Of a stretch of DNA of 64,000 nucleotides, positions 1-64,000 are shown one piece after another. The translations under genes were made by a program, and so were the position numbers. Source of the DNA: Syntrophomonadaceae bacterium (GTDB taxonomy: Bacteria; Bacillota; Dethiobacteria; DTU022); the NCBI GenBank assembly GCA_007130825.1, contig SLRT01000033.1, positions 489 to 64,488 on the forward strand, in the 5' to 3' direction. Numbering within the stretch: the stretch's first letter is position 1; each line of letters starts with the position of its first letter. Under the pieces are notes generated by a model. That model did not search any database, had not been told where the DNA came from, and was given only the letters and a program-made list of their open reading frames with translations.

Positions 1-291
1 GGAAAGAAGATCTATTTTTCCGGGGATACAGGGCTGTTCAGCGATATGAAATTAATTGGCGAACTTGATTCTTTGGATGTGGCCCTGCTCCCGATCGGCG
101 ATAATTTTACGATGGGACTTGACGATGCGGTAATAGCCGCCTCATTTTTACAGGCAAAAGTGGTAATTCCCTACCACTATAACACCTGGCCCCTGATCGA
201 AGCCGATCCCGTAGAATTCAAGCAGAAAGTTGAGCAGAAGGCAGGCAGCCAGTGCGTGATTTTGTCCCCGGGCAGTAGTTATAGCATTTAA
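1..291 (+). CDS. Metal-dependent hydrolase (MBL fold, UPF0173/YtkL-like), C-terminal part. The 5' end lies outside the window.
   Basis: The ORF is open from the window edge. The C-terminal motif PIGDNFTMG...[16 protein letters not shown] is typical of UPF0173 beta-lactamase-fold hydrolases. Confidence 0.55.
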
Positions 292-315
292 CTGGCATTA
301 TAGGTGGCGGGACAA

Positions 316-573
316 TTAACAGATCTCGCCCAAACCTGGTGTAAGGTGCGGTAGTTTTTCCCAGCCTGGGATTGTGCTATATTCTCTGAATAGAGGCCTG
401 ATCAGCCAGGCAGGGCCGCCTCCCCCTTTTACTGTAAAAACTTTGCCGGGGCATTCAAAAACCTTTACTCCTTCTCCTTCCAGGGCTGCTTTGGTGCGCG
501 GGCTTCCGCCAATCATCACGCACTGACGTGGAGACAGGATCAAAACCTTATCCGGTTTGCCCGTCCCGGACAA
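316..573 (-). pseudogene. C-terminal remnant (85 aa) of an arginine deiminase/amidinotransferase-superfamily enzyme. The catalytic Cys position is occupied by Trp.
   Basis: KGGGGPAWLIRPLFRE resembles the ADI C-terminal signature KGGGGPRCMTxPLxRE but has lost the Cys. The ORF is far too short for a full enzyme and has no upstream continuation. Confidence 0.3.
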
Positions 574-702
574 TTGTAGTATTATAAACTAGTGTAAAAT
601 GCATGCTGCGCGTTCTTGCCGGGTTAATTTTTACTCTTGGAACAATGCTTTTATCCGGGGGCAGCCCGCATAAGAAAGCACGAGCAAATCATAAACGAAA
701 AG

Positions 703-1623
703 ATGATAATGATGATTACTTTGCCTGAACTAAAAAATGATTTTAATAATGTCGGCTATATCTGTGATGAAAGCACCGCCCTGACTGTATTCCTTTCTTT
801 GGAACTGCAAAAGCCGCTCCTGATTGAAGGAGCTCCAGGGGTCGGGAAAACAGAAATGGGCAAGGTTTTAGCCGATATCCTTGATACTGAACTGATCCGT
901 CTGCAGTGTTATGAAGGTCTTGATGAGACAAAAGCTTTATATGAATGGAATTATCAGCGCCAACTGCTGCGTATTCAGATGAACCGTAACCTGGAAGAGG
1001 AGCAGGTAAAGGAAGACGATCTGTTTTCCGGTCAATACCTGATGGAAAGGCCCTTACTTAAAGCGATCCAGACTGAGGAGCGACCGGTTCTGCTGATTGA
1101 CGAGGTAGATAAATGTGATCCCGAATTCGAGGCATTTCTTTTCGAAGTCCTTTCAGATTTCCAGGTCTCCATACCGGAGCTGGGGACTATCAAGGCCAGT
1201 AAAATTCCGGTGGTTGTGCTGACCAGTAACAATGAACGTGAGCTTTCTGACGGTTTAAAGCGACGCTGCCTCTACCTTTATCTCGATTTTCCAGCAGTAG
1301 AAAATGAAGTGCAGATCATTAAAGCAAAAGTGCCTGCAGCTGCCGATCGCCTTGCCTGGGAGACTGCTCGTGTTGTGGCCCAGCTGCGCCAGCACAGTAA
1401 TATACGCAAAAAACCTTCGATTGCTGAAACCCTCGATTGGGCCAGGGCTTTGGTTTCATTAAACCGCAGCAGGCTTGACGGTAAACTGGTCAGCGATACC
1501 CTGAACCTGGTTCTAAAAACCCGTGCCGATCAGGATTATTTTAAGCAGGAAATCGGTCCGGAAGAAATTGACCGCATTCTTAAGCACGGGGGGAACGGTG
1601 GGGGGCTTTCCCAGTGTCGTTAA
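703..1623 (+). CDS. MoxR-like AAA+ ATPase (CoxD-type).
   Basis: Walker A LLIEGAPGVGKT, Walker B LLIDEVD, and sensor/lid motifs typical of the MoxR family. The ORF track starts at TTG 637, which has no RBS. ATG 703 (MIMMITLPEL...) is preferred. Its 3' end overlaps the VWA gene by 10 nt. Confidence 0.85.
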   Translation: MIMMITLPELKNDFNNVGYICDESTALTVFLSLELQKPLLIEGAPGVGKTEMGKVLADILDTELIRLQCYEGLDETKALYEWNYQRQLLRIQMNRNLEEEQVKEDDLFSGQYLMERPLLKAIQTEERPVLLIDEVDKCDPEFEAFLFEVLSDFQVSIPELGTIKASKIPVVVLTSNNERELSDGLKRRCLYLYLDFPAVENEVQIIKAKVPAAADRLAWETARVVAQLRQHSNIRKKPSIAETLDWARALVSLNRSRLDGKLVSDTLNLVLKTRADQDYFKQEIGPEEIDRILKHGGNGGGLSQCR

Positions 1624-2960
1624 AAGAAAAATTGCCGGAAGGCCACCTGGAAGAGAACCTGATAACGTTTACCAACCTGCTGCGTGAAAAAGGGCTTTCG
1701 ATCAGCACGCCAGAGACTATTGATGCATTACAGGCCCTTCAAAAAATAGATCTGTTATCTCGCGATGCTTTTAAGTCCGCCCTTCAGGCAACCTTGGTCA
1801 AAAGCCGCCGCGACCAGGAATTTTTCGATCGGCTTTTTGATTATTACTTTGCTCCCCCGGAGGTACAGCGCAGAGGCGCTGAAAAAGCAGCTTCCCATAA
1901 AAAGCAATTTGAGAGCAAGATGGAACAGGCCTGCAGTGAAATGAAATTTAAAGGAGAAGCTTTAAAACTCAATGATGAGGAGCTGGCCCAGTACAGTTCG
2001 ATGTCTCAGGAAGAACAGAAACGGTTGCAGGACTTTATGCATAAAACTGAGACAGGGGTTAACGTTAAACCGCGGTTCCGGCCTGTTTTGGAATCTGTAG
2101 TCAAAAGTCACTTACGCTATTGTCGTTCAAAAAGCATGTATGAAAAGCAGAATAATACAAACAGGAAAGATGATCAAACTGCCTCCGGGCCCTCTGCAGG
2201 AAATGGTGCAGGTTCCGGGAGCGCCGATGCCGCTCTCGGCGAGATGGATATTCAGGCTATCAGGACAACCGACCTTCCTGAAGCCGAACAGCTTTTGCAG
2301 CGGTTGTCCCGTAAACTGGCGATCCAGATTTTACGTAGGCAGCGCAGGGGCCCGCGCAGTGGCCCCCTTGATCTGCGTCGCTCTCTGCGTGACAATATGC
2401 GTTATGGCGGAAATATTTTTAGCCTGAAACATAAACCGAAGCGGCGGTCCCGGCAGCAAATTCTTCTGCTCTGTGATGTTTCCGCTTCCATGAAGCAGTA
2501 CAGCACATTTGTAATCCATTTCCTACACGGACTGCGGGAAGCTGTTCGCGATTTTTCCTGTTTCAGTTTTTCCGATAACCTGGAAAACATGACTCCGGAT
2601 CTAAAAAGTCGGGCCGGTTTGCAGCATCTGCTGGATCGGGTGATCCGCCGCAGTGAAACCTGGGGCGGAGGTACCAACCTTGGTTTATCACTCCATGAAT
2701 TGATGCAAAAACATCCGGATCTGTTGAACGGAAAAACTTCTATTATCGTTGTCAGCGATACTAAGACGATTTCGATCGATTATGCGGTCAATGAACTGAA
2801 TAAACTTAAGGACCGGGTCAGGCGAATAATCTGGTTGAATCCCCTGCCAAAAGAACAGTGGCCTGATTACCGCTCTGTCGGGTCTGTAGCCGGGCTGGTG
2901 GAAATGTGGCCATGCAATACAATCGTCCAGCTGGAAGAGGTTCTCACCGGGCGTCTTTAG
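1614..2960 (+). CDS. VWA domain protein, CoxE-like partner of the MoxR ATPase.
   Basis: C-terminal von Willebrand A domain with MIDAS motif DVSAS (LLLCDVSASM...IIVVSDT). GTG start preceded by a GGTGGGGGG RBS. Translationally coupled to the upstream AAA gene. Confidence 0.8.
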   Translation: MSLKEKLPEGHLEENLITFTNLLREKGLSISTPETIDALQALQKIDLLSRDAFKSALQATLVKSRRDQEFFDRLFDYYFAPPEVQRRGAEKAASHKKQFESKMEQACSEMKFKGEALKLNDEELAQYSSMSQEEQKRLQDFMHKTETGVNVKPRFRPVLESVVKSHLRYCRSKSMYEKQNNTNRKDDQTASGPSAGNGAGSGSADAALGEMDIQAIRTTDLPEAEQLLQRLSRKLAIQILRRQRRGPRSGPLDLRRSLRDNMRYGGNIFSLKHKPKRRSRQQILLLCDVSASMKQYSTFVIHFLHGLREAVRDFSCFSFSDNLENMTPDLKSRAGLQHLLDRVIRRSETWGGGTNLGLSLHELMQKHPDLLNGKTSIIVVSDTKTISIDYAVNELNKLKDRVRRIIWLNPLPKEQWPDYRSVGSVAGLVEMWPCNTIVQLEEVLTGRL

Positions 2961-3021
2961 CTGAAACACTGTTGTTACTTGAAAGAGCAACCTGAAATGA
3001 ATTAAACCAGCCAAACAGAAC

Positions 3022-3047
3022 TTGAAATGAAATCACTGACATTTCAA
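3022..3047. promoter_or_regulatory. Perfect 8-bp inverted repeat TTGAAATG-N10-CATTTCAA upstream of the cooC-like gene, with a TTGTGAA half-site just downstream. Candidate operator.
   Basis: Read directly from the sequence in the 124-nt spacer between the VWA gene and the cooC-like gene. Confidence 0.2.
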
Positions 3048-3084
3048 TTGTGAATTATTAGAGAAAAGAGAGGAGAAATAAGAG

Positions 3085-3840
3085 ATGACAATGCGTATAG
3101 CTGTTGCCGGTAAGGGGGGCACCGGAAAGACTACTCTGGCCGCTTTGCTGGTCCGCTATCTTATCGAAGAGAGAAAAGGAAAAGATATTTTAACTGTGGA
3201 TGCCGATGCTAACGCCAATCTCAACGAAGCCCTCGGCCTCAGTGTTGAAGAAACGATCGGCACCATTCTTGAGGACACAAAAAATCCCGATGCGGTTCCC
3301 ACCGGCATGACAAAAGATGTTTTTATTGAGTACCGCCTCAGCCGGGCAATGGTCGAAGAAGATGCTTTTGACCTGGTAGTGATGGGCAATCCACAGGGTC
3401 CCGGCTGTTACTGCTATCCAAATGATCTGCTCAAAAGGTATTTGGAAAAGCTGAGTAAAAACTATGATTTTATGGTTATCGACAACGAAGCCGGGCTGGA
3501 GCATTTAAGCCGCCGGCTTTTGCCCATGGTTGACCTGCTTCTGGTAACCAGTGACGCTACCGCCCGTGGAATTCGTTCAGCGGGCAGAGTAAAAGATATT
3601 GTCGAAAAAGTCAACCTTGAGGTAACAAAAATAGGCCTGGTGATCAGCCGCAGCCGTGAAGGTGAGGCAAAAGCACTGGACCAGGAAATTAAAAACAGCG
3701 GGCTTGACCTGCTGGGAGAAATAACCAATGATCCCCTGGTCGCGGAATATGATCTGAATGCTCAGCCGCTTTTAAGCCTGCCCGATGATTCAAAAGCGGT
3801 GCAGGACTCAAAGAAGCTGTTTCAAGCGCTATCTCTCTAA
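3085..3840 (+). CDS. cooC: CooC/AcsF-family P-loop ATPase (MinD/ParA fold; CO-dehydrogenase nickel-insertion accessory type).
   Basis: N-terminal MRIAVAGKGGTGKTT deviant Walker A, CooC-like size (251 aa), strong RBS GAGAGGAG 8 nt upstream. Confidence 0.75.
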   Translation: MTMRIAVAGKGGTGKTTLAALLVRYLIEERKGKDILTVDADANANLNEALGLSVEETIGTILEDTKNPDAVPTGMTKDVFIEYRLSRAMVEEDAFDLVVMGNPQGPGCYCYPNDLLKRYLEKLSKNYDFMVIDNEAGLEHLSRRLLPMVDLLLVTSDATARGIRSAGRVKDIVEKVNLEVTKIGLVISRSREGEAKALDQEIKNSGLDLLGEITNDPLVAEYDLNAQPLLSLPDDSKAVQDSKKLFQALSL

Positions 3841-3920
3841 CGTCTAATAACAGCGCTTACGCGAATGTGAATTTTACACAAACAGCTGGTTGGTACTGCT
3901 TATTCCAGGAGGTGAGAAGC

Positions 3921-4559
3921 ATGCTTTTTCAGGACCGCCGTCATGCCGGGGAACTGCTGGCCGAAAAATTGGATAATTACCGTAATCAGCAGCCCCTGAT
4001 ACTGGCCGTCCCCCGGGGGGGAGTAATTATTGCCGAGCCGGTATGGCTTAGACTGGGCGGTGAGCTTGATTTGATCATTACAAGAAAGATTGGCGCTCCT
4101 AACCAGCCAGAACTGGCCATTGGCGCAGTTACCGGCGACGGGTTTACCTTGCTTAACGATAAAATTATTTCCCGGCTCAATGTTCAGGAACAATATATCA
4201 AGAAAACCGCTGAAAAAGAGCAGTCCGAGATCATCCGCCGTTTAGAAGATTACCGGGGAAAACAGCCTTTGCCGCCAGTTGATGAACGCTTAATAATCCT
4301 GGTTGATGACGGGGTTGCTACCGGTTATACTTTGCTGTCGGCCCTGCGAAGTTTACAGGAAAAAAAACCGACCAGGCTTATCCTGGCCGTTCCGATCGGA
4401 CCACCGGATACCTTAAGTATGTTGGACCGTGAAGTTGACGAACTGGTTTATGTTCAGGCCCCCGCCGATTTTGCCGCTGTAGGTCAGTTTTACCAAAATT
4501 TCGACCAGGTCAGTGACCGTGAAGTAAAAGTTGTTTTACAAAAAGCCGGTAAAATTTGA
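3921..4559 (+). CDS. Phosphoribosyltransferase-domain protein (type I PRTase fold).
   Basis: PRPP-binding-like motif LILVDDGVATGYT. RBS GGAGG before ATG 3921. The track ORF starts at 3867 without an RBS. Confidence 0.7.
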   Translation: MLFQDRRHAGELLAEKLDNYRNQQPLILAVPRGGVIIAEPVWLRLGGELDLIITRKIGAPNQPELAIGAVTGDGFTLLNDKIISRLNVQEQYIKKTAEKEQSEIIRRLEDYRGKQPLPPVDERLIILVDDGVATGYTLLSALRSLQEKKPTRLILAVPIGPPDTLSMLDREVDELVYVQAPADFAAVGQFYQNFDQVSDREVKVVLQKAGKI

Positions 4560-4650
4560 GGCATGGGCAACAGGTGGCATTATAAATATTATTAATTAAG
4601 ACAGAAGTAGGTTATTTACGGACTAAACCGGCCCAAGCTTCATTATAACT

Positions 4651-4673
4651 GAAGGGACGACGGCCTTCTTTTT
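4651..4673 (+). terminator. Rho-independent terminator candidate after the PRTase gene.
   Basis: GAAGG-N8-CCTTC stem followed by TTTTT. Confidence 0.35.
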
Positions 4674-4728
4674 AATTTAATGGTGAACAGCTCACCAGGA
4701 AGTTAATTGTCGAAAGGAGATGAACTTT

Positions 4729-5193
4729 ATGGACCAGGAACATCTTGACATAAAAAAGATCCTCTCTGTTTTACCCCATCGGTATCCCTTTCTGTTGGTT
4801 GATCGGTTGACTGAATTGGTTCCCGGCAAGAAAGCCTCCGGGATAAAGAATGTGACTGTAAATGAACCTTTTTTCCAGGGCCACTTTCCCGGGGAACCGG
4901 TCATGCCCGGGGTGCTGATTATTGAATCACTGGCCCAGGTTGGAGCAGTAGCAGTCCTGAGTATGGCAGAAAACGAGAATAAACTGGCTATGTTTGCGAG
5001 AATAAACAACTTTCGTTTTAAGCAACTGGTCAGACCGGGAGATCGACTTGAGCTTGTTGTTACCATGAGCGGGATAAAGCGTAATATCGGCAAGGGGGAA
5101 GCAGAAGCGCGGGTTGATGGTAATATTGTCGCATACGGTGAAATATGGTTTGCCCTGATGGATCGTGATCAAGAGCAGCAGCATCCAAGTTAA
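4729..5193 (+). CDS. fabZ: 3-hydroxyacyl-ACP dehydratase FabZ.
   Basis: [24 protein letters not shown], hot-dog fold length. RBS AAAGGAG lies 9 nt before ATG 4729. The track start 4720 abuts the RBS. Confidence 0.9.
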
Positions 5194-5316
5194 ACAAGCG
5201 CTAACATTTTATCTAGTGGCAGTAAAAAAACCGACCAGCGATCACATTAGTCCGAAGAAAGAAAGATTCCAAACATAACTACAGCTGCCCGAGGTGATCG
5301 CAGAGGATTAGTGCAA

Positions 5317-5345
5317 TTGACTTTTTAAGCGGTTTGGTGTAATAT
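5317..5345 (+). promoter_or_regulatory. Sigma-A type promoter for the metK leader (TTGACT-17-TAATAT).
   Basis: -35 TTGACT at 5317-5322, a 17-nt spacer, -10 TAATAT at 5340-5345, about 20 nt upstream of the riboswitch. Confidence 0.55.
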
Positions 5346-5365
5346 ATATCTACAACAAAAAATTT

Positions 5366-5513
5366 TACTCTTATCCAGAGTGGAGGAGGGACAGCCCCGA
5401 TGAATCCCGGCAACCGGTTCGTTTGATCACGGTGCTAATTGCTGCGGGGTGGCTAACCTCCCCCCGGGAGATGAGGGGTGCCAGGAAGGCCTCTTGATGT
5501 AGAGGCTTTTTTC
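5366..5513 (+). promoter_or_regulatory. SAM-I riboswitch (S-box) with intrinsic terminator, in the metK leader.
   Basis: CTCTTATCCAGAGTGGAGGAGGGACAGCCCCGATGAATCCCGGCAACC...GGTGCTAATTGCTGC matches the S-box consensus. A terminator hairpin GGCCTCTTGATGTAGAGGC plus TTTTTT lies at 5488-5512. Confidence 0.85.
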
Positions 5514-5753
5514 ATTTACGGGTTCTGCAAAGACAAAAGCTTGGTTGGGTGGTGATTGTAAAGGGCTGTTTACCTTTATGCTATTAGCGGGCTTTGCCGA
5601 TATTTCTTTCGAGCAGCACGTTAATTGTATGCCGGTAAACCAGAGAGCTTCGTTTTTAGCAAAAACTACAGCGGAACCGCCGTTAAAAAGGCTAACTGTT
5701 GAGCGACAGATTAATTGCAGGGTTGTATTGCAAAATTATAGGAGGAGAACTAA

Positions 5754-6956
5754 ATGCACCAAAAAAACTATCTATTTTCTTCAGAATCAGTAACCGAGGG
5801 GCATCCGGATAAACTTGCCGACCAGATTTCCGATGCAATTCTCGATGCCATTATGGAGCAGGATCCAAATGGGCGGGTAGCCGCAGAAACAATGCTTACT
5901 ACCGGCTTGGTCCTGGTTTGCGGTGAAATAACCACTGAATGCTATGTTGATATTCCCAAACTGGTCAGGGATAAAGTAAAAGATATCGGCTATACAAGGG
6001 CTAAATATGGTTTTGACGGTGACACCTGCGCGGTGCTTACTTCGATCGATGAGCAGTCACCGGATATTGCCCAGGGTGTTAATGAAGCTTATGAAGTCAG
6101 GAGTAAAAAACAAAAAGATCAGTATGACCTTGTCGGGGCCGGTGATCAGGGGATTATGTTCGGATATGCCTGCGAAGAAACTCCTGAATTGATGCCGATG
6201 CCAATTGCGTTGGCCCATAAGATGGCACAAAGACTGTCCGAGGTGCGCAAAAAAGAAATACTCGACTACTTAAGGCCGGACGGTAAAACCCAGGTCACTG
6301 TGGTCTATAAAAATGGAGAACCTGCCTACCTGGAAAATGTCGTGGTCGCCGCGCACCACAGCGATGAAGTTTCCCTGGAGCAAATAGAAAAGGACCTCGT
6401 TGAACATGTTGTCCGCAAGATCGTTCCTGAGGATCTGATCGTACCTGAAACCCGTTTTTTAATTAATCCGACCGGTCGTTTTGTAGTTGGCGGTCCGCAG
6501 GGTGATGCCGGCCTGACCGGACGAAAAACGATCGTCGATACATATGGTGGTTACGCAGCCCACGGTGGAGGAGCTTTTTCCGGGAAAGATCCGACTAAGG
6601 TCGACCGTTCTGCATCTTATGCGGCCCGTTATGTGGCTAAGAATATAGTGGCCGCCGGCCTGGCCTCCCGGTGCCAGTTTCAACTTGCTTATGCAATCGG
6701 CGTAGCTCACCCCGTTTCTATGATGATTGAAACTTACGATACGGAAAAAGTACCGGTCAGCGTTATTGAAGAAATGGTCAATAAGCATTTTGACCTGCGG
6801 CCGGCTGCGATTATTGACAATCTGAATTTGCGCCGTCCGATTTATCAGCAACTGGCTGCATACGGCCATTTTGGCCGTCCTGAATTAGATTTGCCCTGGG
6901 AAAGGCTGGATAAAGTAGAACAGCTTAGGGAAGCCCTTTCAACCAAGAAATCTTAA
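5754..6956 (+). CDS. metK: S-adenosylmethionine synthetase.
   Basis: [50 protein letters not shown]. Confidence 0.95.
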
Positions 6957-7087
6957 GGTTGCCCGGGGGATGGAAATAACAGGAGGGCGACCTACTGGAG
7001 CGCATAGAAGGAACGCTGGAAAAAATACGCTTTTATGGTGAAGAAAGCTCATACCTGGTCGGTAGCTTACGCTGCCGCGACGGTAAA

Positions 7088-9187
7088 GTGATAACAGTAG
7101 TCGGTAATTTTCCACCGATGCAGGAGGGCGAAAACCTGCTGATCAACGGCCAGTGGCAGGTTCATCAACGCTACGGCAAACAATTTGCGGTTGATCAGTG
7201 GGAACGCCTTCTGCCGGCTACCGAAGAAGGCCTGAAACGGTACCTTTCTTCCGGTTTGATCAAGGGGATCGGGCCGGTTACAGCGGAAAGAATTGTCGAT
7301 TACTTCGGCCTGGCTACCCTGCAGGTAATGGAACAGGAACCGCATCGGCTTCAGGAAGTTGAAGGAATCGGACCCAGAAAAGCAGCCGAAATTTTAAAAA
7401 GCTACCGGCAGTATAAAGATGTCCAGAACGTCCTGGTTTTTTTACAGGGTTACGGTGTCGGCGTCAGCCAGGCGATGCGTCTGTACCGTCGCTATGGATC
7501 AGATACCATTAAGCAGGTCCGGGAAAATCCTTATCGCATGGCCGAAGATATTTTTGGCATCGGATTTAAGACCGCTGATAAAATTGCCCGCAAGCTCGGT
7601 TTGCCTGAAGATGCGCCGGAGAGAATTCAGGCTTCTATAACCTATACCTTAAGCAGGGCTGCTGAGCAGGGGCATGTTTTTTTACCGCGGGAAATACTAT
7701 TTGAACGAATTAAGGAACTGCTTGCTGTTGATGAAGTTAATTTACAGGAAGAATACCTGGAACAACAGCTTCGGGAAATGGTAAGACAAAGAAAACTTAT
7801 TTGCGATCAGGATGAGGGTGTTACAGCTGTTTACCATGCGCCCTTTTACCAGGCTGAGCAGGGTTCCGCCTGCCTGCTTCAACAACTGAGCAGACTGGCC
7901 CGGCAGTATACTCCATTAGAAATTAAACAGGCCCTTGGCGCGGTTAAACATGACAACCCCCATCTAACCGATGAGCAGCTGCAGGTTCTGGACGAAGCGC
8001 TGCATAACGGGGTACTCATTGTTACCGGCGGTCCCGGTACCGGGAAGACCACCACGATCAAAGCGCTTCTTTCTACCTTCAAGTTAGTGAGGCAAAAAGT
8101 ACTCCTGGCTGCTCCAACAGGCCGGGCGGCAAAACGGGTTACTGAAGCAACCGGTCAGGAAGCTTTTACTATCCATCGCTTGCTTGACTACAGCTATACT
8201 GAAGGAGAAGGATTTAACTTTCAGCGTAACGAGGATAAGCCGGTCGATGCGCAGGTGGTCATTATTGATGAAGCCTCGATGGTCGACCTGATGCTTATGT
8301 ATAATTTGCTGAAAGCTCTGCCTTCCGGCTGTCGTTTAATCATGGTTGGTGATGTTGACCAGCTACCGGCTGTTGGAGCCGGGAATGTGCTGCGTGATTT
8401 AATTAGCTCCGGTCAGGTAGAATGCTTTCGCCTCGGCTATATATTTCGCCAGGCCCGGGAAAGCATGATTGTCGTCAATGCCCACCGGGTGAACCAGGGC
8501 GAGATGCCTTATTTAAATGTAAAAAACAAGGATTTCTTTTTTATGCATGAAGAAGATCCCGAGCAAGCCGCCCAACTGGTAGTTCAGCTCTGCCGGGAAC
8601 GTTTGCCCAACTACGGGCCTTATGATCCCCTGCTTGATTTACAGGTCCTTACCCCCATGCGCAAAACTGCAGCCGGCGTGGATCGCCTGAACCTGCTTTT
8701 GCAGCAGGCCTTAAATCCCTCGGCCCGGGATAAAGTCGAAGCTTTCAGCAAGGGATTAGCCTATCGTCTTGGCGATAAGGTGATGCAGATCCGCAATAAT
8801 TATCAAAAAGAAGTATTTAACGGCGACATCGGCATAATCACCGCTATCGACAAAGAAGAAGCAGAACTGGTGGTTACCTTTCGGGATGTAATCCAGCCCC
8901 GCCCGGTAGTTTATGATTTTACAGAACTGGATGAACTGGTTCTCTCTTATGCGGTTTCAGTCCATAAAAGTCAGGGCAGTGAATACCCGGTAATTATCAT
9001 GCCGGTACTGACCCAGCATTACATATTACTCCAGCGCAACCTGCTCTATACCGGAATTACCCGCGCCCGCAAACTGGCCGTACTGGTGGGCAGTAAAAAG
9101 GCCCTGGCCATAGCCGTGCACAATAACCGGGCTGAAGAGCGTTACACCTTTTTAGACGGTCGCCTAAAAATGGGAGCAGCTGATTAA
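7088..9187 (+). CDS. recD2: ATP-dependent RecD2-type SF1B DNA helicase. The true N-terminus probably extends upstream to about 6995.
   Basis: Helicase motifs GGPGTGKTT, DEASMVD, and the C-terminal HKSQGSEYPVII. The in-frame region 6980-7087 encodes the conserved RecD2 N-terminus (LERIEGTLEKIRFYGEESSY...) but has no ATG, GTG or TTG start. Confidence 0.9.
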   Translation: MITVVGNFPPMQEGENLLINGQWQVHQRYGKQFAVDQWERLLPATEEGLKRYLSSGLIKGIGPVTAERIVDYFGLATLQVMEQEPHRLQEVEGIGPRKAAEILKSYRQYKDVQNVLVFLQGYGVGVSQAMRLYRRYGSDTIKQVRENPYRMAEDIFGIGFKTADKIARKLGLPEDAPERIQASITYTLSRAAEQGHVFLPREILFERIKELLAVDEVNLQEEYLEQQLREMVRQRKLICDQDEGVTAVYHAPFYQAEQGSACLLQQLSRLARQYTPLEIKQALGAVKHDNPHLTDEQLQVLDEALHNGVLIVTGGPGTGKTTTIKALLSTFKLVRQKVLLAAPTGRAAKRVTEATGQEAFTIHRLLDYSYTEGEGFNFQRNEDKPVDAQVVIIDEASMVDLMLMYNLLKALPSGCRLIMVGDVDQLPAVGAGNVLRDLISSGQVECFRLGYIFRQARESMIVVNAHRVNQGEMPYLNVKNKDFFFMHEEDPEQAAQLVVQLCRERLPNYGPYDPLLDLQVLTPMRKTAAGVDRLNLLLQQALNPSARDKVEAFSKGLAYRLGDKVMQIRNNYQKEVFNGDIGIITAIDKEEAELVVTFRDVIQPRPVVYDFTELDELVLSYAVSVHKSQGSEYPVIIMPVLTQHYILLQRNLLYTGITRARKLAVLVGSKKALAIAVHNNRAEERYTFLDGRLKMGAAD

Positions 9188-10026
9188 TGACACAGATAAA
9201 TAAACCGTTAAAAGATCAAGCGGTCCTTTATCCGGGCGATAAAACAGATTTTGCGGATCATTACCCCGGGTTATTTAACGGTAAGCATCGCTGGTTTGAC
9301 ACCCTGGCAAATTTTTTATTTCCTGCCCGCTGCCTGCTTTGTCATGATATTCTGCCTTTGGCGACAGGAAGTTCTCTTTGCAGTTCCTGCCAGGAGCATT
9401 ACAGGGCCGGTGGCCAAATTTGTCCGCAGTGCGAAGGATTTTTCCGGGGAACGGCCCCGTGCTCCTGTTTGCCTGAAGGCTCACCACTGCAGGCCCTTTT
9501 TACAATTTCTCTATACGATCAAAATTGGCGGCGCCTGATTCACGACCTGAAATACAGGAACCGCCGTGCCGCCGCCCGCCCCCTCGGCATCTGGCTCGCC
9601 CGTGAAATTATAAATCAGGGCTACTGTACCCCGGACCTGGTTGTGCCCGTTCCCCTGCACCGGCTTCGTAAAAAAGAACGTGGTTATAACCAGAGCGCCC
9701 TGCTCGCCCACTCTAGCGCACTGGCTTTGAACATTCCCTGCGATAATCTTTTGGTAAAAGATAAACCCACCCGGTCCCAGACCGCTGTTTCGCGCTGCGA
9801 AAGGCACGCAAATATCCGCGGTGTTTTTAAGTGTGCAGCACCACCCCCGCCCGGGACCAGGGTACTGCTGATCGATGATGTTTACTCCACCGGAAACACG
9901 ATGAAGGAAGCAGCGACAGTTCTGAGTAGCAGGGGGGCCCGGGTTTTTGGCGCGGTTATCGCTTATAATCCTCATATCAAGTCATTGCAGCGTTCAGGAT
10001 TCTATGCCGGCCTGGATCAGTGGTAA
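9187..10026 (+). CDS. comFC: ComF family protein (ComFC-like, zinc ribbon plus phosphoribosyltransferase domain).
   Basis: N-terminal CxxC...CxxC and C-terminal LLIDDVYSTGNT PRT motif. The start overlaps the recD2 stop (TAATG). Confidence 0.8.
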   Translation: MTQINKPLKDQAVLYPGDKTDFADHYPGLFNGKHRWFDTLANFLFPARCLLCHDILPLATGSSLCSSCQEHYRAGGQICPQCEGFFRGTAPCSCLPEGSPLQALFTISLYDQNWRRLIHDLKYRNRRAAARPLGIWLAREIINQGYCTPDLVVPVPLHRLRKKERGYNQSALLAHSSALALNIPCDNLLVKDKPTRSQTAVSRCERHANIRGVFKCAAPPPPGTRVLLIDDVYSTGNTMKEAATVLSSRGARVFGAVIAYNPHIKSLQRSGFYAGLDQW

Positions 10027-10289
10027 ATTCAGCTGTGATAATAGATTGAAATTAGCAGGTTTTCCAGTGAAAGCAGTCCAGCGAAAATGCAATAACACTT
10101 GCTTCGCTTGTTCGTTTTCCATTACTAAAATGGTCTATCATGAAATTTTGAACATCCTCACCGGCCAAATTATTATTAGTATCCAAACACGGTATTTTTC
10201 CGGCAGGAATTTTTACTAAACTGGTGAATATGAATTGTAGTAACATAATTAAATGTGCTGGAAAAACTAATAACAGGAGGTCGTTGAAA

Positions 10290-10835
10290 ATGAAAATAAA
10301 TGTGCGCGGTAAAAATATTGATGCTTCACCTTCACTGGTAGATTATACCCACAAAAAAATGGGCAAACTGGACAAGCATTTTGATGAAAACACCGATGTT
10401 CAGGTAGTGATGAGTACTATTCGTGATGATCATATCGTGGAAGCCACCGTTAACTATAACGGTTTGATTTTACGTGGTGAAGAGACAACCGCTGATATGT
10501 ACGCCTCGATTGACCAGGTTGTCGATAAGCTGGAAAGGCAGGTTAAAAAATATAAAACCCGCATGAACAAACAGCTGCGGCAAAAAGGTACGCGTCTCAA
10601 AAGTGAAACGCTAGCAGCGTTTGAAGCTGAGGAGAGAAAAGAAGGAGAAGAGGAAGAGCCAAGAGTAGTCAGAACAAAGCGTTTTCCGCTCAAGCCGATG
10701 AGTGTGGAAGAAGCGATCCTGCAGATGGACTTGCTCGGCCACAACTTTTTTGTTTTTGCCAATGCTGAAACTGACGCAACGAATGTTATTTATCGGCGTA
10801 AGGACGGTAATTATGGGTTAATCGAACCTGAATAG
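10290..10835 (+). CDS. hpf: Ribosome hibernation promoting factor (long form).
   Basis: MKINVRGKNIDASPSLVDYTHKKMGKLDKHFD. RBS AGGAGG 7 nt upstream. The track start 10224 is unlikely. Confidence 0.9.
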   Translation: MKINVRGKNIDASPSLVDYTHKKMGKLDKHFDENTDVQVVMSTIRDDHIVEATVNYNGLILRGEETTADMYASIDQVVDKLERQVKKYKTRMNKQLRQKGTRLKSETLAAFEAEERKEGEEEEPRVVRTKRFPLKPMSVEEAILQMDLLGHNFFVFANAETDATNVIYRRKDGNYGLIEPE

Positions 10836-10837
10836 AG

Positions 10838-10857
10838 CGGCCATTTTAAAATGGCCG
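10838..10857. repeat. Perfect 20-bp palindrome CGGCCATTTTAAAATGGCCG just after the hpf stop.
   Basis: Read directly. It has no T-run, so it is not a classical terminator. Possible RNA hairpin or protein-binding site. Confidence 0.5.
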
Positions 10858-10883
10858 TAATTGTAACCGGAAGAGGTTTTCTT

Positions 10884-11999
10884 ATGAGCAAAGCTGTCAG
10901 TGCCGTAATTTTTGAGGGTTCTCAACCAAAAAGCCCGGTAGAAGAAATGATGGTCAAGGTTCGGCAGGCGGCCTTGCTCGATAATTTGGAAAAAATGAAC
11001 CAGGTGTCTTACTTTGACAATATCTACCTGCATACAAACCGGTCGGAACTGGTTGAGCCTGCAAAACGCCTGGGTGCGGAAGTCTGCCTGAATTATATAG
11101 CGAGACAACACTTTCATTACGGCCGGGAACTGCAGGCTGCAATCAAAAAACACAATTTGAGCAGGGTTTTTTGCTTTAACGGCGCCGGCTGTCCATTAAT
11201 TACGGTTGAAGAGTTGAACATGATTTGTTATAAATTGTTATGCCATGAGCGGTTTGTTTATACTAATAACACCCAGTCAGTGGATATGATTGCCTTTACG
11301 GTGCCTGATAATATTGCCGGTGCAGATCTTCCGGCGACAGATAACAGCCTGGCAATGACCCTGCGCGATCAGATGGGCCTTAGAATGGAATTGATGCCTC
11401 ACACACTCGGCCTTTTGTTTGATGTTGACACTCCAGCGGATGTGCTGGTTCTCGGGGCGGGGCCATTTGCCGGGCCGCATACCAGGGCAGTCCTGGATAG
11501 TTTGCAATTTGATTACAGCAACCTGGAGCAGGCCAAGGCAGTGCTTAAAGAGGAGTACGAGGACGTGGTTTTGATCGGCCGGGTTGGTGCTCCAATCATC
11601 GAACGCCTCAACGCTGTTTTAAAGTTGCGCCTGCGCGTGTTTTCCGAAGAGCGGGGCATGAAATCACTGGGCCGGATCGAAACAAAAGAGGTTGTCTCCC
11701 TGCTCGGGCTGCTGATTGACCATGCCGGCCTGGAACAATTTTTCAACTACCTGGCCCGGGTTGCCCGCTGTGCTTTCATAGATAGCCGGGTTTTGATGTA
11801 TCACTATCAGTATGATTTTCCTGATCAGTCGCGTTTTTTATCAGATCTCGGCCTGTGGACGGAAATAGAAGAGACCTGGTTGAAAGAATTTACCAGGTTG
11901 GCTGTGAATTGCCCGATTCCGGTTGTCTTGGGTGGACATTCTCTGGTTTCGGGCAGTATGTGGGCGCTTTGTAATGAACTCGACCCCGCTGCCATCTAG
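10884..11999 (+). CDS. Hypothetical protein (371 aa). It shows only weak resemblance to a MobA-like NTP-transferase fold and sits inside the conserved hpf-secA synteny.
   Basis: Long ORF with an RBS GGAAGAGG before ATG 10884. No confidently recognisable motifs, only an NGAGCPLI segment loosely like the GDxPLI of NTP transferases. Confidence 0.55.
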   Translation: MSKAVSAVIFEGSQPKSPVEEMMVKVRQAALLDNLEKMNQVSYFDNIYLHTNRSELVEPAKRLGAEVCLNYIARQHFHYGRELQAAIKKHNLSRVFCFNGAGCPLITVEELNMICYKLLCHERFVYTNNTQSVDMIAFTVPDNIAGADLPATDNSLAMTLRDQMGLRMELMPHTLGLLFDVDTPADVLVLGAGPFAGPHTRAVLDSLQFDYSNLEQAKAVLKEEYEDVVLIGRVGAPIIERLNAVLKLRLRVFSEERGMKSLGRIETKEVVSLLGLLIDHAGLEQFFNYLARVARCAFIDSRVLMYHYQYDFPDQSRFLSDLGLWTEIEETWLKEFTRLAVNCPIPVVLGGHSLVSGSMWALCNELDPAAI

Positions 12000-12127
12000 C
12001 TGCCGTAACTTGTTTGGCCGTTAAATCTTGTGGTAAAATTGACTTGCAAATCAGGATTCAGGATTCGACCTGGCGTTCGAATCTCTATGTATAATCAAGA
12101 CTTATGTAGCTTGAAAGGAGTTTTTTA

Positions 12128-15100
12128 ATGGCTGCATTATTTCAAAAAATATTTGGCGATCCCAATGAAAAAGAAATTCGCCAACTGCAAAAATATGTGG
12201 ACCAGGTAAATGATTTGGAGCAGTGGGCTTCTTCTTTTACTGAAGAACAGTTCCCGAAACAGACTGAACTTTTCAGGGAGCGCCTCCAGCGGGGGGAAGA
12301 TCCAGACGATCTTCTTCCTGAAGCTTTTGCCCTGGCCCGTGAAGCGGCCCGGCGCAAAACAGGAATGCGTCCTTTTGATGTACAGATCCTCGGCGCTGTT
12401 GTTCTTCACCAGGGCCGGATTGCCGAAATGAAAACTGGTGAAGGTAAAACCCTGGTTGCCATTTTACCGGCTTATCTGAATGCATTAACCGCTAAGGGAG
12501 TGCATATTGTTACCGTTAACGATTACCTGGCCTGGCGTGACCGGAACTGGATGGGACCTGTTTATGAACTGCTCGGTCTTTCGGTCGGCCTGGTCGTTCC
12601 GGGTCTTGAACCAGCGCAGCGCCGTGACGAGTACCAGGCAGATGTTGTTTATGCCACCAACAATGAGCTGGGCTTTGATTACCTGCGTGATAATATGGTT
12701 TTATATAAAGATCAAATGGTCCAAGGCGAGCATCATTATGCCATTATTGACGAAGTGGACAGTATCCTGATTGACGAATCGCGCACCCCGCTGATTATCA
12801 GCGGTCGGGTCGAAACAGATGAAGATTACGGCCGCTGGAAAGATGAAGTGGAGCATCTGATTCGCAAACAAGCCCACATGGTTAACGATCTTCTTAACAG
12901 TGCCCGTGAAGATCTGGAGGCTGGAAATGAGCATGATGCAGGCGAAAAACTGTTACTGGCCCGCCGCGGGTTACCTAAAAATAAGAAACTGATGAAAATC
13001 CTCAAAGAACCGGGCGTGGAAAAACTGGTTGAGCGCACCAAGCATCGTTTAATGACTGAAAAGCGGCTCAATCATCTTGACGAAGAGATTTACTACGTTA
13101 TCGATGAAGCTACCCGCCTGGCCGATATTAAGGATAAGGGCTACCGGGAACTTGAAAGGATTAATCCGGAGCTGACCAGGATACTGCGACTGGGCAAGGC
13201 TAAGCCTGATCAAGATGAAGATGAATATCTTGATGAAAATGATCACCTTGATGACGAGGATCAATTTAAAGAAAAAGCCGAGGATTTAGATAATGCGGAA
13301 GCTGCCGGTCAGCATCGGCATTATTTTGATCAGCTGATTAAAGCTTATTCCTTGTTTGAACGGGATGTCGATTACGTGGTCCAGGACGGCAAGGTAACTA
13401 TAATTGATGAGTTTACCGGCCGCCTGATGCCAGGGCGCCGTTATTCTGACGGTCTGCACCAGGCTATCGAAGCCAAGGAAGGAGTAGAAGTGCAGGCAGC
13501 TTCCCGAACCGTGGCCTCGATCACTTTCCAAAACTATTTTCGCATGTATGCCAAGATTGCCGGTATGACCGGCACTGCATTAACTGAGGAAGACGAGTTC
13601 CGCAGTATCTACGGCATGGACGTGGTGGCTGTTCCGACGAACAAGCCTTTAATCCGCGAGGAATGGCCGGACTTGATCTACAAAACAGAACAGGCTAAGT
13701 TCAATGCGGTGGTAGAGGCGATCAAGGAATGCCTGCAGCGCGGTCAACCGGTTTTAGTTGGGACTATATCAGTTGAAAAATCGGAAATGCTGAGCAAAAT
13801 GCTCAAGAACCAGGGTGTGCCCCACGAAGTGCTGAATGCCGTCAATCACACCCGCGAAGCATATATTATTGCCCAGGCCGGGCGTAAAGGGGCCGTAACC
13901 ATATCGACCAATATGGCCGGTAGAGGTACGGACATTATTCTCGGGGGAAACCCTGAATACCTGGTCAAAGAGCAGCTGGAAAACGACTTTGGCGCCGATT
14001 ATACCGAGCTTGATGCGGAAATGAAAGAACGATGGGCAAAGCTCCGCTCAGAATTGATCAAAGATGCAATTGAGGAAACAAAGAAACAACGTGAAGAAGT
14101 AGTGGCTGCCGGTGGCTTGCACGTTCTTGGCACCGAGCGCCATGAGAGCCGCCGAATTGACAATCAACTGCGCGGTCGTTCCGGTCGTCAGGGTGACCCC
14201 GGCTCTTCACAGTTTTTTGTTTCCCTGGAAGACGACCTGATGCGGCTTTTCGGCGGGGGAAACATAGCCAACCTGATGGAGCGCTTTGGTGTCGAAGAAG
14301 ATGTGCCCATCGATCACTCGCTGATCAGCAGGGGTATTGAGAATGCCCAAAAGAAAGTTGAGACCCGCAACTTCGAAATCCGACGCAACTTGCTTGATTA
14401 TGATGATGTTATGAACGAGCAGCGTAAAGTAATTTACAGTCAGCGCCGCCGGGTTCTCGAAGGCGAAGATATGAAGCAGCCGATAATGGAAATGGTCGAT
14501 GAGATCATTGACCGCCTGGTCCAGGAGTATACGGCCGAAAAAGGCTTTCTGGACGACGAAGAGGCCCGGGCTCTACTTGAAAGGGCAGAAAACCTGTTTG
14601 TCCGCAGGGGCAATATTTCTCTGGACAGCCTTATAGATCAGGAAGCATTTGATGCTAAAAAACTTTTAAGCGATGAAGCACATTTCTTTTACGAAGCCCG
14701 TGAAGCGGAAATGACCCCGGAAGTAATGCGTGAAGTGGAGAGGGTTGTCATGCTGCGCACCGTGGATCGGCACTGGATGAACTTTTTAAATGAAATGCAA
14801 GAACTGCGCCGGGATATTCATACCCAGGCCTATGGTCAGAGAAATCCCCTGGTGGAATACAGGTTGCAGAGCGCAAGAATGTTTGAAGATCTGATCCAGC
14901 AGTTACAGAGTGATGTAGTGCGTGCAGTGTACCATGTACAGGTAAGTGCCGCGCCGCGGAGGGAAGTCGTAGCCAGTGGAACGACCAGCCAGCGGCAGCG
15001 GATTGCCGCTGTTGGGGGTGGCAGCGCATCGTCCGGGGCGGCCCAGAATAAAACCGACCCAACCGGACAGGGTAAGCCGCAACCGGTTACCGTCGACAAA

Positions 15101-15169
15101 GTAGGCCGCAACGCCCCCTGTCCCTGTGGCAGCGGTAAAAAATATAAAAAATGCTGTGGAGCAAATTGA
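12128..15169 (+). CDS. secA: Preprotein translocase ATPase SecA (1013 aa). It has an enlarged preprotein cross-linking domain (PPXD) region and a C-terminal zinc-binding tail.
   Basis: Walker A GEGKT, IDEVDSILIDESRTPLIISG, C-terminal CPCGSGKKYKKCCG. RBS AAAGGAG. Confidence 0.95.
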   Translation: MAALFQKIFGDPNEKEIRQLQKYVDQVNDLEQWASSFTEEQFPKQTELFRERLQRGEDPDDLLPEAFALAREAARRKTGMRPFDVQILGAVVLHQGRIAEMKTGEGKTLVAILPAYLNALTAKGVHIVTVNDYLAWRDRNWMGPVYELLGLSVGLVVPGLEPAQRRDEYQADVVYATNNELGFDYLRDNMVLYKDQMVQGEHHYAIIDEVDSILIDESRTPLIISGRVETDEDYGRWKDEVEHLIRKQAHMVNDLLNSAREDLEAGNEHDAGEKLLLARRGLPKNKKLMKILKEPGVEKLVERTKHRLMTEKRLNHLDEEIYYVIDEATRLADIKDKGYRELERINPELTRILRLGKAKPDQDEDEYLDENDHLDDEDQFKEKAEDLDNAEAAGQHRHYFDQLIKAYSLFERDVDYVVQDGKVTIIDEFTGRLMPGRRYSDGLHQAIEAKEGVEVQAASRTVASITFQNYFRMYAKIAGMTGTALTEEDEFRSIYGMDVVAVPTNKPLIREEWPDLIYKTEQAKFNAVVEAIKECLQRGQPVLVGTISVEKSEMLSKMLKNQGVPHEVLNAVNHTREAYIIAQAGRKGAVTISTNMAGRGTDIILGGNPEYLVKEQLENDFGADYTELDAEMKERWAKLRSELIKDAIEETKKQREEVVAAGGLHVLGTERHESRRIDNQLRGRSGRQGDPGSSQFFVSLEDDLMRLFGGGNIANLMERFGVEEDVPIDHSLISRGIENAQKKVETRNFEIRRNLLDYDDVMNEQRKVIYSQRRRVLEGEDMKQPIMEMVDEIIDRLVQEYTAEKGFLDDEEARALLERAENLFVRRGNISLDSLIDQEAFDAKKLLSDEAHFFYEAREAEMTPEVMREVERVVMLRTVDRHWMNFLNEMQELRRDIHTQAYGQRNPLVEYRLQSARMFEDLIQQLQSDVVRAVYHVQVSAAPRREVVASGTTSQRQRIAAVGGGSASSGAAQNKTDPTGQGKPQPVTVDKVGRNAPCPCGSGKKYKKCCGAN

Positions 15170-15247
15170 AAGCGGGATAAAGTATGCCGGGACCTGGTTA
15201 TTTGATCCTGATTTCACAATCAATATTAAATGAAAGCTGGTGGTTAT

Positions 15248-16370
15248 ATGTTGAAAGAATTACGTGAAGAACTGGCTGTTCAAAAGAAAAGGTTCGAGGA
15301 AATGAGGGTTTCTCTTTGAATATGATTCAAAGCTCAAAATCCTGCAAGAGGTAGAAGCCAGGGCTAACGAACCGGGATTTTGGGAAGACAGCACCCGGGC
15401 CCGGAATTACTTAAAAAAACAAGGTAAATTAAGGGAACAGCTCCGTCCGCTGCAGGAACTGGAGAATATGATCGAAGAAACCGAGGTTTATCTGGAGTTG
15501 GCCGGCGAGGATGCTCTTGATGAGCATGAAGCAGTCAATGAAGCAAATCCGATCCTGGAAGAGATCAAACAGCGGCTTGACAAGATGGAACTGGAAACCC
15601 TGCTCGGGGGCGACTACGATTTTTGTGATTCGATAATTTCGCTTCATCCCGGAGCAGGGGGGTTGGAATCACAGGACTGGGCCGAGATGCTGTTGCGTAT
15701 GTACAACCGGTGGTGTGAGCAAAATGGCTACCAGGTCGAACTTGTAGATCTACTGGCCGATGATGAGGCCGGGATCAAAAGCGCCACGATAATTATTCGC
15801 GGGCATGCCGCATATGGTTATCTCCAGGCTGAAAAAGGTGTGCACCGGTTAATACGCATTTCTCCTTATGATACCTCCAAGCGGCGCCACACCTCCTTTG
15901 CCTCTGTAGATGTTATACCCGAGGTTGAAGAAGAAGAGTTTATTGTCAACTCCGATGATATAAAGGTTGACACATTCCGGGCCAGTGGAGCCGGAGGCCA
16001 GCATGTTAATAAAACAGATTCGGCGGTGCGGATTACCCATATCCCGACCGGGATCGTGGTCACTTGTCAGAATGATCGTTCCCAGCACAGTAATCGAACG
16101 CAGGCCCTGCGGGTGTTGCAGGCAAAGCTGGCTGAATTAACACGCCGGGAACAGGCTGAAGAGATTAGCGCCGAGCGTGGCCAACAAAGAGAAATTGCCT
16201 GGGGCAGTCAAATTCGCACCTATATTTTTCATCCTTTTACCCTGGTCAAAGACCACCGGACCGGAATGGAAGTCGGCCAGGTGGAAGCAGTGATGAATGG
16301 GATGCTCGATCCCTTTATTGATGCTTTTCTGCGCTGGAAAGTTCGCGGAAAAAATCCTCTTAAAAAATAG
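15248..16370 (+). CDS. prfB: Peptide chain release factor 2, with a programmed +1 frameshift at CTT TGA (15314-15319).
   Basis: Frame 1 encodes MLKELREELAVQKKRFEEMRVSL, then an in-frame TGA preceded by the SD-like AGGG. The +1 frame continues FEYDSKLKILQEVEARANEPGFWED... into the 15468 ORF, which carries the SPF and GGQ motifs. Confidence 0.9.
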
Positions 16371-16378
16371 GAGTTAAG

Positions 16379-17257
16379 ATGAAAATAGGGAAACCGCGGA
16401 TAAAAATAAAGGATGTAAAAACGTATCTTATCGACCTGCTTGGAATAATAGTCGGAACAACAATTATGGCTGTGGGCCTGAATATGTTTATGGTACCGAA
16501 TATGATTGTTCCCGGCGGTGTAAGCGGCCTCAGCGTTTTTTTATACCACCTGATCGGAGCTCCGATAGGCCTAAGCATAATACTTTTGAATATTCCCCTC
16601 TTTGTGACCGGTTACATAATTTTAGGTTCTCGAATAGTGGTCCAGAGTTTGGTGGGCACTATTCTGTTTTCTTTTGCTGTGGAGATAACCGCTCACTTTT
16701 TGCCGGAGGCTACCGACGATCTACTGCTGGCCGCCGTTTACGGCGGCGTAATTATGGGGGTTGGTGTTGGCCTGGTTTTCCGCTATCGCAGTTCGACCGG
16801 GGGAACTGGTTTGCTTTCATTAATCCTGGCTAAAACTACCGGGATGAGTCCGGGACAGGCTTTGTTTTGGGGTGATTTGTTTGTTTTGGCCCTGGCTATT
16901 TTTGTATTTGGCAGTGAACCGGCCATGTATTCAGCTCTCGCCCTATTTGTCAGCATCAAGGTAATTGACGCCATTCTTGAAGGGCTTGGTTTGGCGAAAC
17001 AGGCAATTATTATTACCCGCTGCGGTGCAGAAATTAACAAAAGGCTGATAAATGAAGTTGGACGCGGAGTGACCAGGATAGAAGCTGAGGGTGGCTATAC
17101 CGGTGAGGGCCGCGAGGTGTTGCTTTGCGTGGTTACCCGTCAACAAACGGCCAGGCTGAAATGGATAATCCACGAGGTTGATCCCAAAGCCTTTGTGATT
17201 ATCGGCAACGCCACGGAAGTCCACGGTGAAGGATTCAAACAAATGCAGCAGCAATAA
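16379..17257 (+). CDS. YitT family membrane protein (DUF161/DUF2179).
   Basis: Multi-TM N-terminal region plus the C-terminal DUF2179-like domain typical of YitT proteins. Confidence 0.75.
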   Translation: MKIGKPRIKIKDVKTYLIDLLGIIVGTTIMAVGLNMFMVPNMIVPGGVSGLSVFLYHLIGAPIGLSIILLNIPLFVTGYIILGSRIVVQSLVGTILFSFAVEITAHFLPEATDDLLLAAVYGGVIMGVGVGLVFRYRSSTGGTGLLSLILAKTTGMSPGQALFWGDLFVLALAIFVFGSEPAMYSALALFVSIKVIDAILEGLGLAKQAIIITRCGAEINKRLINEVGRGVTRIEAEGGYTGEGREVLLCVVTRQQTARLKWIIHEVDPKAFVIIGNATEVHGEGFKQMQQQ

Positions 17258-17432
17258 TAAATTGGAGCCAAATGTAACCCTGTTTATAGATATTAATGTT
17301 AACGGGGCTTAATAATTTGCAAAATAAGTAAATATATTGTAATATTGTGTGCAGGATTAAATAAATAATTGTCGAAGCAGTAGACAAGTACAGGCCATAT
17401 TATGTTAAGTATTGGACAGGAAGGTTTAACCG

Positions 17433-18122
17433 ATGGTCGAAGCACAAAATATGTATATGCGATATCATAAAGGTGAACAATACGCCCTGGAAAATGTAAA
17501 TTTTACTATCGATCGCAGCGAGTTTGTTTTTTTTGTCGGGTCGAGCGGCGCCGGAAAATCAACCTTGCTCAAACTGATTATTCGGGAAATACTGCCTTCC
17601 AGTGGTAAGCTGAAGGTATTTAATCGTGATGTTACCCGTTTGCCGCGGCATCGCTTACCTTACCTCAGGCGCAATATTGGGATGGTTTTTCAAGATTTTA
17701 GGTTGATGGAAGAAAGAACAGTTTATGATAATGTCGCTTTTGCAATGATTGTAATCGGTTCCTCCCGTAAGGAGATCCGGCGCAGGGTACCGCATGTTTT
17801 AAAACTGGTTGGACTGCAGGATAAGGCAAAAGTAAAAATAACAGATCTTTCCGGAGGGGAGCAGCAGCGTGTTGGATTGGCCCGGGCTATTGCCAACCGA
17901 CCGGCAATGATAATTGCTGATGAACCGACCGGCAACCTTGATCCGGGAACTGCGCTTGATATTATGAATCTACTGCATAATATAAATTTACGCGGGACCA
18001 CCGTTTTGGTAGCCACCCACAACCGCGATATTGTCGATCGTTTTAAGAAGAGGGTGTTATACTTTGAGAACGGTCAATTAGTCGGCGATGAGCTAAAGGG
18101 GATTTATTCCAATGTTCATTAG
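17433..18122 (+). CDS. ftsE: Cell division ATP-binding protein FtsE.
   Basis: ABC motifs [43 protein letters not shown]. Confidence 0.9.
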
Positions 18123-19017
18123 CAGCTTCATCTATATTTTTGGTGAAACAATTAAAGGGCTTTATCGCAACCGGTGGATGTGTATTACCTCTACCGGGGT
18201 AGTAGTGGTCACTATCTTGATGCTCGGTGTATTTATGGTCGTTAACCTGAACCTCAGCCATATTACCGAGTCGGTTAAAGAGCAGGTCGAGATAGTCGTA
18301 TGGATCGATGAAGATGCAGATCACTCGACTTTAAGTGCATTGGATGAAAAACTGTCCCGTCATGCTGAAGTAGACGAAATTAGCTATGTGTCCAGTGAAG
18401 AACATATGGGCCGCCTGCAGGAACAATTAGAAAGAGCAGGTCGAGGTAGTGGAATACTTGAGGGTTATGATACATCTTTGGACAACCCATTACTTGCTTC
18501 ATATGAAATTAAAACTGTAGTTCCCGAATTGGTCGTGACACTGGCCGATGAATTTGAAACTTACCCCGGAGTAGATGAAGTGTCTTATGGCCGGGGTTAT
18601 GTTGAAAATCTTTTTGCGGTGACCGGTGTAGTGCAGATAATCGGATTGGCCCTGATGGCCGGTCTTTCGGTAACAGCGGTATTTCTGATTTCACACACCA
18701 TCAAGCTAACTGTAATGATGCGCAAAAGGGAAATTACGATCATGAAATATGTAGGAGCCACCAATTGGTTTATTCGCTGGCCTTTTCTTTTAGAAGGCCT
18801 TTTGATGGGCTTTCTCGGGGCAGTGATACCTATGGCTTTACTGTATTATATTTACCAGCTGTCGATAGAGTGGATTGCTGCCAATGATCTTATGTTTATC
18901 AGTCCACTGCCCCTGGAGATGATCATGATTGAATTGTCCAAGTATCTTGTCCCACTGGGCACCGGGCTTGGTATGCTGGGCAGCACTTTTTCGATGGGAA
19001 GGTTTTTACGCGTATAG
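18112..19017 (+). CDS. ftsX: Cell division permease FtsX.
   Basis: Overlaps ftsE by 11 nt. N-terminal TM, a periplasmic domain and a C-terminal 3-TM FtsX fold. Confidence 0.85.
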   Translation: MFISSFIYIFGETIKGLYRNRWMCITSTGVVVVTILMLGVFMVVNLNLSHITESVKEQVEIVVWIDEDADHSTLSALDEKLSRHAEVDEISYVSSEEHMGRLQEQLERAGRGSGILEGYDTSLDNPLLASYEIKTVVPELVVTLADEFETYPGVDEVSYGRGYVENLFAVTGVVQIIGLALMAGLSVTAVFLISHTIKLTVMMRKREITIMKYVGATNWFIRWPFLLEGLLMGFLGAVIPMALLYYIYQLSIEWIAANDLMFISPLPLEMIMIELSKYLVPLGTGLGMLGSTFSMGRFLRV

Positions 19018-19026
19018 AGAGATAAA

Positions 19027-20256
19027 ATGTTATTACGCTCAGGGAGGAAAAGTATAATGATTGCCGGGAAACAGTATTGGATAGTTGCTTTCCTTTTGTC
19101 GCTAATTATTGCCGCTGTTTTCATTCTGCCGGTCTATGCTTTCACAACAGATGAAATTGATGCCAAACAGGAAGAGCTGGAGGAAGTGGAAAAGCGGCGC
19201 AGTGATCAGAAGAGCGCCCTTGAACAGCGACTGAACCATGAAGCCGCTCTTAAACAAGAGTTGAAAGAACTCGAAAATCGTATACAAGAGCTGCGAATGG
19301 AGCAGGAAAGGTTGGAGCAGGAAATTGCCGCTGTAAAAGAAGAAATCACTCACGCCGAGAGTGAACTGGCGGAAGCTGAAGAAAGACTCAGTCATCAGGA
19401 AGATCTGCTAAACCTCCGTTTAAGGGCAATCCAGCAGCATGGTGTGGTTTCCTACATCGAGGTTCTCTTTGATTCAAGCAGTTTCTCCGATTTTTTAACT
19501 CGTTTACATAATTTGAGCATTATCGCTTCAAATGATTTGCGGCTCCTTGAAGAAATTGAGGCTGAAAGAGATTTAGTTCAAGCCTGGAAGGACGAATTGG
19601 ATCAAAAAAAAGATGACCTGGAAAGCATGCACCGCCAGGTCGCTGCTAATGAAGAAGAAATAAAAGGCGCTTTAGAGGAACGCGAGCTTATCCTTGGTGA
19701 ATTACAGAAAGAGATAAACCAAAACCTGAAAGTAATTGAAGACCTGGAGGAAGAAGCCGAAAGGCTTGATTCGGAAATTCGCCGCCTAATTGCTGAAGCC
19801 GAGAGCCAGTTTAGCGGCGTTGAAGGTGAACTGCACTGGCCAATTGAACCTCCGACAACGATTACTTCAGGTTATGGCTGGCGCAGGGATCCGTTTAGTG
19901 GCAATCAGGCCTGGCATGGCGGTATTGATATTGCACCCCGCGGGGGGGCGGCCAATTATATTTTAGCAGCTGCCCTCGGCGAAGTTATTTATTCTGGTTG
20001 GAATGGTGGATATGGAAACTGTATAATGATCGATCACGGTGGCGGGACAGTTACCCTTTATGCCCACATGAGCAGCCTTTTAGTCGGAAAAGGTGATATA
20101 GTGGACCGGGGTGAACGTATTGCGCAGGCCGGCACGACCGGTTACAGCACCGGAGTCCATTTGCATTTTGAAGTGAGAGAGTACGAAAAGTCTCCGGTCC
20201 GCAATTACCCCAGCGGCTCGCCCGATCACCGCTATGATCCGATGGGATATTTTTAA
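19027..20256 (+). CDS. Coiled-coil M23 (LytM) peptidase, the likely FtsEX-controlled peptidoglycan hydrolase.
   Basis: Long coiled-coil region followed by a C-terminal M23 domain (HGGIDIA...GYSTGVHLHFEV). Confidence 0.8.
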   Translation: MLLRSGRKSIMIAGKQYWIVAFLLSLIIAAVFILPVYAFTTDEIDAKQEELEEVEKRRSDQKSALEQRLNHEAALKQELKELENRIQELRMEQERLEQEIAAVKEEITHAESELAEAEERLSHQEDLLNLRLRAIQQHGVVSYIEVLFDSSSFSDFLTRLHNLSIIASNDLRLLEEIEAERDLVQAWKDELDQKKDDLESMHRQVAANEEEIKGALEERELILGELQKEINQNLKVIEDLEEEAERLDSEIRRLIAEAESQFSGVEGELHWPIEPPTTITSGYGWRRDPFSGNQAWHGGIDIAPRGGAANYILAAALGEVIYSGWNGGYGNCIMIDHGGGTVTLYAHMSSLLVGKGDIVDRGERIAQAGTTGYSTGVHLHFEVREYEKSPVRNYPSGSPDHRYDPMGYF

Positions 20257-20283
20257 ATATCTGCTTTGTAGTAAAAGCTAACA

Positions 20284-20332
20284 ATCCAGCTATCACCGCT
20301 TTGAGATAATCCGGGATGGCTGGATATTTTTT
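20284..20332 (+). terminator. Terminator candidate after the M23 peptidase gene.
   Basis: ATCCAGC...GCTGGAT stem followed by ATTTTTT. Confidence 0.35.
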
Positions 20333-20462
20333 AGATCAGGTTTGTTAAGCTTACAGGCCCCGCGCAGTAAATACATGAGCTTTTTTTTATGTTATTATGG
20401 TTACCGGGTGTTTGAATGATGCAGCTTCAATAATAAGGTTTTCGGGGTGATGGGGGTTAAAA

Positions 20463-21950
20463 GTGATGGAAAGAACAGAAATTAAAATGCTGTATAAATG
20501 GTTGGTTATCTTTATAATTATGCTCATTGGGACGAATGCAGCTAATTATTATTTTTTTCCCGGAGGAGCTGATCCGGACCCCGTTGCTGACGAAGACTCC
20601 AAAACTATAATCAGATATGAGCCAAAAGAGCGTATGTTTGAATCCGAAACAGCAATATTTTGGGAAGCGTTGGAGTCGATCAACGATCATTACTTTTATC
20701 CCGTCGATATTGATGAACTTATCGAAGGGGCGGTTCGGGGGATGATCGATACTCTAGATGACCCCCAGGTCCGATTTTATGATCCCGGTGAACTGGAGGA
20801 ATTTCTTCTCGATACCAGGGGTTCATACGGAGGGGTCGGTATCCGTGTTATCGAAACAGACGAGGAGATCATTGTTTTTGAAGTATTTCCTGATACGCCG
20901 GCAGAAAGAAGTGGTCTAAATCCGGGAGATCTCATCTTGGAAGCTGATGGTTATACGCTGAGCGGAAAGGGTTTGGAGCGGGCCGTCGAGCTTTTACGGG
21001 GACCGAGCGATACTTCGGTTAATGTAAAGATCCAGCGGCCGGGGGCGGAAGATCCGATTGAGCTAACAATTACCAGGGAAGAAATCCAGGTGACCACGGT
21101 GTTCAGCGAAATGCTCGATGAAGGCCTGGGTTATATCAACATCACCAGTTTTGAGAGTAATACGGCCGGTGAGTTTATTGATAGCTTTCATGATCTGGAG
21201 CAAAAAGGCCTGAATAAAGGCTTAATACTGGACTTGCGCAATAATCGGGGTGGCCAGTTTGATCAGGCTGTGGCAGTGGCCAAACAGCTTGTTCCGGAGG
21301 GAGAGATTGCCAGACTGCTTGAAAGGGATCATAGTGTCAGGGAAGTATTTCATTCCAGCGCCGCGGAGAAACCTTATCTGATCGTGGTCCTGATCAATGC
21401 AGAGTCGGCCAGCGCTTCAGAGCTACTGGCCGGTGCCCTGCAGGACAGGGAAGCGGCCTACCTTGTTGGAAAAACTACTTATGGAAAAGCTTCAGTTCAG
21501 CGGCGCGTAGATCTCTCCGGCGGCAATGCCCTGATGCTAACCGTTTACAAATATTTAACTCCATCGGGGAGTAATATAGACAAACACGGGATTACCCCTG
21601 ACTTCAAAGTTGATATGCCTGAAATACTGAGCTATTACCGCTATTTCCACCCCGGCCGTCTGGACGTGGGAGACTTTGGGGCTGATGTAGAAATGTTACA
21701 GGACATACTTAAACAGCTCGGATACAAAGAAGAAAGCACCGGTTATTTCGACGAACAAACTTCGCAGGCTATTTCTGATTTTCAGCTGGATGCGGGAATT
21801 GAGCCCAGCGGGGTGTTTGATGATGTGACCTGGGTTGAGTTACGCCAGGCGCTTGACATAGTTTCGCGGGAGCAGGACGAACAGCTCAACTATGCCCGTG
21901 AATTAATCGGCAAAACCGACCTGGGGAACAAAGTTGGAGGAAATGAATAA
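20463..21950 (+). CDS. S41 carboxyl-terminal processing protease (CtpA/CtpB-like) with PDZ and a C-terminal peptidoglycan-binding domain.
   Basis: PDZ (GLNPGDLILEADG), S41 catalytic region, and a C-terminal PG_binding_1-like repeat (LQDILKQLGY...DFQLDAGI). Confidence 0.85.
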   Translation: MMERTEIKMLYKWLVIFIIMLIGTNAANYYFFPGGADPDPVADEDSKTIIRYEPKERMFESETAIFWEALESINDHYFYPVDIDELIEGAVRGMIDTLDDPQVRFYDPGELEEFLLDTRGSYGGVGIRVIETDEEIIVFEVFPDTPAERSGLNPGDLILEADGYTLSGKGLERAVELLRGPSDTSVNVKIQRPGAEDPIELTITREEIQVTTVFSEMLDEGLGYINITSFESNTAGEFIDSFHDLEQKGLNKGLILDLRNNRGGQFDQAVAVAKQLVPEGEIARLLERDHSVREVFHSSAAEKPYLIVVLINAESASASELLAGALQDREAAYLVGKTTYGKASVQRRVDLSGGNALMLTVYKYLTPSGSNIDKHGITPDFKVDMPEILSYYRYFHPGRLDVGDFGADVEMLQDILKQLGYKEESTGYFDEQTSQAISDFQLDAGIEPSGVFDDVTWVELRQALDIVSREQDEQLNYARELIGKTDLGNKVGGNE

Positions 21951-21953
21951 CCG

Positions 21954-23330
21954 ATGCAGCCATTACTTGAAATAAGCCAGATATTTATCACTACGTTCCT
22001 GTTTGCTTTTATCATGCCCATTTTCTGGATAGTGCTGTTTTTGGTTTACCTGCAATACAGACGCCAGGCTGCCACTGAAAAGCAACTTTTTGGACGAAGT
22101 ATAAACGGGGTTGGCAAACAAATGTTTATGTCGATTGGGCTGGGACTTGTGGGCGGCTTTGCGGCCAGCGCCGTGCTGGTCTTCATGGGTCTGTCCCTGG
22201 AGCAGATAGGTCTTTATTTTATCTGGCCGGTTGCCCTGCTTTTGCTTTTGGTTAATCCCCGCTATTTGTGCTTTTCTTATGCCGGTGGTATTGTTGCTGC
22301 AATGGTTTTGCTTGCCCGCTATATTATAGTTCCCCTGTTTCCAGTTTTATCGGAAAATGTTGTTTTTGAATCACTGCTTAGAATTCATATTCCGGCTTTA
22401 TTGGTGTTGATCGGGCTGCTTCATTTGATTGAGGCCATGTTAATTTATTGCGGCGGACACTGGGGGAGCAGTCCGGTATACCTGAAGAAAGATGATGGCG
22501 AAGTGGTTGGTGCATTTTCGTTGCAGCGTTTTTGGCCACTGCCTCTGGTGGCTTTGCTGGCTACTGTAGTTGCGCAGCCTGAAATTGTGGGAGTCAGCAT
22601 GCCGGAATGGTGGCCGATTCTCCAAACAACCCTGCAGCCCGGGGAGGGTGAAAGCCTGCAGTATATGATCGTACCGGTAGCGGCCGGTCTTGGTTATGGT
22701 GATATGGTTATTTCTTCGACTCCCCGTGAAAGGACCACTTTTTCAGCCAAACACCTGGCTTTTTACAGCCTGGCGCTTCTTATCCTGGCTGTCGGGTCGG
22801 AGTTTTTTTCGCCACTCGTCCTGCTTGGTGTGATTTTTGCTCCCCTGGGCCACGAAATGTTGATTTTGTATGGAAAAAAGAAAGAGGAAAGCCGACCACC
22901 ACGCTATCGTCAGGGAGAAGCTGGAGTGACCTTAATGATGGTATTACCGGGAACTTCTGCTTGTGAATCCGGCTTACTTCAAGACGATGTGATTCTTCGA
23001 GTTAACGGTGATCCGGTAACTGACAACCGGGATCTTCTTGAAAAGATTGAGGCCAGTTATTTTATGGTTTTTTTGGAAGGGGCCCGCGGCGGTAAACCGT
23101 TTTCTGTGGTATTGAAAAAAAAGACCAGGGAAGAATTAAATGGTAAAGATTCTTTTCCTGACAGGTTAAAATCATCCCGTTTAAGTTATTCGCTGTTACA
23201 CCGCAGTACAGAGTTAGGGCTGATTCCAGTTCCTGCTTCGGATTCGGGCGTTTATCTCGAACTTCGCAAACCGGATCCTTTAGCTGGATTTAAACGCTTA
23301 CGGCAAAAAATTAAGAGGGTAAGCATATGA
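21954..23330 (+). CDS. Polytopic membrane protein with a C-terminal PDZ domain. It is S2P-like but has no HExxH motif.
   Basis: About 8 predicted TM helices and a PDZ-like segment VLPGTSACESGLLQDDVILRVNGDPV. No metalloprotease motif was found. Confidence 0.55.
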   Translation: MQPLLEISQIFITTFLFAFIMPIFWIVLFLVYLQYRRQAATEKQLFGRSINGVGKQMFMSIGLGLVGGFAASAVLVFMGLSLEQIGLYFIWPVALLLLLVNPRYLCFSYAGGIVAAMVLLARYIIVPLFPVLSENVVFESLLRIHIPALLVLIGLLHLIEAMLIYCGGHWGSSPVYLKKDDGEVVGAFSLQRFWPLPLVALLATVVAQPEIVGVSMPEWWPILQTTLQPGEGESLQYMIVPVAAGLGYGDMVISSTPRERTTFSAKHLAFYSLALLILAVGSEFFSPLVLLGVIFAPLGHEMLILYGKKKEESRPPRYRQGEAGVTLMMVLPGTSACESGLLQDDVILRVNGDPVTDNRDLLEKIEASYFMVFLEGARGGKPFSVVLKKKTREELNGKDSFPDRLKSSRLSYSLLHRSTELGLIPVPASDSGVYLELRKPDPLAGFKRLRQKIKRVSI

Positions 23331-23486
23331 TAAAAAGAGGGAGTATTTCGCAAATAAATTAAATAACTTTTTTGCGCTCCGTAATTAAGCGGAAACGTAA
23401 AGTTAGGCATATGTAAGCAAACTCAGATCGTTCCTGAGCAAGATTATCAGCCATCTACAAACATATTGTCCCGGGAGGTCCAGTTA

Positions 23487-24054
23487 TTGTTAGCCGCAGC
23501 CGCAGCTGCTTTTATCACTGTATTTATTGCCGAATTTGGTGATAAAACCCAGCTGGTATCTTTAACCATGGCTTGCCGGTATCCACCCCGGCAGGTCCTG
23601 GCCGGAGCGATAATCGCCCTGGCAGCTGTTATCGGCCTTGCCGTAGGAGTCGGAGATGTTCTTTCCGCAGTTATCCCCCGGTTTGTGGTCGTTTTAATTT
23701 CAGGACTGTTTTTTATTGTCATCGGTTTGTTTAGTTACTTTAGCCGGGACATAAAAGTTAAAGAGTACTCGGCCGGTGCCGGATTATTGCAGACTATAGG
23801 CCTGGTCTTCGTAGCCTAATTTGGTGATAAAGACTCAACTGGCAGTGATGTTCCTGGTTGCCAGTTTTGGTTATCCTGTCTCAGTCTTTGCCGGTGCTAT
23901 GGCGGCCATGTTTTTTAACTATCTGCTCGCGGTTTACCTGGGCAGCCGGATTATTTCCCGCTTTAATCCCCGCCTGCTTAAGGTTGGCACTGCCTGGTTG
24001 TTTATTGCAATCGGTACGATTATTATTATAATGGAAGCAGGATCAGGCCTCTAA
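23487..24054 (+). pseudogene. UPF0016 (GDT1/TMEM165/MneA) family two-domain cation transporter gene, disrupted at the second E-x-G-D-K-T motif by an in-frame TAA plus a 1-nt insertion.
   Basis: Domain 1 is FIAEFGDKTQLVSL. At 23814-23840 the reading is VA-TAA-FGDK then a +1 frame change into TQLAVMFLVAS..., the expected second-domain motif. Probable TTG start 23487 with RBS GGGAGG. Confidence 0.6.
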
Positions 24055-24112
24055 CTATGTTATAATTGATCTTAAGCGTCGACAAACAAGCCGCTGAACG
24101 GGAGGTGCCGAT

Positions 24113-26095
24113 ATGTCCGGCAGCAGTGGCTTTAAAATCCGAGCTGACTTTAAACCTACAGGAGATCAACCGGTGGCCATCGAAACCCTGGTGCACGGTT
24201 TAGACCAGGGTTCTCGTTACCAGACCCTGCTCGGTGTAACAGGCTCAGGAAAAACCTTTACCATTGCCAATGTGATCGAGCGAGTTCAGCGTCCAACCCT
24301 GGTAATGGCACCAAATAAAATATTGGCTGCGCAGCTTTGCAGCGAATTCAAAGAGCTTTTTCCGGAAAATGCGGTTGAATACTTTATCAGCTATTATGAT
24401 TATTATCAGCCGGAAGCTTATATCCCCCAGAGCGATACATTTATTGAGAAAGATTCATCGATTAACGATGAGATCGACAAGCTGCGCCACTCGGCTACCA
24501 GCGCTCTCCTGGAGCGTTCTGATGTGATAATCGTAGCTTCCGTATCCTGTATTTATGGACTTGGTTCACCGCATGAATACATGGAGCAGGTGCTTTCTTT
24601 GCGGCCGGGAGCAGGGTTGACCCGGGATGAAATAATCAACCGCCTGGTTGATATCCATTATCAACGCAATGAAATAGATTTTCACCGTGGCACTTTCCGG
24701 GTTCGGGGTGATGTTATCGAGATTATACCTGCTTCATATTCTGAAGCGGCGCTTAGGGTAGAACTCTTTGGCGATGAAATTGAGCGGCTGCGAGAAATTG
24801 ACCTGGTCAGCGGTAAGGTTATCGGTGAACGTTCTCATGTGGCAATATTCCCGGCCACTCATTATGTTACCGCGCCCGACCAGCTACAGCGGGCGGTTGC
24901 CGATATCGAGGCAGAATTGCGGGAGCGGCTTGCCTGTTTCAGGAGCGAGAACAAGCTGCTTGAAGCCCAGCGGCTGGAACAGCGGACCCTTTTTGACTTG
25001 GAGATGCTGCAGGAGATCGGTTTTTGCAGCGGCATTGAAAATTATTCACGGCACCTGGACGGGCGCCCCAAAGGCAGCCGTCCGGCCACCCTGATGGACT
25101 ATTTCCCACCGGAAATGCTGGTCGTAATTGATGAATCGCATATAACCATTCCCCAGATCAACGGGATGTACCGCGGAGACTTTTCGCGCAAGAGCACCCT
25201 TGTCGAACACGGTTTCAGGCTGCCTTCTGCGCTTGACAACCGGCCCCTGAATTTTGGGGAATTTGAATCCCTGGTCAACCAGGCTGTACTGGTTTCGGCC
25301 ACACCGGGACCGTGGGAGCTCGAGCACAGCGAGGCGGTCGTGGAGCAGATTATCCGGCCTACCGGCCTGGCCGATCCTGTGGTGGAAGTCAGGCCGGCAG
25401 AAGGCCAGGTTGACGATCTCTACGGAGAGATCAGGGCCAGGGCTGAAGCCGGACAAAGGGTCCTGGTTACGACTATGACCAAGCGGATGGCTGAGGATCT
25501 TACAGAGTATTACCGGAACATGGAGATAAAGGTGCGCTATATGCATTCCGAGATCGCTGCTCTGGAAAGAATGAGTATTATCAGGGGCCTGCGTCTCGGT
25601 GAGTTCGATGTTCTGATCGGGATTAACCTTCTCCGTGAAGGCCTCGACCTGCCCGAGGTCACCCTGGTCGCAATTTTAGATGCCGACAAAGAAGGGTTTT
25701 TAAGGTCGGATCGTTCATTGATCCAGACCATCGGACGCACTGCCCGTAACGTTGAGGGCCGGGTAATTATGTATGCAGCAGAGGTTACACCTTCCATGCG
25801 TCGGGCTATAGATGAAACGGAACGGCGCCGTATAAAACAGCTGGCATACAACAGGCAATATGATATTACCCCGCAGACCATAGTCAAGCCGATCCGGGCT
25901 TTGATCGAGGCTACGGCGGTCACGGAAGAAACCGGGCGTTACCAGGTTGATGATCTTAAAAAAGTTGAAGCAGGGAAGCGCCGGAAAATGATAAAAGAAC
26001 TGCGCAAAGAAATGAACCAGGCTTCCAAAGAACTGGCCTTTGAAAGAGCGGCGGAACTGCGCGATATGATCTTTGAGCTGGAGAAGCAAGACTAA
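24113..26095 (+). CDS. uvrB: Excinuclease ABC subunit B.
   Basis: [10 protein letters not shown], helicase motifs, C-terminal UVR domain ([13 protein letters not shown]). Confidence 0.95.
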
Positions 26096-26156
26096 CCAGC
26101 GAACGGGACGGCTCTTGTGCCTGGTCTGTTAAAAATATTTGAACGAGGTGACCGAT

Positions 26157-28991
26157 TTGTCAGTTGGAGAAATTGTTATCCGCGGGGCGCGTGAACACAA
26201 TTTGAAAAATATTAACCTGGTCCTGCCCCGCAACCAGTTTATGGTATTTACCGGTCTGAGCGGCTCGGGAAAGTCTTCCCTGGCTTTTGATACAATATAT
26301 GCAGAGGGACAGCGTCGCTATGTCGAATCACTTTCAGCCTATGCAAGGCAATTTCTGGGACAAATGGTAAAACCTGATATAGACCAGATTGAAGGCCTTT
26401 CACCGGCGATTTCGATTGATCAAAAAACATCATCCCGCAATCCGCGTTCCACGGTGGGCACGGTAACGGAAGTGTATGATTATGTTCGCCTTCTTTTTGC
26501 CCGGATTGGTAATCCACACTGCCCACGCTGTGAAAAACCGATCAGCCAGCAAACAGTGCAGCAGATTGTTGATCAAGTAGCCGGTATGCCGGATGGAACG
26601 CGTATTCAGGTTCTTGCTCCCCTGGTCAGTGGCCGTAAAGGGGAGTATTCGCAGCTTTTTGAAGAAATGAGCCGCAAGGGTTATGTTCGGGTCAGGGTCG
26701 ACGGAGAAGTCCGTGAACTGGAAGAAGAAATCAAGCTTGACCGGCAAAAAAAACATTCCATCGAAGTTGTTGTCGATCGACTGATCATCCGGGAAGGTAT
26801 CCAGGCCCGCCTGGCTGATTCACTGGAAAATGCTCTAAAACTCAGTGAAGGCCTGGTCCTGGTCCAGGAAGTTGACGGTGGCGAACAGCTCTTCAGCGAG
26901 AATTTTGCCTGTGCTGAATGCGGTTTCAGCTTTGAAGAGATCAGCCCGCGAATATTTTCATTTAACAGTCCTTACGGGGCCTGCCCTGAATGCAGCGGCC
27001 TGGGCAACAAAGCAGAATTTTCTGCTGACCTGGTTATTCCCCACCCCGAATTGTCGCTGCGCGAAGGAGCTGTTCATCCCTGGTCCGGTCAAAACTATTA
27101 TCAGCAGTTTATGGAAGCGGCGGCGAAGGCATGGGGCGTGGATTTGGATACACCTTTCCAAGAACTTGCTCCGGAAGAGCAGCACAGGATTCTTTATGGT
27201 GCGTCGGAGAAAATCAATTTCCGTTATGTAAATATGTTTAAAAGAGTTCGTCACTATAAAAAAGCATTTCCCGGGGTGCTTAAGCTCCTGGAGAGACGTT
27301 ATGCTTCGACAACTTCCGAAGAGATGCGAGATGATATGGAGCGCTTTATGCAGGTTAAACCTTGTCCCGCCTGTGCAGGAAAACGTCTGAAGCCTTCCAG
27401 CCTTGCTGTTTTGCTGGGCGGTTGTAATATTGCAGAGGTCTCGGCTTTGACCGTTGAACAGGCAGCCGGTTTTTTTGAGCAGCTGCAGCTTACTTCGCGC
27501 GAAGAACATATTGCCCGCCAGGTGCTGAAAGAAATTGCTGAGCGCCTGCAGTTTTTACGCAATGTCGGCCTGCAGTACCTCAACCTTGACCGGGCAGCAT
27601 CGACTCTTTCCGGCGGAGAAGCACAGCGGATCAGGCTGGCCACTCAGATTGGTTCCGGCCTGACCGGTGTAATCTATATTCTGGATGAACCTTCCATCGG
27701 CCTGCACCAGAGGGACAATGCCCGCTTGATCACCACCCTGAAAGCGCTGCGTGATCTCGGTAATACAGTCCTTGTAGTCGAACATGACGAGGAAACCATC
27801 CGCAGCGCTGATCACCTGGTCGATATCGGGCCGGGGGCAGGTGCCGCCGGAGGCAGGATTGTCGCCCAGGGGACAGTGGAGGAAATTACCCGGGCAGCGG
27901 ATTCCATTACTGGGGACTATTTAGCCGGCCGGCGTTCCGTTGCCGTTCCGGAACAGAGGCGTGCTGCAAATGATCGCTGGTTGTGGATACGAGGAGCCCG
28001 GGAACACAACCTGAAAAATATCGACGTGGGTATCCCGCTTGGCCTTTTTATCTGTGTTGCCGGCGTATCAGGTTCGGGGAAAAGCACCCTGATCAATGAA
28101 ATATTAGCCCGTGCCCTGGCTCGAAAACTGCACCGCTCAAGGGAACAGGCCGGGAAGCACAGAGGCCTGGATGGAGTGGAATATCTTGACAAGGTGATCG
28201 TTATTAACCAGTCTCCGATCGGACGGACGCCGCGGTCCAATCCGGCAACCTATACCGGCTTGTTTGACGGTATTCGCGAGCTGTTTGCCAAAACCGCTGA
28301 ATCACGTCGCCGGGGGTATAAACCGGGACGCTTTAGCTTTAATGTCAAGGGTGGGCGTTGTGAGGCCTGCCGTGGTGACGGCATTTTGCGGATTGAAATG
28401 CACTTTTTACCCGACGTCTATGTTCCCTGCGAAGTGTGCCGGGGCAAGCGCTATAACCGGGAAACCCTGGAAGTGCGTTATAAAGAAAAAAATATTGCCG
28501 ATGTCCTGGATATGACTGTTGAAGAAGCGCTTGATTTTTTCTCGGCTATTCCGAAAGTGCAGCGTAAACTGCAGCTGCTTTATGACGTGGGGCTTGGTTA
28601 CATCAGGCTTGGGCAGCCGGCGACCACCCTTTCCGGCGGCGAAGCCCAGCGGGTTAAGCTGGCTACGGAGCTGTCAAGGCGCAGCAACGGGCGCAGCCTC
28701 TATATCCTGGATGAACCGACTACCGGCTTGCACCTTGATGATATAAACAAGTTACTGGTTATTCTTGATCGGCTGGTTGAAAGCGGCAACACGGTGGTGG
28801 TTATTGAACATAACCTGGAAGTACTTAAACGGGCAGATCATATTATCGATCTCGGCCCGGAAGGCGGAGACGAAGGCGGCCGGGTTGTCGCCACAGGTTC
28901 CCCCGAAGAGGTGGCTTCCTGCAAAGTATCATACACCGGCCAATGGCTGGCTGGTATTCTGCCGGAAAAGCTGCCGGCAGCGGAAATTTGA
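26157..28991 (+). CDS. uvrA: Excinuclease ABC subunit A.
   Basis: Two ABC modules ([18 protein letters not shown]) and zinc fingers CxxC. RBS GAGGTG before TTG 26157, giving [18 protein letters not shown]. The track ORF starts at TTG 26139. Confidence 0.95.
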
Positions 28992-29229
28992 GCAGCCAGT
29001 CTGACAAACAAGAAGTTTTAAGTGAACTTAAAAAAATAAGATCCACAAATAAATTAATAAACCGAAACGACCCAAAACCCGGACCTAAACTTATCCTAGT
29101 TAAATGAGTAGTCTTAGTAGTTCCGGTTATTTTTCCGGTCTTGATTTCTGATCCTGCCCGGCAAGTCGGGACAACCGGGAAAACGCGGCTGATCCGGTCT
29201 GTTAAAGTATTTCCATGGAGAGAATAGAT

Positions 29230-31080
29230 ATGATTCATCCCCTTAAAGAAAAGGTTAGACAGATTCCTGCAATGCCGGGTGTTTATCTTCTCAAGGATAA
29301 AAATGCCCGGGTGATTTATGTTGGCAAAGCAAACTCCCTGCGCCACAGGCTGAGATCATATCTTGCCGAAAACGATATAGCGTCGCCGCGCCTCCGTTCC
29401 CTGCAGGCGAAACTGGCTGATATTGATTTTATGGTTACTGATACAGAAGTGGAGGCGCTCATACTTGAATGTAACCTGATCAAAGAATATCGCCCCCGTT
29501 TTAACGTTAACCTGAAAGATGACAAAGATTACCCGTACCTCATTCTTACCCCCGAGCTTTACCCGCGAATGGAGCTCCTTCGCCTGTCGCAGACAGGGGG
29601 ACGGCGGGCTCGTTTTCACCCTTTTCCCGGCAAGGAAGAACAGCGCTTTGGGCCGTTCACCGATGTTGGCGCCGTGCGGGAAAGCATGCGGTTGATTGGG
29701 TCCGTTTTTCCCCTGCGCCGCTGCCGGCAGCCGCTTGATGGTAGCCCGGCTTCCACCCGCCCCTGCCTGAATTACCAGATGAAACGCTGCCTGGCGCCCT
29801 GTCAGGGCGAAGAAAATGTTTTACCCGCAGAATATGGCAAAATGGTCAGGCAGGTAGTCTTATTTTTACAGGGTCGTTATGGTGAACTGGAAAGCAAATT
29901 AAAAAAACAGATGGCAGAAGCGGCACAGGCACATCATTTTGAAGAAGCGGCTGTGCTGCGTGATCGCCTGCAATCATTGCAGCGGGTAGCCGGCCAGCAG
30001 CAAAAGATGACCTTAAATGAAGATGATGCAGAAAGGGATATTCTGGCCCTTGGCCGGCACGGTAACCGTTCAGCCGTTCATCTGTTCCAGGTCAGGGGCG
30101 GCAAGCTGCTTAGCCAGGATCATTTTCCCCTGGTTGGCACAGAAGATGTTGAAGACGAGGAGGTTATAGCCTCTTTTATTAAAAACTACTACAATCAAGC
30201 GGAAAGTGTGCCACCGGAGCTTGTCGTTTCAGAACCCCCTGGCGATGCTGAACTACTTAAGCAGTGGCTAAAAGTAAAAGCCGGCCGGAAGGTGAGCCTG
30301 CGCGTGCCCCGAAGAGGTTCATTAAAAAAGCTAGTCGATCTGGCCCGACGCAACTGCCGGCTGCGCCTGGAAGAAGAAGAGCGGCAAAGAGCCGGTAAAA
30401 TTGAGCAGCCCCTTGTGGAACTGGGCCGCCTGGTCGGATTGGATGCAGCGCCGGAACGCATCGAAGGCTTTGATATTTCCCACCTGCGCGGTGGTCAGCC
30501 GGTTGGCGCCATGGTTGTATTTAACTCAGGGGAGCCATTAAAAGAAAGTTACCGGCGATTTAATATCCGGGAAGCTGCTGCCGGTGACGATTATGCCGCC
30601 TTGCAGGAAGTTTTGAAAAGACGGGCCAATCATGATAGTTGGCCTGACCCCGGCTTGATTCTTATTGACGGCGGGAAAGGGCAGCTTAGTTCTGCCCGTG
30701 AAGCGCTGGACAAGACAAGGCTGTCAGACATAGCCCTGGTGGCCCTGGCCAAGAACCCGGACCAGCTATTTCTGGAAGATTCATCTTTACCGCTGCGCTT
30801 CGCCGCCGATAATGCCATGCTGCAAATGCTGCAGCGCATACGTGATGAAGCGCACCGTTTGGCTGTTGGCGGGCATCGCCGCCGACGGGATCGCATTAGC
30901 ATATATTCTCAGCTCGAAGAGATTCCGGGTATTGGGCCGGCGAAACGAACCAGCCTGCTTCATCATTTTGGCAGTACCGCGGCAATCAGGAAAGCTACGG
31001 TTAAACAGCTCGCGGAAGTTCCCGGCATAAACAGGTCCCTTGCCGAGCTTATTTACCGCAGATTGCGCGGTGCAAAATAG
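29230..31080 (+). CDS. uvrC: Excinuclease ABC subunit C.
   Basis: GIY-YIG N-terminus (PGVYLLKDKNARVIYVGKA), UVR domain, C-terminal RNase H-like and HhH regions. RBS GGAGAG before ATG 29230. Confidence 0.9.
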   Translation: MIHPLKEKVRQIPAMPGVYLLKDKNARVIYVGKANSLRHRLRSYLAENDIASPRLRSLQAKLADIDFMVTDTEVEALILECNLIKEYRPRFNVNLKDDKDYPYLILTPELYPRMELLRLSQTGGRRARFHPFPGKEEQRFGPFTDVGAVRESMRLIGSVFPLRRCRQPLDGSPASTRPCLNYQMKRCLAPCQGEENVLPAEYGKMVRQVVLFLQGRYGELESKLKKQMAEAAQAHHFEEAAVLRDRLQSLQRVAGQQQKMTLNEDDAERDILALGRHGNRSAVHLFQVRGGKLLSQDHFPLVGTEDVEDEEVIASFIKNYYNQAESVPPELVVSEPPGDAELLKQWLKVKAGRKVSLRVPRRGSLKKLVDLARRNCRLRLEEEERQRAGKIEQPLVELGRLVGLDAAPERIEGFDISHLRGGQPVGAMVVFNSGEPLKESYRRFNIREAAAGDDYAALQEVLKRRANHDSWPDPGLILIDGGKGQLSSAREALDKTRLSDIALVALAKNPDQLFLEDSSLPLRFAADNAMLQMLQRIRDEAHRLAVGGHRRRRDRISIYSQLEEIPGIGPAKRTSLLHHFGSTAAIRKATVKQLAEVPGINRSLAELIYRRLRGAK

Positions 31081-31142
31081 CTTTTGCCCTGAACTAAAAA
31101 GAATGTCCCGGTTATGTTATACTAAGCATGAGGTGCTTTTAA

Positions 31143-31970
31143 ATGCGTTTCCGCTTAATTGCCGCGGATTTGGACAATACATTACTAGATGATCACTCGG
31201 AAATCTCTGCCCGTAACAAAAAGGCCATTCAAAAAGCCGTTTCCCGGGGGGTCAAGTTCGCTATTGCCACCGGCCGCATGTTTAAAACCAGTATTTCATA
31301 TATGGAGGAACTGGAGCTTGGCTACGACTGGCCGCTAATCAACTATCACGGAGCTATGATCAAAACAACGCAGACCAGAAAAACTATTTATCACCGGCCT
31401 CTCGATAATATGCTTGCCGTCGACTTGACTGAAGTAGCAAACCGGCTCTGCTGCCATGTAAGTATGTTTATCGGCGACAACCTGTTTGTCAGGGAAGAAA
31501 ACGAACATACCCGCTACTACCAGTCACTGACAAATATAGAGCTGCAGCCGGTGGGAGATTTAAGCTTATTTTTGAGGGCAAAAAAGGCTAATCCCACCAA
31601 GATCAGCATCATCTCCTGGGATGGTAATATAGATGAAATCGAGTCCGATCTTAAGTCTATCTATGGCGAAGAGCTTTCTATACTTCAGTCCCGGCCTTAT
31701 TTCCTTGAAATCACCGATAAAAAAGCGACAAAAGGCCAGGCCCTGCGCTGGCTCGCCGATCAGGCCGGTATCAAAGCGGAGGAAGTTATCGCTTTCGGCG
31801 ATGGATATAATGACATTGACATGATCAGCTATGCCGGCCTGGGAGTGGCGGTGGCTAACGCTCGTCCGGAAGTGCTCCGGGCTGCCCGGATGGTTGCTCC
31901 CTCTAACAATGAAGATGGTGTAGCCGAAGTAATTGAGAAATATGTGCTCAATCACTGCTATAATATTTAA
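31143..31970 (+). CDS. Cof-type HAD-IIB family hydrolase.
   Basis: N-terminal DLDNTLL and C-terminal GDGYNDIDM HAD motifs. Confidence 0.8.
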   Translation: MRFRLIAADLDNTLLDDHSEISARNKKAIQKAVSRGVKFAIATGRMFKTSISYMEELELGYDWPLINYHGAMIKTTQTRKTIYHRPLDNMLAVDLTEVANRLCCHVSMFIGDNLFVREENEHTRYYQSLTNIELQPVGDLSLFLRAKKANPTKISIISWDGNIDEIESDLKSIYGEELSILQSRPYFLEITDKKATKGQALRWLADQAGIKAEEVIAFGDGYNDIDMISYAGLGVAVANARPEVLRAARMVAPSNNEDGVAEVIEKYVLNHCYNI

Positions 31971-32110
31971 AAGATATTTTTATTTATTTAGCCAGGGGGA
32001 CTATTCAAATCAGAAATGACGCGGCAATACGTTTAATTTTAATTACGGGTCTTTCCGGGGCCGGCAAAAGTCATGCCCTGGATTGTTTTGAAGATCTTGG
32101 CTATTATTGT

Positions 32111-32872
32111 GTGGATAATATGCCTCCTACTCTAATTTCAAAGTTTGCTGATTTGTTCATCCAGTCCGAAAACAAGAAAGTTGCCCTGGTTTGCGATATG
32201 CGGGGAGCTGCTTTTTTCGAAGACCTATTTGAAGCACTGCAGGAAATGGATCAAAGAAAAGTAGATTATGAAATACTTTTTCTTTTAGCCGATGATAATG
32301 TCCTGATCAGGCGTTTCAAAGAGACCCGGCGGCGTCATCCTCTCGGCAAGATCGGTTTGCCGGAAGCGATCCAAAAAGAGCGTGAGGCCCTGAGTGAACT
32401 AAGGGGCAAAGCTCATAAAGAAATTGACACATCTTACCTGAAACCCTGGGAATTGAAGGCAAAAATTGTTGAACACTATGAACCTGAACAGCGGGACAAA
32501 AATATGCAGATTCGAATTATCTCCTTCGGGTTCAAATACGGTTTGCCGCCGGATGCAGACCTGGTTTTCGATGTCCGTTTTTTACCTAACCCGCACTATG
32601 TGGAACACCTGGAACCCCTGACTGGTGATGATGATCAGGTTAAAGATTATCTTTGGCGCTGGCCGGAAACGAAAGAATATTACAAGAAACTGCAAGAAAT
32701 GCTGGAATTTTCTATACCATTATATGTTAAAGAAGGCAAAGTGAGCCTGGTGATCACGGTAGGTTGTACCGGCGGCAAGCACCGCTCGGTTGTCATTGCC
32801 GATGAACTCGGTCGTGCTTTGGGTTCCCGTTTCAACCTTGTGGTAGAGCACAGGGATATTTATAAAAACTGA
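32111..32872 (+). CDS. rapZ: RNase adapter protein RapZ (YvcJ). The Walker A region lies upstream of the annotated start, in-frame but without a canonical start codon (see finding).
   Basis: In-frame upstream sequence 32027-32110 encodes IRLILITGLSGAGKSHALDCFEDLGYYCVD. The downstream part matches RapZ throughout (FLPNPHY, GCTGGKHRSV). Confidence 0.8.
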   Translation: MDNMPPTLISKFADLFIQSENKKVALVCDMRGAAFFEDLFEALQEMDQRKVDYEILFLLADDNVLIRRFKETRRRHPLGKIGLPEAIQKEREALSELRGKAHKEIDTSYLKPWELKAKIVEHYEPEQRDKNMQIRIISFGFKYGLPPDADLVFDVRFLPNPHYVEHLEPLTGDDDQVKDYLWRWPETKEYYKKLQEMLEFSIPLYVKEGKVSLVITVGCTGGKHRSVVIADELGRALGSRFNLVVEHRDIYKN

Positions 32873-32888
32873 CAGGAGGCTTTAACTG

Positions 32889-33893
32889 TTGTCCTTAACC
32901 AGACAGGTAAAGCAAGAATTGGTTAGGCTGGAGGAGTCTCTGACGTGCTGCAGTTCCTGGGAATTAAAAGCTTTTTTACTCAGGAACGGTTACTACACAA
33001 TTCGCCACAATATGCATGTTCTGATTATAACTGCAGATGATAGCGCCGTGGCCCGGCGTTTGTTTAACCTTTTGAGGCAGGCAGGAGTTATTTCACCGTC
33101 CATAATCAGGCAGCAGGTTAAGCGCCTGCGTAAAGATCGGTTCCTGGTTCAGGTGCATGGCAGCGAACAAATTGATGCCCTGCTTGTTTATTTAGATTTA
33201 AAAGATGCCGGCCGGTATCTCAGCTTTTCCCGCCTGAATACTGTTATCCCCAAAAGGATTTGCTGTCGTAAAGCATTTGTCCGGGGTGTTTTCCTCGCCG
33301 GTGGCAGTATAAGCATTTCCAAACGTTCCGGTTATCATCTGGAGGTAAACTGCGGAAATATTGATGATGCCCATGTTTATCAGAAGGTACTTGGCTATTT
33401 CAACCTTTATCCGCTAATAAGAAAGCGTGAGGACTTTGTATTTGTGTATTTAAAAAGCGCAGAAGCGATTGCTGATTATCTACGCATTATCGGGGCAGGA
33501 AGCACTTTACTGCAGATAGAAAGTTTGCGGGTTGTCAAGAGTATGCGTAACCAGGTTAACCGAACGGTTAACTGCGAAACCGCCAACCTGGAAAAAGTGG
33601 TCACTTCCGCTCAGCACCAGCTGGAACTTATCGATCAAGCCGACCATTTGATCGGATTGGACAATTTACCTGCTACACTCCGTGAAGTGGCTTTAATCAG
33701 GAGAAATTATCCGGATGCTTCTTTGAAAGAACTGGGGAAGATGCTCGATCCGCCTGTCAGTAAATCGGCGGTCAATCACCGTTTTCGGCGACTTGGAAAA
33801 ATGTTTGCCAAGACAGGTGTTACAATAAATGAGCGAAAACCACGCCAACCTGCCATTAAGAGGGCAGGAATTACCAGCGGTATGTCGAAATAA
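32889..33893 (+). CDS. whiA: Sporulation/cell-division DNA-binding regulator WhiA.
   Basis: LAGLIDADG-like N-terminus and a C-terminal HTH. TTG start with RBS AGGAGG 8 nt upstream. Confidence 0.9.
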   Translation: MSLTRQVKQELVRLEESLTCCSSWELKAFLLRNGYYTIRHNMHVLIITADDSAVARRLFNLLRQAGVISPSIIRQQVKRLRKDRFLVQVHGSEQIDALLVYLDLKDAGRYLSFSRLNTVIPKRICCRKAFVRGVFLAGGSISISKRSGYHLEVNCGNIDDAHVYQKVLGYFNLYPLIRKREDFVFVYLKSAEAIADYLRIIGAGSTLLQIESLRVVKSMRNQVNRTVNCETANLEKVVTSAQHQLELIDQADHLIGLDNLPATLREVALIRRNYPDASLKELGKMLDPPVSKSAVNHRFRRLGKMFAKTGVTINERKPRQPAIKRAGITSGMSK

Positions 33894-33963
33894 AAACTTA
33901 CCGGTAAAAAGGGTCTTGCAGTATTTTTACTATATCCATGGTGTAAGGACGGGAGAGACAGCC

Positions 33964-35388
33964 GTGAAGCTCGATTATAACCTGAAGTTAGAACAAACTC
34001 AAAAACTGATTATTACCCCGGAGCTAAAGCTGGCTATAACTCTTTTGCAGTACTCTGCGCTGGAACTGCAGGATCATATCCAGGAAGAACTGATCAATAA
34101 CCCTGTCCTGGAAGTCAACGAAATCAAAGAAGAAGAAAAAAGCGAAGATACAGAACCGGATCAGGAAATAACAGAAAGCGAAGAACAGATCTATGGCAAT
34201 GATTTTCCCTGGGAAGAGTACTTCCGGGATATGGGTCTAGATTCCGCATCGTATCAGCCCGGCAGTGTAAAAGCAGATCCGGATAATCAACCCTCGATTG
34301 AAAACTGCGCCGGTGTTACCGGAACAATGCTAGATGATTTGCTCAGCCAACTGCGGATGTTTTCACTGACCGACCGGCAATATAGTATTGCCGCTTATCT
34401 GGCCGGTAATCTTGACCGCAACGGTTACCTGCAGGGGGAACTTGAGGAATTGGCTCCAACTCTCGGGGCTAGCGTAAATGAGCTCGAAGTTGCTTTGCGG
34501 ATAGTTCAAAAATTAGAACCGACCGGTATCGGCTGCCGAAATTTGCAGGAGTGCCTGTTGCTGCAGTTGCAAAAGATGCAATCCCCGCCTGAACTGGCTG
34601 TTAAAATAGTAAATAATTATCTGCCTGCAGCGGCGGACGGTCGGTTCCGTTATATAGCCTCATGCCTCGGTTACGATCAACAGGCAGTGCAGGAAGCGAT
34701 CGAACTCATACGCACCCTCAACCCCAAGCCCGGCAGCATATATGGTGAAGGCGAAGAAGCCCGTTATATAATTCCCGATGTCACTGTTGAAAAAGTAGAG
34801 GATAAATATGTTGTTATCGGTAATGAGGCCAGCATGCCGCAGTTAACGATCAGCCCCTTCTATCAGAGAATGCTTAAAAGCGGAGCAGTTGATGAACAAT
34901 TATTTACATTTATCAAAAATAAAATTGAGAAGGCCTGCTGGTTAATCCGCAGTATTGAACAAAGAAGACTAACCCTGTATAAAGTATCGCAACAGATTGT
35001 TGATATTCAAAAACCTTTCTTGGATTACGGGATAAAAAAACTTAAACCACTGACCCTGAAAGAAGTCGCTGTTAATATCGGTGTTCATGAATCGACGGTC
35101 AGCAGGGCTGCCGCCAATAAATATATTCAAACCCCCCGCGGACTCTTTCCACTGAAGTTTTTCTTTACGAGCGGGTTAAGCGGGGTGGGAGGTGCCGACC
35201 ATTCTTCGCCAAGCATCAAAACACATATTAGCGAAATAGTCGAGGCAGAGGATCAGAATAAACCGTTCAGTGATCACCGGCTGACCGAACTTCTACGGGA
35301 ACGAGGAATTAATATTTCAAGACGGACTGTCGCCAAGTACCGGGAAGATATGTCCATACCTCCCTCCTATAAGCGCCGCAGATCTTAA
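33964..35388 (+). CDS. rpoN: RNA polymerase sigma-54 factor.
   Basis: N-terminal LKLEQTQKLIITPELKLAITLLQYSALEL, core-binding region, and the C-terminal RpoN box ARRTVAKYRE. GTG 33964 with RBS GGGAGAG. The track start 33829 overlaps whiA. Confidence 0.9.
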   Translation: MKLDYNLKLEQTQKLIITPELKLAITLLQYSALELQDHIQEELINNPVLEVNEIKEEEKSEDTEPDQEITESEEQIYGNDFPWEEYFRDMGLDSASYQPGSVKADPDNQPSIENCAGVTGTMLDDLLSQLRMFSLTDRQYSIAAYLAGNLDRNGYLQGELEELAPTLGASVNELEVALRIVQKLEPTGIGCRNLQECLLLQLQKMQSPPELAVKIVNNYLPAAADGRFRYIASCLGYDQQAVQEAIELIRTLNPKPGSIYGEGEEARYIIPDVTVEKVEDKYVVIGNEASMPQLTISPFYQRMLKSGAVDEQLFTFIKNKIEKACWLIRSIEQRRLTLYKVSQQIVDIQKPFLDYGIKKLKPLTLKEVAVNIGVHESTVSRAAANKYIQTPRGLFPLKFFFTSGLSGVGGADHSSPSIKTHISEIVEAEDQNKPFSDHRLTELLRERGINISRRTVAKYREDMSIPPSYKRRRS

Positions 35389-35409
35389 GATACCGGGTGG
35401 TGAACTGCA

Positions 35410-36597
35410 TTGCTTCTAAAGAAGAGCATAGAAGATGTCGATGTTGGTGGTAAAAAAATTCTTCTGCGGGCAGACTTTAACGTTCCCCTTGATCAAGGAA
35501 AAGTACGTGATGATGCACGGATTAAGGCGGTTCTGCCTACTATTCAGAGCCTCCTTTCCCGTGAAGCGCGATTGGTGCTGGCCTCACATCTCGGCAGGCC
35601 TAAGGGACAGCCACAGCCGGATTTGCAGATGGATCCGGTAGCCTCCAGGTTGTCCGAACTACTGGGCAGGACTGTTCTTAAACTGGACCAGGTCGTCGGG
35701 CCGACGGTGACAAAAGCTATAAATGAAATGAAAAACGGTGACCTCCTGCTTTTAGAGAATTTGCGCTTTGAAAAAGGGGAGGAGAGCAACGATGAGTCAT
35801 TTGCCCGTCAGCTTGCTGAACCGGTAGATCTTTTTGTTAACGATGCTTTTGGTACCGCCCACCGTGCCCATGCCTCAACGGTAGGAGTTGCTGACTATAT
35901 TCCGGCCGTGGCCGGCTTGCTGATGAAAAACGAGATTGAAGAACTTTCCCGCTGCCTTGAAAATCCGCTGCGTCCACTGACTGCAATTTTAGGTGGTGCC
36001 AAGGTTTCCGATAAAATTAACGTCATGCGGCAGTTTTTGCAATTGGCCGATCATCTGTTGGTTGGCGGTGGCATGGCCAATACGTTTCTTGTTGCCCGGG
36101 GATATGACCTGGGAGATTCGTTTTATGAAAAAGAACTGGTCGAAGAGGCCGCCGCGATCATCAGCGAAAGTGAAAAAAGCGGCTGTCGACTGGTTCTTCC
36201 GCTTGACGTGGTGGTGACCAAAGAATTGAAATCCGGCAGCGCTTCCAAAACTGTCGAACCGGCTAAAGTAAGCGGTGCGTGGAAAGCAGTCGATATCGGT
36301 GCTGAATCGGTTAAAAATTTCGGTGAATATATTGGCCGGTCGGCAATGATTGTCTGGAACGGACCCCTCGGCGTTTTCGAAATACCCCCTTTCGACCACG
36401 GGACCAGGCTTACCGCTCAAAAAGTGGCCGAAAGTGATGCCTATTCAGTAGTCGGCGGCGGCGACCTGGTTGCCGCGCTTGAATTTTTGAACCTGGCCGA
36501 AGATATAAACTTTATTTCTACCGGCGGCGGAGCCACTCTCGAATTCTGGGAAGGCAAAGAACTGCCGGGGATCAGAGCTTTGCAGGACAAGACCTAG
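35410..36597 (+). CDS. pgk: Phosphoglycerate kinase.
   Basis: RADFNVP, hinge, and C-terminal GGGA motifs throughout. Confidence 0.95.
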   Translation: MLLKKSIEDVDVGGKKILLRADFNVPLDQGKVRDDARIKAVLPTIQSLLSREARLVLASHLGRPKGQPQPDLQMDPVASRLSELLGRTVLKLDQVVGPTVTKAINEMKNGDLLLLENLRFEKGEESNDESFARQLAEPVDLFVNDAFGTAHRAHASTVGVADYIPAVAGLLMKNEIEELSRCLENPLRPLTAILGGAKVSDKINVMRQFLQLADHLLVGGGMANTFLVARGYDLGDSFYEKELVEEAAAIISESEKSGCRLVLPLDVVVTKELKSGSASKTVEPAKVSGAWKAVDIGAESVKNFGEYIGRSAMIVWNGPLGVFEIPPFDHGTRLTAQKVAESDAYSVVGGGDLVAALEFLNLAEDINFISTGGGATLEFWEGKELPGIRALQDKT

Positions 36598-36834
36598 TTG
36601 TTCAGGGGGACGGCCTGTCTGTCAGGCAAAAAGTATTTGCCCGGGGACAGTTCAGACAAAGGCCGGTAAGAAGAAAGTCCTTTGCCAGCTGTAAAGTTTA
36701 TCGGTGTAGATATCGGCACCTGTTACCGGGCGCAGACACCGGATAATTGACTGTTGTCTGAAACTTTTTCTTTGTTCGGGTAAAATAACCAGGTACCGCT
36801 ATCTTTCCCTGGTAGGAGAACAGGAGGCTTAATT

Positions 36835-37602
36835 ATGGAATTAATTATTGCTGCAAACTGGAAAATGCATAAAACTGTAGCTGAAACGGTTGATTTTTGC
36901 CGGGCCATTCTTCAAAATGAAGCATTATTCAAGGATGTGGAAGTGCTAATATGCCCCCCCTTTACCGCCCTGCCTGCCGCATCGGATCTGTTACGGGGAA
37001 GCTCGATCAAACTGGGCGCTCAAAACATGCACTGGGAAAGGGAGGGAGCTTTTACCGGTGAAATATCTGCTCCGTTGCTTTTAGATTTAGGGGTCGAATA
37101 TGTGATCATCGGCCACTCTGAACGGCGTCAGCTGTTCGGTGAAGATGACAGCCGGGTGCAAATTAAAATGAAAGCTGCTCTTGAAAACGGATTGAAACCG
37201 ATCCTTTGTGTCGGTGAGACTGAAGCCGAAAGGGAGGAGGACGCCACCGAAAAAGTGATTAAAAATCAGCTGTTTGTGGCTCTCGAAGGCCTTTCCGCAG
37301 AACAGGCGGATTCTTTGGTTGTCGCTTATGAACCGGTTTGGGCTATCGGAACTGGCAAAGCAGCGTTACCCCGGGATGCTGAAACTGCTTCTTCTTACAT
37401 CAATGAGGTGATCCGAAACAAATTTGGCAAAGAGGCCGTGAATAAAATCCGCATCCAATATGGTGGAAGTGTTAAGGAAGATAATATCGGATCGTTTGCC
37501 GTCCTCTCTGCAATCCAGGGGGCCCTGGTTGGAGGAGCGAGTCTTGAAGCAGATACTTTCAGCGCTTTGATTCAAGCTGCCCGAAAGGCGGTTTTAAGTT
37601 GA
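36835..37602 (+). CDS. tpiA: Triosephosphate isomerase.
   Basis: ANWKMHK, IGHSERR, AYEPVWAIGTG. Confidence 0.95.
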   Translation: MELIIAANWKMHKTVAETVDFCRAILQNEALFKDVEVLICPPFTALPAASDLLRGSSIKLGAQNMHWEREGAFTGEISAPLLLDLGVEYVIIGHSERRQLFGEDDSRVQIKMKAALENGLKPILCVGETEAEREEDATEKVIKNQLFVALEGLSAEQADSLVVAYEPVWAIGTGKAALPRDAETASSYINEVIRNKFGKEAVNKIRIQYGGSVKEDNIGSFAVLSAIQGALVGGASLEADTFSALIQAARKAVLS

Positions 37603-39131
37603 ACAAGGTTTTATTAATCATTCTTGATGGTTGGGGTTACAGTGAAAACGTTGAAGGTAATGCTGTTCGTTTGGCTGAGACACCTTATCTGGATCGCTTC
37701 TTCGAAGAATATCCCTGGGCATTGCTGGATGCTGCCGGTGAGGCGGTTGGCCTTCCGTCCGGTCAAATGGGCAACTCGGAAGTAGGCCATCTTAATCTTG
37801 GCGCCGGCAGGGTAGTTTACCAGGAGTTAACCAGGATAGGTAAGTGTATTGAATCAGAAGAATTTTATCAAAATCCGGTCTTTTTATCGGCCATGGAGAA
37901 AGTGAAGCAGAATGATAGTATACTTCACCTGATTGGCCTGGTTTCAGACGGCGGGGTGCACAGTCATTTTGATCATCTCCTGGCCCTGATGGAAATGGCC
38001 CGTCGGCAGAAAATAGAAAAAGTGTTTATCCATGCTATTCTTGACGGGCGGGATACCATCCCTTACGGGGCCGGCCCTTTCCTGGAGCGCCTGGAACAGT
38101 ACGCGAAGGAAAATAAAAATTGTTATGTGGCGACAATTAGCGGTCGTTACTACGCTATGGATCGCGATCGGCGCTGGGAAAGAACCGAACGGGCTTACCG
38201 GGCTTATATTTACGGAGAAGGTTTAAAGGCTTCGTCATCATTTGAAGCGCTGGAAGATTCCTATAAACGCGGTGAAGCAGATGAATTTGTCCAACCAACC
38301 GTTATTGTGAACGGTGAAGGAAAGCCGTCGGCTCTTATCCGTTCTGAAGACAGCGTAATTTTCTTTAACTTCAGGCCGGATCGGGCCCGCCAAATTACCA
38401 GGGCTTTGACTGATCCAGAATTTGATCATTTCGATCGAGGCCCCGAACCTCCGCATCCTTATCTGGCAACCATGACCGAATATGACCGTGAATTGCCGGT
38501 GCCGGTTGCATTTACTCTCGATGATTTGGCGGCTACACTTGGTGAAGTTTATGCAAAGTGTAACTTTGCACAGATAAGAATTGCTGAAACTGAAAAATAT
38601 GCTCATGTTACCTTTTTCTTTAACGGGGGCAGGGAAAAACCCTTTGCTGGGGAGGACCGGATCATGGTTCCTTCCCCTCGGGTGGCTACTTATGAACTGC
38701 AGCCGGAAATGAGCGCTCCGGAAGTAACTGAACGCCTAATTGAAACTGTAAGCAACGATCAACATCCACTGATTATAGCAAATTATGCCAATATGGATAT
38801 GGTTGGACATACCGGTTATTTGCAGGCGGCGATTGAAGCAGTGCAGGCAGTTGATCGTTCCCTTGGTTTAATCGTTGCTGAAGCATTGACCAGAAACTGG
38901 CGTATTCTGATTGTTGGTGATCATGGCAATGCCGAAGAGATGTTGGATTCTGCAGGCGATACTCTGACCGCGCATAGCGGAAATCCGGTTCCTTTTATAA
39001 TCATCAGCGCGGAAAAACCTGCGCTGCGTAAACGGGGCATTATCGCTGATGTCGCTCCGACAATTCTTGCCCTGGCCGGTATTTCTGTCCCACCTGAGAT
39101 GACTGGTAAAAGCATGCTTTTAAGTGATTAA
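37599..39131 (+). CDS. gpmI: 2,3-bisphosphoglycerate-independent phosphoglycerate mutase.
   Basis: LIILDGWG, NSEVGHLNLGAGR, overall iPGM length. Confidence 0.95.
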   Translation: MNKVLLIILDGWGYSENVEGNAVRLAETPYLDRFFEEYPWALLDAAGEAVGLPSGQMGNSEVGHLNLGAGRVVYQELTRIGKCIESEEFYQNPVFLSAMEKVKQNDSILHLIGLVSDGGVHSHFDHLLALMEMARRQKIEKVFIHAILDGRDTIPYGAGPFLERLEQYAKENKNCYVATISGRYYAMDRDRRWERTERAYRAYIYGEGLKASSSFEALEDSYKRGEADEFVQPTVIVNGEGKPSALIRSEDSVIFFNFRPDRARQITRALTDPEFDHFDRGPEPPHPYLATMTEYDRELPVPVAFTLDDLAATLGEVYAKCNFAQIRIAETEKYAHVTFFFNGGREKPFAGEDRIMVPSPRVATYELQPEMSAPEVTERLIETVSNDQHPLIIANYANMDMVGHTGYLQAAIEAVQAVDRSLGLIVAEALTRNWRILIVGDHGNAEEMLDSAGDTLTAHSGNPVPFIIISAEKPALRKRGIIADVAPTILALAGISVPPEMTGKSMLLSD

Positions 39132-40421
<1,290 letters not shown>

Positions 40422-40490
40422 AATTTGTCAAAATGGTGCTTTATATGTTAAAATACCAGTGGTTTAACTTGTAGTGAACATTATGGAGGT

Positions 40491-40721
40491 TTGCACATGA
40501 TCGGAACTGTTATAAATTTTGTTTACTTGTTCTTATGTATTGCCCTTATCGCTACAGTGCTATTACAATCGGGCCGGAGCGCAGGACTAGGAGCTATTGC
40601 CGGGGGTGCGCAGTCACTGGTTGGCAAAAAGAAGGGGCTCGATGAAACCCTAAGCCGGGTGACCACCTTTTTAGCCGTTGGGTTTATGCTTTTTACGATT
40701 GTTCTTGTAGTCGTTAGCTAA
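40491..40721 (+). CDS. secG: Preprotein translocase subunit SecG.
   Basis: Two TM helices with the conserved LLQSGRSAGLG loop. Confidence 0.85.
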   Translation: MHMIGTVINFVYLFLCIALIATVLLQSGRSAGLGAIAGGAQSLVGKKKGLDETLSRVTTFLAVGFMLFTIVLVVVS

Positions 40722-40746
40722 ATTTTGTTTTATAATTAACTGCCGG

Positions 40747-40781
40747 CAGGGGAGTTTACAACAGCCCCTGCATTTTATTTT
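40747..40781 (+). terminator. Rho-independent terminator after secG.
   Basis: CAGGGG-N12-CCCCTG stem followed by a T-rich tract. Confidence 0.5.
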
Positions 40782-40847
40782 ATTAAAAATAGCTTTATAA
40801 TTAGAGCAGCATGCCATAAAAAAGCGAAGGAGCTGGGATTTTAGATA

Positions 40848-43007
40848 TTGAAAAAACGGGAAAATGCTACTAAGATCCTGCGAAACAAGATCATAAATTT
40901 ACTACAGAACAGCCGCCAGGCATCGCTTACTTTAAAGCAAATTATTGCCGGTCTTGGAATGGAACAGCAGGATAAAAGTATCCTTAGAGATGAACTAAAA
41001 AAAATGGGCGAAGAAGGCCTGTTGATCAAAACTGAAGGCGGCCGTTACGGTTTGCCCGAACGCCTCGATATTCTGACCGGGGTCCTTCAGGGTCACCGCC
41101 GTGGTTTTGCTTTCTTGCGTCCTGAACAAGAACGTGAGGATGTGTTTATCAGCTCTAAAAATCTGCATGATGCCGCCCATGGAGACAGGGTGCTTGTTAA
41201 GCTTAACCAGAAAAAGAGCAGGCGGCGAAGAGAAGGCACAGTTATAGGTATCCTCAGGCGCGGACAAAGCCGGCTGGTAGGAACTCTCCACCGTGAAGGT
41301 AAAATATATTACGTGATTCCCGACGATCAACGTTTTCCAGGCTCTGTCCAGGTTGCTATGAAAGGCATGAAACATGTACGAACCGGGGACAAGGTGGTCG
41401 TTGAAATTCAAAAATGGGCCCAGGGAAAAAGAGCTTCCCGGGGCAGAATAGTTGAACATATCGGACCGGCCGGCAGTTTCCGTACAGAGCAGCTGACCTT
41501 TAAACACCGGTTTGATTTGCCCGGTAAACATCCGGAGCCGGTTATGAAAGAGCTCGAAACACTACCCGGTGAAGAATATATCTCGCGAATTGCTGAGGAA
41601 CAGGGGCGCAGCGATCTTAGCGACCTAAAAATGGTCACTATCGATGACGAGCAGGCCCGTGATTTCGATGATGCAATTTCGCTGGAAAAAATTGATGAAA
41701 AGACTTTTCGGCTCGGAGTGCATATCGCCGATGTCTCGCAATATGTGCAACGGGGCAAGCCGCTTGACCGGGAAGCCCTGAAAAGGGGAACCACCATATA
41801 CCTGGTTGAAAGGGCTATCCATATGCTTCCCCCCATGCTTTCGGAAAATATATGCAGTTTGCAGGCTGGTAAAGATCGCCTGGCGGTCAGTGTGTTTATG
41901 GATATTAATGAAGAAGGCAGCCTCATTAATGCCCGGTTTAAACCCAGTCTGATCCAGGTCACTGAGCGCCTGACATATCAGCAGGTTGAGGCCTACCTGT
42001 CGGACAAGGAAAAGCACTCGCCGTTTAAAGATAATTCAACGGCCGACATGATCGATCAGATGGTTCGCCTCGCTGAGGTGCTGAGAAACCGGCGCTTGCA
42101 GCGCGGAACCCTGGATCTTGATATACCGGAAGCGCGTATTGAGATAGACGATAACGGCGTTCCCCTCACAGTTGAGAAACGCGTTATGGGCCGCTCGGAA
42201 TCCTTGATCGAAGAGTTCATGATTTACTGCAACGAGACAGTCGCCGAATATTTAAACGGAAAAAAATTACCATGTGTATACCGCATCCATGCGGTTCCTA
42301 CTGAGGAAAAGCTGACTTTGTTAAGGGAAACCCTCACTTTGATGAATGTCAAAGCTGCGGGAAATATTAAAGTTTTAAAGCCCAAACACTTAAAGAAGCT
42401 ACTGGAGGATACCAGGGGAGAAAAAGCGGAACGGCTGGTTCGTTACCTGATTTTGCGCTCACTGCCCCAGGCTTGTTACAGCGCATATAATGAAGGCCAT
42501 TTCGGCCTGGCCTCAGAATGTTATTGTCATTTTACTTCGCCGATCAGGCGTTATCCTGACCTGGTAGTTCATCGTATTTTAAAGCAGCATTTGTCACCAG
42601 GCGGATTTTCCGGGGAAAAAGCAAAGCGCTTGCAATCCCGTTTACCGGCTATAGCCCAGCAATCATCAGAAAGAGAGCGGGCGGCGGTCGATGCGGAAAG
42701 GGCCAGTATCGAAATAAAAAAAGCGCAGTACATGGAACAAAAGCTGGGTGAAATATATACAGGTATAATTAACGGGGTAACCAATTTCGGCCTATTTGTC
42801 GAGCTGGATAACACTGTGGAGGGAATGATTCCGGTTACCGAATTAAGTGACGACTACTATATATATAACGAAAAGGCGGCAGCCCTGACCGGCGAAAGAA
42901 CCCGGAAAACATACCGGCTGGGTGATACTATCGAGGTGCAGGTAATTCGGGCAAACAGGGAGGAAGGCAAAGTAGCCTTTGCCCCGGCTGAAAAGGAGGT
43001 TGTTTGA
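40848..43007 (+). CDS. rnr: Ribonuclease R.
   Basis: Cold-shock/OB N-terminus, RNB catalytic domain, C-terminal S1 domain (GIINGVTNFGLFVEL). Confidence 0.9.
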   Translation: MKKRENATKILRNKIINLLQNSRQASLTLKQIIAGLGMEQQDKSILRDELKKMGEEGLLIKTEGGRYGLPERLDILTGVLQGHRRGFAFLRPEQEREDVFISSKNLHDAAHGDRVLVKLNQKKSRRRREGTVIGILRRGQSRLVGTLHREGKIYYVIPDDQRFPGSVQVAMKGMKHVRTGDKVVVEIQKWAQGKRASRGRIVEHIGPAGSFRTEQLTFKHRFDLPGKHPEPVMKELETLPGEEYISRIAEEQGRSDLSDLKMVTIDDEQARDFDDAISLEKIDEKTFRLGVHIADVSQYVQRGKPLDREALKRGTTIYLVERAIHMLPPMLSENICSLQAGKDRLAVSVFMDINEEGSLINARFKPSLIQVTERLTYQQVEAYLSDKEKHSPFKDNSTADMIDQMVRLAEVLRNRRLQRGTLDLDIPEARIEIDDNGVPLTVEKRVMGRSESLIEEFMIYCNETVAEYLNGKKLPCVYRIHAVPTEEKLTLLRETLTLMNVKAAGNIKVLKPKHLKKLLEDTRGEKAERLVRYLILRSLPQACYSAYNEGHFGLASECYCHFTSPIRRYPDLVVHRILKQHLSPGGFSGEKAKRLQSRLPAIAQQSSERERAAVDAERASIEIKKAQYMEQKLGEIYTGIINGVTNFGLFVELDNTVEGMIPVTELSDDYYIYNEKAAALTGERTRKTYRLGDTIEVQVIRANREEGKVAFAPAEKEVV

Positions 43008-43549
43008 TGGATATCATCAAAGCTTTGCAGGAACGAAGAAGTGTGCGGAAATATAAAACTGACCCGGTGCCTGAAGAGAAAATTAAGTCTGTGTTAGAAG
43101 CAGCCCAAATGGCCCCCTCATGGAAAAATAAACAATGCTGGAGTTTTATTGTGGTTCGTGACCCCGGGCGGAAGGAAAATCTGGCTGATAGTCTGCCCGT
43201 AAGCAACCCGGCCCGCGAGGCGATCGGCCAGACGGCACCAGTTGTTATTGTTCTTTGCGCCGATACCAGGGCTTCGGGAGACAAGGATGGTAAAGATTAC
43301 TATATGCTCGATGCCGGACTGGCCATGCAGCAGTTGATGCTTGCTGCTTACGCTGAAGGGCTTGGAACTTGCTGGGTCGGCTTGTTTGATGAGGGCAAAG
43401 CCAGTGAAGTTTGCTCTGTACCCTCTGAGTACAGGGTGGTGGCCATGACACCGCTCGGAGTTCCTGAAAAGGTACCGGCTCCGCGTCCGCGTAAAGAAAT
43501 GACGGAATTTGTCTATGCCGAAGAATGGGATCAGCCTATTTCATTTTAA
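43007..43549 (+). CDS. Nitroreductase family protein.
   Basis: RRSVRKY, the nitroreductase fold. ATG 43007 overlaps the rnr stop and has RBS AAGGAGG. Confidence 0.8.
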   Translation: MDIIKALQERRSVRKYKTDPVPEEKIKSVLEAAQMAPSWKNKQCWSFIVVRDPGRKENLADSLPVSNPAREAIGQTAPVVIVLCADTRASGDKDGKDYYMLDAGLAMQQLMLAAYAEGLGTCWVGLFDEGKASEVCSVPSEYRVVAMTPLGVPEKVPAPRPRKEMTEFVYAEEWDQPISF

Positions 43550-43586
43550 GTCGTAGCAGCTACTTGCTGTTACCCGTAAACGGAGA

Positions 43587-44060
43587 TTGAACGATGTGGA
43601 AAGAGTAATCAGTACCAATCGCAAGGCACGGCATGACTTTCATATTGAAGAGACATATGAAGCTGGTATTGTATTGACCGGCACCGAGGTTAAATCAGTA
43701 CGCAATGCCCGGGTTAATCTTAAAGACAGCTATGCAAAAGTTGAAAAAGGCGAAATTTTCCTGTATAATATGCATATAAGCCCTTATGAGCCGGGCAATC
43801 GCTTTAACCATGATCCAGTGCGCATTCGCAAGTTATTGATGCGGAAAGCCGAAATCGGCCGCCTGGCCGGTAAAATTAAGGAAAAAGGATATGCTCTTAT
43901 TCCCGTAAGGATTTACTTGCAGCAAGGCCTGGTTAAAATTGAGCTGGGTCTGGCGCGAGGCAAGAAGCTTTACGACAAGCGGCGTGATATCGCCGATCGA
44001 GATCGAAAACGTGAAATGGAAAGAGCTCTTAAGGAAAAATCAATCAAGGAAAAGATTTAG
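43587..44060 (+). CDS. smpB: SsrA-binding protein SmpB.
   Basis: [27 protein letters not shown] and a C-terminal basic tail. Confidence 0.9.
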
Positions 44061-44073
44061 CCGGTTAAATTTT

Positions 44074-44424
44074 GGGGGCGTAAGGATTCGACGAGGGTTG
44101 TGGAAGCAGAAGTGGCAAGCCCAGGACCATGCCCTGGATAAAACATGGAACGGCTATAAACGCCAAACCTAATTACGCACTCGCTGCTTAAATAAGCAGC
44201 GCATCTCTCCTTTCCCTGGCCGGGGGAAAGGTAAGGGGTGTCAAAAAACCGGCCTACCAAAGCAGCGGTTGTCTCTCCGCTGTTTTGGGAAATTTAAAGG
44301 GACTGGCGCTCAAAGATCTTGTTTCGGGGAGCTTTGGGCGCGAGAAACAAAACCGGAACTAAGCTTGTAGAAACTTCTGCAGCCGGGCCCTCGGACGCGG
44401 GTTCGATTCCCGCCGCCTCCACCA
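44074..44424 (+). ncRNA. ssrA: Transfer-messenger RNA (tmRNA, SsrA).
   Basis: 5' GGGGGCGTAAGGATTCGACG and 3' GGTTCGATTCCCGCCGCCTCCACCA form the tRNA-Ala-like domain with a G3-U pair. The internal tag ORF ends ...PNYALAA-TAA. It lies immediately downstream of smpB. Confidence 0.9.
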
Positions 44425-44462
44425 AATCTAGGCTTAATATTTCTGCTTTAGTAAAGAAAGAC

Positions 44463-44490
44463 TTGCCTGTAGTGGCCGGGCAAGTTTTTT
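44463..44490 (+). terminator. Terminator after ssrA.
   Basis: CTTGCC-N10-GGCAAG stem followed by TTTTTT. Confidence 0.5.
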
Positions 44491-44549
44491 AAATGTCCAT
44501 TTTATCTCTATTGCTTAATAGATTTCTATTTGCTATAATACCTCTGCTA

Positions 44550-44625
44550 GGGCGTGTAGCTCAGCTGGGAGAGCACTTGGCTCGCACTCAAGAGGTCAGG
44601 GGTTCGAGTCCCCTCACGTCCACCA
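44550..44625 (+). tRNA. tRNA-Ala (anticodon CGC).
   Basis: Manual cloverleaf: acceptor GGGCGTG/CACGTCC with the G3-U70 Ala identity pair, anticodon loop CTCGCAC, T-loop TTCGAGT, and an encoded CCA. A TATAAT box lies upstream. Confidence 0.85.
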
Positions 44626-44630
44626 CTTCA

Positions 44631-44668
44631 AAGGGTTTTCGGGCGTTGATCAATGCCTGAAAACCCTT
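44631..44668 (+). repeat. Conserved tRNA-trailer hairpin, copy 1 (AAGGGTTTTCGGG...GCCTGAAAACCCTT).
   Basis: A 10-bp perfect stem with flanking blocks identical to the copy at 50272-50309. It sits directly 3' of the tRNA. Confidence 0.5.
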
Positions 44669-44696
44669 GTCATAAAGACAGAATGGAGGTTTTTAA

Positions 44697-46118
44697 ATGA
44701 ATATATGTAAATCCAGGCACCCTTTGAGCATTATCCTGGTGGTGGTTATGGTAATAGCCCTGGGTGTCATGCTTTCTGCTTGTGATGGCGGTGCCGATGA
44801 CGTCGAGGGCGCCATAAACATTCCCGATGACTATTCGACCATTCAAGGAGCAATTGATGCCGCAGAAGAGGGCGATGTAATCGTGGTCAGCCCCGGAACA
44901 TACAGGGAAAATATCAATTTTGGCGGAAAGAATATAACTTTGCGCAGTACTGATCCGGAGGATCCGGAAGTCAGGGAGCAGACAGTGATTGACGGCGGCA
45001 GAACCGGTTCGGTGGTTGTCTTTGAAAATGGAGAAGGTGAAGAAGCGGTTATATCAGGCTTTACCATAACCGGCGGGGGTGGAAACCCGGAAACACTGGA
45101 GTTTGAAATTGAAGGTGAAGTCCGGGAAGAGGCTGCTAAATATGGTGGTGGAATGATTATCTTAAACGACAGTACTCCCACCGTTAAAAATAATTTTTTT
45201 GTCAACAACGTTGCGGAGCGGGGCGGCGGAATAATGATTCATGATTCCTCACCGCTTATCAGCAATAATATGATTAATGGCAATACCTCTACCGGTGGCG
45301 GCGGTGGGATATTTATTGCTCATTCGCCTGCTGTCAGTATTATTGATAATGATATTTCTAGAAATATAGCTCAACGCAGCGGCGGGGGAATTGCTATCAG
45401 CGGTGAGGGAGAGGAGCCCTCAAACTTCGAGGGCAACAACATTTCCGAGAATCGTGCTCAAAACGGCGGTGGCTTTTCTATTTTCGAAGCCAACCCGAAT
45501 ATAAATAACAACAATATCCTTAATAATGATTCTTCTCAAACAGGCGGGGGAATTTTTATGATGAAAGCGTCTCCGGTAATTACCGGAAATGATCTGAGTG
45601 ACAATCAATCTGATTACCGGGGTGGAGGAGTTGCCGTTTCTTTTGAATCTTCACCGGTGCTTGAAGATAATATTATTATCGGTAACAATGCTGATAATGC
45701 CGGAGGCGGATTATTAATAAATATTAATTCCACCCCGCGGTTAGAAAGAAATGTAATTTCTGACAACCGGTCCCGTAACGGTGGCGGTTTTTTGATAAGT
45801 GACGGATCGACCCCGGAGCTGGTTGATAATGAAATTACAAACAACAACGCGGAAGGTAATGGAGCCGGAATTTATGTTACGGCCTCGGCGCCGGTTATCG
45901 AGGCTAATTCTATAAGCAATAATGATGCCAGAGGTGATGGTGGAGGTATCTATGCCGTTAACGAATCAACTGTGCTCGTCACCAACAATCTTTTTGAAGG
46001 TAACCGCTCCCGTGAAGGGGCGGCAATGCATTCATCTGAAGGCGCAATCCTGGAACTAAACGATCCGGACGACAATACATACGAAGACAATGCTCCTGAT
46101 GATGTCTATGAGGAATAA
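44697..46118 (+). CDS. Lipoprotein with parallel beta-helix (PbH1/NosD-like) repeats.
   Basis: Signal peptide with lipobox LSAC, many degenerate repeats of the type NxAxxGGGI, RBS GGAGG. Confidence 0.75.
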   Translation: MNICKSRHPLSIILVVVMVIALGVMLSACDGGADDVEGAINIPDDYSTIQGAIDAAEEGDVIVVSPGTYRENINFGGKNITLRSTDPEDPEVREQTVIDGGRTGSVVVFENGEGEEAVISGFTITGGGGNPETLEFEIEGEVREEAAKYGGGMIILNDSTPTVKNNFFVNNVAERGGGIMIHDSSPLISNNMINGNTSTGGGGGIFIAHSPAVSIIDNDISRNIAQRSGGGIAISGEGEEPSNFEGNNISENRAQNGGGFSIFEANPNINNNNILNNDSSQTGGGIFMMKASPVITGNDLSDNQSDYRGGGVAVSFESSPVLEDNIIIGNNADNAGGGLLININSTPRLERNVISDNRSRNGGGFLISDGSTPELVDNEITNNNAEGNGAGIYVTASAPVIEANSISNNDARGDGGGIYAVNESTVLVTNNLFEGNRSREGAAMHSSEGAILELNDPDDNTYEDNAPDDVYEE

Positions 46119-46373
46119 ATATTGCAAGTTTTCGATTACCCGAATATTTATCTGTGATCAAAGCAAACATGACTGGAAATCAGGGTAAAAATGCTTCGAA
46201 TGAACGATCTGTTAATGGCTGCCCGTATTGCTTCGGGCAGCCTTTATCAAGGGTGCTGATGCAATTTGTTTTTCACCTTTTTATGGATTTAAATAAGGGA
46301 AAGCAGGATGGCAGGTGTGTTTTACGGGGTAGTTTGAAGGATCGGAGTAGATTGTGTAGAAATTTATCCTAAC

Positions 46374-49130
46374 ATGTCTGCAGAGTCGCCTATGGAGGGT
46401 ATGAATTTGGCGGGTAAAGTGTCTGGCAAGGGAAAAAAGAAAAAGCAGGTTGGCGCAGCAGTAAAAAATGATAATACCAAAAATGTTCGGCGAGGCCGGT
46501 CAGAAAGCATAAACGGCATGCGGCCAAAGGTTGAAAAAGCAGCCCTGGCAATAATGCTTGTCCTGATTGCGCTGTTATTGCTGGTTCCGCCCTTTCAACG
46601 TGGTATATTTTTTCCTCGTGAACTGTTACTGGCCAATATAGCGATATTTGGCCTGTTGATTGTTTGGGGCATTTTTCGCTTGTTTAGAAACGAAAAAAAA
46701 GTTATTGGTTCCCCCCTGGATATCTGCTTGCTGGTTTTGCTTTTTGCTTACGTGGTTTCTTTTTTTGGTTTGGCTCACCAACGTGATGCGCTTGAAGAAA
46801 CTCTGAAGATCGCATCGTACCTGGTTGTATACGTGGTAACTGTCGATATTTGTCGTTATTTTAAGTTTTCTTTGTATAAACCGAACTTGAGAGCAAATAT
46901 TGATCAGGCATATAAAAACCCTGATCATAATCTCCGGCCGGGAATACATATTGTCTTACACATTTTTTTAATTGCCGCAACCGTTGTTACTCTGGCCAGT
47001 CTTGGTGCAGCTTCCGGATTTTTGGAATTCCCCGGGGCTTACGTGATCAATCGGATCTCTTCACCGATGGGTTATGCAAATACTGCAGCCGCATACATGA
47101 TGGCCGCCTACCTGTTTACGCTTGCTCTTGCGCCCCTGTATAGTAAATGGCAAAAGGTATTTTACCTTGCACCTGCTGTTTTGATGCTGCTTACAGTTAT
47201 TTTAACTTTTTCACGCGGCGCCTGGTTGCTTTTGGCGCCTTTGTCCCTGCTGCTGGTTTTGGTTACCGCTCCCGGAGAAAGACTGCGTTCAGTTTGTTAT
47301 CTTCTGGTAACCGGGGCGGTAGCAGTTCCGGGGGCATTTCTGGTGGATCCCTTTTTCAGAGAGGACCAACCGTTCCAGGCCTGGCTGTTAATTGCGGCTG
47401 TAGTTGTTATGGTTGTCCTTTTGGGATTGCTGGCAGAATTATATCTTAGCCAAAGTCGCAGATTACGCATTTCATTTGCAGGAGCCGGAGCAGCCGTAAT
47501 TATACTGGCTGTTATGATCACTATTGTTATACCTGCGGTAGGACCGGTTCATCTTGAAAGAACTGCACAGGAGCCGGATGAACACCAAAACGTTGAACAG
47601 CATCTAGAGAACATCACCCCCGGAGAATCATATCAGCTGACACTGGAGGTTAACGCTGAAAAAGCCGTCCTGCCGGGGACTGAAGATCCTGATTATGTCT
47701 GGGGTTTAAGAGTTGTTGGAAGCTCTCCTGAGGAGGACAGCGTTAGACTGGTTAATCACCGCGGTGATACGACAGAGGGCTGGGAAGAAAAGACTTTTAC
47801 ATTCCGAACTGATGAGAAGATGAGCCGCCTTGAAGTTCAGATTTTTAACCGTTATTCGGGGACTTCTGTCACTGCCCGAGATGTTATCCTCAGCGCAGCG
47901 GGTGAAGAAGAAAAGCTGGACTTTTTCCTGCACCGTGCTTTGCCGGAACGGTTGTATAACCGAATTATTTCCGGTTCTCTCGATCGGAACATAGACCGGC
48001 GGGTTGAACTGTATGGTGACGCCGTTAAAATAATAAGAGATTACCCGGTTACGGGTACCGGCGGCGGCGGATGGAACGCCCTCTATCGCAGTTACCAGGA
48101 TCAACCATACAGTTCCAGGGAAGTACACAACCACTATTTACAGGTTTGGGTTGAAGCCGGGTTACTCGGGTTTTTAGCTTTTACCGGGATCTGGATCAGT
48201 TTCGCTGCGGCCTTTATCCGAAACTGCATCAAGCAAAGAACATCTCACCGGGCCTGGCAATTCTGGGCGGCCTCCTTTATTCCGGTTGCCGCCCTGGGGG
48301 CACACAGCATTATCGATTGGAATTTTTCCATGGCTGCTGTGGGGATCGTTTTGTTTGTTTTGCTCGGCGCCGGCCGCAGCCTTGATGACAGCAATTGGTT
48401 CGGCCGGTTTCAAGGTGAAAGTGAAGGAGGAGGCAAACGCGCTTCGTATGTCGGAATTGCCGGGATTATTGTCGGATCGTTACTGTTTATTTTTACCATC
48501 ATGCTGCTTTACGGTTTGGATGCTACCGGGCGTTCGCAGGAGCTTATGGAGCGGAGTAATGTAGGAGAGGCCAAGGAAGAAATGCAAAAAGCCATGCAGG
48601 CGGATCCTTTTCGTTCAGACAACTACCATAACCTGAGTGTAATAATTGAAAATCGGGCGCATCAGACAGGATCGCCGGCCGATATTGAAAAAATGATTTC
48701 CCTGGCCGAACGGGCTTATGAACTTGAACCTTATGATCCGCAATATGTTGTCCGTTACGGCAGTTTACTTATACGCCATGTCGAAATTGAAAAGGGTATC
48801 GGGATTATCGATCGGATCACCGACCTGCGTCCTTTTAGGGAAAGCAGTTACCTGGAACCGGCTTCTATCCGTTTACAAATTGCCGAATTTTACCTGGAAA
48901 ACAACAACCGGCTTTTAGCGGAAAGGTTCCTTAACGAGATCCTGGAACTTGAGCAGGTGATGAAAGAAAATTATGGTGACAGTGAACCCCTGGCATTCTT
49001 TTTGGGCCGGGCCCATTATTTACTGGGAGATTTCAGGTCCGCAGCGCATTATTATGAAAAAGTTGAGGAGAAAGATGATTACTACGATGAAGCCCAAAGT
49101 GATCTTGAAGAAATTCGAACTGAAGAGTAA
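46374..49130 (+). CDS. Large polytopic membrane protein with an O-antigen ligase/Wzy_C-like domain and C-terminal TPR repeats. The true start may be internal, at about 46518.
   Basis: TFSRGAWLLLAPLSL is a Wzy_C-type motif. There are about 12 TM helices and a C-terminal TPR-like region. The N-terminal 48 aa are low-complexity and Lys-rich. Confidence 0.7.
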   Translation: MSAESPMEGMNLAGKVSGKGKKKKQVGAAVKNDNTKNVRRGRSESINGMRPKVEKAALAIMLVLIALLLLVPPFQRGIFFPRELLLANIAIFGLLIVWGIFRLFRNEKKVIGSPLDICLLVLLFAYVVSFFGLAHQRDALEETLKIASYLVVYVVTVDICRYFKFSLYKPNLRANIDQAYKNPDHNLRPGIHIVLHIFLIAATVVTLASLGAASGFLEFPGAYVINRISSPMGYANTAAAYMMAAYLFTLALAPLYSKWQKVFYLAPAVLMLLTVILTFSRGAWLLLAPLSLLLVLVTAPGERLRSVCYLLVTGAVAVPGAFLVDPFFREDQPFQAWLLIAAVVVMVVLLGLLAELYLSQSRRLRISFAGAGAAVIILAVMITIVIPAVGPVHLERTAQEPDEHQNVEQHLENITPGESYQLTLEVNAEKAVLPGTEDPDYVWGLRVVGSSPEEDSVRLVNHRGDTTEGWEEKTFTFRTDEKMSRLEVQIFNRYSGTSVTARDVILSAAGEEEKLDFFLHRALPERLYNRIISGSLDRNIDRRVELYGDAVKIIRDYPVTGTGGGGWNALYRSYQDQPYSSREVHNHYLQVWVEAGLLGFLAFTGIWISFAAAFIRNCIKQRTSHRAWQFWAASFIPVAALGAHSIIDWNFSMAAVGIVLFVLLGAGRSLDDSNWFGRFQGESEGGGKRASYVGIAGIIVGSLLFIFTIMLLYGLDATGRSQELMERSNVGEAKEEMQKAMQADPFRSDNYHNLSVIIENRAHQTGSPADIEKMISLAERAYELEPYDPQYVVRYGSLLIRHVEIEKGIGIIDRITDLRPFRESSYLEPASIRLQIAEFYLENNNRLLAERFLNEILELEQVMKENYGDSEPLAFFLGRAHYLLGDFRSAAHYYEKVEEKDDYYDEAQSDLEEIRTEE

Positions 49131-49209
49131 TACTCCCGAAAGCTTAGCCAGGGATCATTATATTGACGAAATGATCTCAAAAACAGCACAGTTATCACGG
49201 GTACAGGTT

Positions 49210-50022
49210 ATGTTAAAAGGGTTGTTTGCGCTTTCAACTTGTTTCCTGATCCTGATCCCGTTGCTTGTTGCCGCCGGTTGCAATGCCGACCGGTCTAACG
49301 CCTTTAGTTCTGAAAATGGCGAAGCAGACTATAAAAATGGAAAGGACGTCAATTTCATGGAAGAAAATATTATTTTAGATGAATCAAAACCCTTGCTCGA
49401 TCAGAATATACCAAAACACCTGGAAACTGCTACTTTGGCCACGGGCTGATTCTGGGGCCCTGATGCCCGGCTCGGGCAAATGGAAGGTGTTTACAGGACC
49501 CGGGTTGGTTATGGCGGAGGCAGCCTGGATAATCCCACTTACCGCAATTTGGGTGATCATACCGAGGTTTTTCAGATCGATTATGATCCGCAGCATTTAT
49601 CTTACGAAGATATCTTACAGCTGTTTTGGGAAAATCACGATCCGGCCGCAAAGATCTGGTCCCGGCAGTACATGGCCATTATATTTTTCCACAACGCTGA
49701 GCAGGAAAAAGCGGCGCGTCGCAGCAAAGAAAAAGTCGAACAGCAAGTAGGTTCCACTATTTATACCGAGGTGCAGCCCTATACCAAATTTTACCTGGCT
49801 GAAGATTACCATCAAAAATATTACCTGCAAAATGTACCGGAGCTTGCCGGGGAAATTAAAGCTTACTATCCGGAATTCAGCGATTTTGTCAATTCAACTG
49901 TCGCTGCCCGGCTTAATGGTTTAGTTGGCGGTTACGGAGATGCTGCCCTGCTGGAGAAAGAGCTTGACAGCTACGGCCTTTCTTCCCGTGGACGGGAACT
50001 GCTGCAGGATATCGTATATTAA
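49210..50022 (+). CDS. msrA: Peptide methionine sulfoxide reductase MsrA, selenocysteine-containing (UGA at 49447-49449), with an N-terminal lipoprotein-type signal peptide.
   Basis: Translation across the TGA reads ETATLATG-U-FWGPDARLGQMEGVYRTRVGYGGG...GDHTEVFQIDYDP...LFWENHDP, so the MsrA catalytic GCFWG motif has TGA at the Cys position. A hairpin GCCCG-GCT-CGGGC lies 15 nt downstream. The N-terminus is MLKGLFALSTCFLILIPLLVAAGC. Confidence 0.8.
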
Positions 50023-50115
50023 ACTTAATTACGCTTTTCCGTGCGGTTGGGAGATTATAAGGGTAACACAAGCGCAAAATGGTTATAATTCCCATAATGA
50101 TTACGCGGGTACATG

Positions 50116-50144
50116 TTGACAATTAATAAATGGTTAGCTATAGT
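50116..50144 (+). promoter_or_regulatory. Sigma-A promoter for tRNA-Val (TTGACA-17-TATAGT).
   Basis: Consensus -35 at 50116-50121 and -10 at 50139-50144, about 45 nt upstream of the tRNA. Confidence 0.45.
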
Positions 50145-50187
50145 ATGGTTACGATCTAGGTATAAGCAAATTAAAATGGGACAGTTG

Positions 50188-50262
50188 GGGGACGTAGCTC
50201 AGTGGGAGAGCGCTTGATTCACATTCAAGAGGCCGTGGGTTCAAAACCCTCCGTCCCCACCA
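50188..50262 (+). tRNA. tRNA-Val (anticodon CAC).
   Basis: Manual cloverleaf: acceptor GGGGACG/CGTCCCC, anticodon stem CTTGA/TCAAG with loop TTCACAT, T-loop TTCAAAA, encoded CCA. There is one U-U mismatch in the T-stem. Confidence 0.75.
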
Positions 50263-50271
50263 GCAGAATCA

Positions 50272-50309
50272 AAGGGTTTTCGGGATGTTAAAAACGCCTG
50301 AAAACCCTT
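50272..50309 (+). repeat. Conserved tRNA-trailer hairpin, copy 2.
   Basis: Same TCAAAGGGTTTTCGGG...GCCTGAAAACCCTT architecture as 44631-44668. Confidence 0.5.
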
Positions 50310-50460
50310 TATGCTGCCAGCTGAGAACAACTTAAACAAAACTGATGACTATAATAATGCGCAGAAAGTGATCGATGTTCCAGGACGGTATAAGTATGAT
50401 TTGAATTTTATAACGGATTTAAAGTAATCTAAATATTTATTAACACAGGAGGGCAAAATA

Positions 50461-50628
50461 ATGGCGGATAAAGAAAAAGGTATGTATTGTCCGATAGCAA
50501 TGGAGATTTGCAGCGTTGGAGAAGTTGAAGATGAAGACGAAATTCACGATTGTAAATTTTGGAGTGTTATAGATAACGAGTGTGAAATAAAAACATTTTT
50601 GTCGACCTTTAAGTTAAGTGGCAGGTAA
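50461..50628 (+). CDS. Small Cys-rich protein (55 aa, 4 Cys: CPIAMEIC...CKFWSVIDNEC). It falls below the size cutoff of the ORF track.
   Basis: Excellent RBS AGGAGGG 8 nt before ATG 50461. A PLDc_N gene follows. Hand translation: MADKEKGMYCPIAMEICSVGEVEDEDEIHDCKFWSVIDNECEIKTFLSTFKLSGR. Confidence 0.45.
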   Translation: MADKEKGMYCPIAMEICSVGEVEDEDEIHDCKFWSVIDNECEIKTFLSTFKLSGR

Positions 50629-50714
50629 ACAGTTAAGCTGAATTTTTTAAGGGATGCTGCGGAAAGGGATCCGGGCGATTACCTGCGGCAGGTAATAAAG
50701 GAGTTGATACCTTT

Positions 50715-50906
50715 TTGAACGGAGCATTTATAATAATTTTGCTCATGGTTTTGGTTATAAACCTGGCTTTAATTGCCTGGGCTATCACGGATATTATGCA
50801 GCGGAAGAGTGTAAAGTACCTGCCAAAGCCGGGCTGGATTGTTCTAATAGCATTTGTCCTTTTCGGGTCGATTATCTACCTTGCGGCCGGCCGGGGAAAA
50901 GATTGA
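50715..50906 (+). CDS. PLDc_N-type small membrane protein.
   Basis: Two TM helices with the WAITDIMQRK...GWIVLIAFVLFGSIIYLAAGR signature of PLD nuclease N-terminal domain proteins. RBS AAAGGAG. Confidence 0.7.
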   Translation: MNGAFIIILLMVLVINLALIAWAITDIMQRKSVKYLPKPGWIVLIAFVLFGSIIYLAAGRGKD

Positions 50907-50949
50907 GTGCAGTTTTGCAGTGAATTTACACGGAGATCAAGGTTAGCGG

Positions 50950-51897
50950 TTATGTCGTGTTTTCGGTAACCTGGCTGCTTTCTTGATACCTTTTTGGAAC
51001 AGCGGCGGCGAAATAATTGGTTCCCCAGACTCCGGCCAGTATTGCTGCAGTTCCGGCAAGATGATACCAGAAAACAAGTTCTCCTCGAAATACTACTCCG
51101 GCGGCAATAGCTACCACGGTGACCATATTGGCAAATACAGAACCCTGGGAAGCTGTAATTTTACTGAGGACATAATTATACAGGAAAAAGGCGGCTACTG
51201 ACGAAAATACTCCCAGGTAAATGATTGCTGTCCACATTTCGGCCAGGGGTGTGAAATAGTTTCCAATGTTACCCGCAGCGATATGCTGGGTCAGGGAAAT
51301 AATGTTGAAGACCACCGCCCCGACAACCATCATTATCCAGGTTGTTTGTATTGGCGAGTGGTCAACCGAAGCTTTACGGGAAGCGATCACAAAGCTTGCC
51401 CCGGCGATAACGGCGATCATTAATAAAAGGGTTCCCAGGGGATTTACCCCGGCAATAGACCGGGCGTCCATATAGATAATGAACAATGCTCCACTTACTG
51501 AGGCGATAATAAAAACCAGCTGTATCCAATTAGGGTATTCGCGTAGAAAAAGTGCTGCGAAGATAGCTACGAAAATGGGAATAACCGCAATCATCATCCC
51601 GGCATAAGAAGAAGACGTAAGCAGAATACCGGTTGTTTCCGCGGAAAAATATAAGATCGGCTGAAAAAGAGCCAGCGGCAAAAGGCTCAAGTAATCAGCC
51701 GGAGCGACATTAATATTTATTGCTCCAAAGGCCCGTAATAGTGCCATGGCTAAAACCGCGGCAGCGAAACGCAGGCCCAGCAAGTGAAAAGGAGCGAGGT
51801 GATCCAGCGCTCCCCTGGTAAAAATGAATGAAAAACCCCAGGTGAGGGCTACTCCTACACCGGCCAAATAGGGCAGGTAGCTTTCAACTCTTGACAA
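50950..51897 (-). CDS. DMT superfamily (EamA-like) transporter.
   Basis: 10 TM helices in two EamA repeats. Confidence 0.85.
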   Translation of the reverse strand: MSRVESYLPYLAGVGVALTWGFSFIFTRGALDHLAPFHLLGLRFAAAVLAMALLRAFGAININVAPADYLSLLPLALFQPILYFSAETTGILLTSSSYAGMMIAVIPIFVAIFAALFLREYPNWIQLVFIIASVSGALFIIYMDARSIAGVNPLGTLLLMIAVIAGASFVIASRKASVDHSPIQTTWIMMVVGAVVFNIISLTQHIAAGNIGNYFTPLAEMWTAIIYLGVFSSVAAFFLYNYVLSKITASQGSVFANMVTVVAIAAGVVFRGELVFWYHLAGTAAILAGVWGTNYFAAAVPKRYQESSQVTENTT

Positions 51898-52180
51898 AAT
51901 ATCTCAACCTTCTTTCCAGACTATGCATTACTATACAATAAACATTCTCAGCAGGAAAGGGTTATTTGAAAAATTGCTTGTATAAAAATTTTTTTTATAT
52001 AAAGCTTGAATCCTCTTGATTAAGTTATGTGAAAAAGGCTATTATAATGCAGGGTATAAATTCAAAAAACCATCCAGACAGCCATATGAGCTCACCTGCA
52101 AAACGACAACTTTTTATAGGCTGATTAATTCAGGCAGGGACTGGATTTATATAATAGATAAAAAAAGGGGGGTTATTCTT

Positions 52181-52993
52181 GTGCCGGTTTTAATGAAGAC
52201 AAAAGTTTCGGTAAAGGCGTTAATGGTGGTGTTGGTGCTTTTACTTCTGTCTGCCGGTTGCAGCAGAACAGTAGTTACCGAGGAATTATTCCTGTCTTAC
52301 AAAGTTAGAGCAGGAACAGTGCTGGACATTTACAACCCGAACGGAGAGGTAACAATTAGCGGATGGGAAGAAAATGAGGTGGAGATCTCTGTAGTAAAAG
52401 AAACTTATCACGGACAGGACGCACTGGATAAAGTCGATATTTTTATTGATATCGCCGAGAAAATGGTTATTGAAACCGAGCACCCTGATTCCCGTAATAA
52501 TGTAACCGTAAGCTATGAAATTAAGCTTCCTGAAGATGTCCTGGTTGGAGTAGTTGATTGTTCAAACGGAAATATAAATGTGCAGGGTGTAAACGGTAAC
52601 CCTGTAATTTCCACCTCCAATGGAAATGTAACCGTAAATGAGGTTAAAGGTATAATATCTGCCCGCAGCAGCAACGGCGATCTGATTGTCGGCGAGGTGA
52701 ACGGCCTGGCCTACCTGCGGACTTCTAACGGTAATATTGAAGCTGATTTGCCTGATGTGCAGGAAGATCTGGAGATTATAACCAGTAATGGCTCCATCGA
52801 CCTGTTTATCGCTCATGACCTGGCCGTTGATCTTGAGGCAAATACATCAAACGGAAAGATCAGTTATAGCAATCTCGATATCGAGCCTTCTTTGGTGGAG
52901 CAGACAGCGCTAATCGGGGAAATGAACGGTGGTGGTCCAAAGCTTAATATCTCTACTTCGAACGGATCGATCGAATTAGCGCAGTTGCATTAA
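52181..52993 (+). CDS. DUF4097-family beta-strand-repeat lipoprotein.
   Basis: Signal peptide with lipobox LSAGC and repeated (S/T)SNG(N/D/S)I blocks. GTG 52181 lies 8 nt after the RBS AAGGGGGG. Confidence 0.75.
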   Translation: MPVLMKTKVSVKALMVVLVLLLLSAGCSRTVVTEELFLSYKVRAGTVLDIYNPNGEVTISGWEENEVEISVVKETYHGQDALDKVDIFIDIAEKMVIETEHPDSRNNVTVSYEIKLPEDVLVGVVDCSNGNINVQGVNGNPVISTSNGNVTVNEVKGIISARSSNGDLIVGEVNGLAYLRTSNGNIEADLPDVQEDLEIITSNGSIDLFIAHDLAVDLEANTSNGKISYSNLDIEPSLVEQTALIGEMNGGGPKLNISTSNGSIELAQLH

Positions 52994-53061
52994 CGGGCCA
53001 GGGAGAATCAGGGTTAAGCGGTATTGTCCCCTGGCGTGAAGGAACCTCTTGCCGCACTGCT

Positions 53062-53355
53062 GTGGGCCATTATAACCCACTGGTTATCCTGGCTTTTATT
53101 GCCTTAAAATATATCCTGCTTACCCAGTCTTTACACAAGGTTGCTGTTGCTGTCATTATGACAGCGGTGGTTTTAATTGCTGCCAAGCTCCTGGGATCGA
53201 ACCCGAAAATCTTTGTAACCGCTTTAATAATCGGGACATCGGCTGGCTTTATGATGCCTTCCGGACACCAAATCCCGATGGCCCTGCTGTCCAGAGGCCG
53301 GGCAATTACCAGGTTAAAGATTATCTTAAGTATACAGCAGGTCTGGGCTTGCTGA
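53062..53355 (+). pseudogene. C-terminal remnant of an anion permease (ArsB/NhaD or DASS-like), continuing frameshifted to about 53450.
   Basis: TM-rich 97-aa ORF with no plausible N-terminus. The adjacent +1 frame encodes a typical terminal TM helix (LLILLVVTFVAPLIWPF). Confidence 0.4.
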
Positions 53356-53550
53356 TTCTGCTGGTTGTCACTTTCGTTGCTCCCCTAATCTGGCCTTTTT
53401 TGAATAAGTATTTGCAGGTAATACAGGGAATATGTCGAAAAGTATGTAACTATATTGTTTAAGATAAAATAATCTGATCCGCTGATTGAAATTCAACTTA
53501 TTGTGTTGATTAAATTTACCGGGTTGTTAAGGTGAGGGAGATGAAATAAT

Positions 53551-54180
53551 TTGAAAGCAATTAAATTGACCATGTTGCTGTTTATTTCACTTCTGGTTGT
53601 AATTGTTTTTGCTGCAGCCGGCTGCAGCCCTGATCGGGAACCAGACGAGGAAGTTATTGATCTAGAAGTTACTGAGCAAATGGAGCCGCCAGATCAAGAG
53701 GAAGTTAAAGCCGAAAAGCCGATGCTCACTGCAAATTACTTCTGGCCCTGGATCAGCCATGGCCAGATTGTGCTTTCCAGCGGTGAAATAATTGACGGCC
53801 CCAGTTTTTATGAATCAGACATGGGCTTTGTGGCTGAATTTACCGAGGAGTATGATTACAGCGGGCGGTTAGTCTGGTTGGTCGAAAAGACAGATGTTTT
53901 TGATCTTCAATGGGCAACGCTTTCTTTTAATGTCGATTATTATGAGCAGAATGAAAAGGCGTTTGATTTTTACCTGACATTCAAGATTGACGATCTTGAG
54001 CCCGAACCGGGTGATAAAGGTGTTCAGGAATTTGCAGTGGATCTCGTCGAGGAAGAAAGAGGTTTTGTTGTCGCTATCGACAATATCATTCTGGGCAAAG
54101 AGCAGGAAAGCACTTTTGCGACTGACCCCATTAATTATGTGGCCCTGGAAATAGAAGTAAAAGTAGTTGATCAACCTTAA
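53551..54180 (+). CDS. Hypothetical lipoprotein.
   Basis: Signal peptide with lipobox AAAGC, an acidic linker, RBS GAGGGAG. Confidence 0.6.
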
Positions 54181-54197
54181 AGAAAAAGGAGTGCTTC

Positions 54198-56195
54198 ATG
54201 TTGAATACAATTGATGAAACAGCCGTAAACACAATTCGCTTCCTTGCTGTAGACGCCGTTGAAAAGGCCGGTTCCGGACATCCGGGTCTGCCTATGGGCG
54301 GGGCAGCTATAGGCTATACTTTATGGTCCCGGTTTCTTAAGCATAGCCCCGATAATCCCAACTGGCCTGACCGCGACCGGTTTGTTCTTTCAGCCGGTCA
54401 CGGGTCGATGCTGCTTTATGCCCTGCTTCATCTTTCTGGTTATGAACTTTCATTGGATGAAATAAAAAATTTTCGCCAGTGGGGCAGCAGGACTCCGGGC
54501 CACCCTGAATTCAAGCACACCCCCGGTGTAGAAACGACTACCGGTCCACTGGGACAGGGCTTTGCCAATGCTGTCGGAATGGCTGTTGCCGAAAAGCGTT
54601 TGTCTGCGGAATTTAATCGGCCGGGCTACCCGCTCGTCGATCACCATACCTACATCTATGCCGGAGATGGCTGTATGATGGAAGGAATTACTTCGGAAGC
54701 GGCTTCCCTGGCCGGGCATCTACAGCTCGGTAAGTTAATCTGTTTATATGATGATAACCAGATCACCATCGATGGCAGCACCGATCTTACCTTTACCGAG
54801 GATGTCGGCGGCAGGTTTGAAGCTTACGGCTGGCAGGTGCTGAAAGTGCACGAGGGAAACCGGATTGAGCTGCTCACAGAGGCCATTGCCGAAGCGAAAC
54901 AGGAGGCGGATCGCCCCAGCTTAATTATGATTCGCACCGAGATCGGTTACGGATCTCCCGGAAAGCAGGGAACTGCGGGAGTTCACGGTGCACCGCTCGG
55001 ATCAGAAGAAACGGTGAAAACTAAACAAAATCTTGGTTGGCCATTAGAACCGGCATTTCATGTCCCCCCGGAAGTTTATTCGCACTTTGTCAAATATAAA
55101 GAGTCTTTGAATGCAAGGAAGGAAGAGTGGGATGCTCTTTATAGTGATTACCGCAGTGAATATCCTGAGCTGGCGGAAAAGTGGGAGGCCTGGTTTTCCG
55201 GAGAAGTGCCGGATAAATTAGCTGACGATCACCGGCTGTGGGATTTTGGCGATCAATTACTGGCTACCCGGGCCGCTTCAGGTCAGGTAATGCAGGTGTT
55301 AGCTGAATACCTGCCCAACATGTTTGGCGGCTCGGCAGATCTGGGCGGTTCCGTCGGTACTTTTTTAGAAGGACGGGGTGATTTTCAGGCCGCTAATCCC
55401 ACCGGCAGCAATATTTACTTTGGGGTCCGCGAGCATGCCATGGCTGCAGTTCTTTCAGGCATATTTCTTCATGGCGGCCTGCGTCCCTTCGGTTCAACAT
55501 TTCTCGTATTTTTTGATTACATGAAACCGGCGGTCAGGCTGGCGGCGTTGATGGGCCTGTCCGTGGTCTTTATTTACTCACATGACAGTTTCGCTGTCGG
55601 TGAAGATGGTCCTACGCACCAACCGGTAGAACAACTGTCCAACCTGCGCTCTATCCCCAATATGCATGTGCTCAGGCCGGCAGACGGCGCAGAAACTGCG
55701 GCGGCCTGGCTGCACATCCTGAAGCGCCGCTGCGGTCCTTCAGCCCTGATCCTATCCCGCCAGAAGCTTCCTCAACTGACCGGAACGGGTAAAAAAGCTC
55801 TCCGGGGTGGTTATATTATCAGCCGGGAAAAAGGTGAAAAATCTGATTTGATCCTGGTTGCCAGCGGTTCTGAGCTTAATCTCGCTTTGCAGGCTCAGAA
55901 AGAACTGCAGGATAAAGGTTATGCCGTGCGTGTGGTCAGCATGGTCAGCCGGGAACTGTTCCTGGCCCAGGACGAAGATTACCGGGAAGAAGTATTACCG
56001 GCTGCAGTGGAACGAAGACTGATTGTCGAGGCGGCTCTACCCATGGGCTGGGAAAGTTTTACCGGTCCTAAAGGAGCGGTGTTCGGCATCGATGATTTTG
56101 GAGCATCGGCACCGGGGTCGGTGGTGATGGAGAAGCGGGGGATGAGCGCCGCTAATCTAGTTGATAGAGCAGAGCAACTGCTTACAAAAAAATAA
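54198..56195 (+). CDS. tkt: Transketolase.
   Basis: [12 protein letters not shown], full-length 665 aa. RBS AAGGAG. Confidence 0.95.
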
Positions 56196-56898
56196 CAAGC
56201 ATAATTTAAAACCGGTAAACACCGATCAGACCTTTCAATCTACTTTAATTATAAAATAACGGGCTCTAATCACTTATCAAAATTCTTACTATTGTTGTTC
56301 AGCTCCCAAATTTCTTATATTTACAGCAAAAACAATTTTGTAATTGTATGGTTATTTAAAGGGATAAGCCGGCTAAAGAATCAAAGTTTGAAGGTATTGA
56401 ACCGGAACTGTTGCAGCTGGACCAGGATTTATATGAACAGGATTTCTAGTATATGAAGGCAGGATCGCGCAGGAACCCGGTATTTAAAGGTTTTATGGTT
56501 GTTTTTAGGAACCGGTGTTATAAATTCCCGCTAGTTATAGTCAACAAGAAATGGCTCCGTCTTGGCGATATGGCGGCCAGGGCCCAGGTAATTAATGTTA
56601 AAGACTATTGCTGAGGAAAGTGAATAAACAAAGGCATTATCAATTGTAATCGAAAAGCGGGCAAGAAGTTGCCGGATATTTCGTTTGGATATTCTTTCAG
56701 GCGCCGGGCGCTTATTGATCTATCCATTAGCTTCAGGGCATGCTTACATCACCAGGCACAACCTGCTAAGCGGTAATAAAGTCCTTAAAGGCTGGGTGGT
56801 TTCCGGCAAGTAAGCAGTCCTGGAAGTGACAGTAAGTGCTGGTAGTAAAACTGTTTGCACTGTGTATTAAGATATTTAGTTGTTTGGGGGGAGCAGCA

Positions 56899-57759
56899 GT
56901 GGATAATAAATCAACAGGCCCCGCTAAAAGCGGATCACCGGGGCTGGCGGGAAGAAAAGTTCTTTTTATTATTGTGCCTGTCACCATCTTTATTGTTTTA
57001 CTGTCCGGTAATATTTTTTTGCTAAGCGAGAGAGCAGAAAATGAAATAATGCTTGCAAAGCTAAACGAAAAATTGGAAGATGTAAATGAGGACAAAGCAT
57101 CGCTTGAAGATGACATTGAAGCATTGAAAAAAGAGATGTGCGCAATTAAAGCAGAAGAAGAGGTAAAGAAAGAAAAAGAGGAAATATTTGAGTTGGAGGG
57201 TCTGGTGGAAGTAAGGGATTTTGATGCCACTATTGAGGTTAATCTGCTTTACGCCTCGGAAGAGAACTTTACGGGGCAGCAGCTATATCCGGTGGAGGTT
57301 TGCCTTTTGCAAAGGGGCACTGCTGAAAAACTGGCTGCTGCAAATGATCAGTTTGCCAAAGACGGTTATCGCCTGAAAATCTGGGATGCTTACCGGCCCC
57401 TGGGCGTGCAAAAGAAATTATGGGAGTATATGCCAAACGGCATATACGTGGCTGACCCGGAAGTAGGTTCAAATCACAACCGCGGCGCTGCTGTTGATGT
57501 CACCCTGGTCGATGAAAAGGGCGAGAAATTAAAGATGCCCACCTGTTTCGATGTTTTTACAGCAGAGGCCTCGCGCAGTTATCCGGATATGCCTGAAGAA
57601 GCCAGGAATAATATGGAGTACCTGACTGAAGTAATGGTTAGAAACGGTTTTACAACCATTGAAAGTGAATGGTGGCATTTTAATGATGCTGATGTCGGAA
57701 AATATGCACTGCAGGACCTTGCTTTGGAGGAATTTGTCAACGAATACTTTTCCCGGTGA
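56899..57759 (+). CDS. M15D D-Ala-D-Ala dipeptidase (VanX-like) with an N-terminal membrane anchor and coiled coil.
   Basis: YRPLGVQKKLWEY, SNHNRGAAVDVTL, EWWHF motifs. GTG 56899 with RBS GGGGGGA. The track starts at 56836. Confidence 0.8.
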   Translation: MDNKSTGPAKSGSPGLAGRKVLFIIVPVTIFIVLLSGNIFLLSERAENEIMLAKLNEKLEDVNEDKASLEDDIEALKKEMCAIKAEEEVKKEKEEIFELEGLVEVRDFDATIEVNLLYASEENFTGQQLYPVEVCLLQRGTAEKLAAANDQFAKDGYRLKIWDAYRPLGVQKKLWEYMPNGIYVADPEVGSNHNRGAAVDVTLVDEKGEKLKMPTCFDVFTAEASRSYPDMPEEARNNMEYLTEVMVRNGFTTIESEWWHFNDADVGKYALQDLALEEFVNEYFSR

Positions 57760-57914
57760 CTGGGCAGATGAATTATTATTTTTAATCGGGGCTTGGCAGG
57801 GATATGGTTCAAGAAATAGAACTAAGTTATGAATAGTATGGCCTGTTATATCAATTACTTGGATAATATAAACATTCAGGCTGAGGTTTAGTTTCAGGGG
57901 AGGAAACAGCTGAA

Positions 57915-58841
57915 ATGAGTAGGACGACCAAAAAAAGGTGCTTTCCACTCTGGATTATATTCATACTTGTTATTTTAGTAATTGGTTTGCCGGCGGTGTT
58001 GCTATACTCTGATATACCGGATCTTTCAAAATACGTGCTTGATGACAGCAAGCCCGAACCTGTGGACGAGCCTGATAACACTCGTGCTGAATTGGAAGAA
58101 GAAGAGCCTGGGGAGGATTACGAGCGCGAAATTTCCGATCCTTTTGAAGATGATAACCAAAAAGAGGTTGAAAACAAGATCACAGAAGAAGGTAGCGAAG
58201 ATAAAGAAGAACTTGTTAACGATAAAAACGATTCTGATCACGATCATGAATCAGATTTAAAAGTGGTTTCTGATGGAGATTACCTTTTAACCCTGGTTAC
58301 GAAAGAAACAACCCTGAAAAGTAGATATGTGCCTTCCAATCTTCAGCCGATTCCTTCTTACATGAATCCTTCTTACGACATGCAGTTACGAGAGGAAGCC
58401 CTCTGGCACTTGAAAGAATTATGGGATGCGGCCAACGAAGAGGGCGTAACTTTAAGTATTCGTTCTGCTTACCGCAGTTATGCCACTCAAAAGCGTATAT
58501 TTGAAAATTTTGCCGACCAGCATGGAGAAAAAGAAGCTAACCGGTTTAGCGCCCGGCCCGGACAGTCCGAACACCAGCTGGGCACCACGGTCGATTTTGG
58601 GGGCAGCAATGTTGATTTTTCGGCTGAGTTTGGCCAAACGGATCAAGGGCGGTGGTTAGCCGAAAATGCCCACTCCTTTGGCTTCGCTATGAGCTATCCC
58701 GAAGGTAAAGAGCATATTACCGGTTATGTCTACGAACCCTGGCATTACCGCTATATCGGGGTTGATGAGGCCGTTGAGTGGAAGGAATCGGGTCTGACGC
58801 TCAAAGAGTACTTAGAAAACCAGCCGCAGTATTTTGATTAA
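57915..58841 (+). CDS. M15B D-alanyl-D-alanine carboxypeptidase (VanY-like) with an N-terminal membrane anchor and an acidic linker.
   Basis: SAYRSYATQ, SEHQLGTTVDF, EPWHYRY motifs. Confidence 0.8.
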   Translation: MSRTTKKRCFPLWIIFILVILVIGLPAVLLYSDIPDLSKYVLDDSKPEPVDEPDNTRAELEEEEPGEDYEREISDPFEDDNQKEVENKITEEGSEDKEELVNDKNDSDHDHESDLKVVSDGDYLLTLVTKETTLKSRYVPSNLQPIPSYMNPSYDMQLREEALWHLKELWDAANEEGVTLSIRSAYRSYATQKRIFENFADQHGEKEANRFSARPGQSEHQLGTTVDFGGSNVDFSAEFGQTDQGRWLAENAHSFGFAMSYPEGKEHITGYVYEPWHYRYIGVDEAVEWKESGLTLKEYLENQPQYFD

Positions 58842-58989
58842 CCCGGGTTCTTGTAGTTTGGCTCAACCTGTAATTGTTTATTAATACTTGCAATTTAGAG
58901 AAGAATACCTTATTATTGTCTTTAGAATGAAATGTGTTGATGATGGAACGAATGTCTTATAATTAATGATCTATTTAGGAGGTTTTATT

Positions 58990-59346
58990 ATGACTAACGG
59001 AATGCAGTTAAGCCAGGATGATAAAACGTTTGGAATGCTGGCTCATCTCGCGGCCCTGGCCGGATTTGTAATTCCTTTTGGCAACCTTATCGGCCCGCTG
59101 ATAGTCTGGTTAATGAAAAAAGACCAGTCTTCATGGGTTGATAAGCAGGGCAAGGAATCATTAAATTTCCAAATCAGTGTGAGCATCTATGCTATTGTTG
59201 CCGGTATCCTGACTCTTATACTTATCGGGATTTTATTACTGATTGCAGTGGGCATATTTTCCCTGGTTATGATCATTATCGCCTCTGTCAGGGTAAGCAA
59301 TGGAGAGGATTTTAAATATCCACTCAGTATTCCATTTATCAAATAA
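58990..59346 (+). CDS. DUF4870 family membrane protein.
   Basis: AHLAALAGFVIPFGNLIGPLIVWLMKKD signature. RBS TAGGAGG before ATG 58990. Confidence 0.75.
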   Translation: MTNGMQLSQDDKTFGMLAHLAALAGFVIPFGNLIGPLIVWLMKKDQSSWVDKQGKESLNFQISVSIYAIVAGILTLILIGILLLIAVGIFSLVMIIIASVRVSNGEDFKYPLSIPFIK

Positions 59347-59537
59347 CTGGCAGTTACTAGATCCTAATTTCAAAAAAAGGATAGGCTTAAAAAAACCTTT
59401 AACCTGTCCTTTTTGTAACTCTAAAGCGCTATTTGTTCAAAATAAAGCTCTACATTTCCGGGTGACTTGGCAAAATATTTTTGACGGTCTGATCTTAATT
59501 ATGATCTGGTCAAACCGGAAAAAGGAGTGTTTTTAAC

Positions 59538-61313
59538 ATGCAAAAAATAGTTCTAATTGAACCGCAATCGAAAGAAGACCATGTCTATAAACATGTGCGT
59601 ATGCCCCGACTGGGTCTTCCTCTTCTGGGTACTCAGCTGCAGGAAGCGGGCTATGAAGTCAATTTTTACCTCGGAACAGGTGATTCTCTGCCCTGGTCGA
59701 ATATTTTTAAGGCTGACCTGGTAGGGATTTCAACTACAACAGCTACTTGTCGAGAGGGTTATCAGATTGCCGGGCTACTGCGAGCCAATAACATTCCGGT
59801 GGTCATCGGCGGGATTCATGCCTCTTTTATGCCCGATGAAGCCGTACAGTTTGCCGATTATATTGTCCGGGGTGAAGCGGAGTATAGTTTCCTGCCCCTG
59901 GTCCGCTCCATTGAAGCCGGGGAGCTTCCACAAGATATCCCCGGTGTTTCTTACTGGGTGGATGGTGAACCGGTGCATAATCCACCGGAACAATTCAAGG
60001 TGGACATGGATACAATTCCCATCCCCGATCTCACTTTGATGGAAAAATCTTCATCAATGCGTACCATTCCGGTAATGACTTCACGAGGTTGCCCTTATAA
60101 CTGCACTTTTTGCTGTGTTACCCAGATGTTTGGCCGCCGCTATCGCTACCGTTGTACGGAAAGCATCCTGGAAGAACTGGCCCAATATGAAGGAAAGCAT
60201 ATATTTTTCTGTGATGATAATTTTGTTGCCGATCCCAAACATAGCAGAGAACTGTTAAGGGAAATGATCGATCGGAATATTAACCTGAAAGGATTTGGAG
60301 CGCAGGTCCGGGCTGATGCCGCTTTCGATGATGAATTGATGGAGCTGATGACCCGGGCGGGTTGCAGTATTGTTTATATCGGTTTTGAATCGATTAATCC
60401 TGAAACACTGAAAGGATATAACAAACAGCAGTCTGTTGATGATATTAAAGAATCGATTCGCCGTTTCCACGAGTACGGTATTAGAATTCACGGTATGTTT
60501 GTATTTGGTGGCGATGCCGATACCGCAGATACGATCAGGGAAACTGCTGACTTTGCTCTGGAAGCCAAGATTGACAGTATTCAGTTTATGATGCTTACTC
60601 CTATGCCGGGCACTCCCCTTTATGAGCAATTGGAAAGCGAAGGCAGGATCATTACTTACGACTGGTCGCTTTACGAAGGCCAGCATGCTGTTTTTAAACC
60701 GGTTATGATCTCTCCCGAAGATCTGCAGAATGAAACAGTTAAAGCGTTAAAAAAGTTTTATTCACTTACTAACATATTTGACAATGTTACCACCACCGGT
60801 TGGGCATCTGCACTCCACCGGGCAATCGGATGGGGTTTAACCAGGCATTTTGCGTACCAAAACCGCTGGTTTGTTCAATTTCTCAAAAACCAGCAATATG
60901 CCAACCCCCAGCCGGTTACTCTTTTTGAACATTTGCTGCAGGTTCCTGATAAAGCTGACCGAACATCGCAAACAACCACTTCGCCGCTTAAAGTATCGCT
61001 CACAGAGCAACAAGGGGTATTATACCTCAAGTTAAAGGGGTTTGCCGGCAGCTTGCATCTAAGGGAATTAAAACGGACGCTAAAAAAACTTCCCCGCCAC
61101 TGCAGCCAGATGGTTGTCAATACTGAAGGCCTGCGTTTTGTATCCGAAAAAACAGCAGCCGGTTTTGCCGCTTATCTAGAAAAACTCGGTTCCAGGGTGC
61201 GCCGGCTGCAGGTAATAACTGCTGCCGAAAAACAGGCCCGCATTTTCCTAAACTGGAAAAGAAAAAGCCGTATCAAGCTTCCGCGCTTCGAAGTCCGGGT
61301 TTACAAACACTGA
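59538..61313 (+). CDS. B12-binding-domain radical SAM protein (class B) with a C-terminal STAS-like extension.
   Basis: N-terminal cobalamin-binding Rossmann-like region (VVIGGIHASF), CPYNCTFC radical SAM cluster motif. The C-terminal segment of about 110 aa (LKVSLTEQQGVLYLKLKGFAGSLHLRELKRTLKKL...MVVNTEGLRFVSEKTAAGFAAYLEKL) has the SpoIIAA/STAS pattern. Confidence 0.8.
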   Translation: MQKIVLIEPQSKEDHVYKHVRMPRLGLPLLGTQLQEAGYEVNFYLGTGDSLPWSNIFKADLVGISTTTATCREGYQIAGLLRANNIPVVIGGIHASFMPDEAVQFADYIVRGEAEYSFLPLVRSIEAGELPQDIPGVSYWVDGEPVHNPPEQFKVDMDTIPIPDLTLMEKSSSMRTIPVMTSRGCPYNCTFCCVTQMFGRRYRYRCTESILEELAQYEGKHIFFCDDNFVADPKHSRELLREMIDRNINLKGFGAQVRADAAFDDELMELMTRAGCSIVYIGFESINPETLKGYNKQQSVDDIKESIRRFHEYGIRIHGMFVFGGDADTADTIRETADFALEAKIDSIQFMMLTPMPGTPLYEQLESEGRIITYDWSLYEGQHAVFKPVMISPEDLQNETVKALKKFYSLTNIFDNVTTTGWASALHRAIGWGLTRHFAYQNRWFVQFLKNQQYANPQPVTLFEHLLQVPDKADRTSQTTTSPLKVSLTEQQGVLYLKLKGFAGSLHLRELKRTLKKLPRHCSQMVVNTEGLRFVSEKTAAGFAAYLEKLGSRVRRLQVITAAEKQARIFLNWKRKSRIKLPRFEVRVYKH

Positions 61314-61569
61314 CTCCATGTCAGGGAACAAACCCGCCAGGGACGTGTATATACCAGGAGGATAAGGATCTAAGGCTGTATACCATGGGGCGAAGTGGAA
61401 CTTAACCGCTATCTGTACATTACTAGCGAACCTGAGAAGCAAGTCCGCCTCAAGAAGTATTATAAAGGATGAACAACAGCAGGAAATGTTTAGTAGATAT
61501 TGGAAGAGTTGTTTTTCATAAGGCAGGCAGACAAGTGAACTATTAATAACTTTGAATATCAAATTATAT

Positions 61570-62928
61570 TTATGCCCTGCAAAAATAAGCGTCCAGTTTA
61601 TTGCTTATTTTGGTTAGGGCGAATATTACCAGGTCATCATCAGGTTCCAAAACCGTATCACCATGCGGGATAATAATCTCCTCACCCCTAACAATAGTTC
61701 CAATAAGCATTCCTTTAGGAAAATTTGCATCGACAATTTTCTTGCCGGCCACTTTACAGGATCCTGGAACAACCAGCTCCAGCACCTCTGCGTCTTCCCC
61801 TTTTAAATGAGAGAGGTTACGCAAATCCCCTTTACGGGTAAAGCGCAAAATTTTGTAAGCTGTCATTAAATAGGGATTAACGTAATTATCAATACCTGCT
61901 GCAGCATACACGTAAGTATATTCATTATTTGAAATTCCAGAGATTATTTTATTGCATCCCAACTTCTCTCCCATAATTGCTGCTATTATGTTGGTGCGAT
62001 CATCTTCTGTGACTGTTACCAGAACGTCTGCCTCGGAAATCTCTTCTTCGTTATAATAGGTCAATTCGGATGAATCACCCTGCAGGATTACAGTTTTGTG
62101 AAGATTTCTTTTGAGTTCTTCGCAACGTTTTAAGTCTTTTTCCACCAGCTTAACTTGAAACTTTGGTCCCGAATTATTCTCCAGCATTTGCGCAAGAGTA
62201 TATCCTACAGTTCCGCCTCCAAGAATAACTACTTTTCTGATCCTTTTGTCTTCATGGTGGAAAAGCCAGCTTGCTTTGCGCATAACTTTCACATTGCCGA
62301 TTAAATAAACTTTATCATCAGGTTTTACGATATCTTTGCCGGAGGGAACAATAAAACTGCCATCGGGCCTTTTTATGCCCACAACAATACAACCTTTTGG
62401 CAGTGGCATTTCCTGGAGGTTTTGCCCTGTCATCTCCGCTTTTTCGCTTACCGTGATTGAAAGCATCATTACTTTGTCTTTGGAAAAATACTCAATATCT
62501 GCGGCTTCGGGGTAGTGAATCATTCTTGATATTTCTAAAGCTACCGCTCTTTCCGGATTTATAACATAATCAACGCCTATCTCTTCCTTGGAAAAGCCAG
62601 TGTCAGCTATGTTGCGATGACTTTCGGGATTTCTTACCCGCGCTATTGTAGTAGGCACTTTTGCCCTATCGGCCATCATGCAAGCCATTAAATTAAGCTC
62701 ATCTATTTGGGTTACCGCGATAAAAATATCTGCGGAACTTATGTTTGCTTTTTCCAGAGTAGCCATATTGGCCCCATCTTGATTTATAACCAGAACATCG
62801 AGGGTTTTCCCCAACTCTTTGGCTGTAACGGGGTCTTTTTCCACTATGACAACAGAGTGGTTCTTTTTATGTATATTTGCAGCCAGTTCTCTTCCTACTT
62901 TGCCTCCGCCAATAATAACAATATGCAT
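61570..62928 (-). CDS. trkA: TrkA-type RCK protein (tandem TrkA-N/TrkA-C).
   Basis: Two GxGxxG Rossmann motifs (IIGGGKVGRELA, ILGGGTVGYTLA). ATG at 62928 with RBS AAGGAG. The track start 62955 is upstream. Confidence 0.85.
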   Translation of the reverse strand: MHIVIIGGGKVGRELAANIHKKNHSVVIVEKDPVTAKELGKTLDVLVINQDGANMATLEKANISSADIFIAVTQIDELNLMACMMADRAKVPTTIARVRNPESHRNIADTGFSKEEIGVDYVINPERAVALEISRMIHYPEAADIEYFSKDKVMMLSITVSEKAEMTGQNLQEMPLPKGCIVVGIKRPDGSFIVPSGKDIVKPDDKVYLIGNVKVMRKASWLFHHEDKRIRKVVILGGGTVGYTLAQMLENNSGPKFQVKLVEKDLKRCEELKRNLHKTVILQGDSSELTYYNEEEISEADVLVTVTEDDRTNIIAAIMGEKLGCNKIISGISNNEYTYVYAAAGIDNYVNPYLMTAYKILRFTRKGDLRNLSHLKGEDAEVLELVVPGSCKVAGKKIVDANFPKGMLIGTIVRGEEIIIPHGDTVLEPDDDLVIFALTKISNKLDAYFCRA

Positions 62929-62970
62929 TACCCAGGGCTCCTTTTGCTTAATCAAACAGCCTAAATTATA

Positions 62971-64000
62971 CTACGAGCTTACTCCATTTGTAAACCAGCG
63001 GGGAAACAGCTTTTTTAGGTTCTGGTAGAACTTTTCTGAATAGGCGGGGGCTCTGTGGAAAAGAAGCACGCCAACCAAAGCGGTAACTAATATATAAATA
63101 CCACAGAAAACACGAAGTAAAGGATCTGCCAGGACAGCAATAACGACGGAAAATTCTCCACGCTGTCCCAGAGAAAAGGCTGCTCTTAAACTTCCTTTCC
63201 GGGTCAAACCATATTTCCTGCCGCCGAAAAAACCTACCAGCAGTTTGGCTGTTAACCCCCATACTATCAGGATCAGTAAAAATCCCGGCATTATAATCCC
63301 GGCATCAATAGATATAGAGGTGCCAAACCAGAAAAAGAAAAATGGCAAAGTAACATTTTTCAAGGGATTAATTAAGCTGCTTAGTTCTTCTGAAGCAAGG
63401 GTTTCTGAAAGGATCACTCCGGCCAGAAAAATCCCTAAAAGCTTGGATAACCCCAGGTAAACAGCTGATCCTGCTAAAGTGAACGCCACCGCCAAAGCAA
63501 ATAAAAGGATGAAGTCTTTTGAAATATAGCGATTAACGAATAATTCCAGCTTTCGGAAACCATATATGGCAATAAAAATCGAAACCAGGATCAACAGAAG
63601 AACCCTGATCGCTATAGCTGCAATATCCCCTCCGCTAATACTACCTGCCTGGCCAAAACCTACCAGGAAGGATACCATGATTGGCGCCACAATATCTTCA
63701 AAAATCAAAAGTCCTTCTTTAAACTCTGCTTCAGGGGTATTGGCTCTATTTGTGTCTTCAAGCATCCTCAGGGTCATCGATGAACTGCTGGCATAGGCAA
63801 TGCCCCCGATGATCAGGGCGGCAAATAAGTCAAATCCGAATAATAAGTAAGCAATTAAAAAACTTACTCCGAAATTAAGAACAACATCCATTGTTCCGAC
63901 TTGCCAGATTCTGCGAGAAATGTTAAGCAGATGGTTTAAAGGATATTTTAATCCCAATAGAAAAAAAAGGAGCATAATCCCGATGTCTGCCACATGATTA
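62971..64000 (-). CDS. Monovalent cation:proton antiporter (CPA2/Kef-type Na_H_Exchanger domain). The 5' end lies outside the window.
   Basis: Multi-TM sequence with CPA2-like segments (LSKLLGIFLAGVILSE, LGQRGEFSVVIA). The ORF is open to the window edge. It is probably co-transcribed with the downstream trkA/RCK gene. Confidence 0.7.
   Translation of the reverse strand, partial: NHVADIGIMLLFFLLGLKYPLNHLLNISRRIWQVGTMDVVLNFGVSFLIAYLLFGFDLFAALIIGGIAYASSSSMTLRMLEDTNRANTPEAEFKEGLLIFEDIVAPIMVSFLVGFGQAGSISGGDIAAIAIRVLLLILVSIFIAIYGFRKLELFVNRYISKDFILLFALAVAFTLAGSAVYLGLSKLLGIFLAGVILSETLASEELSSLINPLKNVTLPFFFFWFGTSISIDAGIIMPGFLLILIVWGLTAKLLVGFFGGRKYGLTRKGSLRAAFSLGQRGEFSVVIAVLADPLLRVFCGIYILVTALVGVLLFHRAPAYSEKFYQNLKKLFPRWFTNGVSS

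Follow-up and report, generated by a model that had tools for sequence, protein, structure and literature searches.

An AAA+ ATPase-VWA-AcsF gene set in Dethiobacteria is a probable CODH/ACS nickel-centre maturation module separated from the acs gene cluster

We have analyzed a four-gene locus in a 64-kb stretch of DNA, referred to here as the window. Between positions 712 and 4559 lie four co-oriented genes, in the order AAA ATPase, VWA protein, CooC/AcsF-type ATPase and phosphoribosyltransferase (PRTase). These genes and the sites associated with them are as follows.

557..585, + strand: candidate sigma-70-like promoter, TTGCCC-17-TATTAT, upstream of the AAA gene (consensus scan)
712..1623, + strand: MoxR-class, CoxD-like AAA+ ATPase, 303 aa (Pfam AAA_5)
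1614..2960, + strand: CoxE-like VWA protein, 448 aa (Pfam VWA_CoxE)
3022..3047, no strand: perfect inverted repeat in the VWA-AcsF spacer, arms TTGAAATG / CATTTCAA, N10
3085..3840, + strand: AcsF-type nickel-insertion ATPase (CooC family, MinD/SIMIBI class), 251 aa (PDB and tree)
3921..4559, + strand: TT1426-like type I phosphoribosyltransferase-fold protein, 212 aa (PDB 1wd5)
4651..4678, + strand: intrinsic-terminator-like hairpin followed by a T-run, between the PRTase gene and fabZ (scan)

The mechanical ORF of the AAA gene spans 637-1623, from a TTG at 637. Its start is probably the ATG at 712 (with ATG 703 as the alternative), since the gene is called so in identical contigs and the N-termini of homologues agree. 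The VWA gene starts at GTG 1614 and overlaps the end of the AAA gene (stop TAA 1621-1623) by 10 nt; its Shine-Dalgarno sequence, GGTGGGGGG, lies 8-10 nt 5' of the start, and both features bear out the predicted translational coupling of the pair. The AcsF-like gene follows after a 124-nt spacer. For the PRTase gene, a start at GTG 3867 was rejected in favour of ATG 3921, which has the strong ribosome binding site AGGAGGTG just 5' of it. The hairpin beyond this gene reads GAAGGGACGACGGCCTTC, then TTTTTAATTT. The promoter candidate matches 9 of 12 consensus positions, with a site count not above shuffle expectation, and is a weak, putative part of the locus.

Immediately 5' of the locus lies the 3' end of an MBL-fold hydrolase gene. 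The degraded amidinotransferase fragment reported there in the original prediction could not be upheld: the ORF at 316-573 on the minus strand has a non-significant likeness to the arginine deiminase C-terminus (E 0.34) and a Trp at the position expected for the catalytic Cys. A CODH, an ACS or a Mo-hydroxylase was found neither in the 64-kb window nor in the adjoining 10 kb of the source contig on its upstream side, as had been noted for the immediate surroundings.

The assignment of the first gene to the MoxR family is confirmed by Pfam AAA_5 (47 bits; cut-off 22). Across 7 diverse homologues there is no variation in its Walker A (GAPGVGKT), Walker B (LLIDEVD) or further motifs. The VWA protein consists of a helical N-terminal half, a low-complexity linker and a C-terminal VWA domain with a MIDAS. 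It matches VWA_CoxE with 160.9 bits (cut-off 26.4), and in 122 homologues each residue of the DVSAS MIDAS predicted for it (D288-V-S290-A-S292, together with T354 and D382) is conserved to 95% or more. The best NCBIfam models are MadB (NF047784; 260 bits, full length) for the AAA protein and MadC (NF047783; 112 bits) for the VWA domain, both far under their equivalog cut-offs (475 and 600). Genuine CoxD scores alike on MadB (272 bits), so that this match marks a broad subfamily only. In an AlphaFold model of the VWA protein (mean pLDDT 79.7), the VWA domain matches the midasin MIDAS domain and also NorD of the NorQD complex (9qhe_G, E 2e-5).

NorQ/NorD offers one parallel for such a pair. This MoxR-class AAA+ and its VWA/MIDAS partner act on a folded metalloenzyme, inserting FeB into cNOR (PMC9976466, PMC13036017). 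The window AAA belongs to another MoxR subfamily, the client and metal differ, and the window module has an extra dedicated metal-delivery ATPase. A sequence search with the window AAA did not recover NorQ, CbbQ or RavA at E up to 0.01.

The AAA and AcsF-like genes show a nonsynonymous divergence (dN) of 0.10-0.24 and the VWA gene one of 0.26-0.40, synonymous sites being saturated; dN of the AcsF-like gene is as low as that of MetK. With the MIDAS and Walker motifs conserved as well, the machinery appears to be intact and under purifying selection. Such low dN, in place of diversifying change, argues against a MoxR-VWA conflict (anti-phage) system of the kind treated by Kaur et al. 2020, some of which have MoxR-VWA cores (PMC7159879). 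PADLOC gave generic P-loop matches only, the locus contains no effector, protease or other conflict-system domain, and its neighbourhood is a stable one of housekeeping or acs-cluster genes; we regard this explanation as highly improbable.

A second parallel for the pair is CoxD and CoxE, which with CoxF mature the Mo/S/Cu centre ([CuSMoO2]) of aerobic CO dehydrogenase in Oligotropha carboxidovorans (PMC4240915). The window AAA is CoxD-like, its tightly coupled partner is a CoxE-type VWA protein (PF05762) with a MIDAS, and the three-part logic of AAA+ chaperone, VWA adaptor and metal supplier is the same. A classical CoxD/CoxE pair serving a Mo hydroxylase elsewhere (of the aerobic CODH/xanthine-dehydrogenase family), with the CooC-like gene incidental, might be read from the VWA_CoxE membership and from the roughly 50% identity of the AAA to AAAs that have CoxL/M/S-type and XdhC genes as neighbours (52% to the CoxD-type AAA adjoining a genuine form-I CoxL, locus L167). 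The placement of the MoxR protein makes this very unlikely. It falls in an acs/AcsF-linked clade of 33 members that is separate from 40 of 40 CoxD-type AAAs of Mo/XdhC context in 100 of 100 bootstraps. No XdhC, MoCoBD, FAD_binding_5 or Fer2_2 was found beside any examined clade member. Furthermore, the hosts are strictly anaerobic Dethiobacteria (Firmicutes), the window locus has no Mo-hydroxylase or XdhC genes, and its third gene is a nickel-type AcsF in contrast to the XdhC-like, copper-supplying CoxF.

That third gene had been proposed to encode a CooC/AcsF-type nickel ATPase, and the comparisons sustain this. The best PDB match is CooC1 (3kje, E 4e-16), ahead of MinD (E 2.6e-10), and the GCYCY motif lines up with the nickel motif QCYC of CooC1. 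Its possible grouping with MinD/ParA was checked, and it groups with CooC/AcsF; with the NCBIfam models, genuine acs-cluster AcsF and CooC show equally weak MinD matches. The protein shares 48-57% identity with the AcsF-position genes of 47 of the 51 acs clusters having the order acsC/RACo-X-acsD-acsE, including those of Neomoorella, Desulfitobacterium, Desulfosporosinus and Sporomusa. The cooC-position paralogue is only 26-33% identical to the AcsF-like proteins of the T-clade (31% to the window protein), and in the tree the window protein is nested inside the AcsF-position clade. Conservation of 90% or more is common to the AcsF-like clade and the acs-embedded AcsF at 68 positions, among them Walker A, D39/D41 and C108-Y-C110, and only 3 positions are clade-specific. 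Judged from its sequence, the third gene is an orthologue of AcsF. It resembles AcsF of acs clusters in its 251-aa length, deviant Walker A (GKGGTGKT) and CXC motif; it differs in lying outside an acs cluster, third in an operon that begins with an AAA+/VWA pair, in a genome whose ACS is unproven.

In the gene-neighbourhood comparison, 23 of the 25 informative species-level loci of Dethiobacteria have the AAA-VWA pair immediately before AcsF, a recurrence that puts the arrangement far beyond chance. Two Dethiobacteria loci, L019 and L037, have AcsF without the pair. In L009/L010 the same trio occupies quite a different gene neighbourhood, and in L007 the VWA and AcsF genes overlap by 4 nt. The order is AcsF-AAA-VWA in L051 and AcsF-x-x-AAA-VWA in L049. 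Four further Clostridia loci have the same pair within or adjoining the acs/Wood-Ljungdahl cluster: RACo-AcsF-acsD-acsE-CooT-AAA-VWA in L074 and L171, acsE-AAA-VWA followed by metF and hdr-like genes in L173, and AAA-VWA-CooT-DUF3786-CooC-acsA-acsB in L172 (Oxobacter pfennigii). The nickel chaperone CooT is thus beside the pair in three of these four. Relatives with the pair embedded in a known operon therefore do exist; they name the client and do not overturn the reading of the locus as a maturation module.

It is unlikely that the locus simply joins two independent neighbours, a general-purpose MoxR chaperone pair and a separate ACS accessory gene. The 124-nt spacer and the strong ribosome binding site of the AcsF-like gene itself would fit this, as would the AcsF genes that are kept without the pair in L019 and L037. 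Orphan pairs of the same clade also exist: for 8 of its 33 members, neither AcsF nor acs genes occur nearer than about 10 kb, and 6 of these have sufficient flanks to be counted as orphans (L091, L094-L096, L174 and L175), L092 and L093 being on contigs of less than 2 kb. Against it, the other 25 of the 33 do show linkage to AcsF or acs. This linkage is seen in at least five lineages and in four different gene orders, it survives relocation to a different neighbourhood, VWA and AcsF overlap in L007, and no terminator-like site turned up in the scan, either between the window's VWA and AcsF genes or in the other spacers of the four-gene set.

We consider it probable (roughly 60%) that the locus is a CODH/ACS nickel-centre maturation module separated from the acs cluster in Dethiobacteria. 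The suggestion of a relocated maturation module with its target elsewhere is supported by the AcsF orthology of the third gene and by other Clostridia, where the same AAA-VWA clade occurs within acs clusters or adjoining them; of the two kinds of target envisaged, the predicted client is the nickel enzyme CODH/ACS and not a molybdoenzyme. No prior pairing of an AAA-VWA duo with CODH/ACS was found in the literature searched. AcsF alone is said to have been enough for nickel insertion in vitro in the hands of Gregg and colleagues, which counts against a need for the pair. In the mechanism that we infer, including its order of events and protein contacts, the AcsF orthologue would be a dimeric MinD-type ATPase that carries nickel at its CXC site and hands it to the A-cluster of apo-ACS, filling the role of the metal supplier CoxF. 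The coupled CoxD-like AAA+ hexamer and CoxE-like VWA adaptor would form the remodelling part: the MIDAS site of the VWA protein may grip the folded apo-enzyme or an AcsF-ACS complex, and ATP hydrolysis by the AAA+ ring may open or reset the metal site for nickel entry, in the way that NorQ/NorD act on FeB of cNOR and CoxD/CoxE/CoxF on the Mo/S/Cu centre of aerobic CO dehydrogenase. [quoted passage not shown] 2016 (reference 87 of PMC10134865). The linkage would fit a role of the pair at the A-cluster (AcsF) as well as at the C-cluster (CooC/CooT) and does not tell these apart.

The acsB-positive table of the source study lists neither the window's MAG, T1Sed10_56 (completeness 77%), nor the conspecific T3Sed10_85R1 (61%) or the borderline relative B1Sed10_63 (51%), and hence the client genes may be missing from the window's species or simply not have been binned. 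We estimate from completeness that, were acsB present and its binning marker-like, the chance of its absence from all three MAGs would be only about 0.04. Given that the AAA, VWA and AcsF-like genes are nonetheless intact and strongly constrained, and that in Dethiobacteria the module sits among housekeeping genes and never adjoins acs genes, the same machine could here serve another client, such as a stand-alone Ni-CODH or some other Ni or Ni-Fe-S enzyme, perhaps one not yet recognised, encoded elsewhere. We regard this as a less probable alternative. Against it, completeness of the MAGs is only 51-77% and acsB was screened for by a KEGG-based method, the neighbourhood has no conserved gene for another client, and the AcsF-like protein is nearly without clade-specific substitutions relative to acs-embedded AcsF. 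In addition, the triad-bearing relatives B1Sed10_67, T3Sed10_148R1 and CSSed11_298R1 carry the full CODH/ACS gene set (CooS, acsB, acsC, acsD and acsE positive; PMC6146748 supplement 9), with these client genes elsewhere in the genome.

Two remaining elements appear to be peripheral to the proposed maturation module. The inverted repeat described upstream of the AcsF-like gene is indeed perfect (8-nt arms, 10-nt spacer), and it belongs to three copies of TGAAATG, another of which is at 2993-2999. Comparison lends it no support: the spacer cannot be aligned among close relatives, the VWA and AcsF genes overlap in other lineages, and Rfam gave no match for the region; the repeat is not conserved with the module. 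The predicted PRTase fold is confirmed by PDB 1wd5 (TT1426; E 2e-45) and Pfam Pribosyltran (59 bits). Many Dethiobacteria loci have this gene behind AcsF, and in the window's sub-lineage it is the last of the transcription unit. It is missing from L009/L010, L027, L030-L032 and every acs-embedded version, and for this reason is probably a lineage-specific operon passenger rather than part of the core.

The locus at the start of the window most likely encodes a CODH/ACS nickel-centre maturation module that, in Dethiobacteria, has become separated from the acs cluster. The window corresponds to contig PWFD01000011.1 of the soda-lake sediment MAG 'Syntrophomonadaceae bacterium T1Sed10_56' (77% complete, now placed in the class Dethiobacteria), and identical loci are found in three other assemblies. 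Four co-oriented genes lie between a gene for an MBL-fold hydrolase and fabZ.

Features of the locus (window coordinates)
712-1623, AAA+ ATPase of the MoxR class; a mechanical ORF begins at TTG 637, and the gene call and homologous N-termini favour ATG 712 or 703
1614-2960, CoxE-like VWA protein; GTG start at 1614 preceded by GGTGGGGGG, with a 10-nt overlap that takes in the AAA stop codon
3085-3840, AcsF-like P-loop ATPase of 251 aa
3921-4559, TT1426-like PRTase; the true start is ATG 3921, with AGGAGGTG in front of it
4651-4678, terminator-like hairpin with T-run, following the four genes

A scan of the spacers between the four genes found no terminator-like site, and with such a hairpin only after them, at 4651-4678, the genes look like a single transcription unit. 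The PRTase is probably a passenger: it lies 3' of AcsF in one sub-lineage only, and acs-embedded versions always lack it. The remainder of the 64-kb window carries ordinary Firmicute housekeeping genes, as seen for example in Pfam scans (metK, recD2, comF, hpf, secA, prfB, ftsEX, uvrBAC, rapZ, whiA, rpoN, pgk-tpi-pgm-eno and rnr), while V-ATPase subunits, GAPDH and homocysteine-biosynthesis genes occupy the 10 kb upstream. Neither in the window nor in these 10 kb of the source contig did we find CODH, ACS or Mo-hydroxylase genes, in agreement with the original prediction that no CODH or molybdoenzyme is encoded near the triad.

The third gene is, by its sequence relationships, an orthologue of AcsF, the ATPase that reportedly loads the A-cluster of ACS with Ni (Gregg et al. 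2016, as cited in PMC10134865). In a PDB search the closest solved structure was CooC1 (3kje, E = 4e-16, versus 2.6e-10 for MinD), and the GCYCY of the 251-aa protein aligns with the Ni-binding QCYC of CooC1. The CXC motif, C108-Y-C110, is at least 90% conserved in the triad-linked, acs-embedded AcsF and cooC-position groups, and the deviant Walker A with its signature lysine (AGKGGTGKTT, residues 8-17) is invariant in all three. NCBIfam models yield only sub-threshold MinD/ParA matches for this protein; since genuine AcsF and CooC proteins from acs clusters score likewise, these matches do not speak against a place in the CooC family. When one genome per GTDB species was scanned with an alignment of the AcsF-like protein, 80 loci were returned. 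Where the match was less than 58% identical (51 loci), 47 have the gene at the AcsF position of a canonical acs cluster, between RACo and acsD, as in Neomoorella carbonis (cooC-acsA-acsB-acsC-RACo-X-acsD-acsE, X marking the AcsF position). Identity to the AcsF-position genes is 48-57%, versus 26-33% between the clade of the window's protein and the cooC-position paralogue at the cluster head (31% for the window's protein itself). In a neighbour-joining tree this clade is nested among the AcsF-position proteins and well separated from the cooC-position paralogues, so that the assignment to the CooC/AcsF type made at the outset was borne out. The clade and the acs-embedded AcsF proteins have 68 positions that are at least 90% conserved in both, including Walker A, D39/D41 and C108-Y-C110; only three clade-specific differences are seen, all of them mild (V71, N102, I172). 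A location between acsC/RACo and acsD occurs only in relatives outside the clade. The window and the 10 kb upstream of the locus on the source contig contain no acs gene, and the other Dethiobacteria loci have none within 10 kb. The deposited annotations of the 251-aa gene, 'AAA family ATPase' or 'CO dehydrogenase maturation factor', can be corrected to AcsF.

The first two genes had been described as a translationally coupled MoxR-type AAA ATPase and a CoxE-type VWA protein with a MIDAS, and this description holds; the two genes overlap or lie a few nt apart in relatives as well. The AAA protein matches Pfam AAA_5 with 47 bits (cut-off 22), and its motifs GxxGVGKT, LLIDE(V/I)DK, LTSN and LxRRC are invariant across lineages in an alignment of diverse homologues; a profile search with it returned midasin, RuvB and Clp only. 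The VWA protein belongs to PF05762 (VWA_CoxE, 160.9 bits) and has a complete MIDAS (D288, S290, S292, T354 and D382), each residue being at least 95% conserved among 122 homologues. A PDB sequence search with this protein gave no match. In its AlphaFold model (mean pLDDT 79.7) the N-terminal half is helical and the VWA domain lies at the C-terminus; a fold search with the modelled VWA domain gave the MIDAS domain of midasin and NorD in the NorQD complex as the best matches.

Most hits in a metagenome scan with the AAA alignment were Mo-CODH-type CoxD loci with AAA proteins about 50% identical, which were used as the outgroup. The neighbours of these AAA genes encode VWA_CoxE, XdhC, MoCoBD, FAD_binding_5/CO_deh_flav_C and Fer2_2 proteins, and one locus (L167) includes a genuine form-I CoxL (TIGR02416, 1257 bits, cut-off 991). 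Because the ~50% identical AAAs adjoin such Mo-hydroxylase-type genes, the family is classed as CoxD-like. In a tree of 106 AAA proteins, all 25 AcsF- or acs-linked sequences fall in one clade, together with 8 that have no AcsF or acs genes nearby and with none of the 40 sequences from a Mo or XdhC context (100/100 bootstrap replicates). The window's MoxR protein is thus placed as CoxD-like but in an AcsF/acs-linked clade of its own; the coxLMS and XdhC genes associated with CoxD proper do not accompany it. Two other identities were rejected. The NCBIfam models MadB (260.3 bits for the window's AAA and 272 for a true CoxD, both below the 475 cut-off) and MadC (112.1 bits for the VWA protein, below 600) are merely the nearest models, a true CoxD scoring alike on MadB, and the literature searched for 'MadB/MadC' gave unrelated Mad proteins only. 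A MoxR-VWA conflict or defence system was dismissed because PADLOC returned short P-loop matches only and it is housekeeping or acs genes that surround the pair.

The linkage of the pair to AcsF is conserved in Dethiobacteria and recurs independently outside that class. There are 29 species loci whose AcsF-like protein reaches 58% identity or more, and in 23 of these the AAA and/or VWA gene directly precedes the AcsF-like gene. In four of the remaining six the upstream sequence is shorter than 600 bp, one of them (L047) being actually acs-embedded, which leaves two Dethiobacteria-type loci, L019 (JAXHVH010000003.1) and L037, as the only true negatives. These have an AcsF-like gene and no AAA-VWA pair in the upstream DNA that is available, 10 kb for L019 and 3 kb for L037; L019 retains the PRTase/metK context, and the two may be natural 'deletions' in which dependence could be tested. 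At two loci (L009 and L010) the trio stands alone, with no PRTase, amid sporulation and restriction-modification genes, a wholly different neighbourhood. In another locus, L007, the end of the VWA gene and the start of AcsF share 4 nt. Further acs-linked pairs were found by a homologue search with the VWA protein of L074. Outside Dethiobacteria the partners come together in several other orders.

Gene orders at other loci with an AAA-VWA pair
L051 (Acididesulfobacillus acetoxydans), AcsF-AAA-VWA
L049, Crp-AcsF-HdrE/D-like-AAA-VWA
L074 and L171, RACo-AcsF-acsD-acsE-CooT-AAA-VWA
L173, acsA-acsB-acsC-RACo-AcsF-acsD-acsE-AAA-VWA, then FlpD, metF and hdr-like genes
L172 (Oxobacter pfennigii), AAA-VWA-CooT-DUF3786-CooC-acsA-acsB-acsC-RACo
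L174 and L175, orphan AAA-VWA pairs

From the gene orders in Dethiobacteria and in these lineages it follows that the pair's recurrent neighbours are AcsF, the Ni chaperone CooT and the acs/Wood-Ljungdahl genes. The triad is kept in most of the Dethiobacteria loci, and in L074, L171, L172 and L173 the AAA-VWA pair lies inside or beside an acs cluster. The suggestion that this is a relocated maturation module serving a target encoded elsewhere gains support from the AcsF orthology and from the acs-linked pairs of other lineages. All three genes of the module are under strong purifying selection; dN for AcsF is 0.10-0.21, comparable to MetK, with synonymous sites saturated.

Whether the host genomes encode ACS was assessed from the supplementary tables of the source study (PMC6146748), which list 44 Dethiobacter-related MAGs as acsB-positive. 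In those tables cooS, acsB, acsC, acsD and acsE are all recorded for three trio-bearing MAGs, B1Sed10_67 (L011), T3Sed10_148R1 (L012) and CSSed11_298R1 (L033). The acsB-positive table does not include the window's own MAG, T3Sed10_85R1 of the same species (61% complete), the borderline relative B1Sed10_63 (51%), B1Sed10_74m (74%) or CSSed10_277R1 (73%). With no acsB detected in either MAG of the window's species or in the borderline relative, the module may have been retargeted in that species. Service to a different client there is, in our judgement, a live but unlikely alternative; the incompleteness of these MAGs (51-77%) can account for the unlisted acsB, though not comfortably. We regard as rather improbable the more specific form of this idea, in which the trio forms a complete three-part nickel insertase, an anaerobic analogue of CoxD/CoxE/CoxF, now directed in this species to a non-ACS client that might be an unrecognised Ni enzyme.

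If, as we favour, the client is CODH/ACS, two precedents suggest how the module might act. NorQ/NorD is described as serving FeB insertion (PMC9976466, PMC13036017), and NorD is one of the proteins whose VWA domain the modelled one resembles. In the CoxD/CoxE/CoxF system, the AAA+ chaperone has the folded apo-enzyme as its substrate, and the VWA protein pairs with CoxF, which supplies the metal (PMC4240915); in the trio AcsF would stand in for CoxF. By analogy, Ni would be supplied by AcsF, and the AAA+ hexamer, acting through the MIDAS-bearing VWA adaptor, would remodel the folded apo-enzyme or an AcsF-enzyme complex and so make the metal site accessible. What the data show directly are the genes' identities, their motifs and coupling, the structure of the clade and the linkages; client and mechanism are inferred.

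AcsF, CooC and CooT are the accessory proteins generally accepted to serve the Ni centres of CODH/ACS; to our knowledge an AAA+/VWA remodeller is no part of this picture. In the literature searched, neither MoxR nor CoxE comes up in connection with the Wood-Ljungdahl pathway, and although the parts belong to known families, we found there neither their combination nor the implied CoxD/CoxE-like role in CODH/ACS maturation. Should a CoxD/CoxE-like pair help to load Ni, the aerobic (Mo/Cu) and anaerobic (Ni/Fe-S) CO dehydrogenases, which are unrelated enzymes, would share a common maturation logic, and an entire clade of 'orphan' MoxR-VWA pairs would acquire a client. Incomplete Ni loading is a practical obstacle in the heterologous production of CODH/ACS, for which the pair would provide concrete extra genes to co-express.

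The perfect inverted repeat noticed in front of the cooC-like gene is real (8+8 nt, 3022-3047), but it is not a conserved part of the module. It corresponds to no terminator and no Rfam family, and the VWA-AcsF spacer, which ranges from an overlap to ~240 nt, is unalignable among close relatives; a conserved regulatory element was therefore rejected, and the repeat is at most a species-specific operator. Overlapping its left arm is a 13-nt direct repeat, AAC(C/T)TGAAATGAA (2989-3001 and 3019-3031, 30 nt apart), which together with the right arm makes up three TGAAATG motifs in the spacer.

Several minor features of the surroundings were also recorded. The upstream fragment read originally as a degraded amidinotransferase is an 85-aa ORF (316-573, minus strand), which one identical contig has annotated as a gene of 66 aa. 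Most probably it is what remains of a gene; its likeness to the last ~55 residues of arginine deiminase is non-significant (E = 0.34), and GGGGPAWL replaces the catalytic GGGPRCM (Cys to Trp). The RF2 (prfB) ORF (15468-16370, plus strand) has only 300 aa, and its PCRF match begins at profile position 61, as would be expected with the programmed +1 frameshift usual for this gene; no convincing frameshift motif turned up in a search near prfB. The long leader of metK contains a SAM-I (S-box) riboswitch (5368-5477, plus strand; Rfam 79.2 bits, gathering score 44.4, E = 6e-18). A few kb upstream of the module, before the window's start on the source contig, there is a conserved homocysteine-biosynthesis trio of the methanogen type (HcyBio/COG1900, NIL-ferredoxin and AbpE_bact; 3852-6231 in loci L001/L002, 2597-4985 in L005, 5818-8225 in L007), with metK a few kb downstream of the module; this synteny is perhaps coincidental.

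Some AAA-VWA pairs of the clade are flanked by regulators, with a Crp/FNR-family gene upstream (L049, 9270-18700; L175, 7926-11344) or a response regulator and histidine kinase downstream (L049; L095, 14-5684). A CO- or redox-sensing, CooA-like Crp beside these pairs is conceivable. Directly after the acs-CooT-AAA-VWA genes of L074 (7994-11620) and L171 (12831-21314) are genes for a corrinoid protein, MttB and MtbB, the latter two each split by an in-frame stop, the hallmark of pyrrolysine. In L171 they are followed by a gene resembling tRNA synthetases and by pylD, which points to a putative Pyl-using methylamine pathway in an Anaerovoracaceae-like bacterium.

What the first reader, a model, noticed from the sequence alone, without database searches (positions are those of the whole stretch)
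23466..24054. UPF0016/GDT1-family cation (Mn/Ca) transporter gene broken exactly at its second ExGDKT motif
ORF 23466-23819 carries domain 1 (AEFGDKTQLVSL). The expected domain-2 motif is interrupted: ...GLVFVA TAA TTT GGT GAT AAA G ACT CAA CTG..., that is, a stop where Glu is expected (VA-E-FGDK) and one extra G. The remainder (TQLAVMFLVAS...) continues in the +1 frame as ORF 23821-24054.

Two lesions within 15 nt of an otherwise intact gene is odd. It could be recent inactivation, a sequencing or assembly artefact, or an unusual split.
Basis: seen in the sequence. Interest (0 to 1): 0.5.

Follow-up and report, generated by a model that had tools for sequence, protein, structure and literature searches.

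The report
Recently broken GDT1 cation-transporter gene
A manganese/calcium transporter gene in an uncultured soda-lake bacterium carries a premature stop and a one-base insertion 14 bases apart; both are real and present in every sampled copy, so this is an ordinary, recently formed pseudogene and not an error or a new gene arrangement.

Summary
A GDT1/UPF0016 (PF01169) gene at 23487-24054 is cut inside its second E-x-G-D-K-T motif by TAA (23817-23819) where Glu is expected. A one-base insertion 14 nt downstream moves the rest of domain 2 into the +1 frame.

It is not an assembly artefact. Twelve contigs from independent assemblies are 99.9-100% identical to the window, and all carry both lesions. 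They include MAGs of 'Syntrophomonadaceae bacterium' from three Kulunda soda lakes.

No intact or single-lesion allele turned up among 5.8 billion proteins. The syntenic orthologues, at 69-77% amino-acid identity, are single intact 188-aa genes reading GCC GAA TTT GGT GAT AAG ACT. The lesions are therefore G->T (GAA->TAA) and most likely an extra A (AAG->AAAG), not an extra G.

With both lesions repaired, the gene aligns without gaps, keeps the conserved residues, shows no rate acceleration, and has dN/dS of 0.17-0.19, including downstream of the stop. The inactivation is therefore recent.

A working two-gene split is unlikely. ORF2 lacks Glu, Gly and Asp of motif 2, TM4 is cut in half, ORF2 has no ribosome-binding site, and no relative is split.

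Verdict: an ordinary, fixed, young pseudogene of low interest.

The parts
23472..23477 (+). Shine-Dalgarno-like GGGAGG, 9 nt upstream of the probable TTG start at 23487
   Evidence: Read directly from the sequence. The GGGAGG/GGAGG/GGTGG-plus-start arrangement is conserved in the alignment with orthologues L091, L092 and L095.
23487..23819 (+). Truncated 5' reading frame (110 aa). It holds a complete GDT1 domain 1 (TM1-3, motif AEFGDKT), the central loop and the first half of TM4, and ends at the premature TAA. The mechanical ORF starts earlier, at TTG 23466.
   Evidence: PF01169 E=9e-21, profile positions 2-75. The product is identical to P0075 and P0122, which were called on at least 20 contigs.
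23817..23819 (+). Premature stop TAA at the Glu codon of the second E-x-G-D-K-T motif (GAA->TAA, a G->T change at 23817)
   Evidence: Orthologues L091, L092 and L095 all read GCC/GCT GAA TTT GG at this position. Glu is invariant in 41 aligned homologues.
23829..23832 (+). AAAG, the site of the one-base insertion. Orthologues have AAG (Lys) followed by ACT. The insertion moves the rest of the gene into the +1 frame.
   Evidence: L091 and L095 read GAT AAG ACT CAG/CAA. The window reads GAT AAA G ACT CAA.
23833..24054 (+). Remainder of GDT1 domain 2 (TQLAVMFLVAS... through to the stop) in the +1 frame. It is listed mechanically as ORF 23821-24054, and gene callers in public assemblies report a 68-aa product starting at ATG 23848.
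   Evidence: PF01169 E=2.4e-13, profile positions 15-75 only. tblastn of the repaired protein gives 100% identity over residues 115-188 at 23830-24051. The 68-aa product is P0123.

Best explanation
This is a real, recently formed pseudogene of a two-domain GDT1/UPF0016 (TMEM165/MneA-type) Mn2+/Ca2+ transporter. It is carried by every sampled copy of a nearly clonal population of an uncultured Syntrophomonadaceae bacterium from Siberian soda-lake sediments.

The ancestral gene was a single 188-codon reading frame lying between a PDZ-domain membrane protein gene and uvrB. Two small mutations 14 nt apart destroyed it:
- a G->T change turned the motif-2 glutamate codon GAA into TAA;
- a one-base insertion, most likely AAG->AAAG, shifted the frame.

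Translation now stops after 110 residues, which cover domain 1, the central loop and half of TM4. The second half is not expected to be made, and it would lack the cation-binding Glu, Gly and Asp in any case. The transporter is therefore non-functional.

Shown here: the lesions, their reproducibility, the intact orthologues, and the absence of decay elsewhere in the gene. Inferred: loss of function, whether the two lesions arose together or one after the other, and whether the loss was neutral or advantageous.
For: **1. The lesions are real and reproducible.** Ten loci (L001-L010) are 99.91-100% identical to the window, and all contain the identical 61-nt core with both lesions.
- They come from four NCBI MAGs, one ENA assembly and five Logan assemblies of separate SRA runs.
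- Two further JGI contigs, from samples 3300027784 and 3300000365, carry the same core.
- Three of the MAGs (PUKY, PWFD and PXFK) are 'Syntrophomonadaceae bacterium' bins from sediments labelled B1, T1 and T3 (supplementary file 4 of PMC6146748).
- The contigs differ at a few SNPs (22943, 23696, 24731, 25705), so they are not copies of one assembly.

**2. No other allele is known.** A search of 5.8 billion proteins found no intact or single-lesion allele. The only hit above 77% identity is the 110-aa truncated product.

**3. The orthologues are intact.** L091, L092 and L095 have the same gene order (S41 peptidase, 458-aa PDZ protein, GDT1, uvrB, uvrA) and are single 188-aa genes. They read GCC GAA TTT GGY GAT AAG/AAA ACT/ACC at this point.

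**4. The repaired gene shows no decay.**
- It aligns without gaps at 188 aa.
- It departs from only 2 of 63 columns that are at least 90% conserved. The mean for intact homologues is 2.15.
- Tajima relative-rate counts are 17 vs 14 and 15 vs 14, with chi-square below 0.3.
- dN/dS against L091 is 0.19 overall and 0.165 for the part downstream of the stop, with dS of 0.68.

**5. Loss of function is expected from published work.** Ala substitutions of Glu116 and Asp119 in motif 2 of Vibrio cholerae MneA abolish complementation (review PMC7380456). One half of a naturally paired UPF0016 gene set does not complement when expressed alone (PMC4067407).
Against: - Two lesions only 14 nt apart, in a gene that is otherwise perfectly preserved, is mildly unexpected for independent neutral hits (about 5% by chance). 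A clustered mutational event or some selection on the arrangement cannot be excluded.
- The +1 insertion places TTG (23821) and GTG (23824) in frame with the rest of domain 2 directly after the stop. Reinitiation there is conceivable.
- I had no raw reads and no expression or protein data.
- All carriers belong to one near-clonal lineage. 'Fixed' therefore means fixed in the sampled population, not across a deep clade.
- The closest intact relative is only 77% identical, so the date of inactivation is bounded only loosely.
Confidence: 0.9

Rival explanations
1. Sequencing or assembly artefact: the true genome has GAA and no extra base.
For: The extra base sits in a short A run (AAA), and two errors close together can occur in a low-quality stretch. 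The window itself carries no read-level information.
Against: Twelve contigs from independent samples, assemblers and archives (NCBI MAGs, ENA MEGAHIT contigs, Logan per-run assemblies, JGI) carry exactly the same two lesions, while differing at SNPs elsewhere. No intact allele exists in the protein collection. A 3-base run is not an error-prone homopolymer, and a G->T nonsense change is not a typical systematic error.
Confidence: 0.01
2. Functional gene fission: ORF1 (domain 1) and ORF2 (domain 2) are both made and assemble as a heterodimer, like the paired single-domain UPF0016 genes of cyanobacteria. ORF2 would be translated by termination-reinitiation at TTG 23821 or GTG 23824.
For: - Paired single-domain UPF0016 genes exist and work together (PMC4067407).
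- The insertion puts TTG/GTG in frame with domain 2 only 1-4 nt after the stop.
- The region downstream of the stop shows no decay (dN/dS 0.165).
- The arrangement is fixed in the sampled population.
Against: - The cut is not at the domain boundary. It falls inside TM4 and inside the motif. ORF2 would begin M-V-I-K-T-Q-L and lack Glu, Gly and Asp of motif 2, residues whose substitution in MneA abolishes function.
- No Shine-Dalgarno sequence precedes 23821, 23824 or 23848. The genuine starts nearby have GGGAGG.
- None of the syntenic relatives is split.
- The lack of decay is equally explained by a young age.
Confidence: 0.04
3. ORF1 alone is a working single-domain ('singleton') UPF0016 protein that forms an antiparallel homodimer.
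For: Singleton UPF0016 proteins of about 100 residues exist and complement a yeast gdt1 mutant (PMC4067407). ORF1 keeps a complete domain 1 with an intact AEFGDKT motif.
Against: - By my count on the sequence, Lys+Arg are distributed 5 in loop 1 plus the central loop against 1 in loop 2. This strong bias is typical of a fixed orientation. Singletons show weak bias, which allows dual topology (criterion from PMC4067407).
- A single fixed-topology member of a pair does not complement alone.
- ORF1 ends with half of a hydrophobic TM4, which is likely to disturb insertion.
Confidence: 0.03
4. Programmed recoding: the TAA is read through and the ribosome shifts +1 at AAA-G, giving a full-length protein.
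For: On A-AAG, tRNA-Lys could in principle re-pair after a +1 shift. The organism does recode one stop codon elsewhere: a TGA sits at the catalytic position of MsrA.
Against: - This needs two separate rare events within 5 codons.
- TAA is not a selenocysteine codon.
- No stimulatory features are present: there is no slow codon or stop in the A site at the shift site, and no upstream Shine-Dalgarno sequence at the right spacing.
- No RNA family matches the region.
- Relatives have a plain open frame, so nothing is conserved.
Confidence: 0.005

Closest known systems
Two-domain ('fusion') bacterial GDT1/UPF0016 transporters, e.g. Vibrio cholerae MneA (Mn2+ exporter); Pfam PF01169
   Same: Same family (PF01169 hits on both halves). 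The repaired gene has the same ~188-aa, 2 x 3 TM architecture with two E-x-G-D-K-T motifs. It is a syntenic orthologue of intact genes in related Syntrophomonadaceae MAGs.
   Different: As encoded here, the second motif is destroyed by a stop at Glu plus a frameshift, so the gene is a pseudogene. No yybP-ykoY Mn riboswitch lies upstream, although the review reports one for most of the bacterial UPF0016 genes it screened.
Paired single-domain UPF0016 genes of cyanobacteria (Demaegd et al. 2014, PMC4067407)
   Same: Two adjacent reading frames on the same strand, each matching one GDT1 domain.
   Different: In true pairs each gene has its own complete motif and its own start, and the split lies between domains. 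Here the split lies inside TM4 and motif 2, ORF2 lacks Glu, Gly and Asp and has no ribosome-binding site, and relatives are not split.
Ordinary young bacterial pseudogenes (nonsense plus frameshift, no other decay)
   Same: Disabling point lesions in a gene whose orthologues are intact. No accelerated evolution yet. Fixed in a low-diversity population.
   Different: Nothing essential. The only oddity is that the two lesions lie 14 nt apart in the most conserved motif.

Membership tests
GDT1/UPF0016 (PF01169), by descent | Significant match to the PF01169 profile above the gathering score | tested here: met
   ORF1 scores 74.4 bits and ORF2 50.7 bits against a cut-off of 27. The repaired protein scores 137.6 bits with two domains.
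GDT1/UPF0016 (PF01169), by descent | Orthology and synteny with intact family members | tested here: met
   Gene order is the same as in L092 and L095, and over its shorter span in L091. Identity is 69-77% without gaps over 188 aa.
GDT1/UPF0016, functional two-domain transporter | Two intact copies of E-phi-G-D-(K/R)-(S/T), one at the start of each 3-TM domain | tested here: not met
   Motif 1 (AEFGDKT) is intact. In motif 2 the Glu codon is TAA and the frame shifts after Lys.
GDT1/UPF0016, functional two-domain transporter | Single polypeptide of about 190 aa with six TM spans | tested here: not met
   The frame ends after 110 aa. The rest lies in the +1 frame.
GDT1/UPF0016, functional two-domain transporter | Mn2+/Ca2+ transport activity | not testable with these tools
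   This needs complementation or transport assays.
Paired single-domain UPF0016 genes | Each gene of the pair carries its own complete consensus motif | tested here: not met
   ORF2 begins (M)VIKTQL or MFLVAS and matches the profile only from position 15.
Paired single-domain UPF0016 genes | Second gene has its own ribosome-binding site and start, and the split is conserved in relatives | tested here: not met
   No purine-rich Shine-Dalgarno sequence lies before 23821, 23824 or 23848. All syntenic relatives are unsplit.
Programmed +1 frameshift / stop-codon recoding | Recoding site conserved in orthologues, with stimulatory elements (a slow A-site codon or stop at the shift site, an upstream Shine-Dalgarno sequence, or an RNA structure) | tested here: not met
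   Orthologues have an uninterrupted frame. There is no Rfam match. The stop is TAA and lies 4 codons upstream of the shift site, not at it.

The most novel reading that the evidence does not exclude
The double lesion is not a simple loss but a fixed gene fission. ORF1 (domain 1) works alone or together with a reinitiated ORF2 that lacks the canonical motif. This would be a natural reversal of the fusion step proposed for the evolution of antiparallel two-domain UPF0016 transporters.
Probability: 0.04. Interest if true: 0.5.

Novelty: already known. Interest (0 to 1): 0.1.

Why it matters
It matters little beyond correct annotation. The two reading frames should be annotated as one pseudogene, not as two small 'GDT1 family proteins'.

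The case does show that this soda-lake Syntrophomonadaceae population has recently lost a Mn/Ca transporter that its relatives keep. That could reflect the very low free Mn2+ and Ca2+ in carbonate-rich, high-pH brines. It could equally reflect drift in a nearly clonal population. I tested neither idea.

It is also a useful example of using independent public assemblies as a stand-in for read-level validation.

Tried and rejected
- **Riboswitch or other RNA element.** I scanned the whole window at gathering threshold and 23250-24150 at E<=10. The only hit was a chance-level RsmY match (E=6.5). No yybP-ykoY riboswitch was found.
- **A template for the two lesions.** I looked for an ectopic copy, a direct repeat or a quasi-palindrome. 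The 22-mer GCCTAATTTGGTGATAAAGACT has no other match with up to 3 mismatches in the window. The repeat scan found only the expected internal similarity between the two motifs (27 nt, 81%) and short chance-level inverted repeats. Conversion from motif 1 would have restored GAA, not created TAA.
- **Intact or single-lesion alleles in JGI metagenome contigs.** A degenerate pattern search returned 0 hits and did not even find the broken allele. That collection evidently lacks these contigs, so the result says nothing either way.
- **The window's own species in the GTDB genome scan.** It did give the family-level placement of relatives as Syntrophomonadaceae.
- **A paralogue in the window.** tblastn of the repaired protein found only the gene itself and its internal domain similarity.
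- **Other broken genes in the window.** The only other in-frame stop I found is a TGA at the catalytic Cys position of MsrA, which is probably selenocysteine.
- **Structure prediction.** I judged it unnecessary and did not run it.

Full report
**1. Observation**

The sequence at 23799-23860 reads GGC CTG GTC TTC GTA GCC TAA TTT GGT GAT AAA G ACT CAA CTG GCA GTG ATG.
- ORF 23466-23819 (117 aa) contains AEFGDKTQLVSL and matches Pfam PF01169 (GDT1) over profile positions 2-75 (E=9e-21).
- ORF 23821-24054 lies in the +1 frame and matches the same profile only from position 15 (E=2.4e-13).
- A conceptual repair, with TAA changed to Glu and one base removed, gives a protein with two complete GDT1 domains (E=1.7e-40).

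The likely true start is TTG 23487. It lies 9 nt after GGGAGG and coincides with the starts of the orthologues.

**2. Is it an artefact?**

The truncated 110-aa product (P0075, and P0122 with JGI's Leu start) is on record for at least 20 contigs.
- Ten fetched loci are 99.91-100% identical to the window over 2.3-6.3 kb. They come from NCBI MAGs GCA_003550705.1, GCA_003553735.1, GCA_003564435.1 and GCA_007120945.1, ENA ERZ27301263, and Logan assemblies of SRR13089369, SRR13089370, SRR13089372, SRR16248206 and SRR7083931.
- All ten contain the identical 61-nt core with both lesions.
- Two JGI contigs, from samples 3300027784 and 3300000365 'SL_9KL_010_SED', contain it too.
- The contigs differ from one another at a handful of SNPs (22943, 23696, 24731, 25705). 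They are therefore independent samples of a low-diversity population, not copies of one assembly.
- Three of the MAGs (PUKY, PWFD and PXFK) are listed as 'Syntrophomonadaceae bacterium' bins B1Sed10_63, T1Sed10_56 and T3Sed10_85R1 in supplementary file 4 of Vavourakis et al. 2018 (PMC6146748). They come from the sediments of three different soda lakes.

An assembly or sequencing error is excluded for practical purposes.

**3. Relatives**

- Nearly all are 183-202 aa two-domain proteins from Bacillota MAGs, and the best is 77% identical.
- The only hit above 77% is the truncated product itself. No intact allele and no single-lesion allele of this lineage is known.
- The closest relatives (L091 at 77%, L092 at 70%, L095 at 69%) lie in the same context: S41 CtpB-like peptidase, 458-aa PDZ membrane protein, GDT1, uvrB, uvrA.
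- All three are single uninterrupted 188-codon genes.
- At the break they read GCC GAA TTT GGT GAT AAG ACT CAG (L091), GCC GAA TTT GGC GAT AAA ACC CAG (L092) and GCT GAA TTT GGC GAT AAG ACT CAA (L095).

The window therefore differs by a G->T change at 23817 (GAA->TAA) and by one extra base in AAG->AAAG (23829-23832). The extra base is most simply an A that extended a two-base run. Three bases is too short a run to call a slippage hotspot.

**4. Age of the lesions**

Repaired, the gene aligns without gaps with its orthologues.
- It departs from the consensus in only 2 of 63 columns that are at least 90% conserved among 40 homologues (L->R in PPLQ and H->Y in NH). Intact homologues average 2.15.
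- Tajima-type relative-rate counts give 17 lineage-specific changes in the window against 14 in L091 with L092 as outgroup, and 15 against 14 with L095 (chi-square below 0.3).
- dN/dS against L091 is 0.19 overall and 0.165 for the part downstream of the stop, with dS of 0.68.

The downstream half has thus been under purifying selection for almost the whole branch. By inference, the inactivation occupies only a small final fraction of that branch. It does predate the common ancestor of the sampled near-clonal population.

**5. Functional consequence (inferred)**

The family is defined by one or two E-phi-G-D-(K/R)-(S/T) motifs at the start of each 3-TM domain, and it works as an antiparallel dimer or pseudo-dimer (PMC4067407).
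- Ala substitutions of Glu116 and Asp119 in motif 2 of V. cholerae MneA abolish complementation of an E. coli mntP mutant (review PMC7380456).
- Here the Glu codon is a stop, and the Gly-Asp-Lys that follow are read in neither product.
- ORF2, if translated at all, would start M-V-I-K-T-Q-L (TTG 23821), or MFLVAS at ATG 23848 as gene callers in public assemblies predict.
- No Shine-Dalgarno sequence precedes any of these starts. The genuine starts of GDT1 and uvrB both have GGGAGG.
- ORF1 alone has a strong Lys+Arg bias: 5 in loop 1 plus the central loop against 1 in loop 2, by my count on the sequence. That is the signature of a fixed orientation, not of a dual-topology singleton.
- One fixed-orientation member of a natural pair does not complement alone.

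The best reading is a non-functional gene.

**6. Why two lesions so close?**

I found no template that would explain both. There is no second copy of the 22-mer in the window and no convincing repeat.

Chance adjacency has a probability of about 0.05. A single clustered mutational event, or a neutral second hit after the first, would each explain it. I cannot tell these apart. No intermediate allele exists in public data, and a pattern scan of JGI metagenome contigs was uninformative because it returned 0 hits even for the known allele.

**7. Other readings**

Programmed recoding is very unlikely.
- It would need TAA read-through and a +1 shift within five codons.
- There are no stimulatory elements and no RNA family match.
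- The site is not conserved in relatives.

The window does contain a probable selenoprotein. An MsrA gene has TGA at the catalytic Cys position (GUFWG). That case uses TGA, not TAA, and has no bearing here.

**8. Comparison and novelty**

By descent this is a member of GDT1/UPF0016. It fails the defining features of a functional member: a second intact motif and a single six-TM polypeptide. It also fails the features of a paired single-domain arrangement.

It is an ordinary young pseudogene. The only mild curiosities are these:
- the lesions are adjacent and lie in the most conserved motif;
- they are fixed across three lakes;
- this clade lacks the yybP-ykoY riboswitch reported for most screened bacterial UPF0016 genes.

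Interest is low. The practical consequence is annotation as a single pseudogene.

Noticed in passing
window 49381-50022 (+), TGA at 49447-49449: An MsrA gene (PF01625, E=2.5e-33, plus PF20939 'Selenoprotein MsrA helical domain') has an in-frame TGA exactly at the catalytic Cys position (...ATLATG-TGA-FWGPDA). It is probably a selenocysteine MsrA, not a broken gene. A hairpin follows the TGA, but its folding energy is no better than that of shuffled sequence (z=0.17), so no SECIS element was established.
   Followed up: partly
window 23331-23486: The spacer upstream of the GDT1 gene is 156 nt and AT-rich, against 31-75 nt in orthologous loci L091, L092 and L095. The extra ~90 nt does not align with them. 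GCATATG occurs at both 23323-23329 and 23407-23413, which may mark a small insertion with a duplicated target. There is no Rfam match and no yybP-ykoY riboswitch.
   Followed up: partly
window 24005-24032 (+): A promoter-like site, TTGCAA-16 nt-TATAAT (10 of 12 matches), lies inside the 3' end of the GDT1 pseudogene about 80 nt upstream of the uvrB start (24113). It could be the uvrB promoter. It is a consensus match only.
   Followed up: no
window 20487-26819 and loci L001-L010, L097, L098: Contigs from MAGs of three different Kulunda soda lakes and from several separate sequencing runs differ from the window by 0-3 SNPs over 2.3-6.3 kb. This Syntrophomonadaceae population is therefore nearly clonal across lakes.
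   Followed up: partly
window 21954-23330 (+): A 458-aa predicted membrane protein has only a sub-threshold PDZ match (PF13180, 24.5 bits against a cut-off of 27). It sits in the same position, between the CtpB-like S41 peptidase and GDT1, in all relatives examined. Its function is unknown.
   Followed up: no
window 44074-44424, 5368-5477, 44550-44622, 50188-50259: The window also holds a tmRNA (204 bits), a SAM-I riboswitch (79 bits) upstream of the ORF at 5754-6956, and two tRNAs. All look ordinary.
   Followed up: no

Follow-up and report, generated by a model that had tools for sequence, protein, structure and literature searches.

A methionine sulfoxide reductase A gene with a predicted selenocysteine codon, a lipoprotein-type leader and a conserved candidate internal start site

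In the 64-kb stretch of DNA analyzed here (the window), an msrA-like reading frame is interrupted by a TGA triplet at the position expected for the catalytic cysteine codon. This arrangement raises the questions of whether the locus is an intact gene whose UGA codon is read as selenocysteine (Sec), and in which compartment its product would act. A sequence-only reading of the same DNA had proposed that the gene encodes a lipid-anchored, Sec-containing MsrA. Every coordinate given in that reading proved correct when checked again against the sequence, including the division of the locus by the ORF track into two ORFs (48973-49449 and 49480-50022). Gene callers likewise split the locus, yielding an ORF of 124 or 158 aa and another of 180 aa.

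The frame encodes well-conserved MsrA sequence on either side of the TGA. Translation begins at ATG 49210, ends at a TAA codon (50020-50022), and on the 3′ side of the TGA reads ...RVGYGGGSLDNPTYRNLGDHTEVFQIDYDPQHLSYEDILQLFWENHDP... (Table 1). For profile scoring with PF01625 and TIGR00401, U was written as C. The protein scored 144.1 bits with PF01625 (PMSR; cut-off 23.7, E 5.3e-42) and 127.4 bits with TIGR00401 (cut-off 108.1), and the MsrA_helical domain (PF20939) also exceeded its cut-off of 23.7 bits (E 1.4e-7). The G-U-FWG motif occupies residues 79 to 83 and is accompanied by VGYGGG, GDHTE, and EDYHQKY, whose columns are invariant in family alignments. We take the Tyr, Glu, and Tyr residues of GY.GG, DH.E, and DYHQ.Y to be those that bind the sulfoxide, and the nucleophile to reside in the G-C/U-F-W-G motif. 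The best matches in the PDB are 4LWJ, 4U66, and 7C13 (E ~2e-55, residues 70-259). The alignment with characterized MsrA proteins that had been recommended thus returns as the top structural relative the natively Sec-containing MsrA of Clostridium oremlandii (CoMsrA), and this sequence match is decisive for the predicted fold. The aligned CoMsrA chain lacks any equivalent of the PPID part of the pre-catalytic segment. No Cys follows the lipobox residue Cys24 in the translation, such that the mature domain is devoid of Cys. The window enzyme is therefore predicted to be of the 1-Cys/1-Sec type, which lacks a resolving cysteine and carries an extra C-terminal helical domain. The window msrA carries two unusual substitutions.

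Table 1. Positions of the sequence features assigned to the msrA locus (numbered from the first nucleotide of the window).
Feature	Coordinates	Strand	Details
Full msrA frame, long form	49210-50022	+	813 nt; 270 codons plus stop; one in-frame UGA, predicted to be read as Sec80; from translation, Pfam, NCBIfam, and PDB match
Predicted lipoprotein (SPII-type) signal peptide, MLKGLFALSTCFLILIPLLVAAG followed by C	49210-49281	+	Lipobox VAAGC, 49267-49281; Cys24, 49279-49281
Linker after the lipobox Cys	49282-49356	+	Acidic, polar, and poorly conserved; upstream segments highly variable among relatives
Internal Shine-Dalgarno-like run, GGAAAGGA	49339-49346	+	10 nt upstream of ATG 49357; anti-SD duplex -9.7 kcal/mol
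Conserved internal ATG (Met50)	49357-49359	+	Candidate start of a short cytoplasmic isoform (221 aa) without the signal
Pre-catalytic segment P-L-L-D-x-x-I-P-x-x-L-E-T-A-T-L-A-x-G	49390-49443	+	Family motif PP[IL]D...P..ETATFA[LM]G; conserved in nearly all relatives
MsrA catalytic domain (PMSR, residues 73-209)	49426-49836	+	Includes GYGGG, DHTE, and EDYHQKY; invariant columns in family alignments
UGA, predicted Sec codon (U80) in G-U-F-W-G	49447-49449	+	At the MsrA catalytic Cys position; TGA in 72/76 + 71/76 related loci
Predicted bacterial SECIS hairpin, U-GCCCG-[GCU]-CGGGC-A	49464-49478	+	Loop G at 49470, 20 nt from UGA; from local MFE, covariation, and codon constraint
C-terminal helical domain of selenoprotein-type MsrA (PF20939, residues 228-269)	49891-50016	+	31.6 bits; CoMsrA alignment reaches chain residue 195/209
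Alternative far-upstream in-frame ATG	49075-49077	+	Good SD, -8.6 kcal/mol; overlaps the end of the preceding gene

The TGA lies in frame as codon 80 within GGC TGA TTC TGG GGC (49444-49458), and U80 falls opposite Cys16 in the Sec-to-Cys CoMsrA chains. Among related loci that carry the motif, TGA occupies the catalytic codon in 72 of 76 from genomes and in 71 of 76 from metagenomes; the remaining loci (9, versus 143 with TGA) have TGC or TGT at this same codon. The scan seeded with Cys-type proteins still gave 71/76 TGA loci. Sec and Cys are thus paired in a single alignment column, and the TGA is conserved across phyla, which bears out the earlier claim of an in-frame UGA at the catalytic Cys codon and supports reading UGA 49447 as Sec. 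This reading also gains support from the natively Sec-containing CoMsrA being the top PDB match. The accompanying statement that Sec-MsrA has been reported in only a few Clostridia was overstated. The Sec form constitutes the majority of the subfamily and is spread among Bacillota, Chloroflexota, Thermodesulfobacteriota, Planctomycetota, and other phyla. Indeed, Sec-MsrA is listed among the experimentally verified selenoprotein families of prokaryotes and has also been reported in Syntrophobacter and in marine metagenomes. The source genome presumably has the Sec trait, and Sec is presumably inserted at this codon. Within the 64-kb window we found neither tRNA-Sec nor selA, selB, or selD, nor any further selenoprotein gene with an in-frame TGA. 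All other TGA-split ORF pairs in the window are antisense to real genes.

A hairpin, GCCCG-GCT-CGGGC (49465-49477), had been noted 15 nt after the TGA, where a bacterial SECIS element would be expected. The bSECIS consensus has a loop of 3 to 9 nt, an upper stem of 4 to 16 bp, a distance of 16 to 37 nt between UGA and loop, and an MFE of <= -7.5 kcal/mol, with a G within the first two loop positions, mostly as G[G/U] (PMC13188914); bacterial SECIS elements have also been described as having a "conserved G ~20 nt downstream" (PMC4605307). The window hairpin agrees with 4/4 of the model constraints, with a 3-nt GCU loop, a 5-bp GCCCG/CGGGC stem that is extended by a U-A pair to 6 bp in total, a spacing of 20 nt (49450-49469), and a local MFE of -11.4 kcal/mol (49459-49484), and it fits the second description as well. 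The required G is the first loop base and is followed by C, so the window loop departs from the more common G[G/U] pattern. Among 139 distinct Sec-type sequences, the spacing is 18 to 20 nt in every case (139/139), the loop is GUU in 110, and the MFE averages -11.0 kcal/mol and is <= -7.5 in 96%.

The coding sequence beneath the hairpin is constrained at synonymous sites. Third-position entropy is 0.11 to 0.54 bit at hairpin codons versus ~1.9 bit at flanking four-fold codons, and the family uses GCC or TCC in 137/139 sequences, CGG for 105/114 Arg, and GGG in 127/139, whereas control Gly codons are evenly spread. Compensatory changes are evident at pair 23-27 (G-C 112, A-U 16, where CAG accompanies synonymous TTT), pair 19-31 (U-A 63, G-C 50), and pair 18-32 (C-G 63, U-A 39). 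The covariation score of 0.242 compares with 0.110 for shuffled alignments; it was reached in 0/500 shuffles, and slid controls were all lower. Because the relatives share ancestry, phylogenetic non-independence remains in these covariation values, as it does in the SD statistics given below. Only 3.5% of synonymous re-codings of the same peptide reach -11.4 kcal/mol (p = 0.035). Folding of the single sequence, over 60 or 101 nt around the UGA, was no better than that of shuffles in this GC-rich stretch (z ~0). These comparative patterns indicate that the hairpin is under RNA-level selection, and the earlier assignment stands on the bSECIS model, covariation, and codon constraint alike. A longer lower stem in the MFE structure was dropped as it is not conserved. 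An RNAalifold structure from a 48-column alignment was weak (-2.2 kcal/mol) and implausible, pairing the UGA itself, and it was rejected in favor of the named hairpin as tested by pair counts. Rfam searches of the region gave nothing, whether at the gathering threshold or with E <= 10 allowed, and a curated bacterial SECIS model of this type is absent from Rfam.

All core pairs (5/5) form in 111/139 Sec forms versus 1/9 Cys sequences, a small set made up mostly of close relatives that keep a partial "fossil" hairpin. As a control this comparison is weak, and the contrast is suggestive only. At position 49471 the window has C, whereas T is found in four near-identical assemblies and in 137/139 relatives. 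This difference converts a near-invariant Phe to Leu and the SECIS loop from GUU to GCU. The loop thus keeps its G but loses the common G[G/U] pattern, and either Sec insertion or activity could suffer in this particular sequence.

The TGA might alternatively be a nonsense mutation or a misread TGC or TGT, leaving a pseudogene or a pair of unrelated ORFs. The division of the locus by gene callers and the two unusual substitutions could be taken to favor a broken gene. However, the same TGA is present in four independent, near-identical assemblies of the same population and in 143/152 related loci from several phyla, the reading frame is kept on both flanks across relatives with clear protein-level conservation of both halves, the 180-aa ORF by itself would lack the catalytic residue, and the hairpin shows RNA-level selection. 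We consider this explanation extremely improbable and effectively refuted. Equally remote is the decoding of UGA as a standard amino acid, either as Trp or Gly by an alternative code or as Cys by a misloaded tRNA. Several database entries do show W here (e.g., P0101 and P0127), but these are gene-caller artifacts, as the P0101 DNA has TGA. Moreover, TGA serves as the ordinary stop of ~10 other ORFs in the window, an enzyme with Trp or Gly as its nucleophile would be inactive, members without the TGA carry Cys at the homologous position and the characterized CoMsrA carries Sec there, and the SECIS-type hairpin is conserved. We conclude that the locus is almost certainly a Sec-MsrA gene with a functional-type SECIS.

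Where the product would act depends on how the 5′ portion of the frame is used. The lipobox rule in PROSITE calls for a positive n-region, an uncharged h-region, and [LVI..][ASTVI..][GAS]-C with Cys at position 15 to 35. The leader of the window protein, MLKGLFALSTCFLILIPLLVAAGC, conforms to this PS51257-type rule (MLK-GLFALSTCFLILIPLLV-AAG-C24), with K3, an uncharged h-region, [AGS]-C, and Cys at position 24. Equivalent in-frame hydrophobic or lipobox leaders precede the domain in most relatives. At 95 loci with the internal SD-ATG described below, frame 0 is open upstream for a median of 65 codons versus 6 and 19 in the other frames, encodes a hydrophobic segment in 87% versus 8 to 15%, and includes a lipobox pattern in 57/95 versus 1 and 0. 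The long form is thus probably an exported, membrane-tethered (lipo)protein, and it would be lipidated upon export. The proposal of lipid anchoring would therefore apply to the long isoform alone.

The ribosome-binding site for this long form is poor, with anti-SD duplexes of -3.9 kcal/mol at ATG 49210 and -3.1 kcal/mol at the in-frame ATG 49171. Family-wide, the upstream starts have better SDs than background (-7.29 versus -4.67 +/- 0.22). A public gene caller placed the start of the N-terminal fragment (P0122) at the far-upstream ATG 49075. Scans around msrA revealed no terminator downstream and, immediately upstream, no convincing sigma-70-like promoter.

What the single-product reading overlooked is a conserved SD and ATG between the signal peptide and the catalytic domain. 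The SD for ATG 49357 is far stronger than those of the upstream starts nearby, and across the family the internal SD averages -9.34 versus -4.16 +/- 0.30 for random codons in this linker, ~17 sd above linker background. The signal is position-specific, with a sharp family-wide peak 8 to 16 nt before the internal ATG. It is also maintained at synonymous sites, with GGA used for 14/14 Gly codons and AAG or GAG for 22/24, against background frequencies of 19% and 35%, and it persists even though the linker amino acids vary freely. The ATG itself lies 29 to 32 codons upstream of Sec in 29/34 clade members and coincides with the N-terminus of naturally short members such as that of Desulforamulus aeronauticus (L046). 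Because the internal ribosome-binding site is much better than that of ATG 49210, the gene probably also, or here even mainly, yields a cytoplasmic form. That both isoforms are made appears slightly favored by these features, and both starts would then be used.

Two single-start explanations must be weighed against this dual-start reading. If the exported Sec-MsrA were the only product, the internal SD-like run and ATG would go unused for initiation, being left over from an ancestral short gene or arising incidentally from a Glu/Lys/Gly-rich linker together with a conserved Met. The codons for these residues do favor purine-rich, SD-like runs, with random linker codons averaging -4.2 kcal/mol and 21% of them reaching -6. 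In addition, 31/122 leader-bearing relatives have no internal ATG, which implies that an exported form can stand alone, and many annotation pipelines start Cys homologues at the signal peptide. However, the random-codon control addresses the composition bias, and neither the position-specific peak before the ATG nor the retention of the SD at synonymous sites despite a freely varying linker would be expected of an unused sequence, so we judge this explanation unlikely. Conversely, the true start might be ATG 49357, with the upstream stretch translated negligibly or not at all, in which case the product would be an ordinary cytoplasmic Sec-MsrA like that of C. oremlandii. Consistent with this, none of the nearby starts in the window comes close to the internal one in SD strength, short leaderless members exist, NCBI annotations of some Cys homologues (P0011 and P0074, 214 aa) begin at the corresponding Met, and the sole known reductant of this enzyme type is a cytoplasmic glutaredoxin. 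An untranslated leader, though, would not stay open with its hydrophobic segment and lipobox preserved in frame 0 alone, and the better-than-background SDs of the upstream starts likewise speak for their use. A solely cytoplasmic enzyme is therefore quite doubtful.

The explanation that best accommodates these observations, and one that we regard as reasonably likely, is a CoMsrA-type Sec-MsrA made by SECIS recoding from a gene with two functional starts. It builds on what sequence and comparison document: which enzyme the gene encodes, the pairing of Sec with Cys, the constraints on the SECIS, and a leader and an internal ribosome-binding site that are both conserved. The hairpin would act as the SECIS for recoding UGA 49447, its apical-loop G ~20 nt past the UGA recruiting SelB and Sec-tRNA(Sec) while the UGA occupies the ribosomal A site. 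Sec80 would then attack the sulfoxide of Met-S-O in damaged proteins, and the resulting selenenic acid would be resolved by an external thiol reductant. Initiation upstream, at ATG 49210 or less likely at 49171 or 49075, would give a precursor that is exported by the Sec translocon, lipidated at Cys24, and cleaved, leaving the mature long form anchored on the outside of the cytoplasmic membrane via an acidic linker of ~40 residues. Initiation at the internal SD-ATG would give the signal-less cytoplasmic enzyme of 221 residues, and one selenoprotein gene could thereby serve both compartments. In a large clade of mostly uncultured organisms that includes Bacillota, Chloroflexota, and others, ~70% of the members with a leader share the dual-start layout.

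If the long form is exported, its recycling requires explanation. The CoMsrA reductant is a cytoplasmic glutaredoxin, which leaves an exported form with no evident reductant. In the window, msrA is surrounded by genes for a Wzy_C/TPR membrane protein, a PLDc_N peptide, an EamA transporter, a NosD-like beta-helix lipoprotein, and VanY peptidases; the neighbors conserved in relatives are a Wzy_C-like gene (24 loci), MsrB (10), and PLDc_N (6). In some relatives (L037, Dehalococcoidia loci) the gene is joined to MsrB, or lies next to it, behind a membrane anchor. No thioredoxin-like or CcdA/DsbD partner was found in the window or in the 1.5-kb flanks of 80 relatives, so the window gene is without the linked thioredoxin-fold and CcdA/DsbD proteins that define an extracytoplasmic Msr redox module. 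An exported enzyme that has neither a resolving Cys nor such linked partners would imply a reductant not so far known for Msr. Candidates include an unlinked thiol-disulfide lipoprotein and environmental sulfide or thiols in sulfidic sediments, which may be the reductants that serve the window enzyme. The combined two-compartment reading, in which dual starts are joined with an exported 1-Sec enzyme recycled by a reductant new for Msr enzymes, is accordingly offered as a tentative proposal that falls a little short of probable.

Msr enzymes that act outside the cytoplasm are already established, as are the enzyme family and the recoding mechanism, and no known principle is overturned. The new part would be a Sec-MsrA that combines a lipoprotein export signal with a conserved second, internal start, an arrangement that is common in uncultured anaerobes. 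In the literature we found no described bacterial example of this dual-start layout for an MsrA or a selenoprotein. Gene callers split, truncate, or mistranslate the family, producing 180-aa fragments that lack the active site, 124-aa orphan "lipoproteins", and W at the Sec position. As a consequence, a widespread selenoprotein is largely invisible in MAG annotations. Members can be recovered by a simple rule: a UGA, then 18 to 20 nt, then a GUU loop, with the stem on the D-A/S-R-F-G codons. An exported, membrane-tethered methionine-repair selenoenzyme in strict anaerobes would also make one ask by what route a 1-Sec MsrA returns to its reduced form outside the cytoplasm, given that the only characterized relative needs glutaredoxin. 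The conserved internal start is a clean candidate for dual localization by alternative initiation in bacteria.

Such an arrangement would parallel mammalian MsrA, for which mitochondrial and cytosolic forms arise by alternative initiation (PMC1431549). Bacterial N-terminal proteoform pairs with different predicted localization have also been described (PMC13515050). These pairs share with the window gene two in-frame starts, a longer product with a targeting signal, and a shorter cytoplasmic one, whereas the window case is drawn from conserved sequence features alone. The predicted SECIS, like that of E. coli fdhF in the bSECIS model of Zhang and Gladyshev, is a coding-region hairpin right after the UGA with a small, G-first loop ~20 nt downstream, but the family hairpin is very small (a stem of 5 to 8 bp and a 3-nt loop) and is built wholly from the conserved peptide D-A/S-R-F-G.

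MsrA enzymes tethered or secreted outside the cytoplasmic membrane for envelope protein repair are known from other bacteria (PMC3914529, PMC7034828, PMC9404787). Such systems include S. pneumoniae MsrAB2 with the Etrx1/2 lipoproteins and CcdA, S. gordonii MsrAB, Neisseria PilB, and the periplasmic MsrAB of Haemophilus. The window gene resembles them in its predicted MsrA activity outside the membrane. However, those are Cys enzymes fused to MsrB and/or a thioredoxin domain, and their genes adjoin thioredoxin-like and CcdA/DsbD donors, whereas the window gene encodes a stand-alone, predicted Sec-containing MsrA that has no such partner.

The closest solved relative is CoMsrA from C. (Alkaliphilus) oremlandii OhILAs (4LWJ/4LWK/4LWM/4U66), with E ~2e-55 over 190 residues. 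Structures 4LWJ and 4U66 represent this natively Sec-containing enzyme of the 1-Cys type with its helical domain (PMC4479559). The two proteins are alike in the replacement of the catalytic Cys by Sec in G-U-FWG, the absence of any other Cys, the C-terminal helical domain PF20939, the RQY loop, and a coding-region SECIS after the UGA. In contrast, CoMsrA has 209 residues, begins 15 residues before Sec, is cytoplasmic, and is reduced by glutaredoxin. The window protein has 64 more N-terminal residues that comprise the predicted lipoprotein signal, the acidic linker, and the PP[IL]D-type segment, and its gene adds the internal SD-ATG.

Re-reading of the window returned exactly the sequence and coordinates at which the sequence-only reading had placed a selenocysteine-containing, lipid-anchored methionine sulfoxide reductase A (MsrA). 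Beyond the TGA that occupies the catalytic Cys position, the translated frame continues through RVGYGGGSLDNPTYRNLGDHTEVFQIDYDP and then LFWENHDP, and a mechanical ORF list does split msrA at this codon (48973–49449 and 49480–50022). With the TGA written as Cys for protein searches, the product matches Pfam PMSR (5.3e-42, residues 73–209) and scores above the cut-off of TIGR00401 msrA. Residues 228 to 269 match PF20939, ‘Selenoprotein methionine sulfoxide reductase A, helical domain’, above its cut-off (1.4e-7). In the alignment with characterised MsrA proteins that had been proposed, the top-scoring relatives with solved structures are 7C13, 4U66, and 4LWJ-M (E ~2e-55), wherein product residues 70 to 259 align to chain residues 6 to 195 and the TGA falls on Cys16. 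The identity of the gene as msrA is shown by its sequence and by these comparisons.

Features of msrA and of the surrounding window
Feature	Position	Strand	Remarks
msrA frame	ATG 49210 to TAA 50020–50022	+	start reads MLKGLFALSTCFLILIPLLVAAGC
Internal Shine–Dalgarno (SD) run GGAAAGGA	49339–49346	+	anti-SD duplex −9.7 kcal/mol
Internal ATG	49357	+	3′ of the SD run
Catalytic motif GGC TGA TTC TGG GGC	49444–49458	+	TGA 49447–49449 = codon 80
Hairpin GCCCG-GCT-CGGGC	49465–49477	+	15 nt past the TGA
Wzy_C (O-antigen-ligase-like) membrane protein, 918 aa	46374–49130		C-terminal TPR repeats; directly upstream of msrA
Predicted lipoprotein, NosD/beta-helix, 473 aa	44697–46118		leader ...GVMLSAC
Predicted lipoprotein, 209 aa	53551–54180		lipoprotein leader; no Pfam match
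Sigma-70-like promoter match (11/12)	50116–50144		before tRNA-Val 50188–50262
tmRNA	44074–44424		tag AKPNYALAA; just past smpB-like ORF
SAM riboswitch	5368–5477		upstream of metK-like ORF 5754–6956

The catalytic codon is TGA in 72 and TGC or TGT in 4 of the 76 loci with a recognisable motif (80 loci from species-representative genomes), and TGA again in 71 of 76 metagenome loci (from 80 found with a Cys-type query). This TGA/Cys pairing, which sequence and comparison show at the catalytic codon, agrees with the proposal that the UGA specifies selenocysteine (Sec). By label, the carriers are Syntrophomonadaceae, other Bacillota including cultured Desulforamulus aeronauticus, Dehalococcoidia, Anaerolineae, Thermodesulfobacteriota or ‘delta proteobacterium’, Thermoleophilia, and Candidatus Uabimicrobium. 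From the window's own population, four near-identical assemblies, among them NCBI GCA_003564435.1 and one from JGI with the sample label SL_8KL_010_SED, share this TGA, and about 10 ordinary ORFs of the window terminate in TGA, so the standard code holds there. Conservation, assemblies, and code check rule out, for practical purposes, a nonsense mutation, a sequencing error, and an alternative meaning of TGA.

Protein searches returned many 180-aa matches that start at the Met right after the TGA, and thus the same split occurs in other genomes, along with full-length proteins that have Cys, and others that have W, at the Sec position. Among public entries of the family (P0032, P0055, P0079, P0101, P0115, and P0127, and locus L085:219–1001), several read G-W-FWG. 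The DNA behind P0101 has TGA, so its W stems from a gene caller that took TGA as Trp. Further entries are fragments: either 180 aa lacking the active site, or orphan N-terminal pieces of 124 aa.

The hairpin downstream of the TGA had been suggested to be a SECIS element. A published bacterial model calls for a loop of 3 to 9 nt with a G within its first two positions, a stem of 4 to 16 bp, 16 to 37 nt from UGA to loop, and a minimum free energy (MFE) of at most −7.5 kcal/mol (PMC13188914), and a structural study describes a 6- to 8-bp stem and, about 20 nt past the UGA, a conserved G in the loop (PMC4605307). The window hairpin has a 3-nt GCU loop, 5 + 1 bp, a spacing of 20 nt, and −11.4 kcal/mol, and thus lies within all four requirements of the model. 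Folding of one sequence is uninformative (z ~0), and the case is strengthened by covariation and codon constraint in relatives. Of 139 distinct Sec-type sequences, 110 have a GUU loop, 96% fold at −7.5 kcal/mol or lower, and every one has a spacing of 18 to 20 nt.

The stem is encoded by the codons of D-A/S-R-F-G, whose synonymous sites are nearly frozen (GCC or TCC in 137/139, CGG for 105 of 114 Arg, GGG in 127/139). Third-position entropy is 0.11 to 0.54 bit in these codons versus ~1.9 bit in adjacent Gly, Pro, and Val codons, where all four bases occur. Compensatory changes are also evident: Arg CGG to Gln CAG goes with Phe TTC to synonymous TTT (G-C 112, A-U 16, mismatches 9), Ala GCC...CAR alternates with Ser UCC...AGY (G-C 50, U-A 63), and the adjoining stem pair is U-A in 39 and C-G in 63. 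In a 73-sequence alignment, the covariation score was 0.242 versus 0.110 for shuffles, none of 500 reaching it, and slid partners gave at most 0.083. When the peptide of the window was re-encoded according to codon usage there, 3.5% of trials reached the observed stability. All five core pairs occur in 111 of 139 Sec forms versus 1 of 9 Cys forms, the latter being few and their hairpin partial. Covariation and codon constraint show that the SECIS-type element of msrA is under RNA-level selection. The four Cys forms nearest to the Sec forms (L030, L056, L086, and L088) keep most of the hairpin about 20 nt past their TGC (GAC UCC C.. UUC GGG AGU C), which looks like a fossil SECIS left by a recent Sec-to-Cys switch.

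The window differs from the four near-identical assemblies at only 4 to 7 positions over ~5 to 6 kb, two of them within msrA. At T49657 (C in the four assemblies) the window encodes the consensus Trp and the others Arg. C49471 (T in the four) changes Phe to Leu in DARFG, where 137 of 139 sequences have Phe, and turns the loop from GUU to GCU, which is seen in no other of the 139. The first-base G is kept and the usual G[G/U] pattern is lost. C49471 may be a genuine variant with weaker Sec insertion, or it may be an assembly error.

The proposed lipoprotein signal also held on inspection: the leader from ATG 49210 passes a PROSITE-type lipoprotein rule (K3, uncharged h-region, A-G-C with Cys24). 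Excluding five copies of the window's own gene, 62 TGA loci have at least 45 open codons upstream. The strict rule is passed by 32, a further 26 carry a strongly hydrophobic segment (many with L-x-G-C-like boxes, some with signal-peptidase-I-like ends), and 4 have neither; 10 further loci have short N-termini, 3 of them cut by contig ends. The predicted export leader of msrA is therefore conserved among relatives. Between leader and domain lie a variable acidic linker and a PP[IL]D-x(2,3)-P-x(2,3)-ETATFA[LM]G segment just 5′ of Sec (window 49390–49443), the latter conserved across related loci; its PPID part lacks a counterpart in the aligned Clostridium oremlandii chain.

Most relatives have an in-frame ATG 25 to 35 codons 5′ of the Sec codon, between the lipobox and the PP[IL]D segment, preceded by a strong SD run such as AAGGAGG, GAGGAGG, or GGAAAGGA. 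The other candidate msrA starts of the window, ATG 49210, ATG 49171, and far-upstream ATG 49075, have anti-SD duplexes of −3.9, −3.1, and −8.6 kcal/mol. Aligned on the internal ATG, mean SD energy peaks sharply 8 to 16 nt upstream over a flat background. The best-SD energy there averages −9.34 kcal/mol versus −4.16 ± 0.30 for the same number of random linker codons (−7.02 versus −3.37 ± 0.24 with a generic anti-SD); the means are −3.0 for Met codons within the domain and −7.1 for putative gene starts of the window. In the window's clade, the ATG lies at −29 to −32 in 29 of 34 members, and the synonymous positions of the SD codons are fixed (Gly as GGA in 14/14, background 19%; Lys/Glu as AAG/GAG in 22/24, background 35%).

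The region upstream of these internal starts is clearly coding, judging from its sequence. The median open length is 65 codons in frame 0 and 6 and 19 in the two other frames; a hydrophobic segment is present in 87% versus 8 to 15%, and a lipobox pattern in 57 loci versus 1 and 0. The upstream starts have an SD energy of −7.29 versus a background of −4.67 ± 0.22. A strong internal SD-ATG is found in 85 of 122 leader-bearing loci and no internal ATG in 31, and short leaderless members begin at the equivalent position. These data indicate that a putative internal ribosome-binding site is conserved, and the simplest reading is that one gene yields two proteoforms, one exported as a lipoprotein and the other cytoplasmic.

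As a whole, the window is a housekeeping region; smpB, tmRNA, a SAM riboswitch, and the frameshift site of prfB are among its features. Programmed +1 frameshifting is a classic feature of prfB (release factor 2). Here prfB (15249–16370) runs from ATG 15249 through GAGGG to TCT CTT TGA A, with an apparent site at ~15315–15321, and then EYDSKLKILQEVEARANEPGFWED in the +1 frame; it is a second, ordinary TGA recoding event of the window, and the ORF list covers just its downstream part (15468–16370). The Wzy_C/TPR gene precedes msrA in 24 Syntrophomonadaceae-type relatives, a link that may be functional (envelope) or merely phylogenetic. Other neighbours are tRNA-Val, a PLDc_N peptide (6 relatives), and an EamA transporter. 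A scan around msrA gave no clear promoter or terminator flanking the gene, and the 64-kb window contains no sel genes, tRNA-Sec, or second selenoprotein gene, nor thioredoxin-like, CcdA/DsbD, or glutaredoxin genes. MsrB is adjacent or fused in 10 loci of Dehalococcoidia-type relatives. L037:275–928 has an MsrB (SelR) domain fused before Sec-MsrA, behind an N-terminal membrane anchor, and msrB lies directly upstream in L030, L035, L054–L056, L059, L061, L062, and L068, most of them Dehalococcoidia. Such arrangements resemble exported MsrB-MsrA(Sec) modules.

From established knowledge of these families, we propose that Sec would be inserted at UGA 49447 in a SelB-dependent manner. Sec80 would attack Met-S-O to give a selenenic acid, which an external thiol would reduce, as for the 1-Cys C. 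oremlandii enzyme (CoMsrA). The long form would be exported by the Sec translocon and processed by Lgt/Lsp at Cys24, and the short form would stay in the cytoplasm with glutaredoxin-type recycling.

Sec-MsrA had been thought to be reported in only a few Clostridia. This does not stand: among prokaryotic selenoprotein families, Sec-MsrA (motif GUFWG) counts as experimentally verified (PMC13188914, PMC9312934), and it is listed also for Syntrophobacter fumaroxidans (PMC1794560) and marine metagenomes (PMC2398784). The core finding thus adds a member to a family that was already known and is not confined to a few Clostridia. The literature searched gave no account of a Sec-MsrA that combines a lipoprotein-type leader, widespread in uncultured anaerobes, with an internal start that is conserved and with the lack of a linked reductant. 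Bacterial N-terminal proteoforms that differ in localisation are an emerging theme (PMC13515050). Extracytoplasmic Cys-type Msr enzymes are known with linked thioredoxin/CcdA partners (PMC3914529, PMC7034828, PMC9404787), whereas the window Sec-MsrA has no linked reductant. The nearest characterised enzyme is CoMsrA (4LWJ and 4U66), natively a selenoprotein of 209 residues, whose activity with Sec is 20-fold that with Cys, whose reductant is glutaredoxin rather than thioredoxin, and whose helical domain is missing from other MsrA structures (PMC4479559). CoMsrA belongs to the 1-Cys type and has no further Cys (PMC4479559), and the translated window protein, which has no Cys after that of the lipobox, is alike in this respect.
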